This document shows, one piece after another, positions 1 through 64,000 of a stretch of 64,000 nucleotides of DNA. The notes beneath the pieces were generated by a model. The model worked only from the letters and a program-made list of their open reading frames with translations. It searched no databases and had not been told where the DNA came from. This DNA comes from Rubripirellula sp. (GTDB taxonomy: Bacteria; Planctomycetota; Planctomycetia; Pirellulales; Pirellulaceae). The DNA is taken from positions 4,384,001 to 4,448,000 of the forward strand of contig OZ244207.1 in assembly GCA_965216875.1 (NCBI GenBank). Direction: 5' to 3'. Each line of letters opens with the position of its first letter. Position 1 is the stretch's first letter. The position numbers and the translations under genes are program-made.

Positions 1-1
1 C

Positions 2-610
2 GTCATGTTGCGTGAGTCGCTTGCTCACGTTCAAAGCCCTAGCAACAACCCGCTTCCCAAAACTCTTCGCCCCTCGCGCACTGGGCAAAAACAGGCGGTC
101 GTTCTGGCATGCATTTCGATTGCGATTGCAAGCTTGATCGGAGCCTACCAATGGGGCCTGACCTCTAATCGTGCGGAATCGAACCACCGGAGCAACGCCT
201 CCACAAGTGGCAACACGGGCGATCAGGTCGCTGGCTTGGTCGATCCCAATGCCGATCACCCCACTCCGCAACCGCCAACGACACAACCTCCCGTCCAGAC
301 ATCGCCCCTCCAGCCAAACGAACACGCGGCAGTTGACGCCCCAAGCCCTTCGGCCGGCGTTGCCCAACCGACGGCAATCCTGCCAATCCTTCCACCGGCT
401 TCACCTGATTGGCTTGCCGGTGACATTGACGGCGAACTCGCCCAAATCAATCAGTCCCTTTACGCGCTCGAACTCACGTTCGAGACGCTGCGGCCTGTCG
501 AAGCGCCATTGGCTCAAGACAACCCTGAACCCTTGGCTCCCACCAGTACCGAGTCTGAGAATCCAATCGCCCCTTTTTCCAGCGAGAACGATAATGCACC
601 AACGAAATAA
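2..610 (+). CDS. C-terminal part of a membrane-anchored protein, probably a Ser/Thr protein kinase (5'-truncated by the window)
   Basis: Frame is open from the window start. 'LRESLAHVQSP..PLP' resembles the end of planctomycete kinase domains; a TM helix (VVLACISIAIASLIGAYQW) and a Pro-rich tail follow. Confidence 0.5.
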   Translation, partial: VMLRESLAHVQSPSNNPLPKTLRPSRTGQKQAVVLACISIAIASLIGAYQWGLTSNRAESNHRSNASTSGNTGDQVAGLVDPNADHPTPQPPTTQPPVQTSPLQPNEHAAVDAPSPSAGVAQPTAILPILPPASPDWLAGDIDGELAQINQSLYALELTFETLRPVEAPLAQDNPEPLAPTSTESENPIAPFSSENDNAPTK

Positions 611-2531
611 CCGAGCGTCCAAACGAAGGATTGCGAGAGCCCTTCCCGTTGTGATCGGCACGATCTGCGCCATCGTTGTCTTGCCGATGGTGGTGATGTG
701 GGTTGTGCTTGGAGCCTTTGAAAACGCCTTTGCGCAACAAGCGAAAGACCGTGCCGACCAGCAACGCGAGGCCGTCCTGAACAAACGAGCAGAGCCAGTG
801 CCAATGGTGGCCAACGAGCCGGTTCGTTCAAGCCTCGCCCAAACGGCACCGGCAACACAACCCGCTCCGGCAACCCGTCGGGCCCCCGGAACACGACCGG
901 TTCCGCCAACCCGACCTGATCTCGCATCGCTTTCAGGTCTGCCAACGCTACCGGGCCTGCCACCACAATCGGGCCTACCACCACAATCGGGGCCGCCAGC
1001 ATTGACACCCGGAATCGCCAGCTCGCCGGTACGGGTGGGCGTCCAACCTTCGCCGTCAACGCCACCCATGCCGCCAACGTTTACCGCGAAGCCGACTCCA
1101 CTTGGCTATCGCCCCATCGTCGAGAACAGTTTTCGTGAGGAACGTCAAACCGTTCAAGTTCCTGTTTTCGATGCGAAGACTGGCAAGACAACCATGAAAA
1201 CGGAGCAGCGCACTCGCCTTGTTCCCGTGCAAACCACGCGATACGTCTACGCTGCTGGACACAACCTCGATGTGATGAAACTTGTGCGAGAGCTCGGCAA
1301 AACCGAGAAGGAGTCGAAGGCATACAGCGAAAAGGTCGACGAACTGCGAGAACTACTCAACAAGGAATTCGATCGTAACCACGCCCAGCAAGGTAAAGAG
1401 ATTGAGCGAACGGCCAAGCGGCTCGAAAAGCTCAAAGACACCTACGCCACTCGAACAAGCAAGAAGAGCGAGATCGTTCAACGTCGTATCAATGAACTGA
1501 CTGGCAATCCCGATGTGCTAAGGTGGCGCACCGAGTCAACCTACACTCAGCCGGTCCCGGGGCCCTATCAACCGACGCCTCAATACGCACCTAGCGTTAA
1601 CTCCGGCACTTACTCGGCGCCTCCGCGGGCAACCACGATCTACCCGACGAACCCTCCTCAGATCGTCCAGCCTCCCAAACCGGCTCAGCCGCAACCTCAA
1701 TTCGCTCCCGACAACAAACCTTCGCGTCGTTCGTCTGGATTCTCAAAGGATCACCGAGCCCCATCGCTTCGAGCCGAACCCAAAACTGCTCCACGCAACA
1801 AGAGCAATGCCCCCGAATCACGTGCTCTGTCTGGCCCGTTGGGCGAGCAGTTGCCCTCCGGTTTCTCGAACCCATCGCCACGGCAAAATGTCGCGATCAC
1901 GACAAGCGTTCGCAGCGAGGTCTTCCAACTTGCTCGTCAACTCGCTCAAGCAAAGTTGAACGCGTTGTCGGCTCGCAACAAGCTTGATCAGATGACCAGA
2001 TTGCGTGACATGAGGGCTGTCTCTCAGCATGAGTATCAAAACACGGAGCTCGAACTCGAACGTGCACAACAAACGCTTGCCTTCGCGGAAGTGGAGTGGG
2101 AAGCGCTCTCGAAGAAACTCGAACGCGACCTACGCTTCGCCGAGTCGCAATTAAGCGTCGCCGAGAAGCGGCAAGCCAACATTCAACAGACGTTCAAGAA
2201 CGGTTTGACCTCAAGTGCCGAGATGCTTGAAGTGGAAGCGAGATTTCTCGAAGCACGTAAAGCGCGCGAGGACGCCGCCGCCCAGTCTCAACAATTCCAA
2301 AATGCCCTGAAGATGATCAAGGCCACCAAGCCCGAGGTTGTGGAAGCCAAGGATGACGTCGCGTCAGACGAGTCAGAAGCGGGCGACGCAGAGGAAGCGT
2401 TGGAAGCCGACGACAAGTTGGATGCCGACGAAACATCGGATGCAACGGAAGATACGCTGGACTCGACGGAAGCCACGTTGGAGGTGGACGAATCCAACTC
2501 GGGAAATCTGCTTAACTTTGATTCGCCGTAG
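594..2531 (+). CDS. Hypothetical Pro-rich, coiled-coil membrane-anchored/secreted protein with acidic tail
   Basis: ATG at 594 overlaps the upstream gene end. Basic N-terminus plus hydrophobic segment (AFA|QQ), Pro-rich linkers, two coiled-coil blocks and a D/E-rich tail. Confidence 0.75.
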   Translation: MHQRNNRASKRRIARALPVVIGTICAIVVLPMVVMWVVLGAFENAFAQQAKDRADQQREAVLNKRAEPVPMVANEPVRSSLAQTAPATQPAPATRRAPGTRPVPPTRPDLASLSGLPTLPGLPPQSGLPPQSGPPALTPGIASSPVRVGVQPSPSTPPMPPTFTAKPTPLGYRPIVENSFREERQTVQVPVFDAKTGKTTMKTEQRTRLVPVQTTRYVYAAGHNLDVMKLVRELGKTEKESKAYSEKVDELRELLNKEFDRNHAQQGKEIERTAKRLEKLKDTYATRTSKKSEIVQRRINELTGNPDVLRWRTESTYTQPVPGPYQPTPQYAPSVNSGTYSAPPRATTIYPTNPPQIVQPPKPAQPQPQFAPDNKPSRRSSGFSKDHRAPSLRAEPKTAPRNKSNAPESRALSGPLGEQLPSGFSNPSPRQNVAITTSVRSEVFQLARQLAQAKLNALSARNKLDQMTRLRDMRAVSQHEYQNTELELERAQQTLAFAEVEWEALSKKLERDLRFAESQLSVAEKRQANIQQTFKNGLTSSAEMLEVEARFLEARKAREDAAAQSQQFQNALKMIKATKPEVVEAKDDVASDESEAGDAEEALEADDKLDADETSDATEDTLDSTEATLEVDESNSGNLLNFDSP

Positions 2532-2550
2532 GAGCGTAAGGCCTTTCTCG

Positions 2551-3200
2551 ATGAGCCGCCGGCCGTGAGGTTTCGGCCCCTAGCTCCCTGGGTTCAATCG
2601 AGTTCACCAGGTTTCAGGGCCCGGCCGCTTACGCGATCGCGGCTCACGAGATCACGGCCCCATCCAATCCCAAAACCGCAATTCCATCGCTCGCGGTTTC
2701 CGTCACCACGCTCTGGCGAGCGTAGCTACGTCTAGTCGCATGCCCGGCCGCTCACGCGATCGCGGCTCACGGTTGGTGTGCATTTTGAATTCGCCGTAGC
2801 TGCCGTCCGCCGAGCGTCAGTGTGGTAAAGAGCAGAATACCACACGTCTCACTTTTTGACGGAGGTAGCTGCGGCGTTCTTTGAAGATGGCGCAAAGCGG
2901 CATTGGGTCGGCACCCACGGAGTCCCCATGAGCCGCCGGCCGTGAGGCCTCGGGCCCTTGCTCCCTGGTTTCAATCGAGTGCACCAGGTTTCAGGGCCCG
3001 GCCGCTTACGCGATCGCGGCTCACGAGAATCACAGCCCCACATCCAAAAACCGCATTTCGATCGCTCGCGGTTTCCTTCACCCCACGCTCTGGCGAGCGT
3101 AGCTACGTCTAGTCGCATGCCCGGCCGCTTACGCGATCGCGGCTTACGATCATCACAGCCACCCCAATTCAGAACCGCATCGCGATCGCTCGCGGTTTCG
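2551..3200. repeat. Duplicated ~220-bp composite REP/BIME-like element
   Basis: 2551-2770 and 2928-3147 are near-identical. Modules include cccggccgcttacgcgatcgcggctcac, ccacgctctggcgagcgtagctac and aaccgc..tcgctcgcggttt; a partial third copy runs to 3200. Confidence 0.9.
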
Positions 3201-3244
3201 AATCACCAAATACGGCAAAGAGCGTCGTCAAAGGCGAGCTCGGC

Positions 3245-4591
3245 TTAGAACTCGATGATTTCCATGTCGCGACGTTGTTCGGCGAGAATGTCGATCACAT
3301 CAAAGCCAACGCCGCTGTTGACGATATTGAGCATCTTGAGATCCTTCAACTTGGCGAACTCTTCAGCACTTTGGCCAATTTGAGTTCCTCCGATGTTGAG
3401 TGATTTGAGCTTGGTCATTTTCATGATGGTTGGCGTTGCTTCATCAGTGATGGATGTCGCCCCCTGAAGATTCAACTCGGTCACGCCCGTTAGATCGCCA
3501 AACGTATTGAACGCTTCGTCATCAATCTTGGTCTCCCAAAGGCTGAGGTACTCGAGCTTCTTCAGCCCGGCGATCAACTTCATTCCATCCGATGAAACCA
3601 ACCGACATTCCGCGATGTCGAGGAACTTGATTTCGGGCAGGGTTGCGATGACGGCCATCCCATCATCATCAAGCGACGAGTCGCGAAGCTCGATACGGTT
3701 GATCTTCTTGAGACCTTCGATATGGGCGATTCCTGCGCCGGTTACGTCGCAACCGCGAAGACGCAGCCGTTGCAAGTTGGTCAGTTTGGCAACCGAAGGC
3801 ATGCCCGCATCACTGACGTTGGTGTAATCCATTTGGATCGATGTCAGCGTCGTGACCGACTCAAGCGCCTTCAGCGATTCATCGCTCACAGTCGTGCAAT
3901 AGTTGACATTGATGGACTTCAACGGAAGCGATGCAAGTTGTTTGACGCCGGCATCGGTGATGTTGGCTTTTTCAAGTTGGATATCGGCCAGTCGTTTCAT
4001 ACCGGCAAGATGAACCATTCCTTCGTCACTGATCGCACTATTGCGAAGGTCAATCGCGCGCAGGTTGTCGAGCCCTTTCAGGTTCGCAAGTCCACCGTCG
4101 GTGATACTCGCACGGCGAAGGCGAAGGACTTGCAGCGACTTCACGTTGCCAAGCACTTCGAGGGTCTTGTCGCCAACGGCTGAATTAGAAAGGTCAACGT
4201 CACGAAGCTTGGTGAGGGTGCCCAAGACGTCGAGGCCTTCATCGTTCAATCCGGGACCAGAAAGGATTGCCTTTTGCAGATTTGGCAATCCGCCCAAGTG
4301 AACCAACGACTCGCTGATGTCGCCTTGAGCCGCCAGCGTGATCTCGGTCACGTAGCCATCGGAGTTCTTCACGAGGACTCCACCAATCTCTTCGAGTGCC
4401 GCAATTGCTTCTGGCGAATCCGGCTTTGGCGGTTCGGGCGCAGGCTTCGGATCCTCTCCCTTTGCGGTCGTGTCGGGACTCACATCGACCGCTGTTTTTT
4501 TCTCACAGCCCACCTGGGGGGCGATCAAAAACGCGGCAACCGCGAGGAGTGAAAGAAATCGGCGAAGGCGGGGGCGCAAAGGCGTAGGCAT
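3245..4591 (-). CDS. Leucine-rich-repeat lipoprotein
   Basis: Signal peptide with lipobox-like QVGC and multiple LxxLxLxxxxI(T/S)DxG repeats. Confidence 0.9.
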   Translation of the reverse strand: MPTPLRPRLRRFLSLLAVAAFLIAPQVGCEKKTAVDVSPDTTAKGEDPKPAPEPPKPDSPEAIAALEEIGGVLVKNSDGYVTEITLAAQGDISESLVHLGGLPNLQKAILSGPGLNDEGLDVLGTLTKLRDVDLSNSAVGDKTLEVLGNVKSLQVLRLRRASITDGGLANLKGLDNLRAIDLRNSAISDEGMVHLAGMKRLADIQLEKANITDAGVKQLASLPLKSINVNYCTTVSDESLKALESVTTLTSIQMDYTNVSDAGMPSVAKLTNLQRLRLRGCDVTGAGIAHIEGLKKINRIELRDSSLDDDGMAVIATLPEIKFLDIAECRLVSSDGMKLIAGLKKLEYLSLWETKIDDEAFNTFGDLTGVTELNLQGATSITDEATPTIMKMTKLKSLNIGGTQIGQSAEEFAKLKDLKMLNIVNSGVGFDVIDILAEQRRDMEIIEF

Positions 4592-4841
4592 GGTGGGAGA
4601 GTGCTCTGTTGGAATCGAAACCGAGAACGTTAGCCGTCAGCGTAGACCTTTGGGCAGAAACTGGCAACGAATCGCGGCATTTTTTGATCTCCGGCAACCG
4701 CGGTTTGAGGCAAAACAATGATTGTTTAGGCATATCTGTCCTGCTATTGTGTTGGGAGATTATTTCGCCACCCACCAGCTGTTGTGGACGCTCGCTCGTC
4801 CACCTGCTCCCGCCTTTTTCACTTCTTAGGAAAGTTTCTCA

Positions 4842-6248
4842 ATGACAAGAAAGACATCGCGTCGTCGTTTTCTAGGCCAATCGGCCGCCCTCGGTGCCGG
4901 AGTTGGCTTCTGGACGTCTTCGATGCCAGAAATCCGCGCCGCTTCGCCGCTGCAATCGCTTTCAGCAGCTTGCATCGGTATCGGCGGTAAAGGCGGAAGC
5001 GACACCAGCCACATCGCCGAGAATGGCGTTGATATTGTTGGGCTTTGCGACGTCGATGGCGGACGACTGACCAAGAAAGGACGCGAGTTCCCCGACGCCA
5101 AGCAATACACCGACTTCCGCGAAATGCTCGACCAACTGGGCGAGAAAGTGGACATCGTCACCGTCAGCACGCCCGACCACACGCATGCTGCGGCTGCGAT
5201 CAAGGCGATGCGGATGAAGAAGCACGTCTACTGCCAGAAGCCACTGACTTGGTCGATTCGCGAAGCACGCATGATGCGCGAAGTTGCCGAGGAAACCGGC
5301 GTGGTCACTCAAATGGGTAACCAAGGCACCGCAGAGAACGGTTTGCGAGAAGCGGTTGAAGTTATCCGCAGCGGCGCGATCGGTGATGTCAACGAAGTTC
5401 ACATTTGGTCGAACCGTCCCGTTTGGCCTCAAGGCATTGGTCGACCCGATGGCGAAGATCCTGTGCCAGACGGTTTGAACTGGGATGCTTGGATCGGTCC
5501 TGCACCAATGCGTCCATTCAAGAAGGGTGTTTACCACTCGTTCAACTGGCGCGGTTGGGTCGACTTTGGCACCGGCGCTCTGGGCGACATGGCATGCCAC
5601 ACAACCAACATGCCAGTGATGGCGTTGAAGCTTTGGGATCCCGTCGCTGTCACGGCAGTCAAGAACCCTGGCATCTTCGAAGGCGAAACCTTCCCAGGAA
5701 GCTCGTCGTTGATGTTCGAGTTTCCTGAGCGTGATGGTTTGCCACCCTGCAAGTTCTACTGGTACGACGGTGGCAATCTGCCAAACGACGAAATCCTTTC
5801 GCAATTGCCCGCTTCGTTCCAAAAACGAATCGCTCAGCAAAAGGCCAATCCAAACCGCAAGACCAGCGGCGCGGTCGTTGTCGGCAGCAAGGGCTTGCTC
5901 TTCTCGCCAGACGATTATGGTGCTCGCTACTACTTGCTGCCTGAAGACAAGTACAAAGATTTCGAAGCCCCAGAACAAACGCTGCCACGTATCCCGCACA
6001 AAGCGGGTGGTGACCAACGTCAGAAATGGGAATTCGTCAGCACGGTCAAAGGCGAATACGAGCCAGGCACGATGTCGAACTTCGGCTACGCTGGCCGCCT
6101 GACCGAGACCATTCTTGTCGGTAACTTGGCAATGCGTGCCGGCGAAGGTCAGCGTATCGAATGGAACGCTGAAAAACTGATGAGCCCCAACGTGTCGGAA
6201 ATCAATCAGTTCGTACAACGCGAATACCGCGACGGATGGGAAATCTAA
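4842..6248 (+). CDS. Tat-exported Gfo/Idh/MocA-family oxidoreductase
   Basis: SRRRFL Tat motif, GIGGKG, STPDHTH, YCQKP, GDMACH. Confidence 0.93.
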   Translation: MTRKTSRRRFLGQSAALGAGVGFWTSSMPEIRAASPLQSLSAACIGIGGKGGSDTSHIAENGVDIVGLCDVDGGRLTKKGREFPDAKQYTDFREMLDQLGEKVDIVTVSTPDHTHAAAAIKAMRMKKHVYCQKPLTWSIREARMMREVAEETGVVTQMGNQGTAENGLREAVEVIRSGAIGDVNEVHIWSNRPVWPQGIGRPDGEDPVPDGLNWDAWIGPAPMRPFKKGVYHSFNWRGWVDFGTGALGDMACHTTNMPVMALKLWDPVAVTAVKNPGIFEGETFPGSSSLMFEFPERDGLPPCKFYWYDGGNLPNDEILSQLPASFQKRIAQQKANPNRKTSGAVVVGSKGLLFSPDDYGARYYLLPEDKYKDFEAPEQTLPRIPHKAGGDQRQKWEFVSTVKGEYEPGTMSNFGYAGRLTETILVGNLAMRAGEGQRIEWNAEKLMSPNVSEINQFVQREYRDGWEI

Positions 6249-6275
6249 TCCCAATTGGGTCGCAGTGAGATCACG

Positions 6276-6308
6276 AAAACCGGGCGTCCATCGACGCCCG
6301 GTTTTTTT
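6276..6308 (+). terminator. Intrinsic terminator
   Basis: aaaaccgggcgtc-catc-gacgcccggttttttt immediately after the oxidoreductase stop. Confidence 0.85.
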
Positions 6309-6469
6309 GTTGCCATTCGACGTTACGTCGCTCGCCAGAGCGTGGATGTTTCGCACGGCTTGAAAGATGACCCGAACGCGCTGGCGTCGGGCCTTGTTTG
6401 TCGTGAATGGCTTCCAAGAGAAGACCACCTTCTGGCGAAGGTAGCTACTGGCGGGACTCCAAACCTCGT

Positions 6470-7798
6470 TCAGACTTTGTACTGGACGACGTGTGATGGA
6501 TTGAGTTCATCGAGGCTCCCGCAACCGAGTTGCCGCATCGTGTGCTCAAGCTCATCACGAATGATCGTCAGTGCCTTGGTGACTCCTGCTTCACCCGCGG
6601 CGCCGAGTCCGTAGGCGTAAGCTCGGCCCAACAACACCGCCTTGGCTCCGGTGGCCAAGGCGATCGCAACGTCTCCGCCCGATCGAATCCCGCCATCCAC
6701 GAGGACTTCGGTGTCGCGGTCCTTCATGTGCGGCACGATCTGACGCAACATTTCAAGCGTCGGCAGAACGCGGTCCAACTGTCGACCACCATGATTGGAA
6801 ATGATGATCGCTGCGGCACCAAGATCAGCAGCCTTGACCGCATCGTGAACCGTATGGACACCCTTGATGATGATCGGTCCGTCCCAGACTTCGCGGATCC
6901 AATCGATATCGGCCCAAGTGACCGCGGACTGTTGAAGCTGGTTACCAATGTCGGCGTAGGGCATCGGTTCGCCACCAGGAAGTTCGATGTTTGGAAAATC
7001 CATCAAACCGCCATCGTGGTAATAGCTGGTCAACCACGACAGATGCATGCTCATTTGCGGCGCGAACTTGAGCTTCTGAAAGATGCCGCCGTTGATCGCT
7101 TCGACCGAACCATTGCGTTTGTCGCGGTACCGCAATCCAGCGACCGGCGTGTCGATCGTTAACACGAGCGCTTTGTAGCCCGCCTTCTTTGCTCGCTCGA
7201 TTCCTTTGATCGAAACTTCCTTGCCGCCGACCAAGTAGAGTTGAAACCAACAATCCATCGGGGACGCTTCGTTGACCTCTTCAAGGCGCGTCCCGGTCAA
7301 CGTTGAAAGGGTGCAGACCGTCCCGGCCTCACCGACCGCTTTGGCAGCCACCGCTTCCCCACGCGGCCAGAGCGTACGCAGACTTCCAACAGGCCCCGCA
7401 ATCACAGGCATGCTGATTTTGGTGCCAGCCACGGTCGTCGACAGATCGATGCTTTCATGGCTAATGCCATAGTTGGGCGCAAACCGCGTCTGTTGGAACG
7501 CGGCCTCGTTGTCGCGCATCGTGCGTTCCTCGCTCGCCCCACCCAAAAAGTAATCGCCAACCACAGGAGGAATGCGTTTCTCGAACAAGTCTCGGAGGTC
7601 GTCGACAGTAAAACACTTGTCGAGGCGGGCGGGCCATCGGCGGACGGTCGAGCGGTGAAAGGGAGACAGGAGTGCTTGTAGAAAACCAGATTGTTTGGAC
7701 GTTGACATTGGTTGGGAAAAGAGCTGACCGCGCTGGACCGGGGTGAGGGCGGTTTGGTCGGTGGGTTGGTAACTGCGAGGAATCGACAAGCTGGGCAT
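6470..7798 (-). CDS. FMN-dependent alpha-hydroxy-acid dehydrogenase (LldD/mandelate dehydrogenase family)
   Basis: [20 protein letters not shown] and [10 protein letters not shown] motifs; alternative start ATG at 7708. Confidence 0.92.
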
Positions 7799-8053
7799 GT
7801 CTGTTCGGTGGATGCCCCTAGACTACAGTGCCCCAATCGAAAGGACGACCGTCGTCTTGCCCGACTCGCCGCATTTTGCCCCGAGTTGATGCATTTTGTC
7901 GGCTGCCAGGTGCGGTGCGGTGGGCGGGCATCGAAAAGCAGACACGGGGCATTGAAAAACAGACATGACCATTCAGTCACCCAAGGATCGACGCTGGCAA
8001 CCCGGTACAATGGCGATCCCGCCAACTTCCCTCCGTTCCCAGGAGCTGCAGCT

Positions 8054-9406
8054 GTGAGCTCACAAAGCAAACCATCACGCCGCGACTTTCTCGTTGCCTC
8101 GTCACTTGCCACTGCCGCCACTGTGGTTGCGACACCGAAGGCGTCTGCCACTGCCGCCAATGACAAACTCAAAGTGGCCTTCATCGCATGCGGCGGTCGG
8201 GGTGGAAGCAATTTGCAACAGATGCACGGCACCGGAATGATCGACGTTGCCGCGATTTGTGACGTTGATGCTCGAGCACTTGCAAATGCGGGCAAACGTT
8301 TTCCCAAAGCCAAGCAATTCAAGGACTTTCGACGGCTTTACGATGCCATCGGCAAGGATGTCGATGCGGTGGTCGTGAGTACGCCCGAACATGTTCACGC
8401 CTATGCAACCATGCCGGCGCTGCAACTTGGCAAACACGTCTATTGTGAAAAGCCACTGGCATACAACATTGACGAAACACGACGCATCACCGAAGCGGCA
8501 GCCAAAGCGGGCGTGGTCACGCAAATGGGAACGCAAATCCACGCGGGCGACAATTACCACCGCGTTGTGGAATTGATCCAAAGCGGCGCCATTGGCGCGG
8601 TAAGCGAAGCGCATGTTTGGGTCGGCCGTGCATGGGGTTTGCAATCCGAATCGGAAGCCAAACGGTTCGATCGCCTGTTCGTGGATCGTCGTCCAACCAA
8701 ATCGGAAACGCCCCCCGAATATCTCGATTGGGATTTGTGGCTCGGTCCAGCACCCGAGCGTCCCTACCACAACGTCTACTTCCCAGGTCCCAATTGGTAC
8801 CGTTGGTGGGACTTTGGTAACGGAACGATGTCCGACTTGGGTAGCCATTGGAACGATCTACCCTATTGGGCTCTTGAACTTGATGCCCCGCGATCGGTCG
8901 AGGCGTTTGGACCGCCGGCGCATCCCGAGATTGCGCCCGCGTCGATGACGGCCGTTTACGACTTTGGGCCGCGCGGCAATTGGCCGGCAATTCAATTGAG
9001 CTGGTACCAGGGCACGCACAAGCCCGAACGATGGAAGCGTGGTGAGATCCCGCAGTGGGGCAGTGGAGTGCTGTTTGTCGGAACCAAGGGCATGTTGCTG
9101 TCGGACTACAACAAACACGTCTTGTTACCTGAAGACTCGTTTGCCGACTTTGAACCTCCGAAAAAGTTTGTCCCCGATTCGCCGGGGCATCACCGTGAGT
9201 TTCTTTTGGCGTGTCGCGGCGAGGGAAAGACGGCGAGCCCCTTTTCCTATGCAGGACCGCTGACCGAAACCAACCACCTCGGCAACGTCGCCTATCGGGT
9301 CGGCAAACGCATCACGTGGGACAGCAAGAAAATGGTTTGCATCGGATGCCCCGAAGCAGACCCGTATATCTCGAGGCAACCCAGAGAAGGTTGGTCGCTC
9401 GACTAG
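8054..9406 (+). CDS. Tat-exported Gfo/Idh/MocA-family oxidoreductase
   Basis: AGGAG at 8041 and GTG at 8054; SRRDFL, CGGRG, YCEKP, SDLGSH. Confidence 0.92.
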
Positions 9407-9642
9407 TGCCTCACCGCAAGCGGCCGGGCCCTTTCGAAAGATTTCAGATGAGCCACAGAGGGCGGTGAGGGCGCAGAGTAAGGAATGATCGATTCGTGCT
9501 CAGCAATGCGGTGCTCGTGCTCGCATTCGTCGCACGGTGATCTCTGTGGCTGGTAGAGGAACAGAACACCTGCCGGATCAGCGTCGCTGTCGCTCCTTGA
9601 TCCGGCCTACTAGCTATTTCATGTGCGGCGTGGTTGCCGTTT

Positions 9643-9698
9643 GTAGTCCCGCCTTTGGGCGGAAGGGCTTGAAGATTCCGGCTAAAGCTCGGTACTAC
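9643..9698. repeat. GTAG-type REP doublet (gtagtcccgcc..cggtactac family)
   Basis: Inverted pair; related copies at 18438-18489 and 19516-19535. Confidence 0.75.
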
Positions 9699-9713
9699 GA
9701 ACGGGCGGCTCGC

Positions 9714-11291
9714 CTATGACTCTTGGTAGTCGCTGAACTTCAAGATGGTTGGCTCGCTGCGACTCGATTCCTCGGACGCATCCGTGCCTCTTTCGGACTC
9801 GATCCAGGTTTTGATTTGATCGATCTCACTGCGACGTTGGTGAGGTGTTTGTCCGCCAGCTGCTCCGATCACCAAGACGGTATCGTTGCACCCCGCCTCG
9901 GCAATCGCCCACCGCACCGCTCGCTCGGGATCAGCAACCAATCGCAAGGCAGCACAATCTTGAACACCATCAAGCACGCAATGTGCAGCGGACAGGAATT
10001 TTAGTTTCGAATCGGGTGCCGCCGTGATGATCGCTTGATCGGCAAACCGTTCGATCAAGTCGCCGTAGCGAGCCAACTCCTCGGGAATCTCGGTGGCGTC
10101 AATCGACATCACACACCAAAGCTGGCCGCCACTCTTCATGCTTCGCCAAGTCCGAAGCGCTGTCGCTGCACGCTCAGGTGAACCACCTGCATCGATCACC
10201 ACCGACGCGTGGTCGAAATCAGTGACCGTTTGCCCACGACCTGGAATCTCGCGCAGTTGCCCAAGGTTCTCGACCACCTCGTGAAGTGGCTGGTCAATCA
10301 GCACACCAACCGCCGCCGCAGCACACAGGTTGGATGCCATCGCGGCGCCACATAGGCTCGATTCCATCATCGCGGTCGTCCCGCCATAGGACATCATCAG
10401 GGTGGTCATGCCGCCCGATTGATCAAAGATCTTTGCGGAAACATCGGCGGCTTGGCGCACACCGTAGCTGATCATTTTGATGCCGCTGTCTCGCACCACA
10501 CGCATGGTCTTGGCGTCATCGGCAGGTGCAATCACGACACCTGCGGGAGTCAATCGCTCGAGTGCACATTGCAATCCCGACTCGCCGAAGTCACTCCGAC
10601 GTGAAATCGAACTGCTAATGATCAATAGATCGAACTGAATGGAGTCGTAGCCGCCATGGCGAGCGGTGTCTTCGGACAACTCAATCAGCGCCGCCTGCGA
10701 TCCGGCCTCGTGCGAATCCGAAATCCAGTGGATCAATTGGTCGTGTGCCGGAAGCGACTCGCTTGGCGTTGACTGAACCACTCCATCACACTGACCGAGG
10801 TCGGTTTGGTAGGCCGTTCGAATCCCACTGCGACGAAGCAGTGACGAAACGATCAGGGCCGTCGACGTTTTTCCTGCCGAGCCGATCACCCCCACGGTCA
10901 ACAGCTTGCGATCAGGTCGATTGTTTTGGTTTGCAGCAATTTCGGCGAGCGCCAAATCAACATCACCAACGATGCATTGCGGCAAAGGACAGGGGAGCAC
11001 CTGTTCGGTCAGGACTCCGGCGGCACCGCGTGCAACCGCTTCGGCAACAACCTCGCTTGGGCAATCTTCACCAATGCGGTAGACGACCAATTCACCAGCA
11101 CTGGCTTGCTTCGGTGATGCGGCGACTCCCGTGAAGGTGACGTCATCACCGGCAAAGAATCGAGCATTGCTGAAAAGACTTTTCAGAGATACCGGGCCTG
11201 ACGCCTCAGTAATTTCATCACCTTCAATACCAACAACGTTGAAGGTGCGCGACGAATCGATCGCGTGACGCATGATGGCCTCCCTGCTCAT
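9714..11291 (-). CDS. Mur ligase-family protein (MurE-like, divergent)
   Basis: A(V)ARGAAGV N-domain, GVIGSAGKTST P-loop, STP, NLCAAAAVG, IPGR; DYAH and DNPR motifs are not recognisable. Confidence 0.85.
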   Translation of the reverse strand: MSREAIMRHAIDSSRTFNVVGIEGDEITEASGPVSLKSLFSNARFFAGDDVTFTGVAASPKQASAGELVVYRIGEDCPSEVVAEAVARGAAGVLTEQVLPCPLPQCIVGDVDLALAEIAANQNNRPDRKLLTVGVIGSAGKTSTALIVSSLLRRSGIRTAYQTDLGQCDGVVQSTPSESLPAHDQLIHWISDSHEAGSQAALIELSEDTARHGGYDSIQFDLLIISSSISRRSDFGESGLQCALERLTPAGVVIAPADDAKTMRVVRDSGIKMISYGVRQAADVSAKIFDQSGGMTTLMMSYGGTTAMMESSLCGAAMASNLCAAAAVGVLIDQPLHEVVENLGQLREIPGRGQTVTDFDHASVVIDAGGSPERAATALRTWRSMKSGGQLWCVMSIDATEIPEELARYGDLIERFADQAIITAAPDSKLKFLSAAHCVLDGVQDCAALRLVADPERAVRWAIAEAGCNDTVLVIGAAGGQTPHQRRSEIDQIKTWIESERGTDASEESSRSEPTILKFSDYQES

Positions 11292-11439
11292 CGCGACAAA
11301 ATGGGTTTCGCGGTGAATCCATCACCGCCAGCAAAGCGATCCTCCGCTTCACTGTTTCGATGATTGTTCCCATCACCAAACAATGGTCAATAGGAATTGG
11401 CCAACCGAATCAGCCACCCCGCTGCTAGCGGTGATTTGC

Positions 11440-12396
11440 TCAACGCTGTTTGGGATCGATTCCAGCGTCTTTTAGCATCAGTTGCAGGTCTTGCCAGGCC
11501 GCTTTTTTGGCCGCCGGATTTCGCAACAAATAAGCAGGGTGATAGGTCACAAGCACTTTGCTATCAAAATAGCGATGCAACTTTCCGCGCATTCGGCCGA
11601 CCGAAAGTTTACTTTTTAAAAGAGCTTGGCTGCTGACCGCACCGAGGCAAACGATGTACTCCGGACGCAAGATCGACAGTTGGGTTTCGAAGTAGGCGCG
11701 GCAGTTGCTGATTTCTTCGGGTTCGGGATTCCGGTTGCCTGGCGGTCGGCATTTGACCGTGTTCAAGATGTAGACATCTTCGCGCCGAAAGGTGCATGCT
11801 TCGATCATCTTGGTCAACAGTTGGCCAGCCTTTCCGACGAAGGGGCGTCCTGTCCGATCCTCGTCGGCTCCGGGTCCTTCGCCAAAAAAGGCAACACGCG
11901 GTGCGGGACTTCCTTCGCCAAAGACCGTGTTGGTGCGGCAACCGACCAACGCCGGACAGGCGGTGCAGCCGGCCACCTGCTGGGCCAACCCATCGAGCTG
12001 AAGTTGGCGGTCGGCCAACGGCAAGGGTTCGCCTGGGTAGCTCCCCTCGTCGTTGTCGATCAACGAGACCGTCGCCATCCTGGTTGCGGGAGCTGGCGGC
12101 GGGCCTGATGACACTGGGCCCGATGACGCTGGGCCCGGCGGCGCAGGCACGGGTGATTGAGCGGCCTCTGTTTGAGAGGCCGATTGAATCGGGGCGACCG
12201 GTGCCGCCGGCGTCGAATCGCCCGTCGCGTCCGGTGCAGCGGACTGCTGAGACACCGTGCCGAACCCGGCCTGCAACTGGGCGACCGTTGCTTCGTCGGC
12301 GGCTGGCAGAAACTGAACGCCTTGCCGCTGCAAGTGAGCAGCAAGTGCAGAGGCTTGATCGGCCAATTCGGAGGGTGGTGTCTCGGATGAATTCAT
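11440..12396 (-). CDS. Uracil-DNA glycosylase, family 4 (Fe-S), with Pro/Ala-rich N-terminal extension
   Basis: CTAC, GEGPGADED, GRPFVGKAG, KCRPPGNR, TYHPAYLLR. Confidence 0.95.
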   Translation of the reverse strand: MNSSETPPSELADQASALAAHLQRQGVQFLPAADEATVAQLQAGFGTVSQQSAAPDATGDSTPAAPVAPIQSASQTEAAQSPVPAPPGPASSGPVSSGPPPAPATRMATVSLIDNDEGSYPGEPLPLADRQLQLDGLAQQVAGCTACPALVGCRTNTVFGEGSPAPRVAFFGEGPGADEDRTGRPFVGKAGQLLTKMIEACTFRREDVYILNTVKCRPPGNRNPEPEEISNCRAYFETQLSILRPEYIVCLGAVSSQALLKSKLSVGRMRGKLHRYFDSKVLVTYHPAYLLRNPAAKKAAWQDLQLMLKDAGIDPKQR

Positions 12397-12522
12397 GCCG
12401 AGATTGTAGCAATCCCTTCCGAGATTGTCGCAATCCTGGCGAACTCGATCAGTCGGGCCTATGTCTTTGGACCAAACCCGAATACGATCTCACGTTTGCC
12501 CCTTTCCGTCTGAGCCAGTCTG

Positions 12523-13869
12523 ATGCCCGTTCCACAAGTCGCCATTGTCGGTCGCCCCAACGTCGGCAAAAGCAGCCTCTTCAATTGGCTTGCTCGCCGC
12601 CGCTTGGCCATCGTGGATGACTTCGAGGGCGTGACGCGTGATCGCATGACAACGCTGATCGAGTCAGACGAGCGTTTCTTTGAATTGGTCGACACCGGCG
12701 GAATGGGCATCGACGACCCCGACGACCTGACCGCAGACGTCCGGCGACAGATCGAATTGGCGATCAACTCAGCCGACGTGATCCTGTTGGTGGTGGACGT
12801 CCAAAGTGGTCCCATGCCACTGGATGAAATGGTTGCCGAACGGCTTCGCGGCATCGAACGCCCCGTGATCCTGGTCGCCAACAAAGCGGACCAGTCGCAT
12901 CACGACATTCACGCAGAAGAGTTTCATCGACTCGGCCGCGGCCACCTGATTCGAGTCAGTACGACTCAAAATCGCAACCGCGACGAATTGATGGAATTGA
13001 TCGTTGATCGATTGCCCGAGGCGGGCGACGAAGTGATTGGCGAGCCACAGATGAAGCTTGCCATCGTCGGTCGGCGTAACGTGGGCAAAAGCACGTTCGT
13101 CAACACGCTTTCGGAAGCGGACCGGATGATCGTCAGCGAAGTGCCAGGGACGACGCGTGACAGTGTCGACGTGCACTTTGAAATGGACGGCCAAACGTTC
13201 ATCGCCATTGACACACCGGGACTGCGTAAACGCAAAAGCCAACGAACCGACCTTGAGTTTTATGGGACGCATCGCGCCCAGCGAAGCATCCGCCGCGCCG
13301 ACGTTGTGTTGATGTTCTTTGACGCCACCGAAACGGTCAGCAAAGTTGACAAGCAGTTGATGGGCTATGTGATCGACAATCACAAACCGTGCATCTTTGT
13401 GATCAACAAGTGGGACCAACTGCATGGCACGATGCCGACCGACCGCTGGGTTCGCTACCTGCGCGGGCAATTCCCGACACTCGCCTACGCACCGATCGCT
13501 TTCATCACGGGCCAAACTGGCAAGAACGTCAAAGCGCTGCTGAACCATGCAACCATGTTGTACAAGCAAGCCCGCGAACGCGTTTCGACCGGCATGCTGA
13601 ACCGAATCATTCGGGCCGCAGTCGAAGCGCACCAACCGCCGATGTACCAGAACCGTCGGCCAAAAATTTACTACGCAACCCAGGTTGCGAGTGAACCGCC
13701 AACGATCGTCTTGATGTGCAGCGACCCCAAGGCATTCGGCAAAGACTACCGGCGTTACTTGCTGGGCGTCCTGCGCGATCACCTGTCGTTTGGCGAAGTC
13801 CCCATCAAGCTGTACTTGCACAAACGCCATCGCAAAGACGACGGCGACCCCAACCAGCAAGAATCGTAG
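12523..13869 (+). CDS. der: Ribosome biogenesis GTPase Der (EngA)
   Basis: Two G domains (GRPNVGKS/DTGG/NKAD and GRRNVGKS/DTPG/NKWD) plus a KH-like C-terminus. Confidence 0.97.
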   Translation: MPVPQVAIVGRPNVGKSSLFNWLARRRLAIVDDFEGVTRDRMTTLIESDERFFELVDTGGMGIDDPDDLTADVRRQIELAINSADVILLVVDVQSGPMPLDEMVAERLRGIERPVILVANKADQSHHDIHAEEFHRLGRGHLIRVSTTQNRNRDELMELIVDRLPEAGDEVIGEPQMKLAIVGRRNVGKSTFVNTLSEADRMIVSEVPGTTRDSVDVHFEMDGQTFIAIDTPGLRKRKSQRTDLEFYGTHRAQRSIRRADVVLMFFDATETVSKVDKQLMGYVIDNHKPCIFVINKWDQLHGTMPTDRWVRYLRGQFPTLAYAPIAFITGQTGKNVKALLNHATMLYKQARERVSTGMLNRIIRAAVEAHQPPMYQNRRPKIYYATQVASEPPTIVLMCSDPKAFGKDYRRYLLGVLRDHLSFGEVPIKLYLHKRHRKDDGDPNQQES

Positions 13870-13967
13870 GGTGCGTGCTTGCACGCACCAACAAGGTCGC
13901 AAGGTGTGTGCTTGCACGCACCAATCCAAACCCTGATCCGGGCGGTGCGTGCAAGCACGCCCCCTAC
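13866..13967. repeat. GTAG-type REP cluster (gtagggtgcgtgcttgcacgcacc family)
   Basis: Three copies in mixed orientation; the family recurs at 29354-29572, 33099-33281, 38741-38797 and 53767-53825. Confidence 0.9.
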
Positions 13968-14358
13968 CTCACGCTCCCATTTGGGTGCCTTCCCCCGCCT
14001 TTTGCGGGGTCGATTTGACGACGATCTTGCGGACATGTGAAGCGTTATACCGAGCGGATTGCCGCAATTGGCTGGAATGCCAATTTTCCCTGGAAACTAA
14101 CCTTCAAATGAAATCGACTTTCTGTCGATACTCTTTGTTGGACTCGTCGGGCTGCCCCGATGAGGGACGGCCCATGCGGTCCACCAAGAAACCAATGCCC
14201 CAAGTAATAAACGGGTTTGCCAACGGAAGCGTCGATTTACGGTATGAATTGAAGGCGGCGCGCCCAGCGGAAAGCAAACGCTGACATCCACAACTGGTGA
14301 ACACACAGATCCGCAAGATGCGGGGCCCGAATGATTCGGGGAAGGAGAGGGTTCAGGG

Positions 14359-15348
14359 ATGAGGTGGTATTTGCTGGCAGCCGCCATGATCGGCTTGTCC
14401 ATATCGGAAGTGACGACCTTTGCTCAAAGGCCGCCCGCCGATCAACGTCTTGGCATCAGTCAATCAACGCCAGAAGACGCTGGCTTCTTTGCGACCACAG
14501 GCGTGGTCCGATTCCAACTCATCCAGGGCAGACTCTGCCTCGACGCGCCGCGTCATCGCAAGGGATCGCAAAGCCACGATGTGGGCGATGTTTACGAAAG
14601 CATCACGGTCACTGCCCAGCGAGGTATTCCCTCACTGCACTACGTCTGCCAAACGCCCGACCAACACCTGACACTCAGCGTGCAAGGTGCCAACTACGTA
14701 CGCATCGAATCGTTCCTTCCCAAGACAGGTGAACGATCGATCCTGGATCAACCTGAACTCGGCGTGATCAACTGGCAAACGGCACATGGCGAACTGAGCG
14801 AAGAACACGAGGGCGCCACACTGCTCCATGTCCGACAATGCAACTCGGGCAGCTTCGACCTGCACTATGGCCGGCTGATGGGTCGACTACTACGAGGAAA
14901 GACGATTCGTGCTTTGGCCAGTGCCACACAAACACGCTTGATCCAGCAAGCCGAGTTGGTCGAAGGCCCTCATTCGGATGCGATCGCTGAAACGGTCCGG
15001 CAACTTCGCGCGCCCAAACGGGCCGCTCGGATGCAGGCTCAGCAAAAACTGATTCACTGGGGAACGCCAATCATTCCGGTCGTTCAGTCACTCAACCCTG
15101 ACGACCTTGATGCCGAACAACGTGAACGCCTGCGTCACGTCCTTAGTCGACTCAAGCATCACGTCGATGACACGCCTGCGTCGATGGCCATGCTCTTGGT
15201 CAATGATCGTCACTACTGGAATTTGATCGCGCCCCGATTGAGTGAGCGTCAGGTGCAACTTGCCAATCATCATTTAACGCGAGCCGGTTTGGACGTGGTG
15301 ATGTTGCAAAGTCGCCCCGATGCCCGCATCGCCGCGAATAACGACTGA
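14359..15348 (+). CDS. Hypothetical secreted protein
   Basis: Signal peptide (TFA|Q) and a helical HEAT-like C-terminal region. Confidence 0.75.
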   Translation: MRWYLLAAAMIGLSISEVTTFAQRPPADQRLGISQSTPEDAGFFATTGVVRFQLIQGRLCLDAPRHRKGSQSHDVGDVYESITVTAQRGIPSLHYVCQTPDQHLTLSVQGANYVRIESFLPKTGERSILDQPELGVINWQTAHGELSEEHEGATLLHVRQCNSGSFDLHYGRLMGRLLRGKTIRALASATQTRLIQQAELVEGPHSDAIAETVRQLRAPKRAARMQAQQKLIHWGTPIIPVVQSLNPDDLDAEQRERLRHVLSRLKHHVDDTPASMAMLLVNDRHYWNLIAPRLSERQVQLANHHLTRAGLDVVMLQSRPDARIAANND

Positions 15349-15360
15349 TCGTCGTAGGTA

Positions 15361-15453
15361 TGAACCGCAGAGCGATCGCTCGCGGTTCACCGCCTTCTGT
15401 GTAGGTCATGCTCCGCATGACAAATGACCGGTGTCATGCACAGCATGACCTAC
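15361..15453. repeat. REP cluster (aaccgc..gcggtt palindrome plus gtaggtcatgctccgcatgac doublet)
   Basis: Inverted gtaggtcatg/catgacctac pair; copies also at 19554, 62066 and 62220. Confidence 0.8.
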
Positions 15454-16902
15454 TCAATCTTGCAGTGACTCGACCACGGCACAGCCACACGAATCGCTCC
15501 AAACGTTGACCGACGTTCGGCACATGTCCAAGACTCGGTCCACCGCAAGGATGATGCCTTGCATCTCGAGTGGCAGTCCCACGGCGTGCAAAATGATCGC
15601 CATCATCACCAAACCTGCGTGTGGGATCCCGGCCGCCCCAACACTGGCAACCAACGCCGTCAGCGCGACCACAATCTGCTGACTCAGTGGCAAGTTCTGG
15701 CCGAAATGCAGCTGAGCGATAAACAAGACCGCGACCGCTTCGTAGAGCGCCGTGCCATCCATATTGATCGTCGCGCCCAAAGGCAGCACAAACGAACCGG
15801 TACGGTTACTGATCCCCGCCCGCTTTTCCACACACGAGAGGGTCAGCGGAAGCGTGCCGTTGCTACTGGCGCTGCTGAACGCGGTCAACAACGCAGGTGC
15901 CATCGCGCGTGCGTATTGAATCGGCGACCTTTTGGCAAAGAATTTCAGAATCAACGGCAGCGTGATCGCCGCATGCACCAGCAACGCTACGGCAACCGAG
16001 ACGCAGTACCAAGCGAGTGACACGAAGATCGCCGAGCCCTGCGTTGCGGTGACACTCGCGATCAAAAAGAAGACTCCGATCGGCGCCAGTGCGATGATGG
16101 CCATCGTCATCGCCATCATCACTTCAAAACCATCCGAAGCCAAGGTTTCAATTCGCTTGCCAACCTCGCCACCCACCTTGGCGGCAAAGAGCGAGAAGGC
16201 AACGGTGAAAGCGATGATCGACAAGAACTTGGGCTGAACCAACGCGCCCAGCGGATTCTTGGGGATCATCGCTTCGAGTTGCTCGAATAGCACTTCGCCA
16301 AGCGGCTTGGCTTCGCTGACAGTCGCGGCGACGGCGGCCGCTTCAACGTTGATCAATCCAGGACGAAAGACGTTCACCACGATCAAGCCGGTCACGATCG
16401 CCAGCATACTTGTGATCAAGTAGTAACTAATCGTGTGACGAAACATGCGTCCCACTCCATCGCCGCTGCCGAGCCCCATGATGCCCGACATCAACGAGGT
16501 CACGATCAACGGCACGGCAACCATTTGCAGCATACGCAGAAACAGGCCGCCAATGCGTTTGAACCACCCGCCGATCCGCTTTGCTGCACTGCGTCCGTGT
16601 TGGTCGTACAACGCGGCCAGTTCTGGCTGCGATTGAGCAAGTTTGTCTGCCGACCGATAAACCCCCTTGGCCCGCGATGAAGGATCGATGGTGTAAGTCG
16701 TTTCGCCCTCTGCCCCAGTGACAACAATCGTGGTGCGGTTGGAACTGTCTTCGATCACGACCGAGCTGATCCCACTGGGCAGCAACTCGGCTTGATCGAT
16801 GGTCGTCGACTTGGACGAAAAGCCCAGGTTCAATCCGATCCCAACGATCGAACCGGCGATCATCCCGATGAGAATTTGCCAATGCAAAGCCAAACGCATC
16901 AT
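15454..16902 (-). CDS. Dicarboxylate/amino acid:cation symporter (DAACS/GltP family)
   Basis: LHWQILIG, FLRMLQMVAVP, AFSSASSNGTLP, GATINMDGTALY, DRVLDMCRTSVNV. Confidence 0.95.
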   Translation of the reverse strand: MMRLALHWQILIGMIAGSIVGIGLNLGFSSKSTTIDQAELLPSGISSVVIEDSSNRTTIVVTGAEGETTYTIDPSSRAKGVYRSADKLAQSQPELAALYDQHGRSAAKRIGGWFKRIGGLFLRMLQMVAVPLIVTSLMSGIMGLGSGDGVGRMFRHTISYYLITSMLAIVTGLIVVNVFRPGLINVEAAAVAATVSEAKPLGEVLFEQLEAMIPKNPLGALVQPKFLSIIAFTVAFSLFAAKVGGEVGKRIETLASDGFEVMMAMTMAIIALAPIGVFFLIASVTATQGSAIFVSLAWYCVSVAVALLVHAAITLPLILKFFAKRSPIQYARAMAPALLTAFSSASSNGTLPLTLSCVEKRAGISNRTGSFVLPLGATINMDGTALYEAVAVLFIAQLHFGQNLPLSQQIVVALTALVASVGAAGIPHAGLVMMAIILHAVGLPLEMQGIILAVDRVLDMCRTSVNVWSDSCGCAVVESLQD

Positions 16903-16909
16903 GCGATTT

Positions 16910-17296
16910 TCAATCCAATTCGTCAGTGGCAAGGACGTAGGCGGTCGCGTGTGTGCGACAAGCGCCAAAAGAGATGTGCACCTTTTCGATACCGACCTGT
17001 TCGGCCCAATGTGCCGCGGCACCCGAGAGCGCGATCAACGGGCCTTCACCGGCGCTGATCACGATTTCAATATCGGTCCAACGAACACCTTGGTTGCGGC
17101 ACCGCATCGCCTTCATCACCGCTTCTTTGGCGGCCCATCGTTTGGCAAGGTGCTGGTTCGCGTTGGCTGTGCGCAAGCAGTATTCAATTTCGTCGGCGGT
17201 ATAAACTCGCTCAAGAAACTGCTCGCCATGCGTTTCGACCATCTTGGCAATGCGAACGCATTCGACGATTTCGGTACCGATGCCCAGGATCGCCAT
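16910..17296 (-). CDS. acpS: Holo-ACP synthase
   Basis: ILGIGTEIVE and RWAAKEAVMKA motifs. Confidence 0.9.
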   Translation of the reverse strand: MAILGIGTEIVECVRIAKMVETHGEQFLERVYTADEIEYCLRTANANQHLAKRWAAKEAVMKAMRCRNQGVRWTDIEIVISAGEGPLIALSGAAAHWAEQVGIEKVHISFGACRTHATAYVLATDELD

Positions 17297-17366
17297 CGTG
17301 TTGTTGGGATTGAGAAGGCGCGTCGGCGACGCGGACCGATGCCCGCATCGCGATGAATCAATCCCT

Positions 17367-18335
17367 CTATCGTAACCCACACGCGGTACGTGCGCGGTCC
17401 AATACCCCGCTGGCGACTTCCCGAGCGCGATCGGCCCCCGCCCTAAGCGTGTCGCGAACGTAGTCGAGGTTGCCTTCGAGATCCTTGCGCCGTGCGCGTG
17501 CGTCGGCGAAATAAGATTCGCTCGCCTCGGCGACTGCCTTTTTCACTTCGCCGTATCCAAATCCGCCACGTCGGTACATCGCCGCCATCGACTCGACCTC
17601 TTCGTCCGATGCGAACAGGCGATAGAGCTGGAACAAATGGTCGTCTTCAGGTTCCTTGGGATCTTCCATCGGACGGCTGTCGGTGGTGATCCGCATGATC
17701 TGTTTGCGAATCGGTTTCTCCTCGCCAAACAGCGGCAGAGTGTTGCCGTAACTCTTGCTCATCTTCTGGCCGTCTGTCCCTGGGACCTTAGCGCCATCCT
17801 CGAGCGTCTTGGCCTTGGGCAAGACGAATGTCTCGCCAAACTGATGGTTGAAGCTGCCAGCGATATCGCGGCAGACCTCGATGTGCTGGACTTGGTCGGC
17901 GCCGACCGGAACGATCTGGCTGTCGTAAGCCAGAATGTCAGCGGCCTGCAAAACGGGATAGGTGAACAGGCCTGCGTCGGAGGAAATCCCCGCCTCCTTC
18001 TTTTCCTTGTAGGCCACGCATCGTTCGAGCAGTCCCATTGGCGTGCCGGTCATCAAGATCCAACACAACTCAGGAATCTCGGGCACATGCGACTGGATAA
18101 AAAGGGTCGCCTTGGCCGGATCGAGACCGAGGGCGAGCAGATCCATCGCCGTGTCCATGACGTGGCCACGCAAGTCGTCCCCTTTATTACTGCGGACCGT
18201 TGTCAGCGCGTGAAAGTCGGCTACGAAATAGAACCCCTCGTTCTCTTCCTGCAACTGGATGTATTGGCGAATCGCACCAAAGTAGTTTCCCCAGTGAGGA
18301 CGGCCGGTAGGTTGGATGCCGGAAAGGACGCGCAT
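17367..18335 (-). CDS. trpS: Tryptophan-tRNA ligase
   Basis: [33 protein letters not shown]. Confidence 0.97.
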
Positions 18336-18432
18336 AGCAAACAGATCAAGTTTCGCGGTGAAGTTGAATTAGGGACGCCCAGATTGTGTCTTAAATCAGG
18401 GGGCAGTCGCTAGCCCCGGCAATCTCGGCAAC

Positions 18433-18494
18433 GGTTCGTAGTACCGGCTTTAGCCGGATGATCGCCTATCCGCCTAAGGGCGGTACTACGAACC
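18433..18494. repeat. GTAG-type REP doublet
   Basis: ggttcgtagtaccggctttagccgga..tccgcctaagggcggtactacgaacc. Confidence 0.8.
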
Positions 18495-18509
18495 GACACC
18501 CATCCAGAA

Positions 18510-19478
18510 TCAAGGATGCAGGAAGCGATAGCCGGCCGAACGCATGAGGGCAAAGGTAAAGACGGGCGAGATGAAGATCGCCGCCAATCCGACGATTGCA
18601 TAAATCGCCAATCCCACCATTTCATCGGCATCCATCGAAAGGCCTTCCCCCATGATCACAAGCAGTCCGGCGTAGGAAAAAAAGGCGGCGATCACCGTCG
18701 AAAACGCAAACAGGATCGCATTGCGGACGATGTGACGTCGTCGTGCCGTCAGCATGATGCGCGCGAGGACACAGGAAAAGAGAGTCACAAACCCCACCGG
18801 CAGCGCAACGTACGCAAGCATCGCGAACACTTCAATCGACCAATACTCTTCTTGATCGCCAACGGCATACCGAACCGCTCCAAGGTAAATCGCAATCATC
18901 AGCGTACTGATCATGAGGTGGCGAATCTGAAGCTTCGGAGCTTCGCTCGGGTACCCTGGCGGAACAAGCCGCCAAGCACGCACCCAAACAAAAAGCTTTG
19001 CCACGAACCAACTGGCTACCACGATCGGCGGCACGTAGAGCAACAACGCTGGCAAGAAACCGTCAAGGCCCGCTTCTTCATTCATGCCCAGGGCAAGCAA
19101 CCCCGAACCGGCCACCACCGACGACGAAAAAAGTGTGCGCATTGTCTTTTCGGCAACCGACCGCGTTGAAAAAACGTGCGCTACGGCGGCCGTGCCAATT
19201 GCTCCGAGAAAGACGATGGTCGCATAGGCGTAAAACATCGACGACGCACACACCCCGAACACCGTCAACGCATGTGCGGCCAGGCAAATCCAGTAGTGGG
19301 CCGCCGGGCTGAGCGATGCCCGCACAACGATCTCTTTGGACTCGAGCTCGGCGAGTTGACGCTCAAGTTTTTCAACCCGTTCGGTAAGCGCCCGACAACC
19401 AACACAGGGAAGGGCCTGGGGATCAGGCGTGATGGGCGGGTCGCTTCGTAAAACAACGTCGTGAGGTTTCGTCGTCAT
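18510..19478 (-). CDS. Hypothetical polytopic membrane protein
   Basis: About 8 hydrophobic segments; N-terminal CxxC plus short coiled coil. Confidence 0.75.
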   Translation of the reverse strand: MTTKPHDVVLRSDPPITPDPQALPCVGCRALTERVEKLERQLAELESKEIVVRASLSPAAHYWICLAAHALTVFGVCASSMFYAYATIVFLGAIGTAAVAHVFSTRSVAEKTMRTLFSSSVVAGSGLLALGMNEEAGLDGFLPALLLYVPPIVVASWFVAKLFVWVRAWRLVPPGYPSEAPKLQIRHLMISTLMIAIYLGAVRYAVGDQEEYWSIEVFAMLAYVALPVGFVTLFSCVLARIMLTARRRHIVRNAILFAFSTVIAAFFSYAGLLVIMGEGLSMDADEMVGLAIYAIVGLAAIFISPVFTFALMRSAGYRFLHP

Positions 19479-19586
19479 TCGAAAACCATCCTTGCTGTTT
19501 GCGGCCGTGAAGTTTGTAGTACCGCCTTCAGGCGGCAAGCGACAAACGCTCTGTCATGCACAGCATGACCTACCCAAACCAACATA

Positions 19587-21584
19587 TCAGCAATTGGGAC
19601 CGCCTGCGGATGTGGCGGCAGCTGGCGTGACCGTTTCGACGATCCCTTTGACCTTGGGCCACAAAATGATCGCTTCGACAAGCATCCAGACTTCCAAGGC
19701 GATCGTTGCCACGCCCACGACGATGACAACCCAATTCGGATTCTCGGCTGCCAGCCAACCGGGCAACTCCGTCAACATCGCCCAAGCTGGCATGATCAAC
19801 ATAAAGATCATCGGAATCACGATGAACCAAACGGGGATACTGCGGCGCCACAAAAAGAACGACACCACCAAAAACGCGAGTCCGGCGAGCAATTGATTGG
19901 TGGCCCCAAAGAGCGGCCACAAAATCATGCCTCCTTTTCCCGCGTGGGTGGTGAGCCACCACGACAAACCGCTTGCGCCTCCGGCGGTCGCGGCGGCGGG
20001 CAGCTCGGGGTTAGCTTCCACGTACTCGGCCGGCAATTCACCGGAGATGGCATCGCCGAACGAAACGGGAGTATTGGGGGCAGGCAGCGCCGCGATCACC
20101 AGAGCCAACGTCACAGCAAAGATCGTCGCGCCATGCTTGTTCGTTAACCAAACGAGCGGATTGAATGAAGTCCCCGACGAGCCACCGCCGCCCGCTTCAC
20201 TCGGCCGCCCCACAAAGGTCGCAGCCAACTCTTGCACCACATAGCGTTGCAACCGGCAGGCCGTATCGAGTGTCGTGCCGGCAAACGAGGCAACCAACAC
20301 GCCCATGATCGCCACGGCGATCGAGGATGGCACCGACATCGCTTTCAAGAAGTTCGCCGATCCATCAACAAACGCGCCGACCTTCGCTGGCAGACCCTTG
20401 GCCGATCCCCAAGTCTCGTACCGAGCCATGTAGGCCGCTTCGCCCGTCAAGATTTCTCCCTCGCCACCGACCGCTGCCGTCGCACCAAGTCCAAGGCCAG
20501 CGACACAGGCAAGGATCACGAGCGTGGCAAGAAAGCCTTCAGTCAACATCGAACCGTAACCAACAAACTGGGCGTCGGTCTCGCACTTGATTTGTTTGCT
20601 CGATGTCCCCGATGAAACGAGACAATGAAAACCCGAGCAGGCACCACAAGCGATCGTGATGAACAAGAACGGGATGATCATCGGCGCCCCTTCGGGATTG
20701 GCGCGAATCATCGGCGCAGAGATTTCGAGTGGAATACGGTCGCCACCTTCCGCAATCGGCGCACCGCCAATCAATCCGGCAAAGACTAAACCGGCCACCA
20801 CCAATCCGAGCGCGGTGATCAGTTGCAGCGAATTGATGTAGTCCCGTGGTTGCAACAGCGTCCAAACAGGCAGCACTGATGCGACATAAGAATAGAGCAA
20901 TAGGATCACGACCCAGGTGATGACGGACCAACTTGCCATCATCGCATTGAGATCTCCGAGCACACCGGTGTCGCCAAAGATGAGTGTCAAGTACATCGTC
21001 GCGAGTGCGAGGAGCGACGGCATCAGCAAGTGCACGTTCTTTCGGTGCAGCCAAACCCCAATGGCGACCGCAATCGGAATTTGAACGAGGCAGGGAATGA
21101 TCGCGGCCGGGTACTGTTTGAACACCGAGGCGATCACCAACCCAAAGATGGCCAACACGATCGTGAGCGCCATGAAGAGGATGAGCAGGAACAGCAATCG
21201 AACGCGGCGGTTGAGAACACGACCGGCAACATCGCCAACCGTTTGTCCTTGGCTGCGCATCGACACAACGAGCGATCCAAAATCGTGGACGGCACCGACG
21301 AGGATCGAACCCAACAACACCCAGATCAGTGCAGGCAGCCACCCCCACATCACGGCGATGGCCGGTCCGACAATCGGGCCCGTCCCCGCGATCGAAGTGA
21401 AGTGATGACCGAAAAGGACGCTGCGGTCGGTCGGTACGTAATCGCGGTCGTCACACAATTCGACACTGGGAACGTTGGCCGCCGCATCGAGGCGAAAGAT
21501 CTTGCGGGCCAACCAGCGGCCGTAAGTGTGGTACGCGATCATGTACGCGACCATCGAACCGAGAGCGATAAGGAGAGTGGTCAT
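19587..21584 (-). CDS. cstA: Carbon starvation protein A (CstA-family transporter)
   Basis: DYVPT, GHHFTSIAGTGPIVGP, LLQPRDYIN, ITIACGACSGFH, WPLFGATNQLLA. Confidence 0.95.
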   Translation of the reverse strand: MTTLLIALGSMVAYMIAYHTYGRWLARKIFRLDAAANVPSVELCDDRDYVPTDRSVLFGHHFTSIAGTGPIVGPAIAVMWGWLPALIWVLLGSILVGAVHDFGSLVVSMRSQGQTVGDVAGRVLNRRVRLLFLLILFMALTIVLAIFGLVIASVFKQYPAAIIPCLVQIPIAVAIGVWLHRKNVHLLMPSLLALATMYLTLIFGDTGVLGDLNAMMASWSVITWVVILLLYSYVASVLPVWTLLQPRDYINSLQLITALGLVVAGLVFAGLIGGAPIAEGGDRIPLEISAPMIRANPEGAPMIIPFLFITIACGACSGFHCLVSSGTSSKQIKCETDAQFVGYGSMLTEGFLATLVILACVAGLGLGATAAVGGEGEILTGEAAYMARYETWGSAKGLPAKVGAFVDGSANFLKAMSVPSSIAVAIMGVLVASFAGTTLDTACRLQRYVVQELAATFVGRPSEAGGGGSSGTSFNPLVWLTNKHGATIFAVTLALVIAALPAPNTPVSFGDAISGELPAEYVEANPELPAAATAGGASGLSWWLTTHAGKGGMILWPLFGATNQLLAGLAFLVVSFFLWRRSIPVWFIVIPMIFMLIMPAWAMLTELPGWLAAENPNWVVIVVGVATIALEVWMLVEAIILWPKVKGIVETVTPAAATSAGGPNC

Positions 21585-21943
21585 TCGGCAGACGTATTGA
21601 TGGATTGAATAAGGTTGGACGAATGGGTGCGTGGTGAATCGGGGCCCGGCGAATCGGGACCAGAGTCCGCGAGGACCTGTGGATCACGGGGCATCCGAAA
21701 ATCGCTTCAACGGCCGAGCATTTTGCCCAAGGCGGTATTCGCGACGAAATAGCGATATTTCAGGAAGGGGACGCGGGTGGTGAACTCGCGAAAGCCCCTT
21801 ATACTAACGCGATTCTCGGCCTGATGGGCCCAATCCGCCGCTCGACGGGCTGCGTTCCGCCGCCTGACGGGCTGCGAATCACCACTCATCGGGTGCCGAA
21901 TCGAATAGAGACCTCGCTGTTACTAGTAGGGAGTGCGACGGCC

Positions 21944-23026
21944 TTGTCGGACAACGAAAATCCAGAGATTGAAAAGACTGTCATCATCGGAAGCGGCCCC
22001 GCAGGCTGGTCAGCAGCGATTTATGCAGCTCGAGCGAACCTGAATCCGCTCGTCTTTGAAGGCACAATCAAGCCAGAAATGATCCCGCTCGGTCAGCTCG
22101 CCTTCACCACCGAAGTCGAAAACTACCCCGGGTTCCCGGCGGGCAACGTACGCGCCTTTATCGAAAGTGCTGTCGCAAAGGATCGCCACTACAACTTGCC
22201 GATGGTGCCAGCCGGCCACGAAAAAGAGGGTCAGCCCCATTACGCCGTCCAAGGCGTCGAGTTGATGGAGCTGATGAAGCAGCAGGCGCTCAACTTTGGC
22301 ACACGCGTGATCGGCGACGACATCGAAAGTGTCGACTTCTCCGGCCCCGTGCATGTGCTCAACCCCGCTTCGGGCGAACCGGTCAAGGCTCGCACCGTGA
22401 TCATCGCCACCGGTGCACGCGCCAATTACTTGGGTCTGCCTTCGGAAGAAGAATACAAGAACAAGGGCGTCAGTGCGTGTGCGGTCTGCGATGGTGCCCT
22501 GCCAACGTATCGCGCTAAACCGCTTGCCGTTGTTGGCGGTGGTGACTCAGCCGTGGAAGAAGCGACCTACCTCGCCAATCTCGACCGCGCCGACACGATC
22601 CACATGATCGTCCGCCGCGACCAGATGCGGGCATCAAAGGTGATGCAGGAGCGAGCACTGAATCATCCAAAGATCAATGTGGTCTGGAACAGCGTGGTTG
22701 ATGAAGTGATCGGCGACGGGAATCTCGTGACCGGCTTGAAACTCAAGAGCACCAAAGACGATTCGATCAGCGACTTGGCCGTCGGTGGCATGTTTGTGGC
22801 GATTGGCCACACACCGAACACCGCCTTCTTGGACGGTGCGGTCAAAATGAACGAAGCCGGCTACATCCAGTGGCAGCTTCCGTTCCGCACCAACACCAGC
22901 GTCCCGGGTGTTTTTGCTGCAGGCGACGTCGCAGACGATTATTATCGTCAGGCAATCACTTCGGCAGGCACTGGCTGTATGTCAGCTTTGGATGCCGAGC
23001 GATACCTTGTGGAACTGGAATCGTAG
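21944..23026 (+). CDS. trxB: Thioredoxin reductase
   Basis: [46 protein letters not shown] start inferred. Confidence 0.93.
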
Positions 23027-23125
23027 GCAGCGATTTCCGTTTCCCTCCCCATCAGGTCGCGCCCCGCCTCCTCACTTCGGGCGCGACCGACACGTTCCGA
23101 CGCTCCCTCCACACAGTGACCCACC

Positions 23126-24787
23126 ATGACCGACGATTCGCAACCTTCACGCGAAGAGCAACTGCTTGAAGAAGCAGCCACCAAAGGAATGCTCGGCAAG
23201 GCCGCCATCTATTCGCGGCTTTCCGGTCCCGGTTGGTTGCAGGGCGCGATCACACTCGGCGGTGGCTCGCTTGCCGGAGCGTTGTACCTTGGCGTGATCA
23301 TGGGCTACCGCATGATGTGGTTGCAGCCGATCGCAATGGTGCTTGGCGTGATCATGCTCGGCGCGATTTCGTACGTTGCCTTGTCGACCGGCGAGCGCCC
23401 TTTCCAAACGCTCAAGACTCACATCAGCCCCGTGTTGGCGTGGGGATGGCTGATCGCCACGATCATGGCCAACATCGTTTGGTGCTTGCCCCAATTCGCC
23501 CTTGGCACGGCCGCCGTCCAGCAAAACCTGGTTCCGTCACTCGGTGACGAAGGGATGAAGCTCCCCGTCGCAATCGTGATTCTTGTGGTCGCCTCGGTCG
23601 TCGTTTGGTTTTACAACTCAGGCAGCAAAGGGATCAAACTTTTTGAGTTGATCCTCAAGGCGATGGTCGGCGTCGTTGTCCTTTCATTTTTTGGGGTCGT
23701 GATCGCACTGACTGGCAAGGGTGCACTCGACTGGGGACAGATCGGGTCGGGATTGATCCCCAACTTGAAGTACCTTTTCGAACCTGTCCCCGCGCTCGCC
23801 GACACCATTGCCCAAACGGGTGACTACAGCGATTGGTGGACGGGCAAGGTTGCCGGAATCCAGAAAGACCGCATCATCACCGCCTTCGCCACGGCGGTCG
23901 GGATCAACATGACCTTCCTGCTTCCTTATTCGATGCTTCGAAAGGGCTGGGGCGTCAAACAACGCGGGCTGGCGATCTTCGATTTGTCGATCGGACTGAT
24001 CGTTCCCTTCGTCTTGGCAACAGGTTGTGTCGTGATCGCCGCAGCCAGCCAATTTCACGGCAAAACAACCGACGTGTTGTCAGCCGTCGAAGAAGGGAAG
24101 GGCGGTAAAGAGGTCAAAGAGTACTTCAAGTTCGTCGACCAACGGATCAAAGCGGAAAACCCAGAGATCTCCGACGACGCGTTGGCGGCTGCTCGTGATG
24201 CATTGCCCGAAGCCGATCGCCAACTCGCCGCGATGCTCGCCGGCCGAGACAACTTGGCACTCGCCGGAACACTCGAGCCATTGGTTGGAAAAACCGTTGC
24301 TCAAACCCTGTTCGGCGTCGGCGTGCTCGGAATGGCCGTCTCGACAATCATTATTCTGATGCTGATCAACGGCTTCGCATTCTGTGAATTGCTCAATGTG
24401 CCTGGCGAAGGAACGATGCACCGCATTGGCAGCATGATCCCTGCCGTGGGTGTCGTCGGCCCGGTGGTTTGGGGCGCAGCCGCTCCGGCGTTGGCCACAC
24501 CAACGTCAGTGATTGGCGGGGCGATGCTGCCGATCGCCTACCTTTCGTTCCTGCTGCTGATGAATTCACGCAGTGCCCTTGGCGATTCGATGCCAAGCGG
24601 AATCAAACGTCTGGTCTTCAATATCTTGATGGTTGCCGCGACCGTGATCGCAGGCTTCGCATCGGCCTGGGGCTTGTACGGCAAAGAGATGTACAATTTC
24701 CCAATCGGCAACCTGGCACTCGCCGTTCTCGGCGTCATGCTGTTGCTCGGTGTAGTCGGATTCTTGGGCAAGCAAGGTAAGAACTAG
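23126..24787 (+). CDS. NRAMP/MntH-related (APC superfamily) divalent-metal transporter
   Basis: GPGWLQGAITLGGGS and TAVGINMTFLLPY motifs, about 11 TM segments. Confidence 0.75.
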   Translation: MTDDSQPSREEQLLEEAATKGMLGKAAIYSRLSGPGWLQGAITLGGGSLAGALYLGVIMGYRMMWLQPIAMVLGVIMLGAISYVALSTGERPFQTLKTHISPVLAWGWLIATIMANIVWCLPQFALGTAAVQQNLVPSLGDEGMKLPVAIVILVVASVVVWFYNSGSKGIKLFELILKAMVGVVVLSFFGVVIALTGKGALDWGQIGSGLIPNLKYLFEPVPALADTIAQTGDYSDWWTGKVAGIQKDRIITAFATAVGINMTFLLPYSMLRKGWGVKQRGLAIFDLSIGLIVPFVLATGCVVIAAASQFHGKTTDVLSAVEEGKGGKEVKEYFKFVDQRIKAENPEISDDALAAARDALPEADRQLAAMLAGRDNLALAGTLEPLVGKTVAQTLFGVGVLGMAVSTIIILMLINGFAFCELLNVPGEGTMHRIGSMIPAVGVVGPVVWGAAAPALATPTSVIGGAMLPIAYLSFLLLMNSRSALGDSMPSGIKRLVFNILMVAATVIAGFASAWGLYGKEMYNFPIGNLALAVLGVMLLLGVVGFLGKQGKN

Positions 24788-24823
24788 AGCAGGTTGTCGC
24801 TGACACTGGCCCAACCCAAAGAA

Positions 24824-24916
24824 ACCCTCCTTTCCAAGGAGGGTCGGGCGCTAAAGCCCGGGGAGGTTCCGTTGTTGCCGAAACGAGGTTCCTCGCGTCC
24901 CTCCCGGAGGGAGGGT
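24824..24916. repeat. ccctcc/ggaggg multi-hairpin palindromic repeat
   Basis: Related, more complete copy at 46378-46486. Confidence 0.7.
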
Positions 24917-24957
24917 ATTGTTAAACCACAAAGACCTTTCATCGACGGATTGAACAG

Positions 24958-26352
24958 ATGAGCCAATGGATAAGCATCGTCGACGCTCGGCAAGCGTCGG
25001 CGGCAGGCAAGACCTGCGAGGTTCGCGGTTGGGTTCGAACGCGCCGCGACAGCAAGGCCGGGTTTAGCTTTATCGAAGTCAACGACGGCAGTTCGATGGG
25101 CAACCTGCAGGTCGTCGCGCCGGCGGAATTGTCCAACTACGCCGACGAGATCCAAAAGCTGGGTGCCGGTTGCAGCATCGTTGCGGTGGGTGAGATCCAA
25201 GAGTCACCCGCCAAGGGACAGGCGACCGAAATGCACGCTACCGAAGTGCGTGTGATCGGCTGGGCTGATCCCGAGTCGTACCCACTTCAAAAGAAACGCC
25301 ACTCCTTCGAAAAACTGCGCGAGTGGGCCCACCTGCGTCCTCGAACCAACACGATCGGCGCCGTGATGCGAGTGCGAAATCAAATCTCGCAATCGATTCA
25401 TCAGTTCTATCACGACAATGGTTTCTTTTACGTTCACACGCCGATCATCACCGCAAGTGATTGCGAAGGTGCCGGCGAAATGTTCCGCGTCACATCGCTT
25501 GACCTCGAGATGCTTGCCAAGAAGGGCGGGCCGGTCAACTACGACTATGACTTCTTTGACAAGCCAACGTTCTTGACGGTCAGCGGTCAACTCGAAGCCG
25601 AAACCTATGCCACTTCGCTTGGGCGCGTTTACACGTTTGGCCCGACGTTCCGCGCCGAAAACAGCAACACGAGCCGCCATCTGGCCGAGTTTTGGATGGT
25701 CGAACCCGAGGCGGCCTTCTTCGATTTATCCGACAACATGAAGTTGGCCGAAGACTTCTTGAAACGGATCTTTGGCGATTGCTTGAATCATTGCGACGAA
25801 GACATGCAGTTCTTTGATCTGCGCATTGAAAAAGGCAAGATCGAGCAAATCAAATCGGTCGTCGAAAAACCCTTCGCGCACATGACTTACACCGAAGCGA
25901 TCGACGTGTTGACTTCGTGCAGCGAAAAGTTCGAGTACCCGGTTTCTTGGGGCACCGACCTGCAAGCCGAGCACGAGCGTTACCTTACCGAAAAACATGT
26001 CCAAGGACCGCTGATCCTGACCGACTATCCATCGTCCATCAAACCGTTCTACATGCGTGTCAGCGACGATGGCAAAACGGTCGCCGCGATGGATGTTCTG
26101 GTTCCGGGCGTCGGGGAAATCATCGGCGGCAGCCAACGCGAAGAACGACTCGATGTTTTGCAGCGCCGCATGGACGAAGCCGGCCTCGACCAATCCGAAT
26201 ACTGGTGGTACGTCGACCTGCGGCGATTTGGAACGGTTCCGCACGCTGGCTTTGGGCTCGGCCTCGAACGTGCCGTCCAATATGTCACGGGCATGGCCAA
26301 CATTCGCGACGTGATTCCCTTCCCGCGCACCCCGGGTAGCGCCGAGTTCTAA
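24958..26352 (+). CDS. asnS: Asparagine-tRNA ligase
   Basis: [49 protein letters not shown]. Confidence 0.97.
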
Positions 26353-27311
26353 TGAACGGGACCGCTGCCACCAAGGGTCGTCTCGCGCCGTCACCGACGG
26401 GAGCCCAGCACCTGGGAAACGCTCGCACCTACCTGCTTGCCTATTGGTCAGCCCGCAAGAACAACGCAAGGCTTGCGCTGCGCATCGAGGACGTCGATTC
26501 GCCACGCATCAAACCTTGGGCAATCGACCAAGCGATCGAAGACCTCGCTTGGCTTGGCATCACCTGGGAAGAGGGTCCAGACGTTGGTGGCCCCGACGCA
26601 CCGTACATTCAAACCGAGCGAATCGAGCTTTACCAAGACGCGCTCGCGTCATTGATTCAGCGCAACCTTGCTTTTCCATGCACTTGCACGCGCAGCGACA
26701 TTGAAGCGGCCGGCAGCGCGCCCCACTTTGAACACGAAGGCAAGGTTTACCCGGGCACCTGTGCGGCGTGGTCAACGGGAGACCCGCTCCCTGAAGACGG
26801 CACGTACTGCTGGCGATTCCGCGCCGGCTCGGCGGCCGTTTCTTTCGATGATGCCGTCATGGGAAACCAAACCTGTGTGCCGAGCCGTGACCTGGGCGAC
26901 TTTCCAATCACTCAAAAAAATGGCAACCCGTCGTACCAGCTTGCTGTCGTGGTCGACGACGCGGCAATGGGCATCGACGAAGTCGTACGCGGCGACGACC
27001 TGTTGGCGAGCACCTTTCGCCAAATCGAACTCTTTCGCGCCCTCGGCAAAACGGTCCCCAGTTTTGCTCACGTCCCACTCGTGCGCGGCACCGATGGTCG
27101 CCGGCTTGCCAAGCGGCACGGCGACACGCGACTAAGCCACTTTCGCGACCTCGGCATCAAGGCCGAACAAGTGGTTGCTTGGGCCGCGGTCACGTCGGGA
27201 TTTGCCGACGCCGGCGAGAGCGTCACCGCCGACTCGATTCCCGATCGATTCTGCTGGAGCAAGTTGCCGAGAGAATCGGTGATTGTTGAAAACAACCCCT
27301 TCCGTTCGTGA
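26352..27311 (+). CDS. gluQ: Glutamyl-Q tRNA(Asp) synthetase
   Basis: GRLAPSPTG, HLGN, LRIEDVD, YQLAVVVDD, RLAKRHG; no anticodon-binding domain. Confidence 0.9.
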   Translation: MNGTAATKGRLAPSPTGAQHLGNARTYLLAYWSARKNNARLALRIEDVDSPRIKPWAIDQAIEDLAWLGITWEEGPDVGGPDAPYIQTERIELYQDALASLIQRNLAFPCTCTRSDIEAAGSAPHFEHEGKVYPGTCAAWSTGDPLPEDGTYCWRFRAGSAAVSFDDAVMGNQTCVPSRDLGDFPITQKNGNPSYQLAVVVDDAAMGIDEVVRGDDLLASTFRQIELFRALGKTVPSFAHVPLVRGTDGRRLAKRHGDTRLSHFRDLGIKAEQVVAWAAVTSGFADAGESVTADSIPDRFCWSKLPRESVIVENNPFRS

Positions 27312-27373
27312 CGCGACCACTCGGGTATAATCCTCGGGCACGCTCACAACTCGAACGACACCTGAGGAATCCA

Positions 27374-28078
27374 ATGCAAGTCACGCGGGCTCTGTTCACC
27401 ACCTGCATCGTCGCTTTTTCAATCGCCGAACTATCTGCCGACGATTGGGCAAGTTCCGTCAAACTGCCGGAAGGCGAATCGGCGATCAAGTTGTTTGATG
27501 GCGAGTCGCTTGAGGGGTGGCAGGGGCTAAAGGACCAATACTGGAGCGTTGAAGACGGCGCGATCGTCGGTCGAAATGATCAGCGTGTTCCTGCGAGCAC
27601 TTATCTCTTCACCGACAAGAGCTACCGCAGTTTTCGGTTGTTGATGGAAGTCAAACAAACGATTGGCCCGAAGTACTCAAAGATGCATTCAGCGGTCTGT
27701 TGCCTCGGAGAAATCATCGAAGACAAAGGGCAAGCGTTTGGGTTCAAGGGTCCGCTGTTGATGTTCTGTCATGACTGGGGCATCTGGGATGCACACCGCC
27801 GCAACCGGTTTTATCCAGCGGGTCATCGAGGCACCTACATGCCCGGCGCCGAAAAGACAGGCGAATGGAATCAGATCGAAATCCTGGTGATCGGCAACCG
27901 TATTCGCATGGTGGCGGGCGGCAAGGTCGTGATCGATGTCACCGACAAACCCGAAATGTTGCGAGCCTCGCCGATTGGATTGCAGCTGCACAGCAACGCG
28001 AAGCCGCAAGAGTACCGGTTTCGCGGCCTCGTGCTTGTCGACCAACCGACCGATCAATTGTTGACCGCAACCAAGTAG
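27374..28078 (+). CDS. Secreted DUF1080 (3-keto-disaccharide hydrolase-like) protein
   Basis: Signal peptide, LFDGESLEGW, WSVEDGAIVG, GEWNQIEI, IGLQLH. Confidence 0.88.
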   Translation: MQVTRALFTTCIVAFSIAELSADDWASSVKLPEGESAIKLFDGESLEGWQGLKDQYWSVEDGAIVGRNDQRVPASTYLFTDKSYRSFRLLMEVKQTIGPKYSKMHSAVCCLGEIIEDKGQAFGFKGPLLMFCHDWGIWDAHRRNRFYPAGHRGTYMPGAEKTGEWNQIEILVIGNRIRMVAGGKVVIDVTDKPEMLRASPIGLQLHSNAKPQEYRFRGLVLVDQPTDQLLTATK

Positions 28079-28105
28079 TCTCCCTGCACAGCGCGAGCAC
28101 GTGAC

Positions 28106-29347
28106 ATGGACGTTGACGCATTCGTCGAAGCGATCATCAAACAGCCTCACGAGATGGACGCGCGACGTGTGTTTGCTGATTACCTCGATGAGATCGGCGA
28201 CCCACGTGCGGAATTGATTCGACTTCAGTTCGAACTCAATCCGCTCAGCCGCTTTGATCCCGCGCGGCGCAGGCTGCGATCCCGAGAATTGGAATTGGTT
28301 CGGGAGCATGGCTGCTTTGGCAGCGTGCCATCGATCGCCAAAGTGATTGGCACCGAAGGCGGTTTCATCGACGCCATTGAATTAACGGCGGCGAGGTTCC
28401 TTAAACACCAGGACGAGATCTTTGCATCTTCGCCGATTCGCAAAGTCGTGTTGGTCGGAAAGTCGAAGCGGATCGGAAAGCTGGCCGAGTCGCCGCATTT
28501 GAGTCAACTGACATCGCTGACACTGAAGAACAACGACGAACGTCGCGAAGTCCTTGCGCAAATCCTTACCCAAGGAGGCTGGCAACACATCGAGGAACTC
28601 GACTTGCGTGGTGACTGGGTCGACGACCATGCCGCTTCAACGATAGCGGACTCCGAAAAATTTGCGACGCTCAAGTCCGTCTCCCTCAGTGCCTGGAACT
28701 ACTCTGCCAATCGTGCCATTAGCCACCTGGCTGACTCGCGATTCGTCAACCAACTCGAAAAACTCGAGTTCAACGGCGTGGACGACAAGTCGTGTCGACA
28801 AGTGGCCACCAGCGCAAACTTCCGCAACCTCAAATCGATCGAGCTTGAAGGCCAAGGCATCTCAGTCGAGGGAATGCGTCAGCTACACACCAGCAAAAAC
28901 TATCCGGGACTCGATTCGCTTCGCATCTCGAACCAACGCTACCACTACTACCGCGGTGACGAAGACATCACCGAGGGCTCACCGTTTGATGTCGAAACCG
29001 GCGTCAACGGGATCACCCAACTCGAGGTCTTTGGTGGCTTTCGCGATGTGATCGTCGACGGGATCATACGGAATTTCCCCGATCTCGAAGTCCTGCGACT
29101 GTCAGAGAACATCATCAGCAATCAAGGAGCGATGACGCTTGCCAACAGCGGCTTGTTCAGCCAGCTTCGTGCGCTCTACCTGACGCACAACCGAATTGGC
29201 GTTGAAGGCTTGACGGCGATCGGGAAAGCACGGGAAGAAAACCGCGGCTTGAAGGTGTACCTGGACGGCAACAACGTGTCACGCAAGCAGATCAATGAGC
29301 TGCGCGATCGATTTGGCAAAACGTTCTTGACCGCCACGCCCTACTAG
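28106..29347 (+). CDS. TIGR02996 repeat-companion domain plus LRR protein
   Basis: AFVEAIIKQP..RRVFADYLDEIGDPRAELIRLQ followed by LRRs. Confidence 0.88.
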   Translation: MDVDAFVEAIIKQPHEMDARRVFADYLDEIGDPRAELIRLQFELNPLSRFDPARRRLRSRELELVREHGCFGSVPSIAKVIGTEGGFIDAIELTAARFLKHQDEIFASSPIRKVVLVGKSKRIGKLAESPHLSQLTSLTLKNNDERREVLAQILTQGGWQHIEELDLRGDWVDDHAASTIADSEKFATLKSVSLSAWNYSANRAISHLADSRFVNQLEKLEFNGVDDKSCRQVATSANFRNLKSIELEGQGISVEGMRQLHTSKNYPGLDSLRISNQRYHYYRGDEDITEGSPFDVETGVNGITQLEVFGGFRDVIVDGIIRNFPDLEVLRLSENIISNQGAMTLANSGLFSQLRALYLTHNRIGVEGLTAIGKAREENRGLKVYLDGNNVSRKQINELRDRFGKTFLTATPY

Positions 29348-29353
29348 TTCGTT

Positions 29354-29572
29354 GGTGCGTGCAAGCACGATAACGTTGATGGCTCTTCATGTAGGGTGTG
29401 TGCTTGCACGCACCGATCTTCATGAAGGAGTGGACGAGGCTACGAGTCCCTGACTCGCGAACGGAGATGCCGAAGACGCATCGATTCGGCAGCACAGAAG
29501 GTGCGTGCAAGCACGGCACCCTACCGATGCGCTGACTGGCTGCTCTGCTCGTGGCGTGCGTGCTTGCACGCG
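29354..29572. repeat. REP cluster including REPIN 29391-29524
   Basis: gtagggtgtgtgcttgcacgcacc ... ggtgcgtgcaagcacggcaccctac, plus two flanking partial copies. Confidence 0.88.
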
Positions 29573-29596
29573 CCGCGATCATCGCAAAGCGGCGGC

Positions 29597-29887
29597 TTAC
29601 AGGCGGCCGTCTTTTTCGAGCATCTCTTTGTACTCGTCACGCTCACGACGGGTCGCTTCGAGGTCAAAGATCAAGTACTTCATGTCCAAACGCAGCTGGG
29701 CCAAAGCTTCTTGCACCAAGTTCAAGATTCGTCGGCGGCGAGTGCTGCATTCGACAACGCGAGTCAGTGCGGGAGCGACTGCATCGCGGTAACGAGCTGG
29801 CAAGGCGTCGATCGCTTTGATCATTTCTTGCAATTCGACTGGGGTCTCGTCATTCAGCTTGCCGGCGGATCCAACGGTGTCTGGCAT
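29597..29887 (-). CDS. Small coiled-coil protein, planctomycete-type conserved hypothetical
   Basis: RRRRILNLVQEALAQLRLDMKYLIFDLEATRRERD; GGAG upstream of the ATG. Confidence 0.8.
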   Translation of the reverse strand: MPDTVGSAGKLNDETPVELQEMIKAIDALPARYRDAVAPALTRVVECSTRRRRILNLVQEALAQLRLDMKYLIFDLEATRRERDEYKEMLEKDGRL

Positions 29888-30266
29888 AGGGGTGGCTCCC
29901 AAAATTGTTCTCAAATGATGCGGGTGATTGAACAAGCATCCAATGCAGTCACAGTGCCGAAATCCTGCCGGCGGCCCCTGCCTGACGACGAAAACTCTTT
30001 CCCAGAAACGACTTAGGTTAATTCGGGGCGGTTTGATGTCAAAAGCCAACGATGCGTTTTGTCGACGCGGTTTCGACTTGGCTAGAGACCCTAAATCTTG
30101 GTATGGAAAGGCGTTACGTCAGCGGTGACGGCTGCGACTACCTTGTTGTGTTTTTTCAACACCATGTCGCGTGCACCGCACACCCGTTTGAGATGTTGCG
30201 TGGAATCAACGTTCCCGGCAACATGCGAGCGATTGTTTCGGGATCAGGATACCGAGTCAACTATCA

Positions 30267-33071
30267 ATGCGTCGCAGCGACGAATCGAATCGGAACGAGC
30301 GCCCAGATGCGCGGGCTAGTCAAAGTCTTCGCAACTGGCTGATCGCTCTGGCAACGTTTGCTTTTTGGGCCTCATCAAGTTTGCCGAGTGCCGATGCGCA
30401 GATCCACGACTCGCTCGATGCCCATCCACCCCGCTGGCACTTGGACACTTCGGATTGCGATGCTCAAACGATCAAGCAGGAGCATTTGCTTGACGGCGGA
30501 CTCGATGGTGGTGGCTGCGAGGCGATCACCTTCACTGCCAAGAATGGCACCGAGGCGATTCTTGTTTACCCGATCCAACCTGTCCAACCGCTTGATGATC
30601 TAACCGCCAACGTTTCGGTCATGAGCGCCAAGGCGGGAGCGAGGATTGGCTTTCGTGTTCGCTTCCCCTACTTACGAGACAAAGAGACGCGACGTCCGGT
30701 CGCCATCATTGTCTATGGAACCAGTTATGAATCGGGAGGCGGTTTTGGTTCCCTTGGTGTCGGCTTGATTGAACGGGAATTGCGCAAAAAGGTTGTGGTC
30801 GTTCGCCACGAGTACGGAAGCGACGCCGATGTGAGTGATCCTTACGTTGACGCTGTCGTGCTGAATGCGTACAGCGGTCCTGGAACGACGACGCTACGGA
30901 TGGACGAGCTACGGATTGATGGACTGATTCCGGTCGGTGAAGCGATCGTCACCGGAAACCGGCCTCCTACTCGCAATGACCGCGCGATCCCTCGACCTCA
31001 AGGCATGCTGAGAGTGTCCCCCGAGTCGGTGTCACCTCCCAACAACGGCGTCGTCCAGAATGGCAATCCGCAAAGCAACACGGAACGAAGCAACGAAACT
31101 GCGTTTCCTGTTGGACGTGTCACGCGAATCCTGCAGTACAACGACGAACCGTTGTCGTGGGTGCGGGCGTTGGGGTTTGACGCAGTCCTGCTTTCCAAGC
31201 CACCGACGGCTGCGATCCTGCGAGAGGCGATCAGTGCGCGTGTGGCCATTTATGCACCCCCGCCCTCGGCACCGGACCCACAGCTCGAACCGCTGCTTAC
31301 CGTCGTGAGAGGCTGGTATTTGGGAAGCGGCAAATCGCTCGACGGACGCCACCTGCAAGAGACGGCGCTGCGATGCGAACGTTTGCGCGCCTGGCCTTCG
31401 CGCTGGCAGCGTCCGTTGGTTGCCGCGCCTGCGGAACGTTGGCGCGAGTACGCAGCTCTAACGGATGCGTTGATCAACGACTTGCCCATTCGAAACCGCG
31501 GCATCAGCGGCGGCGAAGAGGTCGCCGAAATGAACCTCGTGACCAGCCGTGTCGGTGATCGCGTCGAATTGGGGGTTGGCATCGCCAGCATGCCCGCCGA
31601 GATCATGTTGAAACAAGCCGAAGCCATTTCCGACTTGATCGGCGCGCAACGGCCCGCTTCGTTTCGCTGGCACGCCATGTGGCTGCAAGCGATGCGCAGT
31701 CTCGAAACGACACCTTCGGCAATCCTCTTTCGATCATCTCGCTCACTGGCAAGCGGCAACGACTTGGCAAGCAATCGCTCGATGGCGCTCAGCTATGTCA
31801 ACCGCATGATCGCGATGATCAGTCCCTGGGTAGCCACCTCGACCCCGGCGCCGCCACCACCCATCGTCGGCGCCCCCTATCGATGCACGCGTTTGCAAAC
31901 CGGCAACTCGGATTTGCTGATTCTGACTTCCATCGCCACACGAGGATCCGAAGTCCTTGCCGGTGACGGGGATGAATTGCAGATCCAATTATCCCCCAAT
32001 GACCGAGCGAAAACGATTTGGCGGATGACGCACTTTTCTGCCGAACGTCTCACGAGCGAAACCACTGCGACCGGAATCAGCGTGCAAGTTGTCTCGCCTG
32101 ATGCGGTCGAAGTCATCGTGCTGAGCGGTGATCCCGAAGTGGGCACGCGTTTGGCTCAATCAGCCAGTCGGTTTGGGCGGCAAGCGGGATTGGATCGTTG
32201 GCAACTCGCAACGGAACTGGTTCGGCAAACACGAGATCAATGGAATTCAGCCGTTGGCATCCGCGCCGCCGATCGACCGTCGCCGACAAGCTTGCTGTCG
32301 GTCGCCGAAAGCACCATGGACCAAGCCGAACCGCTCTACCGAGCCGGTGACATCGAGGCCAGTTTGCGAATGGCACGGCGGGCCGATGCTTGGGCCTTGC
32401 GTTGCCAATGGCAGCTTTCCGAAGCACTGATGCCCGACTGGCCCAAACCGACGAGTTGCCCGCCCATGGATTGCGGCTGGGCAGACACTCAAATTGCCTG
32501 GCGTCCGTTGATGAATGCGGGCGGTTGGGGAAAAAACGTGCTCAGCAGTGGAACGCTCGACACCCAAGCGATTGCCGAACGCTGGTCCTTTGGCAAGCGA
32601 ATGGCCGGTCGCGTCGACAGTGAAGTGATGTTTGCATCACGCGGGACATTTCAAGGCACCGGGGCGCTGCGAGCTCGGGTCACTCCGCTTTCAGATGATC
32701 CGTTGCCAGGTGGGTACGAAGGAACAGCCGTCCAAATCCGCAGCCCTTCGGTGAAGGTCCCCGCAGGCAAAGCGATCCGCCTCGACGCGATGGTTCGCAC
32801 CCTTGGATTTGGCGGCGCGCACCAAGGCGTTCTTGTCTATGACACCGTTGGCGGACAAGAACTCGGCGTCCTTGTTCGCGGACGTTCCGACTGGACCCCC
32901 GTTCGCCTTTACCGACAAACAATCGCCGAGACGGATGTCAGCGTGATGTTCGAACTGATCGGAGGTGGTGAAGTCACGATCGATGATGTCGAGTTTCGAA
33001 TCTGGGATCCCGATTCACAACAGCCACTCCCCCTGCGTCCCATCGCGCAAGGCGATTCGACGCTGAGGTAG
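30267..33071 (+). CDS. Large secreted hypothetical protein with jelly-roll/CBM-like terminal domains
   Basis: Signal peptide (ADA|Q); both end domains finish in LRMDEL/VTIDDV-type strands. Confidence 0.8.
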   Translation: MRRSDESNRNERPDARASQSLRNWLIALATFAFWASSSLPSADAQIHDSLDAHPPRWHLDTSDCDAQTIKQEHLLDGGLDGGGCEAITFTAKNGTEAILVYPIQPVQPLDDLTANVSVMSAKAGARIGFRVRFPYLRDKETRRPVAIIVYGTSYESGGGFGSLGVGLIERELRKKVVVVRHEYGSDADVSDPYVDAVVLNAYSGPGTTTLRMDELRIDGLIPVGEAIVTGNRPPTRNDRAIPRPQGMLRVSPESVSPPNNGVVQNGNPQSNTERSNETAFPVGRVTRILQYNDEPLSWVRALGFDAVLLSKPPTAAILREAISARVAIYAPPPSAPDPQLEPLLTVVRGWYLGSGKSLDGRHLQETALRCERLRAWPSRWQRPLVAAPAERWREYAALTDALINDLPIRNRGISGGEEVAEMNLVTSRVGDRVELGVGIASMPAEIMLKQAEAISDLIGAQRPASFRWHAMWLQAMRSLETTPSAILFRSSRSLASGNDLASNRSMALSYVNRMIAMISPWVATSTPAPPPPIVGAPYRCTRLQTGNSDLLILTSIATRGSEVLAGDGDELQIQLSPNDRAKTIWRMTHFSAERLTSETTATGISVQVVSPDAVEVIVLSGDPEVGTRLAQSASRFGRQAGLDRWQLATELVRQTRDQWNSAVGIRAADRPSPTSLLSVAESTMDQAEPLYRAGDIEASLRMARRADAWALRCQWQLSEALMPDWPKPTSCPPMDCGWADTQIAWRPLMNAGGWGKNVLSSGTLDTQAIAERWSFGKRMAGRVDSEVMFASRGTFQGTGALRARVTPLSDDPLPGGYEGTAVQIRSPSVKVPAGKAIRLDAMVRTLGFGGAHQGVLVYDTVGGQELGVLVRGRSDWTPVRLYRQTIAETDVSVMFELIGGGEVTIDDVEFRIWDPDSQQPLPLRPIAQGDSTLR

Positions 33072-33098
33072 TGAGCGACAGGTCGCTCGTAACGCCGA

Positions 33099-33281
33099 AG
33101 GTGCGTGCAACCACGGCACCCAACGAGGTGTGCCCTTCCTGTAGGGTGTGTGCTTGCACGCACCAATCTTCGTCCGCGACGAGTCGCTCGTCGTGGACGA
33201 GGCTACGAGTCCGCAATGTGCGAATCAATGGGGCAAAGACGCGTGCAATCACAGACGGTGCGTGCAAGCACGGCACCCTAC
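33099..33281. repeat. REP cluster including REPIN 33141-33281
   Basis: Same arms and internal gtggacgaggctacgagtcc as 29391-29524. Confidence 0.88.
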
Positions 33282-33372
33282 GAGGTAGACAGATCAACGC
33301 CCACACTTTGCATGTGCACATTGGGAAGGTGATAATGCGCTTCCGAAGCCAACTTCTCCTCTCGTCCCTTCA

Positions 33373-33600
33373 ATGCCCGCCGCAGCCATGCAACAAGTCA
33401 AGATCTTCAAAAGTGTCGACACCGAAATCCAAGAGCTCGAGCGACAAATCAATCGTTGGATGCGAAAATCGGGCGCCCGGGTGCTGTCGATTACTGGCAA
33501 CCTCGCCAGCCAAAACGCGACTGGGACCGGGATGAATTCATTCGCGGCAGGTGACGTGTTGATCATCGTCCATTACGACATCGACCCGCCGACCAAATGA
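33373..33600 (+). CDS. Small hypothetical protein
   Basis: QQVKIFKSVDTEIQELERQINRW...DVLIIVHY, beta-alpha-beta pattern; alternative start at 33388. Confidence 0.75.
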   Translation: MPAAAMQQVKIFKSVDTEIQELERQINRWMRKSGARVLSITGNLASQNATGTGMNSFAAGDVLIIVHYDIDPPTK

Positions 33601-33723
33601 GCCAGCCTCTTTGCAAGGACGACCAAAAAGAAAATCACCAGATGCGCGAACCACCCTTGGTGGGTAAGAGTCCTTCTCTGCAGCGTTGGCTTCAGCTTCG
33701 TCGGCCAACGCCACAAATTTCTC

Positions 33724-33752
33724 TTGCCTGCCGCTTGGCAGACGGAGATAAT
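33724..33752 (+). promoter_or_regulatory. Candidate sigma70 promoter
   Basis: TTGCCT-N17-GATAAT. Confidence 0.45.
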
Positions 33753-33870
33753 GTGAGTGTCGGATCGCGATGACGCGTCGCGATGGACCCCTTCCGCACG
33801 ACCCCTTGCTCGCTCTGGTTGGCACCTGAGCTTGGCGTCGTCAAATCGAATTAGCAAAGGAGGTGACCAA

Positions 33871-33912
33871 GTGGATTATTGCTGTACTTGCCAACGGGGT
33901 GGTAACCCGTAG
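33871..33912 (+). CDS. Candidate 13-aa Cys-rich micro-ORF (MDYCCTCQRGGNP)
   Basis: Extended Shine-Dalgarno AAAGGAGGTGA at 33856-33866, four nt before GTG. Confidence 0.35.
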   Translation: MDYCCTCQRGGNP

Positions 33913-33988
33913 TTTTAGTCGGCGGGCCGATGCCTCGGGCATGGCCACCCCACTCGCGATCATCTATTGCGATAACGCGAGATACACG

Positions 33989-34029
33989 CCCGTGTGTGAG
34001 ATTACCTTGGTCTCACATGCGGGTTTTTT
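33989..34029 (+). terminator. Intrinsic terminator
   Basis: cccgtgtgtgaga..tctcacatgcggg followed by tttttt. Confidence 0.8.
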
Positions 34030-34078
34030 CATGCGCCCAGCAAGCCGTGTTCGCGATGGACAATCACACCCCACAAAC

Positions 34079-34259
34079 GGGCCACTAGGACCACGAGAGC
34101 AACCTTAGCGGGGGTATTCGAAACCGGCCTTTACATGGGGGGACCGAATCGTAGAAGACATCGCCTGCCAGCGGGCAGGTTGGCTCGATTCGCCCTTGTG
34201 GTCACTTGCCCGCCGGTTTGTCGGCGGAGGTGACCGGGTCGCCTGTGCCCCAGTGGCCC
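34079..34259. ncRNA. Candidate structured non-coding RNA (~180 nt), family unknown
   Basis: gggccact/agtggccc closing stem enclosing two nested hairpins; no convincing ORF. Confidence 0.3.
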
Positions 34260-34357
34260 TCCCTTCGTCGACGCTTTTTCTATCTGTCCGGCCCGACTCC
34301 TCATCAACCGAGCGGGCCAATGCCTGGATTCAGCTCAAACAGCCGCGCTGCGCGCAC

Positions 34358-34388
34358 AAAAAAAGCGTGTGCCTGGTTCGCACACGCT
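34358..34388 (-). terminator. Intrinsic terminator
   Basis: Minus strand agcgtgtgc-gaaccag-gcacacgcttttttt, just after the stop at 34415. Confidence 0.8.
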
Positions 34389-34414
34389 CGATGTCGTTTC
34401 CCGCTTGGCGATCG

Positions 34415-34747
34415 CTATCGCTTCAAGACGGAATGTTGTTCCGAGATATGGATTTCAGTCGTAGGATAGCCGCCGCCTCCCATCCCGTATGAGCATTCTT
34501 GCCAGGCCTCATACGCTTCATCGTATGCAAGCTCGGCTTGAACCAAGTCATTGTGAGCCTGAATCATTGCGTTGTACTCGGCGGAGCACTCACCGCTTGC
34601 GACGGCCTCATTCGCCCCCGGAAACAACGCTCTCGGTCCTCGATTCTGTTGCCCCGTCTTGTCCCCCATCAGACTGTTGGAGACGACGGTACCGAGCGTC
34701 AAGGTCGCGACGAAGAAGGTCGCGGTTTTCAAGATATTCTTTGACAC
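34415..34747 (-). CDS. Small secreted helical protein with two Cys
   Basis: AAGGAAG upstream of GTG 34747; signal-like N-terminus; C-SAEYNAMIQAHNDLVQAELAYDEAYEAWQE-C amphipathic helix; own terminator. Confidence 0.65.
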   Translation of the reverse strand: MSKNILKTATFFVATLTLGTVVSNSLMGDKTGQQNRGPRALFPGANEAVASGECSAEYNAMIQAHNDLVQAELAYDEAYEAWQECSYGMGGGGYPTTEIHISEQHSVLKR

Positions 34748-35336
34748 GTTCAGGCCCCACTTCCTTGAAAAGGTCTTTAGTTTCACTTAATCGGTGCCGT
34801 TCAGGGTTACCATCGATGAACTCTCGTTCCTTCTTAATTCGAGCTACACGTTTCTCGTGTATTCGAATTCCGCGGATGGTACTCACCTCTTCCGGCGTCA
34901 GTGCTACTCCATCGACCATGGGGACAGTGGGGGTTGAAAGATATTTTCCAATTGCGCAAAGAAACGTGACTAGGACGATTATTCCGCTTGCGAGCAACGC
35001 GAACCGGACACCCCGTTGCGGGGGCACATTCCCCTGCTGCTCTTCCGGCAGCGCCGCGTTTTCTTCGCTCCATTCTCCGTGATTGATCTCTTCGCGAAGG
35101 TCAGCGAGTTCACGTCGAACGACCTTCACTTCGATCGCTTCGCCCGTTTCGATCAAGTGCCTTCGCCACTCGCCGAAGAGCATATAGCTTTCGAGGGTGT
35201 TGTGCTTCCCGAAGTAGTAGGGGCGCCGCAGCCAATTCACTCGAGCGCTACCCTTGCCATCAGGCTTGGCGGGATAGCTCAGCTTGATCGCCTTGCTCTT
35301 GAGATCCTCGTCAACTTGAATCGTGTCAGTGCTCAT
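34608..35336 (-). CDS. Single-pass membrane protein with integrase-arm-like N-terminal domain
   Basis: 242-aa ORF; YPAKPDGKGSARVNWLRRPYYFGKHNTLESYMLFGEW, TM helix FALLASGIIVLVTFLCAIG, charged helical C-terminus. Confidence 0.7.
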   Translation of the reverse strand: MSTDTIQVDEDLKSKAIKLSYPAKPDGKGSARVNWLRRPYYFGKHNTLESYMLFGEWRRHLIETGEAIEVKVVRRELADLREEINHGEWSEENAALPEEQQGNVPPQRGVRFALLASGIIVLVTFLCAIGKYLSTPTVPMVDGVALTPEEVSTIRGIRIHEKRVARIKKEREFIDGNPERHRLSETKDLFKEVGPERVKEYLENRDLLRRDLDARYRRLQQSDGGQDGATESRTESVVSGGE

Positions 35337-35548
35337 AGGAAAGGGCGTGGTGAATCGTGGTGAAACGGGCGTGATGAGCCGCAGTGAATTCGTTATTTAC
35401 GTGATTTTCAGGTATTGAATCTGGTTTCGGCTACCGCTATCCTGCCACCAGAGTAAGGGAGTCATTCTCACCGCAAGTCCTCCATCTTGATTCGCTCATA
35501 ACCATTTAACCAGCCTCGCCATCGATTGATTAAGAACTGAGCAGACAC

Positions 35549-35622
35549 AAAAAAAGCCACGCCATCAGGATCGAGACGATCTCCATAATGCCCCAATGGA
35601 TCTCTCGTCCTGATGGCATGGC
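35549..35622 (-). terminator. Long-stem intrinsic terminator/attenuator
   Basis: Minus strand gccatgccatcaggacgagagatccat...atggagatcgtctcgatcctgatggcgtggc followed by T7. Confidence 0.75.
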
Positions 35623-35820
35623 GTATTAGGTGCATCCTTGTGAACATCTGATGAAGTGCCCTTCTCAGATAATCTGCCTGCCAGTCGCCACTTGGGCGAT
35701 ACGTGATCGTGTAACGCAAACGAATCGCATCAACTCCAAAATGAGTGAGCCGATTTGTTTTGACCGCAGCCTTTTAGGGTTGCGGTCCTTCTACAAATTC
35801 ACGCACGAAATGACTGACTC

Positions 35821-35850
35821 ACAATAAGCGGTTCACAGTCACCCTGTCAA
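35821..35850 (-). promoter_or_regulatory. Candidate sigma70 promoter
   Basis: Minus strand TTGACA-N18-TATTGT. Confidence 0.55.
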
Positions 35851-35908
35851 GGAATTGGGTGGCAGTCATCCGTGCATATCCCACCGAGCATAGTGCGCAT
35901 TTTCCAGT

Positions 35909-35982
35909 CGCGGTGACCCTGCACGTTGGTAGCGCACGGTGACCCGCACGTGGGTAGCGCGCGGTAATCCGCACGTTGGTAG
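35909..35982. repeat. Three tandem ~25-bp direct repeats
   Basis: cgcggtgaccctgcacgttggtagcg / cacggtgacccgcacgtgggtagcg / cgcggtaatccgcacgttggtag. Confidence 0.85.
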
Positions 35983-36218
35983 ATGGAACAACTCTGCCAC
36001 CTATGGGGTACTCAACAAAAGGGCAAGCATTCTGGCGATCCATCGAGTCAGTCGACGCGTAGAAGAGATGCCTTCTCGCCTGAGTTGCAATCATAAGAAT
36101 CGTTGCAATCGAACGTCACCAGCAGAAGCGGTGACCAAATTGTCCGTTGACGCCGATGCGGGAAACGACCGCATGACTACAATGGAGTCGATGCTATTTC
36201 TTTCCTGCGGGGTCTCGC

Positions 36219-36452
36219 ATGCAGCAGTTCATTGAGTTGACCGGAAAAACCTTGCTTGATGTCGTCAATGAAGGCGAGATCGACTTCAAGCAATTGCACG
36301 ATGCGGGCGTCACGGGTGACTCCATTCTGCGCATCAACAAGCATGGCGAAATCGAACTGCGTTGCCGTTCTCAATGGACGCTCGTTGGCGGCTTGATCGG
36401 AAATTTTGAAGAACGGTTGATGAATTTGACCGGTCTTGATTGGTGCGAATGA
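36219..36452 (+). CDS. Small hypothetical protein
   Basis: 77-aa ORF with globular composition (ILRINKHGEIELR..W..VGGLIG..LTGLDW). Confidence 0.75.
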   Translation: MQQFIELTGKTLLDVVNEGEIDFKQLHDAGVTGDSILRINKHGEIELRCRSQWTLVGGLIGNFEERLMNLTGLDWCE

Positions 36453-36475
36453 GCGGCTGAGCCGCGATCGGGCCT

Positions 36476-36552
36476 GAGCCGAACGCGCTAGCGTCGGGCC
36501 CGAGGAAATGGCCAAGAGAGTGCAAGGCCCAACGCTAGCGCGTTCGGCTCAC
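36476..36552. repeat. REP doublet (gagccgaacgcgctagcgtcgggcc family)
   Basis: Inverted pair; related copies near 6369, 46329 and 62121. Confidence 0.8.
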
Positions 36553-36641
36553 GAAGTACTAACATCGCGCGGACCGCATGAAGATTCCGGCCAATGCTCG
36601 GTACTCGGACGCTACTTTCGCGGAGCGAAAGGCGACATTGA

Positions 36642-37484
36642 TCACAGTCGAGCGGCGTTCAGTTGCGACAGGCTTGCCTGCCATTGCAAGATGCGGTCCT
36701 CGCAAAGTGTCGAAGTGCGATCGTGGGTACAAACGTCGCCGCGGACACCAATACAGCTTGGTGGAAAACGCAGCCTTGCGATCACATCAAGCTGATCGAG
36801 TCGAATCGAGCCAGCGAGCGCCCACCAGAGACCTAGCTCGGAACATAAACCTCCGATCTTGGACAAACGCTCGAGATCGAAGTGGTCGAGTGTTGATCGG
36901 CCATCCTTCGTGAACGTGTCGATCAAACAACGCTTCAAGCCCGCTTTCTCTGCTTCGACAATGATGTCTTCGACGGGCATGCAATCGGCAGGCGACGAAT
37001 CGGCGTAGGCAACGGCAACCAGCTCGGTTGCCTCGAGCTCTGAACGCACATCGGCCCAAAGCTGCTGAAGCTGCTGGCCATTTCGACACTGCGATGGCCC
37101 CGCTTTCGCAAACGAGAACGGCTCGGGAATCTGGTCCACGATAGCGCGTGCTTGCTCGGCTTCACCAAGAGCGGCCGAAAGGACAACGCCGTTTTCTACG
37201 GAATCGGAAAAGTCAGCAACATCGCGCCAAATTGCCGATTCGACCGGCGCAAGCGGTCCCTCATGCGGCTCTTTCAGGTCAACAATATCGACACCCGCCG
37301 AAATTGCGACGCGTGCCTCGGAAAGATCACGCACACTTACCAATAGCTGGATCGCAGGAACATTGTGGGATTTCCCACCCTCCCTTTGAGGCTCCCACGG
37401 CTGTTCCTTTGCGCAATCCCCCTCCACTGACTCGCCTACGGCGGATTCACTTGAGTTCCCGGTGCGAGTTCTTATCGTTTTCAT
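36642..37484 (-). CDS. mfnB: (5-formylfuran-3-yl)methyl phosphate synthase (MfnB/DUF556)
   Basis: LLVSVRDLSEA, GVDIVDLKEP..GPL, SAALGE, LIDTFTKDG, ALAGS, IGVRGDVC; start uncertain. Confidence 0.85.
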   Translation of the reverse strand: MKTIRTRTGNSSESAVGESVEGDCAKEQPWEPQREGGKSHNVPAIQLLVSVRDLSEARVAISAGVDIVDLKEPHEGPLAPVESAIWRDVADFSDSVENGVVLSAALGEAEQARAIVDQIPEPFSFAKAGPSQCRNGQQLQQLWADVRSELEATELVAVAYADSSPADCMPVEDIIVEAEKAGLKRCLIDTFTKDGRSTLDHFDLERLSKIGGLCSELGLWWALAGSIRLDQLDVIARLRFPPSCIGVRGDVCTHDRTSTLCEDRILQWQASLSQLNAARL

Positions 37485-37557
37485 GCGGATAGGCGAGATG
37501 CGGCGAGCAAGTTAAAGTCGTGTCTATTGTCTGCGTCTGATTTCCCAAAGCGTAACG

Positions 37558-38733
37558 TTGCAATACGAGTCCATAAACACCGCCGAGCATTTGCAGGAGT
37601 TCTGCGAAAAGCTGCGGCCCTGCGCGCTGATCGGCTTCGACACCGAGTTCGTTTCCGAGGACAGCTATCGTCCCAAGCTGTGTCTGCTGCAGGTCGCTGC
37701 CGGTGACCACCTCGCGATCATTGACCCAATGCCGGTTGATGAAACATTGCCGTTTTGGGAGCTGCTGACCGAACCGGGCCGAGTCGTGATCGCACATGCC
37801 GCTCGCGAAGAAGTTCGATTCTGCTTCCGCTACACGGGAAAGCCAATCGCTGGCTTGTTCGATACCCAGCTTGCCGCAGGTTTTGTCGGGATGGAATACC
37901 CAGCGTCCCTGGGGACGCTGGTGCAACGCCTGCTCAGCAAGAGCCTGCCCAAGGGTGAAACGAGAACCAACTGGGGTCGCCGCCCGCTCACTCGCGACCA
38001 AATCACCTATGCCTTGCACGACGTCACCGATCTCGAGGTGATGTACGAGAAACTCTCGAAGATGGTCGACGAGCTTCAGCGGCAGAGCTGGCTCGCCGAA
38101 GAAACGGAGATCTTTCAACAGAAAGTGATCGACGGCGAGACACGCGAGAACTGGCGGCGCGTGAGTGGCTGTTCTGGTTTGAACCCGCGGCAACTTGAAA
38201 CCGTCCGCCAGCTTTGGCTGTGGCGTGAAGAACAAGCCAAACAACGCGATCGTTTGCCCCGACGTGTGATGCGTGACGACCTGATTGTCGAACTGGCGCG
38301 TCGAGGTTCGGCGGACCCGAAGAAGATCCGCGGCATTCGAGGTATGGAACGTCGCGGCTACAACGACCACTACGATGACATCTCGGACGCGATCCAGCAG
38401 GCGCTCGACACGCCAGATGACCAACTGCCCACGCGACCACGTGGTTCACGCCGCGTCGTTTCGCCGATGCTAAGTCAATTCCTTTCGACGTCGATCGCAT
38501 GCATCAGTCGCCAACACAAGCTTGCACCGCCGATCGTTGGCAATGCAGACGACGTTCGCGAGCTCTTGGGCTATGAACTCGATCGTCGCTCGAGCGACCC
38601 CGAACCTTCGTTGCTCAAAGGTTGGCGCGGCGAGATTGTCGGCAAAACGTTTCGACAGATCCTTGCCGGCGAACTCGCGATTCGCGTGGCCGATGTCAAA
38701 GAGACCCAGCCGCTCGAGTTCATTAAGCCTTAG
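37558..38733 (+). CDS. rnd: Ribonuclease D (3'-5' exonuclease plus HRDC)
   Basis: FDTEF, LCLLQV, FDTQLAAG, W..RPL...Q..YA..DV, WREEQA, GWR. Confidence 0.92.
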   Translation: MQYESINTAEHLQEFCEKLRPCALIGFDTEFVSEDSYRPKLCLLQVAAGDHLAIIDPMPVDETLPFWELLTEPGRVVIAHAAREEVRFCFRYTGKPIAGLFDTQLAAGFVGMEYPASLGTLVQRLLSKSLPKGETRTNWGRRPLTRDQITYALHDVTDLEVMYEKLSKMVDELQRQSWLAEETEIFQQKVIDGETRENWRRVSGCSGLNPRQLETVRQLWLWREEQAKQRDRLPRRVMRDDLIVELARRGSADPKKIRGIRGMERRGYNDHYDDISDAIQQALDTPDDQLPTRPRGSRRVVSPMLSQFLSTSIACISRQHKLAPPIVGNADDVRELLGYELDRRSSDPEPSLLKGWRGEIVGKTFRQILAGELAIRVADVKETQPLEFIKP

Positions 38734-38740
38734 CATAGAA

Positions 38741-38797
38741 GGTGCGTGCAAGCACGGCACCCTACGTTTTCGTGTAGGGTGTGTGCTTGCACGCACC
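38741..38797. repeat. REP doublet
   Basis: ggtgcgtgcaagcacggcaccctac..gtagggtgtgtgcttgcacgcacc. Confidence 0.88.
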
Positions 38798-38819
38798 GAT
38801 CTTCAAACGATCGGCTCAC

Positions 38820-38868
38820 AAAAAAAAACGGTAGCTGGCCTCTTCTTTCGAAAAGGCTTCGCTACCGT
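38820..38868 (-). terminator. Intrinsic terminator of the DUF11 gene
   Basis: Minus strand acggtagc..gctaccgt followed by a T-run. Confidence 0.75.
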
Positions 38869-38897
38869 CTTCTTGCCCCGTGATTGGTTTCGCAGCA

Positions 38898-41800
38898 CTA
38901 CTTGTTGCTGCTGTCCGAACTGCGACGGCTGACCCGCTCGCTGCTCGCACTGACATAATGCGTCGCTTCCTCAGCGACCAAGACCGTGTCGCCCGCACGC
39001 ACTTCGGTACGGAAGCGGTGATGGCCACCCCGATCGGCCTTGGCAATCACTCGCATGCGGATCTCTTGGCCTGGTGCGATGCGAGGAATGGCATCGAACA
39101 GGACTTGACCGGTCACCACTTCACCACTTTGGCCTTCGATCCGTTGAGGTTCGATGCCGTGGCTGAATTGTGCAACGGTTTGAACATCCGTCGCTTCCTT
39201 GCTTCCGCGGTTGCGAACGACAATCTCGTAAGTCACGTCCGAACCGATGGGTGCCGGTGCGGTTGGGTCGCTGACCGAAAGGACGAGGTCTGCAATCGAC
39301 TCGACGCGAGTGGCGATGGCCACGCTGGCTTTCCCTGCCGCACTGCCACGACATTGGAAAGCAAACTGATGTTGGCCAGGTGCGTCCATGTTGCAGCGGA
39401 ACTGGTAGCTTCGGGTCGCCCCCGGAGCAAGTGACTCGATTTCCCAACGCAGGTCTTGGCCGCGAAGTTGAGCACCGTCGATGCCGCCCAAGTAAGTCGC
39501 ACCGGTTGGCAATCGCAGACTTGCTGAGATCTTTTCACTTGTTGCCGATCCAGTGTTTTGAACCTGCAAGTTGTAAGCCGACTCGGTGTTTTGATAACGC
39601 AGTTCGGGGCCGGTCAAAACGGCTTCCAGCTTCGCAGACGAAACTCGAATCGTCTTGGCAGCTTCGGCACGCAGTTCCAGGTCGCCTGATGCCAAACCGT
39701 GGATCTTCAGATCACCCAAGTCTTGAGCGGTCAGTTCGACTTCGAACTGTGCTTCCTTGCCTGGAGGGATATCACCGATACGTTGCGTTTGAGGCGTCGC
39801 CGAATTGGGCGAAAGCGTAAAGACCACGTTGGGTGCGATTCCGTCGCCAGGGTTCAGCACGCGAACCTTGTAGGTTTGTGACTTGCCAAAGACGACTTCA
39901 TCGGGTCCATCGATGCTCAAGCCCAGCTTGGGCTCATGCACTTGAACCTTGGCAATGTTCTTTTGTGGAACGAGCGTCCAATCGACATCCAAGTCGTAAG
40001 TACCGCTTCGCTCGGCTCGTAGTTGCAGACTCATCCGCTCGGAAGCACCTGCGGGAAGTTGATCGATCGTCCAGACCAATCGCTTGCTGGTGCCCTGCGT
40101 TTGAGCTTCGATGTTGCCGCGAGTCGAGTTTTGACCCTTGAGCTCAGCCCAATCAGGAACCAAAGCACGCACCATCAAGCCTTCGGCTGCGATCGAGCCG
40201 CGGTTTTCGACGATGATCTCGTACGGGTTGGTTTGGCGAATCATCACAGCACTGGGGCCGTTGGTGACCACGCGGATGCCCGGCAACTCGCTGGCAACTC
40301 GGCTTGCGCCTTGAATGCCAAGGTTGTTTCGCATTTGATTGCGAGCGTCAAAGTTGGACGACGCAAAGTTGTCCGCGGTTTCCGTCACGGCTGGCGAACC
40401 AGCAGCGTTGCCACGAATCGCATGCATCGGCACCGTTGCGTTTTCACGCGTTGGCACCGAGGGACGTGCGGGTCGTTGTGCGACTCGCTCGGCGGGTGCC
40501 GCGATCGGTTGACCGGTGGTGCTCAAACGCCCGGGTGCGGGCGAAGGAGCGCCGAGTTGTGGTGTGGCAGGTGTCGCTGCATAAGGATCGTAGTTTGGAG
40601 CGGTCTGTTGAGGAGGCTGCAACTGAGCGACATTCGATTCGGCTTGCGTCGATGGCAAGGCAATGCCCGAGCCAACGGGTGCCGACGAATCGTATTGAGG
40701 TGCCGGTGCATCAAACTGGCTTTGTTTGGGATCGACGGGTGCAAAAGCTGCTTGAGGTGGCCCGCTGCGGTGTCCAACCGACATCGACGGTGTGCCAGTC
40801 GATGGTTTCGCGGATGCTGCGATTTGCGGTGTTGGCACGGCCGGTTCGTTGTACGTCGGTTGTGCCTTAGGAGCAGCAAGCGATGTGCTCGGAGCTTGTT
40901 CTGGTTGAGCGGCGGCAACCTCTTTGGTCGCGGCCGGTGCAGGTGCCAGTGCTGGCGACTCGGTCTTGGGTAGCGACTTGCGTGCAACCTTCTCTGGCGC
41001 TGCTGCTGGTGTCGGTGCCGGTTTCTTGGCAATCTTTGGCTCAGGTTTGGCCACTTCGATACGTCGGCGTGAAACCTTTGGAACCAAATCATCCGACTGG
41101 TCCTCGACCGGCGTCAGTGATGCGCGGCCTGCGGCGGCCAATTCCGATGCGTCCAACCCACCAATCGATCGGCGATCGCCACGACGGCTGCTTGACGAAC
41201 CGGACGACAAGACACTCGGTCGACTCGGAATCGGTGCTGCCAAGGTGGGAACTTTTGACGCTGGTCTTGGTGCCGCGATGCTTGGTGAAGGTTTCGCTGC
41301 CAGAGTCGGCTGACGACGAACCGATGCGGGTTTCGCATCGATCGTTCGCGAGGAACCACCGCGGATGATTCGAGTTCCGCCGTTGGATGCAACCTCGGTT
41401 TGGTCAGGATCCGAAATCGGCGAACTGTTCGATCGCGAGTTTTGGTTTTTCGAAACGTTGTGGTAGGGAATACCGTCCCAGTTCTCGGCATCGCTGCGAC
41501 CGTGGTGTGCGGCCGATTGCTTGTGGCTCGAGTGGGCGTGAGTCGAATGGGCGCGACTCGGTTGACTCTTGTGGTTGTGCGTTTGTTTGTTGTTCGAGCT
41601 GGTCGATTTCTTTGCCGTTGACTTCTTGAAGAAGCCGTCGAGCAAACCACGTGGCGCGTCCTTTTTCTCCGGCTGCTTTTTCTGCGCCGAATGGTTGTGG
41701 TTGCTACGATTTTGGCTGGTCTGGCTCGATGCCTTGTTGCTCTCTTTCGAGCTGCCGAACCCGCTGAAGATCCCCATCGGCCGCGAAGACGTTCGCGATC

Positions 41801-42014
41801 GGGGCTGCTTGCCCACGACCTGCTGGATGGCGCCGGGCTGAGTTTCACCTGTACCAACTGCTTGTTGCACAGCCGGTGGTGACGCGTTCCCAGTGTCGTT
41901 TGCCGAAGCATTTCCTTCGGGTGGGGTGCCAACCGAAAGTGAAGCCATGAACAGAGCAGCAGGGACTGCCAGGAAGGACGAAGCCACTAAGACTCTGCGG
42001 TTGCCGCGTACCAT
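38898..42014 (-). CDS. Secreted DUF11 (OmcB-like) repeat protein with long disordered N-terminal half
   Basis: Signal/anchor, Ser/Pro/Ala-rich region, four Ig-like repeats (YEIIVENRG, YKVRVLNPG, YNLQVQNTG, YEIVVRNRG). Confidence 0.85.
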   Translation of the reverse strand: MVRGNRRVLVASSFLAVPAALFMASLSVGTPPEGNASANDTGNASPPAVQQAVGTGETQPGAIQQVVGKQPRSRTSSRPMGIFSGFGSSKESNKASSQTSQNRSNHNHSAQKKQPEKKDAPRGLLDGFFKKSTAKKSTSSNNKQTHNHKSQPSRAHSTHAHSSHKQSAAHHGRSDAENWDGIPYHNVSKNQNSRSNSSPISDPDQTEVASNGGTRIIRGGSSRTIDAKPASVRRQPTLAAKPSPSIAAPRPASKVPTLAAPIPSRPSVLSSGSSSSRRGDRRSIGGLDASELAAAGRASLTPVEDQSDDLVPKVSRRRIEVAKPEPKIAKKPAPTPAAAPEKVARKSLPKTESPALAPAPAATKEVAAAQPEQAPSTSLAAPKAQPTYNEPAVPTPQIAASAKPSTGTPSMSVGHRSGPPQAAFAPVDPKQSQFDAPAPQYDSSAPVGSGIALPSTQAESNVAQLQPPQQTAPNYDPYAATPATPQLGAPSPAPGRLSTTGQPIAAPAERVAQRPARPSVPTRENATVPMHAIRGNAAGSPAVTETADNFASSNFDARNQMRNNLGIQGASRVASELPGIRVVTNGPSAVMIRQTNPYEIIVENRGSIAAEGLMVRALVPDWAELKGQNSTRGNIEAQTQGTSKRLVWTIDQLPAGASERMSLQLRAERSGTYDLDVDWTLVPQKNIAKVQVHEPKLGLSIDGPDEVVFGKSQTYKVRVLNPGDGIAPNVVFTLSPNSATPQTQRIGDIPPGKEAQFEVELTAQDLGDLKIHGLASGDLELRAEAAKTIRVSSAKLEAVLTGPELRYQNTESAYNLQVQNTGSATSEKISASLRLPTGATYLGGIDGAQLRGQDLRWEIESLAPGATRSYQFRCNMDAPGQHQFAFQCRGSAAGKASVAIATRVESIADLVLSVSDPTAPAPIGSDVTYEIVVRNRGSKEATDVQTVAQFSHGIEPQRIEGQSGEVVTGQVLFDAIPRIAPGQEIRMRVIAKADRGGHHRFRTEVRAGDTVLVAEEATHYVSASSERVSRRSSDSSNK

Positions 42015-42395
42015 GCGTACATCTCGCGTGTGTGCGTGAAGAAAGGAATCTGTTTCAGCATCGGCCAGTACGGTTGTTCGCATTGAATCAAATTTGACGA
42101 TTACAACGATTCCACCGGGGGTAGGTGCGGTGGGATCGCTAGCCGCAACGCGATGGAGCTTGGGCAGTACCGGTGAGCCGCTGGCCGTGAGGCCTCGGGT
42201 CACAAGAACCGCACGCTATCGCGTTGCGGCTGATAACTGGAACTCGCCCACCTTCTGGCGAAGGTAGCTACGGCTGGCTAGGGGCGAACAACAAAGCGGA
42301 GACAGCCACAGCCCTCCCGAGGTGGATGGCAAAATGCTAGAGTCACAGCTTTGCCCAAACTGCCAAAGCCAAGAAACGAAGACTGGCAAATACCG

Positions 42396-42719
42396 ATGAG
42401 CCGTAGAGAAAAGATCGAAGCGATGTTGGCCGATGATCCAACCGACACCTTCTTGCGTTATAGCCTGGCGATGGAATATCGCAGTGAGGGCAATCACGAG
42501 GAAAGCTTGAGTCGCCTTACCGATCTCACCAAAGACACGCCTCCCTACATTCCCGCCTTTTTCATGGCTGGCCAGCAACTGGTTGATCTCGATCGCATCG
42601 ACGAAGCAAGACAGTTCCTTCGTGATGGAATCGATCAGGCGCGCGAGCAGGGCGACGCGCACGCCGCTGCAGAAATGAGCGAACTGTTGACAACCCTCGG
42701 CGAAATGGGCGAACTGTAG
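42396..42719 (+). CDS. Small TPR-like protein
   Basis: MLADDPTDTFLRYSLAMEY..YIPAFFMAGQ..GDAHAAAEM. Confidence 0.8.
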   Translation: MSRREKIEAMLADDPTDTFLRYSLAMEYRSEGNHEESLSRLTDLTKDTPPYIPAFFMAGQQLVDLDRIDEARQFLRDGIDQAREQGDAHAAAEMSELLTTLGEMGEL

Positions 42720-42811
42720 AGCAAGCCAGCGCTGTGAAACGATTCAGTTTCACGGTGCGTTCTTTGTGCCGCCCATCGGCCCTTTCAACAAATTCCAGGT
42801 GGCCGCCCGCG

Positions 42812-43570
42812 ATGGATTCGTCAACTGCGATAGTGCTGCGAACGGTTGAATTTAGCGAAACCAGCCTCATCGTCACTTTGCTTTCACGCGACTTCGGCAA
42901 GGTGTCCGCATTGGCAAAAGGGGCGAGACGTCCCAAGGGGCCCTTCGAAGGATCGCTTGACCTACTTGCCGTCTGTCGTGTAGTCGTTCTTCGTAAGAGT
43001 TCCGATGCGCTCGACCTGCTGACCGAAGCGAAGTTACATCGCCGGTTTCGCGGGGGCGAAAAGTCTTTGGAACGACTGTACGGTGGGTATTACGTGGCCG
43101 AAATGCTACGTCTGCTGACCGACGATCACGACCCTCACCCAGATGTGTACGACTTGACACTCGAAACGCTCAATCAAATTGATGGCCAGGGCGACGTTGC
43201 TTCGTCGCTTGCCTATTTTGATTTGCAAGCGCTGCGAATGTTGGGACACGCAATGGGAACGGACTCGTGTACCAGCTGTGGCGGCACGGTCGCCGACACA
43301 GCTCGTCTTAGCTTTGCACTGTTGACCGGCGGAATCATCTGCTCGGCCTGCAGAGCAAAACAACGACAAATCATCAGCGTTCGTAGAGAGGTGTTGGATG
43401 AGATCAAGCGATTGATCAGCCCCTCCACACAACTGCCGACACGAGTTCCTCATCAGCTTTATGGCGAACTTCGTGCGGTCCTGAACCGATACATACAATC
43501 ATTGCTGGGCAGCACTCCGAAAATGCAGCCCTTTTTGCCAAATGCGCCAAGGATGGAACCGACCGCATGA
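42812..43570 (+). CDS. recO: DNA repair protein RecO
   Basis: AIVLR..FSETSLIVTLLSRDFGKVSALAKGARR and a C4 zinc motif. Confidence 0.92.
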   Translation: MDSSTAIVLRTVEFSETSLIVTLLSRDFGKVSALAKGARRPKGPFEGSLDLLAVCRVVVLRKSSDALDLLTEAKLHRRFRGGEKSLERLYGGYYVAEMLRLLTDDHDPHPDVYDLTLETLNQIDGQGDVASSLAYFDLQALRMLGHAMGTDSCTSCGGTVADTARLSFALLTGGIICSACRAKQRQIISVRREVLDEIKRLISPSTQLPTRVPHQLYGELRAVLNRYIQSLLGSTPKMQPFLPNAPRMEPTA

Positions 43571-44889
43571 CGCGACCTATTCGACAACCATGGATCACAG
43601 CGTCGACGATCTGCGCAGCCGCTTTGCTATCAGGCTGCCAAACGATCGCGCAAACTCCCCCTGCCGCCACACCGCCGACCACGCCAAGCGTCGTGCCGGT
43701 CTCGGCGACCAGTCCGATCACGGGCGAGACGCCCCCAGCGGAAGCAACCAGCCCAGTTGCGGAAGTTCCCAAAGCGACCAACGCGTTTGAAAAAACGCAG
43801 AAGACGGCCGACTCGATGCTGAGGTTCGTCACTGGACGAAAACAAGAATCGGCCAGCAACGCGAAAGAGTTCTACCAGCAAGGCCACAACCTGTTCTTGC
43901 AAGCCAAAGAACAGTCCGCCGAAGAAAACAAAAAGACATTCCGCGCGGCCGCAAAGGCATTTCGCAATGCGGCCGAAGCGGCACCAGGCTCGGCGCTCGA
44001 GCAGGACTCGCTTTACATGCAAGGCGAAGCCCTGTTTTTTGCCGACCGCCTGAACGATGCCACCGAGGTCTATCAACAACTGCAAAAGGATTACCCGCGC
44101 AGTCGCCACACCGACCGAGTCGCGTCGCGTTTGTTTACGATCAGCCGCTATTGGATCGACACTGAAAAGGCGAACAAAGACAGCTGGTTCAAGTTCAACT
44201 TGACCGACCCCAAGCGTCCTCGCGTTGACGTTGATGGCCACGCAATCCGCGTGCTCGATCAAATTCGCTACGACGATCCGACTGGTCGGCTCGCGGATGA
44301 TGCGACGATGGCGGCAGCCGCCGAGTACATTCGCCAAGAAAAGTTTGAAGAGGCCGACGGCTTCCTGACCGACCTTCGAGAGACCTTTACCGACAGCGAT
44401 CACTTTTTCCTCGCCCACCTGCTGGGGATTCAGTGCAAGCTCGAGATCTACGAAGGGCCTCGTTACAGTGGGCTCGTCTTGGAAGAAGCACAAAAGCTTG
44501 TCGAACAAACGCGGCAACGGTTTCCACGCCGCATGCGGGAAGAAAAGTACCGAGACATCGTTGCAAAGTCCGCTGCCGAGATTGGGTATCGACAAGCTGA
44601 ACGCTGGGTCGTCCGCGCCGACTATCGCGAAAAACGAAAAGAGTTTGGTGCCGCTCGGTTCTGCTACCAGAAACTCTTGGAACTGCATCCTCAGACGCCA
44701 CAAGCTGACAAAGCGCGCGAGCGATTGGCAGCCATCGAAGCTTACCCAGCGATCCCGACGCGTCGACTTGCTTGGTTGACCAAGGTCTTTCCCGAATCGC
44801 GGCGTTCCGATCCGTTGGAAACCGTCGATGCGGTCAACGGCACCGACCAACCTCAGGATGAACAACAACCACAAACGATCCTTCGCTAG
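43567..44889 (+). CDS. TPR lipoprotein, BamD-like
   Basis: Lipobox LSGC, TPRs (YQQLQKDYPRS, YQKLLELHPQT), adjacent to lptE. Confidence 0.75.
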   Translation: MTRPIRQPWITASTICAAALLSGCQTIAQTPPAATPPTTPSVVPVSATSPITGETPPAEATSPVAEVPKATNAFEKTQKTADSMLRFVTGRKQESASNAKEFYQQGHNLFLQAKEQSAEENKKTFRAAAKAFRNAAEAAPGSALEQDSLYMQGEALFFADRLNDATEVYQQLQKDYPRSRHTDRVASRLFTISRYWIDTEKANKDSWFKFNLTDPKRPRVDVDGHAIRVLDQIRYDDPTGRLADDATMAAAAEYIRQEKFEEADGFLTDLRETFTDSDHFFLAHLLGIQCKLEIYEGPRYSGLVLEEAQKLVEQTRQRFPRRMREEKYRDIVAKSAAEIGYRQAERWVVRADYREKRKEFGAARFCYQKLLELHPQTPQADKARERLAAIEAYPAIPTRRLAWLTKVFPESRRSDPLETVDAVNGTDQPQDEQQPQTILR

Positions 44890-44897
44890 GTGGTTGG

Positions 44898-45470
44898 TTG
44901 GAAGTGAGTGGTTTGGTGAACACGATTTACCGAAAAACGCTTTGCGCCCCGATGGCTTTCGCCGTCACGATTGCGTTGCTGCTTTGCACGGCCACTGGGT
45001 GTGCGCGTTATCAATTTGGCTCACAGTCGCTGTACCGTTCCGACATCCGCACGGTCCACGTTCCGATCGTTCAAAACGATACGTTTCGCCACGACCTTGG
45101 AACACGCCTGACCGAAGCTTTGGTCCGCGCGATCGAACGACGCTCGCCCTACAATGTGACCGGCGACCCCTACGCCGATAGCACGCTCAAGTGCCGCATC
45201 GTCGCCGAGTCGAAAAGCGTACTGACGGAAACGAACACGGATGACCCTCGAGCGCTCGACGCGGCACTCACCGTCCGCGCCGATTGGATGAGTCGCAATG
45301 GCGAATACTTGATGCAAAACGCCGTCGCCAACGCAGACGATCCAACGATCAACTTTGGGATCGACGCCCGTTTTGTTCCCGAAGCAGGCCAATCGATCGA
45401 CTCGGCAACCCAGGACGCAATCGAACAACTCGCCGAACGCATCGTTTCGCAAATGGAAATGCGCTGGTGA
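44898..45470 (+). CDS. lptE: LPS assembly lipoprotein LptE family
   Basis: Lipobox ATGC, IRTVHVP, LTEAL, LAERIV; start may be at 44952. Confidence 0.75.
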   Translation: MEVSGLVNTIYRKTLCAPMAFAVTIALLLCTATGCARYQFGSQSLYRSDIRTVHVPIVQNDTFRHDLGTRLTEALVRAIERRSPYNVTGDPYADSTLKCRIVAESKSVLTETNTDDPRALDAALTVRADWMSRNGEYLMQNAVANADDPTINFGIDARFVPEAGQSIDSATQDAIEQLAERIVSQMEMRW

Positions 45471-46312
45471 TCACTCATTGGGACCTCGGACGTCGCAAAC
45501 TCTCTTTCCAGCGAAAACCTCTGGTGATGGGCATCCTGAATGTCACACCCGACAGCTTCTCTGACGGTGGTAAGCACAACGATCCTACCACCGCGATCAA
45601 TGTCGCCTTGCAAATGGAACAAGACGGTGCAGACATCATCGACATTGGTGGTGAAAGCACCCGGCCCTACAGCGATCCTGTCGCAGTCGACGACGAACTC
45701 GCTCGCGTGATCCCCGTCATCGACGGGCTCGCTGGCAAACTCTCGATTCCGATCAGCATCGACACGACCAAGGCTGCCGTCGCCAAAGCCTCGGTGGATG
45801 CCGGCGCCGAAATCATCAACGACATCAGTGGTCTCGAAGGCGATCCACAAATGCCTGAAACGGCCGTCGCTTCGGGCGTCGGCATTTGCGTGATGCACAT
45901 GAAGGGTACGCCGCAAACGATGCAGGATGACCCGACCTATAAAGATGTCGTGTCCGAAATCCACAGTTATCTGATTGCTCGCCGGGATCATTGCCTTTCG
46001 CTCGGCATTCCCAAAGAGCGTCTTTGCCTCGATCCAGGAATTGGTTTCGGCAAGACACACGAGCACAACGTGGAACTGTTGAAAGCCACTGGCCAGTTCT
46101 GCCAGCTCGATTGCCCGATCCTTATCGGTCATTCAAGAAAAGGCTTCATCGGCAAATTGATCGGCGACAAAGAAGCTGACCGAATGGCCGGAACCCTCGG
46201 CGTCTCACTTGCCGTCGCTGCCGCGGGAGCGCACGTGATCCGAGTTCACGACGTCCCCGAAACCGTGCAAGCACTCAAACTCTTCGCCGCTGCCGGCGGC
46301 CTGGAAGCGTGA
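45467..46312 (+). CDS. folP: Dihydropteroate synthase
   Basis: MGILNVTPDSFSDGG, DIGGESTRP, DPGIGFGK, SRK, RVHDV. Confidence 0.96.
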   Translation: MITHWDLGRRKLSFQRKPLVMGILNVTPDSFSDGGKHNDPTTAINVALQMEQDGADIIDIGGESTRPYSDPVAVDDELARVIPVIDGLAGKLSIPISIDTTKAAVAKASVDAGAEIINDISGLEGDPQMPETAVASGVGICVMHMKGTPQTMQDDPTYKDVVSEIHSYLIARRDHCLSLGIPKERLCLDPGIGFGKTHEHNVELLKATGQFCQLDCPILIGHSRKGFIGKLIGDKEADRMAGTLGVSLAVAAAGAHVIRVHDVPETVQALKLFAAAGGLEA

Positions 46313-46377
46313 TCCGACGGCTGTTTCAGTGAGCCGAACGCTAGCGTTGCAGGTTGCAATCGCGTTTGCGGTCTAAA

Positions 46378-46486
46378 CACTCTCCCTTGGGAGAGTCGGG
46401 CTCTAAGGCCCGGAGAGGGGCTGTTTCGGAACGATTGTTCCCTCCCCGGGCCTTAGAGACCGACCCTCCCGCAAGCGGGAGGGTGT
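46378..46486. repeat. ctctccc/gggaggg multi-hairpin palindromic repeat
   Basis: Nested inverted arms; related to 24824-24916. Confidence 0.7.
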
Positions 46487-46550
46487 TATTGGAACGCACG
46501 CTAACTCGGGCAAGCGCTTCACCACATGGCGATGTAACTCTCCATCAACC

Positions 46551-48056
46551 CTACTTGCCTTCGGCGGCCCATTTCTTCATTTGAGCAATGTTCGTTTCGA
46601 GAACCTTGACTCGATCGGGCGTCTGTTTGCGTTTAACACCTTCCAAATAGACGGCCATGTCACTGTCGAACATTTCCTCCGATTCGGGCTCCGTGCCCTG
46701 GTCGCCCGTGGTTTCTTCCCACCACTGCAAACGCTGCCTCATTTCCTTCAAGACCAAAAGGAAGTCGGGCGAGTCAGCGAGATTGTGAATCTCATGTGGG
46801 TCCGCGTTCAGGTCATAGAGTTCCTCTGGGGGGCGCTGCGGAGCGAGCAATTTCGCTTGGATTTCATCGAGCCGCCCCTCTTTGCCAGCCTTTCGAATCG
46901 CCGCGACGATTGCCTTTTTGTCTTTGTAGGCGTTCGGCTGCAAATGCGGCCGCTGGTGCAAGTAGTTGCGAATGTACTTGAATTCGTGGGAACGAACGCT
47001 GCGCAAATGTTCGACCGTTTCATCACATCGATCGCGAGCGGCATAGACGGCGTCGCGCGGCTGGTAGTCCGTTGCCAAAATATCTTTGGCCTGCATCGAC
47101 TCAGGGATCTCGATCCCGGCGGCTGCCAACGACAGCGCCGCGATGTCGATGTGTTCGACCAGATCATCACGACGGGTATCGACATCGACCGACGGCCCCG
47201 CGATCACAAGTGGAACGTGCAGCCCCTCGTCGTACATGAACTGTTTGCCACGCGCGTGTGAGATCCCATGATCGGTCATGAAAAGCACGATCGTGTTTTC
47301 GAGATCGCCTTCACGGGTGAGTTTTTCAATCACCTGGCCAACCATCACGTCCGTTTCGCGAACGGTGTCGAGGTAGGCGGCCCAATCCGTAAGCAACACG
47401 GGATCGTTTGGATAGTAGGGCGGCAGCGTGACCTGATCAGGCATCGTCCGCTTGCCGAATAACTTCTCCGCTCGCTGCCCCGTCCGCTCGAAAGACTTCA
47501 AATCGGCGCCACGAAGTTTGCCGCCAGGTGTTTGAATCTGTGCGAAAAAGGGCTGACCCTGCTCGCGGTCTGCCCAATCCACGCCGTCATACATCTTCTC
47601 GTCCCACTCGAAGTTGTAGTCGGTCTTGCCTTTCCTTCCCGGTCGGATCGGCCAGCCAGTAATGGACGTGTAGTAACCGGCCTCTTGGAACAACTCGGGA
47701 ATCGGCCGAACATTGTCAGGCAAATTGATCTTTAACTCACCGCGACCACTGCGATGATGATGGGCACCAATCGATGTCTGGTACATGCCCGTGATGAAGG
47801 CCGACCGGCACGTCGAACAAACCGGTGCGGTGACATAAGCGTTTGAAAAAAGCGTACCCCGCTTGGCAAGCGCATCGACGTTCGGCGTCGCGACGACCGT
47901 TTCGCCATAGCATGAAAAGTTCGCCGACATGTCATCGACAATGATCCAAAGCACGTTCGGCCGCGAGGGATCCGTGCTTTGAGCAGGTAGCTTCGCGGCA
48001 CAACAACAAAGGACGGTAGCAAGAACGACCAGGGCAGAGGTGAGCGGGCGTGACAT
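46551..48056 (-). CDS. Secreted formylglycine-dependent sulfatase
   Basis: PNVLWIIVDD, CSTCR (CxxxR), TDHG, ELYDL..DP.E. Confidence 0.95.
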   Translation of the reverse strand: MSRPLTSALVVLATVLCCCAAKLPAQSTDPSRPNVLWIIVDDMSANFSCYGETVVATPNVDALAKRGTLFSNAYVTAPVCSTCRSAFITGMYQTSIGAHHHRSGRGELKINLPDNVRPIPELFQEAGYYTSITGWPIRPGRKGKTDYNFEWDEKMYDGVDWADREQGQPFFAQIQTPGGKLRGADLKSFERTGQRAEKLFGKRTMPDQVTLPPYYPNDPVLLTDWAAYLDTVRETDVMVGQVIEKLTREGDLENTIVLFMTDHGISHARGKQFMYDEGLHVPLVIAGPSVDVDTRRDDLVEHIDIAALSLAAAGIEIPESMQAKDILATDYQPRDAVYAARDRCDETVEHLRSVRSHEFKYIRNYLHQRPHLQPNAYKDKKAIVAAIRKAGKEGRLDEIQAKLLAPQRPPEELYDLNADPHEIHNLADSPDFLLVLKEMRQRLQWWEETTGDQGTEPESEEMFDSDMAVYLEGVKRKQTPDRVKVLETNIAQMKKWAAEGK

Positions 48057-48219
48057 GCGATTGAATTCTGGTTCTGGGCATCAGGTGGTGGCTTTCGAAG
48101 ACGGCCCGACATTGTAAACCAATCCTGACATCTTGCGCGCCCAGGCGTTGCCAGAGACGACCCAACCAACGCATCGCGTTCGCTTCAACCAGAAAGGTTG
48201 TCGAAGGGGTTTCGGCGAA

Positions 48220-49449
48220 TCAACCGCCCCAGGGCGTGTTGACCAAAATGCCAAAGTAGAGCCCGACGTCGGTTCGTTCGTCGAGACTTTCACGCGTTGA
48301 GATTCCGCCTTGAACGCCAAACTCCATGCCCACCCGAGTTCGATGATCAAGTCGGATGTCGCGAGTTTCGATCAATTCACGCGAGGGTCGGCCGAGTGGA
48401 AACTCGTAGCGGATTCCGGCCGAGAGGGTTGATACCGGCGCGCTGCCGTTTTCGGTCCCACCGTTGTTCAGCGCGGTGGTGATTCCCAACCCAACCGTGC
48501 CGCCAACGCGCCAACCAAGCGACGCAAGCGTGCCTCGTTTTCCAAACACATCTGCAAAGCGTTCACTGATCAGTGGCATCGGAAAATAGAGTTCGATCAC
48601 ATCAAGTGAAGCGAGAATCGCTCCGTCGTTGAACAAGTCGAACTCACCATCGTTGCTCCGCTTCAAGTCCATGAAGACGCGCGCTTTGGGCTGAAAGAAT
48701 CGCACCTCAGGCAGTCGCAGCATGCCGGGCTCGATCAGTTCTCCATCAAGGCTTGAAAGCTGAGAGTGAAAGATGATGTCGTCGGCGGGCACTTCGTAAC
48801 GAACCACCCGAATCTTCTTCGCCTCTTGGCGAGATTTGATCGGACTCCAAAACGTCTTCAATCGTTGCGTGATCGAATCGTCCGCCGCATTGGGATCAGG
48901 AACTTCGACAAGCTGTCCTTCGATCCCACGCTTCAAAAAGGCCTGATTCGTTGCCACGTCATCAAGCGGAACTTCATAACGCACAATCCGATTCGACTGT
49001 GAATGGGTTGTGAAGGCGGGAATGGGCTGCACTGCGCCGATTTCTTCCGCATCAAGTGCGGCGAACGCGTTCTGCACCGCCGAACTCGGGAAGGGCTCGC
49101 TTGGTTGGCGCGCTGGCGGCGAAACGTATTCGTCCATCGCACCGATCTGCAGAGGCTCGATCTGCAGAGGCTCACTGGACGCGGGCTCACTGGAGACGGG
49201 CTCGCTGGGGAAAGACAACGGGGCGGGCGTTTGCGACTGAGTCAACCACGCCGGCGGCGCTTCGGTCGAAGGCAGCCGTGTGACGCCTCCCTTGCGTTGA
49301 AGCGTTCCCGAATCAGGCATCGCTAAGTCGGGCATCGCCAATCCGCTCTCGACAAGACGATCCTGCGACTCCGCTTGGCGGCACATCAACATGGCGCACA
49401 GCGGGACTGCGAAGAGCGCAATTGCGGTCGTGGAGAACGTTGAACGCAT
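48220..49449 (-). CDS. Hypothetical secreted protein, possible C-terminal beta-barrel
   Basis: Signal peptide, Pro-rich linker, alternating beta-strands in the C-terminal region. Confidence 0.7.
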   Translation of the reverse strand: MRSTFSTTAIALFAVPLCAMLMCRQAESQDRLVESGLAMPDLAMPDSGTLQRKGGVTRLPSTEAPPAWLTQSQTPAPLSFPSEPVSSEPASSEPLQIEPLQIGAMDEYVSPPARQPSEPFPSSAVQNAFAALDAEEIGAVQPIPAFTTHSQSNRIVRYEVPLDDVATNQAFLKRGIEGQLVEVPDPNAADDSITQRLKTFWSPIKSRQEAKKIRVVRYEVPADDIIFHSQLSSLDGELIEPGMLRLPEVRFFQPKARVFMDLKRSNDGEFDLFNDGAILASLDVIELYFPMPLISERFADVFGKRGTLASLGWRVGGTVGLGITTALNNGGTENGSAPVSTLSAGIRYEFPLGRPSRELIETRDIRLDHRTRVGMEFGVQGGISTRESLDERTDVGLYFGILVNTPWGG

Positions 49450-49695
49450 GGAGAATCAATCAAGACTCGCGGGACACCATCACGTGCTGCGAAGAGTACG
49501 TGAAACCGACGGCAAATCGCAAGAGAACTCCGCCATTGACGCTTGTGAGAACGATTCACACACGGCAACCGGCCGCGATTCGTATTGTTCTCGTCAGGTG
49601 CTTTCGCTAACAATCCGCTTTCCCGACTTCTCCTAACTGACCCGCGTTGCCCTTTTTTCACAACAACGTGTTTCCCCAATCGAATTGTGAATGTT

Positions 49696-50694
49696 ATGCA
49701 AGCAAATCGTCTTCCTTTCGTCGCTGCGATCGTTACCGCCTTTGTCTTGATCAGCAGTGCAACGGCGCTGGCCCAGCCGAACGCGATCGACACAGAACTG
49801 GAACGTCTTCGTGGGCATTGGCAAGTTGTCGAGATGATCGACGATGGCAACGGGATTCCCGAAAACCAAATGCAGCAGTGGCTACCTGGGGGCGGCGTTT
49901 TCGAGATCGTTGACTACACGATCCTTTTCCAGTCGCCGATCGATGGCAGCAAGACGACCAAGACCTTCCGACTTGATCCAACTTCGTACCCCAAGCGAAT
50001 CGCCATTCTTGAGCGTGACACAACCAAGGGGATGGGGATCTACAAGTATGACCAGGGCAAACTTGTGGTTTGTATCGCACGTGGATCGGCCAAGAGTCCG
50101 AACGACTTCAGTGCAACACAAGGTTCCAACCGCACGCTGCTGGTGATGGAACGCTTTGAACCGGGCCGCAGCGTTCCGGGACTCAATGCCGCGCTGCCAC
50201 AACAGGCACCGGTCGAGATGAAGGCTCCCGTTGTTCCGCAGCCACAACTTCCTCCACCGCCCCAACCCGAACCGATTGCTGTTTCGCGCCAGCCCCTTCC
50301 TCAACAGGCACCGCAACCGAGCCCAGCCGTGATCGCTGCCGGGGAAGCAAGTCGAATCTTGACGGACGATGACGTTCGCAACATGACCTTTGGCCGCTGG
50401 CGAATGAACGACACCGAAGGATCGATCGACATCGTCTTTGACCCCAACGGGACGTTCCAAACCTACCGTTACTATCGCACGCTTGCCAATTTCCAATTCG
50501 TCTTTGTGCCCACTCCGATCTCAACAGGCAATTGGTCGATCGTTGATGGTCGGCTGATCGCAAACGTGACCGCCTCGACACGTCGCCAGAACGTCAACCA
50601 ATCGTTCGTGCCTGCGGTTCGCTCGATTTCGAACACCGACATGATCTTGGTCGACCACCTTGGCCGCGTTTCGCGTGCCGTGAAAATGCGGTAA
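49696..50694 (+). CDS. Secreted TIGR03067-domain protein
   Basis: ELERLRGHWQVV..DG, FRLDPTSYPKRI, GIYKYDQGKLVVC. Confidence 0.85.
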   Translation: MQANRLPFVAAIVTAFVLISSATALAQPNAIDTELERLRGHWQVVEMIDDGNGIPENQMQQWLPGGGVFEIVDYTILFQSPIDGSKTTKTFRLDPTSYPKRIAILERDTTKGMGIYKYDQGKLVVCIARGSAKSPNDFSATQGSNRTLLVMERFEPGRSVPGLNAALPQQAPVEMKAPVVPQPQLPPPPQPEPIAVSRQPLPQQAPQPSPAVIAAGEASRILTDDDVRNMTFGRWRMNDTEGSIDIVFDPNGTFQTYRYYRTLANFQFVFVPTPISTGNWSIVDGRLIANVTASTRRQNVNQSFVPAVRSISNTDMILVDHLGRVSRAVKMR

Positions 50695-50837
50695 TCGCGG
50701 TCTTCGCGACACCGACCAATCCAAGCTTTTTCGACAACCTCGTGAAACCTTCGTATACAATTGGCATCTAAGTCCCTAGGTGGGTAGGCAAACCGCCAGG
50801 ACGCTTTTTATCGATTGTTTTATGAGGTTCATTGGGC

Positions 50838-53762
50838 ATGGGCGCTTGGATACAGGCGCGGCGCATCAACCGATGGTGCACCGCTGGCTTGGTCGTTTTC
50901 TGTCTCTTCGTTATCGCGATTGCCGAACTGCCCCACGCATCGGCTCAGCGTTCGCGAGCCAATTCGCGCCAGATTGATCCGGTCCGCGAAGGAGATGCGG
51001 TTGAGGTCAAGTCGGGTTTCAAGTGGTATCCCGGGACCGTGATCTCGTATGCAAACGGCTCCGCCAGTATCGAATATGAATTCGCGGGCAGTTCAACGAC
51101 GCGTGATTTCCGACTCGACGACGTTCGCTTCCCCAACGGGGAAGGTCACTGGACCATCTGGAAAGACGCTTCTGGAAAATTCAAGGTTGAGGCTCGCTAC
51201 ATCGCGCGCGACGAAACGAGCGTGATGATCCGCAAAGCGGACGGAAGCGAACTTACGATCCCAATCGACAAGCTGTCTCTCGACTTGCGCCAACGCGTAC
51301 GGCAAACGCCCATCACAGGCGAAGAGAACAAGATCGACGGTGCGAACCCTGTTCGCGTGGGGGACGAAATTCAAGTGCAGTACTTTTCGTCGTGGTACGA
51401 CGGTGTCGTTAAGAAAGTGCTGCCAGGCCAGGTCGAAGTTGACTACCAGTACCGCGACCGAACCGAGTCCAAAACATTCGACCTAAAAGACATTCGCTTC
51501 CCCAATGGCGAAGGTCGCTGGCGAGAGTGGACCGACGCATCAGGACAATTCAAAATTGTCGCAAGGTACATTTCCCGCACCCAAACGCATGTAACCATTC
51601 GCAAAGAAGATGGCAACGATCTCGAAATCCCGATCGATCGCTTGTCGTCGAAACTGCGTCGCCTCCTCGCCGAAACGCCCGTCACCGGTGAAGAGACACT
51701 TGTCGATGGGGTGAACCCGATTCGCGTTGGTGACCACGTCGAGATTAAATCGACGTGGTCTTGGATTCCTGGAGTGATCAAGGAAACGCGTGCCGGCGGT
51801 GCCGTCGTCGAATACGAATACCACTCGTCGACGACAAAGAAAGAGTTCAAACTTGCAGACATCCGTTTCCCGAACGGTGAAGGGCACTGGCGCAAATGGC
51901 AAGACGACTCAGGATCGTTTGAGCTCATCGCGCGGTACATCTCTCGCAACGAAACCCACGCGACGCTCGTCAAAGAGGACGGCAACCAGGTCAAGGTGCC
52001 CATCGAGCGACTCAGCACAAAACTGCGTCGAATTCTAGAGCAGACTCTCGCCATCTCTCGACGGCCCGAGAAGATTGAATTTGGGTTGTCACCCAAAACA
52101 ACCTCGTTCCTGAGTACTGCACCAAGCTTTGCCCAATTGTCGCTTTCTGGTTTGACCGTCGACAACGCCAATCCACATGGCGAAGGTGGCTTCGGGTTTC
52201 AAATGACCCACGGCGACACCATTTCGGCGTGCATCCCCGTCGGTGGCGTCGACCCATGGATCGCAATCGGTACCTACGCAACGTCCCGGTTCAATGGGCC
52301 GCGTCTCACGCGGATGTACTGGACCAAACCAACGCGTGGCAAAGTCGTGCCGGGACCAAACTTCCAACCCGATGAACGGATCATCGACTATTCAGCCACA
52401 CAGGGCCGACTGATCACGTTGCAAGTGACCGAGGGCACTTGGGAACAACCGAAAATGTTCTGCACCTACCGGGTTGCTGCGGGCGAGGCGTTTGCAACAC
52501 CCGAAGCAGCATGGGATGTCGCCGAAAAGAAACGGTCATACGGTCGCGGTTCCGATTACATGGCGCGACTGGTTGGCGAGAATCAATTGTTGCTCGCCGA
52601 CGGAAACGCGGTTTCTCTCTATGACTTCCAGTCCAATCGCATCACCTACACGCTGACGGGCTTGGCAAGCAACTCGTTCACTTTGCACCCGTCAAAGCAC
52701 TACTTTGCGGTCACCAGCAGCGCCGGAGTCACTTCGTTGCACGACACCCTCAGTGGTCGTCAGGTCGCAACGGCTCCCGCTGGAGTGACCAACGCTGGCG
52801 TGGGCTACAGCAAAGACGGCACGCAACTCGTTTTGGTTGGATCGAAATCGGTTAACGTTTACGACCTACAGCAAAACTCTCCCGCGCGGACCTTGCTTTC
52901 ACGTAACCTTTCGGCATCTGGAAAGTCACAAATCAGCCTTGTCAGTGATGATTGGATTTGGGCTGACTCGTACATCTTCAGTACTGAAAAGCAGATGGTC
53001 GTCTGGAGCTATTCCGGTAGCGGCGTCAGCATTGCTAAGAGCCAAATGCTTGGTGACAGCATGTTGGTTGCCGCGACCAGCGGTTCGTACCGAGCCCCCA
53101 AGACTGCGTTGGTCGGGATCGCCAAAGTGCCGCACGAAGAAGCGATCAATGTCTCCAACGGTGTCGACGCCGATGAAATGATCATGCTCAAGCCGGGCGC
53201 AGGGATCAAAGTCGAAGCGCCGGGTGATCCGCGGATCCGCGCTGGGATCCTGAGAGTCATCCAGGCAAACGGTTGGCGAGAGGACCCTTCTTCCGATGTC
53301 GTCTTTCACGGCACCGCCAAACCGGGCGAGCAGAAGACGATGAAGTACCAGAAAAGCAGTCGGTTCGGGATGCCGTTCGGACGCGTCAGGGATGACGCCA
53401 TCACGATCACGGCAAGCCCGTGGGAACAGCGTGCTTGGATTACCTTCCGTGGTCAAACCGCTTGGTCGTCTGGATCGGGAGGACTTCCCTATTCGATGTA
53501 TTTGCGTGAGGGCGAGACGGTGCAGGGCGAAGTCAACAAATCGACTCAACCGAACTATTCGCTTTTTGAACGGTTGTCGACTCCCGCCGAGATGCTCTAT
53601 CCCCAATACCGGTACGGTCTCGGCAAAACCGCGATCACCATCAGCGGTTTCAAAGACCAAGTCAACACGATCGATCCTGAGGAAAAGGACGACGCGAACC
53701 AACCACCCCCTAGCGTTCGTCCCGGTTTCCCCAACGGCATCCCACCACGTGGTCGGTTCTAG
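50838..53762 (+). CDS. Secreted protein with 3x (Tudor/SH3-like + SHD1) repeats and a beta-propeller-like C-terminal half
   Basis: Three ~120-aa units: GD.VE....W..G.V and R.W.D.SG.F...AR...IP...LS. Confidence 0.85.
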   Translation: MGAWIQARRINRWCTAGLVVFCLFVIAIAELPHASAQRSRANSRQIDPVREGDAVEVKSGFKWYPGTVISYANGSASIEYEFAGSSTTRDFRLDDVRFPNGEGHWTIWKDASGKFKVEARYIARDETSVMIRKADGSELTIPIDKLSLDLRQRVRQTPITGEENKIDGANPVRVGDEIQVQYFSSWYDGVVKKVLPGQVEVDYQYRDRTESKTFDLKDIRFPNGEGRWREWTDASGQFKIVARYISRTQTHVTIRKEDGNDLEIPIDRLSSKLRRLLAETPVTGEETLVDGVNPIRVGDHVEIKSTWSWIPGVIKETRAGGAVVEYEYHSSTTKKEFKLADIRFPNGEGHWRKWQDDSGSFELIARYISRNETHATLVKEDGNQVKVPIERLSTKLRRILEQTLAISRRPEKIEFGLSPKTTSFLSTAPSFAQLSLSGLTVDNANPHGEGGFGFQMTHGDTISACIPVGGVDPWIAIGTYATSRFNGPRLTRMYWTKPTRGKVVPGPNFQPDERIIDYSATQGRLITLQVTEGTWEQPKMFCTYRVAAGEAFATPEAAWDVAEKKRSYGRGSDYMARLVGENQLLLADGNAVSLYDFQSNRITYTLTGLASNSFTLHPSKHYFAVTSSAGVTSLHDTLSGRQVATAPAGVTNAGVGYSKDGTQLVLVGSKSVNVYDLQQNSPARTLLSRNLSASGKSQISLVSDDWIWADSYIFSTEKQMVVWSYSGSGVSIAKSQMLGDSMLVAATSGSYRAPKTALVGIAKVPHEEAINVSNGVDADEMIMLKPGAGIKVEAPGDPRIRAGILRVIQANGWREDPSSDVVFHGTAKPGEQKTMKYQKSSRFGMPFGRVRDDAITITASPWEQRAWITFRGQTAWSSGSGGLPYSMYLREGETVQGEVNKSTQPNYSLFERLSTPAEMLYPQYRYGLGKTAITISGFKDQVNTIDPEEKDDANQPPPSVRPGFPNGIPPRGRF

Positions 53763-53766
53763 AAAA

Positions 53767-53825
53767 GTAGGGTGTGTGCTTGCACGCACCAAATCAACAA
53801 ACAAGATCCGTGGCGCGCACCCTAC
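53767..53825. repeat. REP doublet
   Basis: gtagggtgtgtgcttgcacgcacc..gcgcaccctac. Confidence 0.8.
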
Positions 53826-54221
53826 GAAAACGGGCATTCCGGGCGGGCTATGCCAGCATTTGCGGGAAAACTCGCCTTGACCGACATTGGGATGATCTGC
53901 ACAATCCTCGGTCGCTCGTGGCGAAACAGCCTGAAGTGGCTCGAAGGGCCTTTCAGATTTGTTACGCTGCAACGGATTGCATGAATCGAAATTTACTCGA
54001 TCCTCTCAATGGGACGGTCAAAGGAGACCAAAAACCCCACCGAGGAGCTTCCCTGAAAAGGGCGAGTGGACCGATTCGAAAAGTTTCGCCAGCTTTGTCG
54101 GCGAGACGATTCAGGGATGTCAGCTCCCGCGCGCTCTTATGGAAGCACGTGTGGGGGAGTGCGTGCGTCACTTGGAGCGTCTTCGTTTTGGCATTGCGGT
54201 TCCTTTCAACGGAGTTGTCGT

Positions 54222-56231
54222 TTGTCCTCAGTAGCGGACTTCGACCTGAAAGAGCGAGTAAGAAGCGCCGTTGACATCTTGGATGTCATCAGTGCAACGC
54301 TTGAGGTACAGCCTCAAGGCCGCAACTTCGTAGCCCGCTGTCCGTGGCATGACGACCGTCGTCCCTCGATGACGATCAACCAAGAACGCCAAACTTGGAA
54401 ATGTTGGCCGTGTGATATTGGCGGCGACGTCTTCAGCTTCATCATGCGTCGCGACGGCGTTGATTTCCCCGCTGCACTTCGCAGCCTTGCCGAACAAGCC
54501 GGCATTCCGATCGAACAGTATCGCCGCGGCAAGAAAACCGAATTCGGCGCACCCGATGATCGCGAAACATTGCTTGCCGCAATGAAGCTCATCACCGACG
54601 CCTACTACAACGAACTTGAAAGCGGCACGACCGACGATGCCAAAATCGCTCGCGACTATCTAACCGAGCGTGGGTTCACCGAAGAGAGTCGCAAGAAATT
54701 CCGAATTGGCTTTGCACCCGATTCGTGGAGCTACGCGATCGATCTGCTCGCCAAAAACAAATTCTCGGGACAAGTCGCTCACGCCGCTGGCATCGCGTCG
54801 CCCAAACGAGCAAGCAGTGGCTTCGTCGACTTCTTCCGTGGCCGGTTGATGTTCCCGATTCACGACATGCAAAGTCGTCCCATCGCGTTGGGAGGTCGGA
54901 TCATTCCCGACATCGCCGCCCGCTACGACGATGGCGGTGGTGCGAAGTACTACAACGGCCGCGAAACGATGCTGTTTCGCAAGTCCCATCAACTCTACGG
55001 GCTCGAACTTGCTCGCGAACCGATTCGCCGCAGCGGCGAAGCACTCGTGATGGAAGGCTACACCGATGTTGTGGCGGCTGCCCAATCGGGTGTCGAACCG
55101 GTCGTCGCGGTCCTCGGCACAGCACTGGGGCAAGACCACGTCAAGATTCTGAAGCGATTCGCTCAGCGTGTGGTTCTCGTACTCGACGGCGATGACGTGG
55201 GGCAACGGCGAGCCGATGACGTGCTTGAACTGTTCATCGGAGCCGATGTTGACCTGCGCGTCCTGACGCTTCCCGATGCAATGGATCCGGCCGACTACAT
55301 CGCCAGCCAAGGCCGCGAAGCGTTCGAGCAACTTGTCAAGGACGCGCCCGACGCACTCGACCATAAGCTCGCCAAGTTGACCGCCGGGATCGATGTTGTC
55401 CAAGACACGCATGCGGTCACCACGGCAACCGAAACCATGCTTGGCATCCTGGCCAAAGCACCGACGAGTGCGGGATTGCGAATCGACCAAATGCTGATTC
55501 GCATGGCGCAGACCTTTCAATTGCGTGCCGAGAGACTCGAGCAACGACTCGACTTCCTGCGTAGCGAAGGCAAGAAACGCCAGAGCCCACCGCGCCAGGC
55601 GCCACGTCGCAATCCAACGCAGAGCCCACAACCAGCGCGTCCCAAGTTGGTTGACCCCAATGATGCGTTTGCCGAATCAGCGGCACCGCCGGACGCTTTT
55701 TTCGATGCCCATGGCTCAAGCGAGAGTGAATTTGCCGGCGACTTCGGCGCTGGGCAATTGGAACCGCAGGGTCCCGGTCCGCTTGCGACCATCACCGGTA
55801 TCGACCGCGAACTCTTTGAAACGTTGATCGAAAACCCCGACTTGGCCGGGATGGCTGTCGAAACGATCGATCCGAATTGGCTTGAAACGATCACCGCCAA
55901 GATGGTGCTGTCGGCCTATCAAGATCTTGATTTAGACGGACACCCACTTGATGCCAATTCGCTTCTGCTCTTAATTGAAAACGAAGAACTCAAGAACATC
56001 GTCGTCACGCTTCAACAGCGCTCCGAAGAAAGAGCCGAGCATTTAACACAAAGTTGTGACGAACGTTTCTCGGCGATCATGAGTCGTTATCGAGAGCGTG
56101 AGTTCTCGATCGAAAAGTCACGTCAAATCGAACAACTCAAATCGGCTTCGCTCGCGGAAGAGGAAGAGGACGCGATGCTGCAAGCGATGTTCGAACAAGA
56201 AAAACAACGTCACCAATCAAAGAATCAATAG
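54222..56231 (+). CDS. dnaG: DNA primase
   Basis: CPWHDD..CWPC zinc finger, FRGRLMFPI, KYYN, EGYTD and DGD Toprim motifs; TTG start inferred. Confidence 0.96.
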   Translation: MSSVADFDLKERVRSAVDILDVISATLEVQPQGRNFVARCPWHDDRRPSMTINQERQTWKCWPCDIGGDVFSFIMRRDGVDFPAALRSLAEQAGIPIEQYRRGKKTEFGAPDDRETLLAAMKLITDAYYNELESGTTDDAKIARDYLTERGFTEESRKKFRIGFAPDSWSYAIDLLAKNKFSGQVAHAAGIASPKRASSGFVDFFRGRLMFPIHDMQSRPIALGGRIIPDIAARYDDGGGAKYYNGRETMLFRKSHQLYGLELAREPIRRSGEALVMEGYTDVVAAAQSGVEPVVAVLGTALGQDHVKILKRFAQRVVLVLDGDDVGQRRADDVLELFIGADVDLRVLTLPDAMDPADYIASQGREAFEQLVKDAPDALDHKLAKLTAGIDVVQDTHAVTTATETMLGILAKAPTSAGLRIDQMLIRMAQTFQLRAERLEQRLDFLRSEGKKRQSPPRQAPRRNPTQSPQPARPKLVDPNDAFAESAAPPDAFFDAHGSSESEFAGDFGAGQLEPQGPGPLATITGIDRELFETLIENPDLAGMAVETIDPNWLETITAKMVLSAYQDLDLDGHPLDANSLLLLIENEELKNIVVTLQQRSEERAEHLTQSCDERFSAIMSRYREREFSIEKSRQIEQLKSASLAEEEEDAMLQAMFEQEKQRHQSKNQ

Positions 56232-56386
56232 AAGGAGCATTTGTCTAACGGAGCTTTGACAGTTGAAGTCGAAGCTTCACAAAACCCTCCAACCCAATCC
56301 ATTCGGCAAACCCAGAGACTCCCGAATTATCGTCTCGACGCCGAACCCAAATCCCAGACCCACGCTAAAAACACGAGGTTTTTACG

Positions 56387-58051
56387 ATGCAATTGATGGA
56401 TCAAGAATTGTCGACGCTGGTTACCCGCGGATGCCAGCAGGGATTCCTGACCTACGAAGAAGTCAACGCTTACCTTCCGGACGAAGACGTCAATCCGGAA
56501 AAGCTTGACAAGCTTCTTCTCGCAGTCGAGCGTCACGGCATCAAGCTGATCGAAGCTCCCAAGAAACGCGCCGGTGGTACCGCGCAAAAGCCCGAACCGA
56601 ACGTTCCCGAGATGCGCACCGATTCGGCAGCCGCACCGGAAGCAAACGAAGGCGTCGTTGCCGAGTTGCCTAAGGCGAGCGACGATCCGATCCGCATGTA
56701 CCTGAGTCAAATGGCTGAGATCCCATTGCTGTCTCGCGAAGAAGAAATCGCGTTGGCAAAGAAGATCGAAATCACACGCAAACAATTCCGCCGCACATTG
56801 CTTGAATCGGACTACGCGCTGCGTTCAACCGTTTCGACGTTACAACGAGTGCATACGGGCGAGCTTCCCTTTGATCGAACGATCAAGGTTTCGCTTACCG
56901 AGCGTTTGACGAAAGAACAAATCAGTGCTCGCATGCCACACAACCTGCGAACACTCGAAGTGCTGATCCGCCAAAACCGAGTCGACTTTGATCAACTCGT
57001 ACGCAAAAGCACCTCGCCTCGCTTGAAGGCCGAGATTCGCCGCCGGTTCATTCGCAGCCGCCGCAAGGCACTTCAACTTGTCGAAGAACTTTCGCTCCGC
57101 AGCCGCCGCGTCACGCCGCTGCTCGGTCAACTCGAAGAGATCTCGCGGCGCATGAATTTCATTCGCGCTCGATTGGCTGAACTCGGCACCGATGCGATGA
57201 GCCGCGATGAAGCAGCCGACCTGCGTCACGAATTGCGCGAACTCATGCTGGTCACCCAAGAGAGCCCGACCAGTCTGCACAACCGCATGACCAAGGCTCG
57301 CAAACACTTCGAAGAATACGAAGCGACCAAACGTCAACTCAGCAGCGGCAACCTGCGCCTTGTCGTCTCGATCGCTAAGAAATACCGTAACCGCGGTCTG
57401 TCGTTCCTCGACTTGATCCAGGAAGGCAACACCGGCCTGATGCGTGCGGTCGACAAATACGAATACCGTCGTGGATTCAAGTTCAGCACTTATGCGACTT
57501 GGTGGATTCGCCAAGCGATCACCCGTGCGATCGCCGATCAAGCTCGTACGATCCGCATTCCGGTTCACATGATCGATGTGCTGAGCAAGCTTCGCCAGGC
57601 ACAAAAGCAACTGCTGCAAGAGCTCAATCGCGAGCCGACCTACGAGGAAATCGCCAAGCGCACCGAGATTCCTTTGGAGGAAGTTCGCCGCGTGATGGAC
57701 ATCGGTCGTCACCCCGCCAGCCTCGATCGACCGGTTGGCGAAACGGAAGACAGCAGCTTCGGTGAATTCATCGAAGACAACGACAGTCACAACCCGGTCA
57801 AGACGGCTGCCAGCGGCATCCTTCGCGATAAGATCGACGAACTCTTGAAAACGCTGACCTACCGCGAGCGAGAAATCATTCGCTTGCGATACGGTTTGGT
57901 CGACGGTTACAGCTACACGCTGGAAGAGTGCGGGCGTATCTTCAAGGTGACTCGCGAACGGGTCCGCCAGATCGAGGCCAAGGCAGTTGCAAAGCTGCAA
58001 AGCCCGTCGCGAGCGGAACGACTCAGTTCGTTTCTCAAGACGGCGGCTTGA
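56387..58051 (+). CDS. rpoD: Primary-type RNA polymerase sigma-70 factor
   Basis: Region 1.1, [42 protein letters not shown]; lies directly after dnaG. Confidence 0.9.
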
Positions 58052-58152
58052 CGCCGATAGTCGGTAAGTCGATCTTGGATGGAGAAGCACTTGCTTGAAC
58101 GATCGCAATTCAAGCAAGTGCATTCATCATCCCTCCAACACGGCCGCCGACG

Positions 58153-58887
58153 ATGTCCAGCGCTTCGCAAATCGAGATCAGCACCGAGCTTCTACGGACA
58201 TTGCATCGGATTCACCGGCAACGCACTGACCTGCAAAGCCAACTCGATCGCGGGCCTCGACAAATCAATGCCGGCCAAGCCATGGTCGACAAAGCCAGCG
58301 GCGAGGTCGAAGCAGCCCGCGAATCGCTCAAAAAGGCACGGCTCGCGTGCGACGAAAAACAGCTGCAGCTGAAATCTCGTGAGCTGCGGATTGAAGAATT
58401 GGCCGCCAAACTCAACACCGCGGCCAGCAATCGCGAGTTTTCGACCCTCAAGGAACAAATCGCAGCCGACAAGCAGGCCAACGAAGTCCTGAGCGACGAA
58501 ATCCTTGAAGCACTCGACCAGCTTGACCAGATGGAAGCTGGTGTCAAAGAACTCGAAGCCGCCTTTGGCACACAGCAAGACGAGCACAAAACGCGCGTCG
58601 CCGATGTCGAATCGAAGATGGGCAACTTGCGCGAAGAGCTCGAACGCGTTGAAAGTGAATTGACCAAGTCCGAGGCGGAGATTCCAGCGGCAGCCAAAGC
58701 CGACTACGTGCGTCTGACCGAAGCCAAGGGCGAAGAGGCGCTCGCACCGGTCGAGTCCGACTCCTGTGGCGGCTGCTACCAAACGCTGACCACACAGCTG
58801 ATCGATCGACTGCAAATGTCGATGTTGATCCGCTGCCCAAACTGCAATGCTTTTCTTTACCTGCCCGAAGATCGCCGGGTTCGATAG
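58153..58887 (+). CDS. Coiled-coil protein with C4 zinc ribbon (DUF164/CT398-like)
   Basis: Long coiled coil, SNREF..L..QI, CGGC...CPNC. Confidence 0.88.
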   Translation: MSSASQIEISTELLRTLHRIHRQRTDLQSQLDRGPRQINAGQAMVDKASGEVEAARESLKKARLACDEKQLQLKSRELRIEELAAKLNTAASNREFSTLKEQIAADKQANEVLSDEILEALDQLDQMEAGVKELEAAFGTQQDEHKTRVADVESKMGNLREELERVESELTKSEAEIPAAAKADYVRLTEAKGEEALAPVESDSCGGCYQTLTTQLIDRLQMSMLIRCPNCNAFLYLPEDRRVR

Positions 58888-59196
58888 CCGCTTGGCCAAT
58901 CGCCCCCAGAACCCGCGCAAGCGCCCCAGAACCCGCGTAGTTGGGGGTGTGTCTGAACCGACCGGGGTCTCGCTGTGACAAACGGTTTCAGTTTGTACAG
59001 TGGAACAGGCCCAAAGTCGTTTAAGAATCGTCAGGCCCTCGCCCCCAAACGAACCGTAATGCGTGTGGTCGCGTAAAATATCGACGAGACATTGCGTAAA
59101 AAAATAGTGGAAAATTCTGCGGCATGGCGTCCGCCCTTATCCACTCTGATTTTGGGCAGAAAACCGTGTGACCTTCTTCACGATTTAGCGGGCGTC

Positions 59197-59838
59197 ATGA
59201 TCATCATTGGCATCGTCGGTTCCCCTGCGGGCGGCAAATCCACCGTTGCCTCCCTTTTACAGGACCGGGGAGCGGCGTGGATCAACGCGGATGTGATCGC
59301 CCACCAAGCCCTCGAGACGCCTGAGATTCGCGACCAGCTTGTGGAACACTTTGGCAAAGATATCGCCGGTAGCGACGGCCAGATCGAGCGAGGAAAGCTA
59401 GCCCCTTTGGTTTTCGGGGATGACGATCGCCAACGTGCCGCATTAACATATTTAGAGAGTGTGGTTCACCCCGAGACGCGGCGGGTGATCACCAAGCAGT
59501 TGAAAGAGGCATCGCTTCGTCGTGTTGTGGCGGCGATCTTGGACGTGCCTCTTTTGTTCGAGTCTCGTTGGGATCGAAGCTGCGATGAAATCTGGTGCGT
59601 CGACTCACCCTTTGCCCTGCGCGCTCAGCGTGCTGCAGCGCGTGGATGGGACGATGCGGAATTGAAACGCCGCGACGACAACCAATTAAGTATCGAAGAG
59701 AAACGTCGCCTCAGCACCCAAGTCCTCATCAATCACGGTTCTCTCGATCAACTCGCCGATACTGTCAATCAACGCTGGAGTTCACTCTTAGAGCGAAACA
59801 CGCAACAAGTCGTCGGACACTGTTTCCAAGAAAACTAA
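59197..59838 (+). CDS. coaE: Dephospho-CoA kinase
   Basis: IIGIVGSPAGGKST, ADVIAH, LESVVHP, DVPLLFE. Confidence 0.93.
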   Translation: MIIIGIVGSPAGGKSTVASLLQDRGAAWINADVIAHQALETPEIRDQLVEHFGKDIAGSDGQIERGKLAPLVFGDDDRQRAALTYLESVVHPETRRVITKQLKEASLRRVVAAILDVPLLFESRWDRSCDEIWCVDSPFALRAQRAAARGWDDAELKRRDDNQLSIEEKRRLSTQVLINHGSLDQLADTVNQRWSSLLERNTQQVVGHCFQEN

Positions 59839-59993
59839 AAAGACACAGCCTCGCCACCCAACAATTACGCCCCTCATTCGTTGAAAGTTTGCGTCCCCGT
59901 TTTTTCCTTGTCGATTAAGCGAACTTTCTCCTACCAAATCATCACTGGCTTATTGCCACCCTTTTCCTTATTCGTCTTTCCTATTCAATCGTC

Positions 59994-61505
59994 ATGCCTT
60001 CCAATCGCCCATCCCGTCCGCGGGACAAACAGGGGCACAAGTCACAAGACGGCCAGCGCGAATATCGCGACTACCGTCATGGCGGCCAACGCCCCCGGCA
60101 TCCAGACAAAGAAGTCGATCAACGCATCCGCGAACTCGACGCCGAACGCGATCCGCTGTCGCTGCCAGAAGAAATCGTAAGCGAGGCCAACAAGGCTGGC
60201 CAACGCGTCGGCATCCCGAGCGGTGAAAGCGATCTGGGGCAACTCAATATCGCTCAGCTGCAAAAGATGCCGCATGAGGATTTGATCGCCATTGCCAAAC
60301 GCGAAGAGATTGAAGACTTCGCAAACTCGTCTCGCCAGGAATTGATCTTCCGCATCCTTAAGCATCGGATGAAGGTCAATGGCCTGATGTACGGCGAAGG
60401 CACGCTTGAAATCTTGCCCGATGGCTTTGGCTTCTTGCGCAGTCCTGAATACCACTACGTCTCCTGCCCAGACGACATCTACGTTTCGCCAAGCCAAATT
60501 CGTCGCTTTGGTCTGCAAACGGGCAGTCACGTCGCTGGACAGATTCGTCCTCCGAAAGAAAACGAGCGCTACTTTGCGCTACTGCGAATTGAGGCGATCA
60601 ATCGCCACGATCCAATGCAGCGCCAGAACGTTGTTCCGTTTGATGAATTGACACCGCTGCATCCTGATAAACGGATCATGATGGAGCACGAGCCTAGCGA
60701 AATCAGCACTCGTGTCGTCGACCTCCTAACGCCGATTGGCTTTGGCCAACGCGGACTGATCGTTTCGCCGCCCCGCGCCGGCAAGACGATCTTGATGCAG
60801 CAGATGGCGCGAGCGGTCCTGCAGAATTTCCCCGAAGCCTACGTCTTCATGTTGCTGATCGACGAACGGCCCGAGGAAGTCACCGACATGGAACGCGAAG
60901 TACGCGGTCCACAATGCGAGGTGATCAGCAGCACGTTCGATGAACCAGCCCAGCGCCACATCCAAGTCGCGCAAATGGTGATCGAAAAGGCCAAACGAAT
61001 GGTTGAATCGGGAACCGATGTCGTGATCTTCCTCGACTCGATCACCCGCCTTGCCCGCGCCCATAACAGCGACGGCGATTCGACCGGCAAATTGTTGTCC
61101 GGCGGCCTTGACGCCGGGGCTCTGCAAAAACCGAAAGCGTTGTTTGGATCGGCCCGAAAAGTCGAAGAGGGCGGTTCACTCACCATCCTCGCCACGGCCC
61201 TGGTCGATACCGGCAGTCGTATGGACGACGTGATCTTTGAAGAGTTCAAAGGCACCGGCAATCTTGAAATCGTGCTCGACCGCGCGCTGGTCGATCGTCG
61301 CATTTGGCCATCGATCGATGTCAGTCGCAGCGGCACGCGCCGCGAAGAGATGTTGATGGATCCCGAAGAGTACCGTCGCATTTCAACGCTGCGTCGCACG
61401 CTCGCCGAACTCTCGCCAGCCGACGCGATGCAGAACCTGGTTACTCAATTGCGCAAGACGCAAAACAACGCTGAATTCTTGATGAGCTTAAAAGATGTCG
61501 AATGA
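59994..61505 (+). CDS. rho: Transcription termination factor Rho
   Basis: [42 protein letters not shown]. Confidence 0.97.
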
Positions 61506-61992
61506 TGCCAGTGCCGTGACCGAAATCACTGGCTTGGACGGAAAGCTCCCCAGTGGCAAGGTGGTCACGGTAGCAAGTCGCTACAACCCCAAGATTTGTG
61601 ACGCGCTCGTGTCAGGGTCCCTCCAGACACTGCACGAAGCCGGCTTCGCACCCGATGCAACGCCGGTCGTCCGCGTTCCCGGTGCGTGGGAACTGCCCGC
61701 CGTCGTCGCCCGCGTGATTGAACAGCCTGATGTGATTGGCGTGGTCGCACTCGGATGCGTGATCAAAGGCGAAACGACTCACGATGAACACATCAACCGA
61801 GCCGTTAGCCTCGCGATCATGAACATGGAAGTCGAGACGGGCATTCCGATCGCTTTCGGCCTGCTGACCTGCAACACGCTCGAACAGGCGATTCATCGAA
61901 GCGGTGGCAACGTCGGTAACAAAGGCGTCGAATCAGCCGAGGCGGTCATCGAACTGTTGCGACTCGGCGTCAAACTCGACGACGCCCTCTAA
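61495..61992 (+). CDS. ribH: 6,7-dimethyl-8-ribityllumazine synthase
   Basis: [36 protein letters not shown]. Confidence 0.95.
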
Positions 61993-62010
61993 ACCTCGTT
62001 ACCCCTCGAG

Positions 62011-62240
62011 CCTCGTTACCCCGCTCCGCGTGGTAACGCACCTCCCGACGCTCCGCGTCCTCTTCGTAGGTCATGCTCCGCATGACGGCGTTCTGGCGAG
62101 CGCAGCAACGAAGGTCGCGAGGCCCGACGCTAGCGCGTACGGCTCACAAGAGACTCACCTCTCACCTTGTTACCCCGCTCCGCGTGGTAACGCACCTCCC
62201 GACGCTCCGCGTCCTCTTCGTGGGTCATGCGCCGCATGAC
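62011..62240. repeat. Two 76-bp direct composite REP repeats with another REP between them
   Basis: 62011-62086 and 62165-62240 (gttaccccgctccgcgtggtaacgcacctcccgacgctccgcgtcctcttcgtRggtcatgc..catgac). Confidence 0.9.
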
Positions 62241-62440
62241 AGGCATCCGCATCGGCAGCGAGGGCCCAATTTTCTTCGCCGGAATCGCGCGCGATTCACT
62301 ACAATGGTGGAGTGTGCGCACGGGTACCCACGTCACGATTCAGGTCGATTGGACAGCCTCTCGCTTTGGCGCGTTCACCCAACAGTAACGATCAAACTGC
62401 GCGGCAGCGTCCGAGTTCGGCCGCTTCCACTTCTCGGCGT

Positions 62441-64000
62441 GTGCGCAAACGCAAGCACCCTCTCGTCTCGCGTTTGATCGGTCTGGAAACCGAATACGCA
62501 ACGCTGGTGGCGGACCCACAGGAACTCGACCGCGAAGACCTGCCGCCCTCGCACATGGTGTACGTGCAAATGTGCGAAGCGATTCGTCGCGACCAGCCGA
62601 CTGTGGCGGGACTGTTTGACAGCGAGCAGATGTTTTTGGCCAGCGGCGGCGCGGTCACTTTTGAATCCCACCCGTCGATGCATGCTTCACCGGGCGGATT
62701 GGTTGAAATTGCCACCCCTGAAGTGCGCAGCCCCGACGAACTATTGGCCTGCCAACGATCCATTGACGCATTGGCAGCGGATGCTGCGGCCGATTCCGAA
62801 ACCAGCTTTGACTTGCGAGTGCTCAAGAACAGCTCCGACGCACTCGGCCATGTGTACGGCTGTCACGAAAACTACGAAGCCGAAGTGGCTCGTGGCATTT
62901 GGTTACTGCTGTATCGCTTCTTCGTGGCCATCCTTTGGTGCATGCAGATCCTTAGCCTGCTCGCCTCGCTTCCGTTGATGGCGATGATCCTGACGTTTGT
63001 CGCATTGCGGCGAGTCATTGGTGGGCGTGCCGAAACGAATCATGAACCACAAGACTTATTCGAGTCGGTGCCCGGCTGGCTGACCGCCATCTTTATCTTC
63101 ATGTTGCGACTGGTCTACTTGCCCACGGTCATCCTGTTGCGGTTTGTCGCCCGCCACATTGCGTTCCGTCGTCAACGCAAGTACCTAACCGCGATGTTGG
63201 TTTCGCGAGTCGCACTTTGTGGCAGCGGCCACCTCGACCATGAAGGTCGTTATCAGATGAGCGCCAAAGCGATGGCGATCGATTCGATCGCTGACATGGG
63301 CAGCTTTCGGGGTGAGCGTCCGATTTTCGTTTACGGGCATTGGCTCGGTCAGTTCTGCGCCAAGTCCTTTATGTCATTGACCTCGACGCGGCAAATGTTC
63401 AGCCGGCGACAACGTCTGCAAATCGGACTGTCGGACTCGAACATGGCTGACCTCGCCGAGTACGTGAAGGTCGGATCGGTATCGCTACTGCTCGACATGA
63501 TCGAAGCGGGCGTGACCGATGGATTACCTCTATTGCGAAAACCCCTTCATTCACTCAATCGAATCACGAGTGATTGGAACCTGATCTCGCGCGTTCCCAC
63601 GAGCCGTGGCGAAATGTCGGCGATCGAAATCCAAAAGGTTTACCTTGCTGCCGCGGAAGAGTTTGTTTTATCGACTCCTGCGACCATGCGAGGCGAAGCG
63701 AACATTGTGATCGCGCGTTGGCAAGAACTTCTCGATGCAATCATCGCCTTTCGTGTCGATGCCAAAGACACCAGCGCGGCGATTGGCCGAGTCGATTGGC
63801 TGACCAAACGATGGATGATCGACCAACTGGGCGAGGATGCCGATTGGTCACAGAAAAAGAAAATCGACCTTCGTTACCACGAACTCTCCGAAGACGGCTA
63901 CTTCAATCAGTTGATGGAAGCTCGCTCGGAATTGAGACTGATCGACGACGACCACATCCAACGCCGCCGACGTTCACCACCACCAAGCTCGCCCGCAGCA
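62441..64000 (+). CDS. PafA/Dop (Pup ligase/deamidase)-family protein with hydrophobic insertion; 3'-truncated by the window
   Basis: Own translation, frame open from 62240 to the window end (start candidates GTG 62312, TTG 62366, GTG 62441). Motifs: RLIGLETEY, EIATPE, LKNSSD..YGCHENY, LVSRVALCGSG, RPIF, SDSNM, KVGSVSLLLDMIEAG, VDWLTK, IDLRYHEL. Confidence 0.9.
   Translation, partial: MRKRKHPLVSRLIGLETEYATLVADPQELDREDLPPSHMVYVQMCEAIRRDQPTVAGLFDSEQMFLASGGAVTFESHPSMHASPGGLVEIATPEVRSPDELLACQRSIDALAADAAADSETSFDLRVLKNSSDALGHVYGCHENYEAEVARGIWLLLYRFFVAILWCMQILSLLASLPLMAMILTFVALRRVIGGRAETNHEPQDLFESVPGWLTAIFIFMLRLVYLPTVILLRFVARHIAFRRQRKYLTAMLVSRVALCGSGHLDHEGRYQMSAKAMAIDSIADMGSFRGERPIFVYGHWLGQFCAKSFMSLTSTRQMFSRRQRLQIGLSDSNMADLAEYVKVGSVSLLLDMIEAGVTDGLPLLRKPLHSLNRITSDWNLISRVPTSRGEMSAIEIQKVYLAAAEEFVLSTPATMRGEANIVIARWQELLDAIIAFRVDAKDTSAAIGRVDWLTKRWMIDQLGEDADWSQKKKIDLRYHELSEDGYFNQLMEARSELRLIDDDHIQRRRRSPPPSSPAA

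Follow-up and report, generated by a model that had tools for sequence, protein, structure and literature searches.

A membrane-type Pup-ligase-family gene of Rubripirellula and its distantly located candidate tag gene

The last part of the 64,000-nucleotide stretch of Rubripirellula DNA analysed here (the window) raises the question of what a PafA/Dop-like enzyme interrupted by a long hydrophobic insertion may do, and with which partner, in a bacterium in which no proteasome could be recognised. The answer proposed below is based on the gene itself, its homologues and the remainder of the genome.

Reading frame, neighbourhood and family membership

The ligase gene occupies an open + strand frame reaching from 62312 to its stop codon at 64123; the latter is located 123 nt past the window end, which is most likely the reason why the ORF track does not contain the gene. 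Translation from GTG 62441 gives a protein of 560 aa, the public gene call starting with TTG at 62366 gives 585 aa, and the choice of the start codon among 62441, 62366 and 62312 is uncertain. The gene is real and intact; an assembled contig of the run X2 spans it entirely with 0 differing letters and 0 gaps, and its nearest named homologues originate from Rubripirellula and other Pirellulaceae. Pieces of the run X1, presumed to be RNA, gave a patchy cover that does not count as evidence of expression. The preliminary description of this DNA had reported an uninterrupted + strand frame with the PafA/Dop motifs in canonical order, preceded by ribH and repeats, all of which could be confirmed: every motif was found in that order in the translation, and the upstream region contains ribH, rho and two copies of an 83-nt repeat. 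The features discussed in this article are as follows (window positions, except for the last one):

62004-62240, no strand assigned: the 83-nt intergenic repeat, two copies separating ribH from the ligase gene, outside the tagging system
62441-64000, continuing to 64123, + strand: membrane-type Pup-ligase-family gene (other in-frame starts 62366 and 62312)
62480-62497, + strand: GLETEY, corresponding to GhExE in core strand 1 (E16 and E18, each in 99% of 125 homologues)
62633-62722, + strand: strands 2-3, residues 65-94, with E75 (99%), E89 (98%) and ATPE
62858-62875, + strand: GCHENY of core strand 4, matching [HQ]x[NH] with His, where 82% of homologues have Gln
62897-63007, + strand: first hydrophobic stretch, residues 153-189, within the predicted helix 152-194; strong membrane-anchor candidate
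63008-63076, + strand: polar insertion loop of variable length, residues 190-212
63077-63151, + strand: second, weaker hydrophobic stretch, residues 213-237, within the predicted helix 212-240 (R223, P228, R234)
63317-63442, + strand: RPI (R293), helices 299-311 and 313-319, then QRLQIGLSDSN (R325, Q327, D332)
63794-63880, + strand: DWxxK and DLRYH motifs, residues 452-480 (D452, W453 and K456 each in 99%, H480 in 97%)
G000:C1:3305308-3305493 (main contig of the same genome), − strand: 61-codon candidate tag gene, ending with His-Asp-Gly-Glu, about 640 nt downstream of groEL

Concerning the neighbourhood, the 83-nt repeat belongs to a family with 139 blastn matches genome-wide, 121 of them covering at least 40 nt. 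Two Rho paralogues flank the ligase gene within 7 kb, one at 59994-61505 and the other—identified by eye—at the window-relative positions 66535-67845, and the convergent downstream gene, located shortly past the window end (L001:4229-5446, − strand), encodes a protein with a signal-peptide-like N-terminus, a thioredoxin domain and a C-terminal YHS-like domain. Clustering of 2,548 ORFs from the neighbourhoods revealed no broadly conserved partner. The arrangement coaE-rho-ribH is present near the ligase in only 20-24 loci, all of them close relatives, and a functional link to riboflavin synthesis was therefore rejected.

The protein is a PafA/Dop-family enzyme. At full length, it matches the Pfam family PF03136 (Pup_ligase) with an E-value of 6.6e-75, residues 11-542 covering the model positions 1-439 of 441, and its score of 253 bits compares with a gathering cut-off of 25. 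It remains below the cut-offs of both equivalog models, scoring 136 bits (cut-off 551) with TIGR03686 for PafA and 118 bits (cut-off 492) with TIGR03688 for Dop. The AlphaFold model (pLDDT 95.3, pTM 0.94) adopts the PafA/Dop fold, Dop and PafA being the top Foldseek matches with E-values from 8e-24 to 2e-16, and the profile of the ligase family gives 279 bits with Dop and 231 bits with PafA.

The evolutionary relationships were followed in a quick LG+G4 tree of 53 sequences, unrooted and containing a single actinobacterial PafA and a single Dop, from which one contig-truncated soluble ligase was omitted and in which eleven soluble ligases were trimmed to the first 620 residues. The 30 membrane-type sequences occupy one side of a branch of this unrooted tree with an SH-aLRT support of 99, the ligase from Rhodopirellula europaea 6C (L093) being positioned in the same subtree as the one studied here. 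The adjacent branch covers ligase-type proteins from those PafA/Dop-like systems of Gram-negative bacteria that are soluble and have two enzymes, also called 'UBact-type'; it should be pointed out that the support for this adjacency in the unrooted tree, 87, is below the star threshold of the tool. The soluble systems lack the insertion and consist of two enzymes whose genes flank that of the tag; their tags could not be aligned with the ones identified in this work (hhalign probability 0.1%). Some genomes of the family carry both the soluble and the membrane-type system. The soluble clusters were observed at the loci L147-L152 and L156 (genomes G362, G426, G316, G320, G407, G328 and G360), where the ligase-type protein is in several cases lengthened to about 800-930 aa and very long branches are seen for one divergent pair.

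Active site and hydrophobic insertion

The ligase core has been defined by the GhExE motif in strand 1, acidic residues in strands 2 and 3, the [HQ]x[NH] motif in strand 4, the [QH]x4D motif and two conserved arginines (PMC2588565). All of these are present in the protein as G14-L-E16-T-E18, E75 and E89, H142-E-N144, Q327...D332, and R293 and R325, respectively. In the alignment of 125 near-full-length homologues, chosen from the 270 listed, the residues E16, E18, E75, E89, R256, R325 and D332 are conserved in 97-100%, the motifs that bind metal and nucleotide being kept.

With the actinobacterial PafA (4b0t, 4bjr), the enzyme shares the fold, the motifs GhExE, ATPE, GxHENY, RPI, RL and DLxYH, and the lack of a full Dop-loop, whereas its strand 4 is followed by about 89 residues more, Glu replaces the catalytic Asp and the substrate loops are rebuilt. 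In the alignment to 4b0t and the actinobacterial PafA/Dop, E75—a glutamate in 99% of the homologues—occupies the position of that aspartate (D64 in C. glutamicum), for which the role of the catalytic base has been proposed (10.64898/2026.04.10.717840 among other sources). The loop following E75 is longer than in PafA, with the His of HPEY replaced and the ATPE motif kept; the Arg of the PafA motif NGxRxY is lost; and two predicted, partly amphipathic helices (299-311 and 313-319) are found instead of the extended loop NTRDEPHAD of PafA. According to a preprint of 2026 (10.64898/2026.04.10.717840), PafA contacts its protein substrate by the β3-4 loop and the extended loop 196-216. Since both of these contact loops are rebuilt here, the acceptor preference probably differs from that of PafA.

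The most conspicuous difference, the insertion, amounts to 107 aa (residues 146-252) between GCHENY and LVSR, compared with 18 in the actinobacterial PafA by hand count; the preliminary description had given about 107 and about 20, respectively, and had placed two hydrophobic stretches at 62897-63007 and 63077-63151, where they indeed are. Their best 19-residue Kyte-Doolittle means in this protein are 2.32 for the first and 2.18 for the second. Conservation of the insertion in homologues had been set beforehand as a test, and a segment of 99-150 aa is kept at this site in 125/125 aligned sequences, although this is partly a matter of selection, because the homologues were found with queries containing the insertion. 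The best hydropathy window reaches at least 1.9 inside the insertion in 123 of the 125 homologues and elsewhere in the protein in just one; among the soluble PafA/Dop relatives used as a control, 3/23 also have a window of at least 1.9, so that one hydropathy window alone is not decisive.

Across the 125 homologues, the 29-residue core of the first stretch (161-189) contains on average 0.14 K/R and 0.08 D/E. The second stretch, followed in this protein by a basic cluster, has a median of 1.78 and reaches at least 1.9 in 47/125, and the loop between the two contains a mean of 4.2 K/R and 3.7 acidic residues. Three non-overlapping hydrophobic windows were counted in the protein studied here, whereas one, two, three and four were counted in 24, 46, 53 and 2 of the 125 homologues, respectively. 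In the AlphaFold model, the helices 152-194 and 212-240 form a long helical hairpin directly after the strand 142-148. Since catalytic strands flank the insertion on both sides, its membrane crossings must be even in number, unless it enters the membrane and re-emerges on the same side. The simplest reading of the model is a two-helix hairpin with the active site facing the cytoplasm, and from its sequence the insertion likely tethers the enzyme to the cytoplasmic membrane. The tethering proposed earlier is thus favoured by the conserved hydrophobic insertion after strand 4 and by the helical hairpin of the model; the second helix is marginal and, together with a tip loop as basic as this one, which would be awkward for the periplasm, it may count against two full spans.

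The system had also been considered possibly undescribed, which does not hold, the insertion, the missing proteasome linkage and the predicted tagging of membrane proteins having all been covered in 2008 (Iyer, Burroughs and Aravind 2008, PMC2588565). In that computational work, the Pup ligases of Rhodopirellula and Plesiocystis were described as having transmembrane segments located just behind core strand 4 and as lacking a linkage to the proteasome while accompanied by an adjacent, often unannotated Pup, and the modification of membrane-associated proteins was predicted (PMC2588565). The present gene belongs to the kind predicted there: as in Rhodopirellula baltica and Plesiocystis pacifica, there is a single PafA-family enzyme with the insertion after strand 4 and no linked proteasome, and the small partner ending with G[EQ] often escapes annotation. 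Three points, however, differ or appear to differ. Four transmembrane segments were given in 2008, whereas a hairpin of two helices seems the more likely arrangement here, judging from the model and the window counts; a membrane-protein gene was linked there, but is not among the recurring neighbours here; and the Pup gene was always adjacent there, whereas the tag is encoded 1.14 Mb away here. No experimental study of membrane-type Pup ligases was retrieved from the full-text literature searched, most subscription papers being outside its coverage.

The candidate tag gene and its distribution

In the rest of the genome, 99% complete, no match to the proteasome subunit family PF00227 was found, the control being positive in 10/14, and the best match to ARC (TIGR03689) scored 151 bits against the cut-off of 505. 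The independence from a proteasome operon suggested previously is thereby borne out, and with regard to PafA-containing systems, the present one differs by having no Dop, ARC or proteasome and by a tag that is not recognisable as Pup. PF00227 is present in 108/151 genomes of the family, nearly always as a single copy of about 180 or 250 aa that does not track the ligase, and these matches are read as HslV- or Anbu-like, judged from size alone. In the search for Bpa, none of the control genomes matched. The three best AAA matches of the genome appear, by reading of their sequences, to be two FtsH and one FtsH-like protein. At L161:822-2978 there is an unusual 718-aa AAA ATPase, which has the HExxH motif of proteases and whose long N-terminal region replaces the membrane anchor usual in FtsH. 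Neither a dedicated eraser nor an intact second PF03136 paralogue was found in the genome. The sole other match to PF03136 is an 84-residue C-terminal remnant (L003:1456-1710, − strand; G000:C1:5743339-5743593) with 56% identity to P0184 and 44% to this ligase; its best matches are other membrane-type ligases, no upstream part is detected by tblastn, and it is probably what is left of a second ligase copy, either lost or acquired horizontally.

Concerning the tag, no ORF ending with GE is located directly upstream of this ligase gene. Among the 24 loci of distant membrane-type ligases, several of them cut by contig ends, 15 small GE-ended ORFs were seen just upstream of the ligase. Neither the profile made from these 15 loci nor a list of 57 GG[EQ]-ended frames led to the tag in the genome studied, which ends with DGE. 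The search of the genome with the Pfam family of Pup (PF05639) gave three weak matches, none above the cut-off. A profile built from 19 closer tags, all taken from other genomes, yielded one strong match with an E-value of 1.7e-8 among 189,444 six-frame segments of the genome, the next best being 0.65. This match, i.e. the 61-codon gene, is likely the tag partner of the ligase. The check for Pup/UBact, arc and prcAB thus ended with a GE-ended tag and with neither a proteasome subunit nor an ARC above the cut-off.

The tag protein itself matches no Pfam or NCBIfam family; an identical record comes from one Logan contig only, and the search of the Atlas gave no usable match. Its comparison with the actinobacterial Pup resulted in an hhalign probability of 5.5%, the likeness being confined to the tail, and a Pup match was obtained in 0/20 tags. 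The end GE is present in all 41 matches of the tag profile, the terminal Gly-Glu being invariant. The Rhodopirellula 'Pup' reported previously (PMC2588565) is, from its position and tail, very likely a member of the same ORF family. In the loci L024, L029 and L031 of distant ligases, the tag ORFs have an Ala/Leu-rich hydrophobic stretch before a GGGE tail, so that the tag of these loci may be membrane-bound itself.

The distribution was inspected in a sample of 151 genomes at the level of the family Pirellulaceae. PF03136 is present in 79 of them; 77 were counted as carriers of the long form by the match span, two genomes with only soluble pairs being set aside. A tag match (E ≤ 0.0012) was found in 66/77 carriers and in 1/74 non-carriers, the latter number being obtained after dropping three weak matches with E 0.003-0.008; since the sampled genomes are related, the count overstates the independence of the observations. 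Of the 11 carriers without a tag match, five were inspected, and in each of them a GE-ended ORF lies immediately upstream of the ligase in divergent orientation. Two full ligases of the long form are encoded in G309 and two in G400, and every one of them is accompanied by an adjacent tag gene of its own, which suggests parallel ligase-tag pairs.

The tag gene adjoins the ligase gene in 51/66 genomes and is apart from it in 15/66, one of which, G348, may reflect an assembly break; in G000 (the genome studied here), G314, G356 and G422, a single contig carries both genes, with more than 1 Mb between them. The mismatch by codon position among 14 unlinked tags, 0.455/0.301/0.646, is as for a coding gene, and these tags have in common a tail of the R[SC][ND]xxxDGE type, with Lys for Arg in one. 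The relocated tags, where testable, are thus under coding constraint and are missed by both Pfam and NCBIfam. A general link between the tag and groEL was considered and rejected, groEL occurring in the fetched stretch of 3/11 unlinked-tag loci and an aminotransferase gene in 5/11. Among the named loci, 66/79 have at least 600 nt upstream of the ligase; the tag is upstream in 18 of these 66 and absent there in 48. The upstream tag is absent in all records of Rubripirellula (12), Stieleria (5), Novipirellula (4) and Roseiconus (1), as well as in seven Rhodopirellula records, and present in Rhodopirellula europaea 6C, Rhodopirellula sp. JB055 and both Roseimaritima records. The separation of the ligase and the tag is taken here to have arisen by a secondary rearrangement within a single lineage, and the seemingly 'orphan' ligases of the Rubripirellula/Novipirellula/Stieleria group are probably not true orphans.

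Proposed activity and its alternatives

Based on the above results, it appears moderately probable that the protein is an ATP-dependent ligase acting at the cytoplasmic face of the inner membrane, where it links the Glu-ended tag to lysines of membrane-associated proteins. The hydrophobic hairpin would anchor the ligase in the cytoplasmic membrane with the active site, as the topology suggests, in the cytoplasm. By analogy with PafA chemistry, ATP would phosphorylate the γ-carboxylate of the last Glu of the tag, and an amine activated by E75 would attack the phosphorylated Glu, the tag becoming joined to lysines of nearby membrane-associated proteins; a deamidase is not needed, since the tags end in Glu. 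The tagged protein might then bear a regulatory mark or be handed over to a membrane protease such as FtsH, this being the weakest step of the proposal. The presence of the tag gene speaks for protein tagging rather than for a small-molecule ligase acting alone, while the lack of a full Dop-loop together with the Glu-ended tag favours a ligase over an isopeptidase; thus, from the two activities offered in the preliminary description, the former is kept and the latter disfavoured. Several observations may nevertheless count against the ligase reading, namely Glu at the position of the catalytic Asp, the replaced His of HPEY and Arg of NGxRxY, Gln for the strand-4 His in most homologues, the higher score of the family profile on Dop and the partial alignment of planctomycete proteins with the Dop-loop given by Hecht et al. 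(PMC7947786). In a similar way, the tag reading may be weakened by the sequence of the tag, which has no detectable similarity to Pup beyond the tail.

That the enzyme is instead a Dop-like hydrolase, or an ancestral-type enzyme both attaching and removing the tag, seems unlikely. It is the sole intact member of the family in the genome; its fold is shared with the actinobacterial Dop (4b0r, 7oxv), which is by a slight margin the best profile and structure match; and in the work of Hecht et al. (PMC7947786), single-copy planctomycete proteins served as the outgroup to PafA and Dop, and a ligase ancestor with promiscuous Dop-like activity was proposed. However, the second Glu of GxExE is separated from the conserved Phe/Ile before NG by 47 residues, compared with 36 in PafA and 74 in Dop (hand count), so that the full Dop-loop, taken as about 40 residues, is lacking, although its presence by itself does not decide the activity (PMC7947786). 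The enzyme further differs from Dop by the membrane insertion, the tags are already Glu-ended with nothing to deamidate, a pure hydrolase would be without a ligase partner, and the protein is placed in the tree beside ligase-type proteins, with a support of only 87.

There is also a slim chance that the ligase chemistry is the same, with the acceptor being a membrane lipid or a small amine, such as phosphatidylethanolamine or an ornithine lipid, and the tag becoming lipid-anchored. The rebuilding of both PafA protein-contact loops—the longer one with Glu for Asp and the helices 299-319—would agree with such an acceptor, as would the membrane anchor of the enzyme and the absence of a linked proteasome or conserved target gene. 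Ornithine lipids occur in planctomycetes, and the eukaryotic ATG8 becomes lipid-anchored. Against it, no lipid-metabolism gene is found among the recurring neighbours of the ligases, and to our knowledge all characterised PafA enzymes use protein lysines. The corresponding proposal of a one-enzyme, eraser-free, ubiquitin-like planctomycete system conjugating the tag to a non-canonical membrane acceptor, e.g. the head group of an amino-lipid, is likewise improbable; if true, bacteria would possess a parallel to ATG8 lipidation, carried out by an enzyme of the glutamine-synthetase fold and adapted to that acceptor by the exchange of Asp for Glu and the remodelling of the substrate loops.

It is doubtful, too, that the insertion does not span the membrane but serves as a surface-lying or re-entrant anchor, or as a hydrophobic interface for a partner or an oligomer. 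The conserved Arg and Pro of the second helix and its modest hydropathy in most homologues, the basic tip loop, the variable number of windows (one to four per homologue) and the few soluble relatives with a comparable window fit this possibility, whereas the nearly charge-free core of the first stretch, forming one long helix in the model, is typical of a transmembrane segment, and the basic cluster after the second helix also speaks for spanning. A catalytically inactive tag-binding scaffold, for which just the changes in the PafA active site (Asp to Glu, His and Arg lost) could be quoted, is very improbable in view of the metal-binding glutamates and catalytic arginines conserved in 97-100%, the Glu at the catalytic position in 99% and the invariant terminal Gly-Glu of the tag.

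With the protein-tagging ligase as the preferred reading, what is new here is the relocated tag gene and the existence of a lineage keeping the ligase and the tag apart. This corrects the statement, based on the genomes of 2008, that the tag always adjoins the ligase. The enzyme is common, being present in 77/151 sampled Pirellulaceae-level genomes, and the tag identified supplies a substrate for a direct assay. The system as a whole would be a proteasome-free, ubiquitin-like modification at the bacterial membrane.
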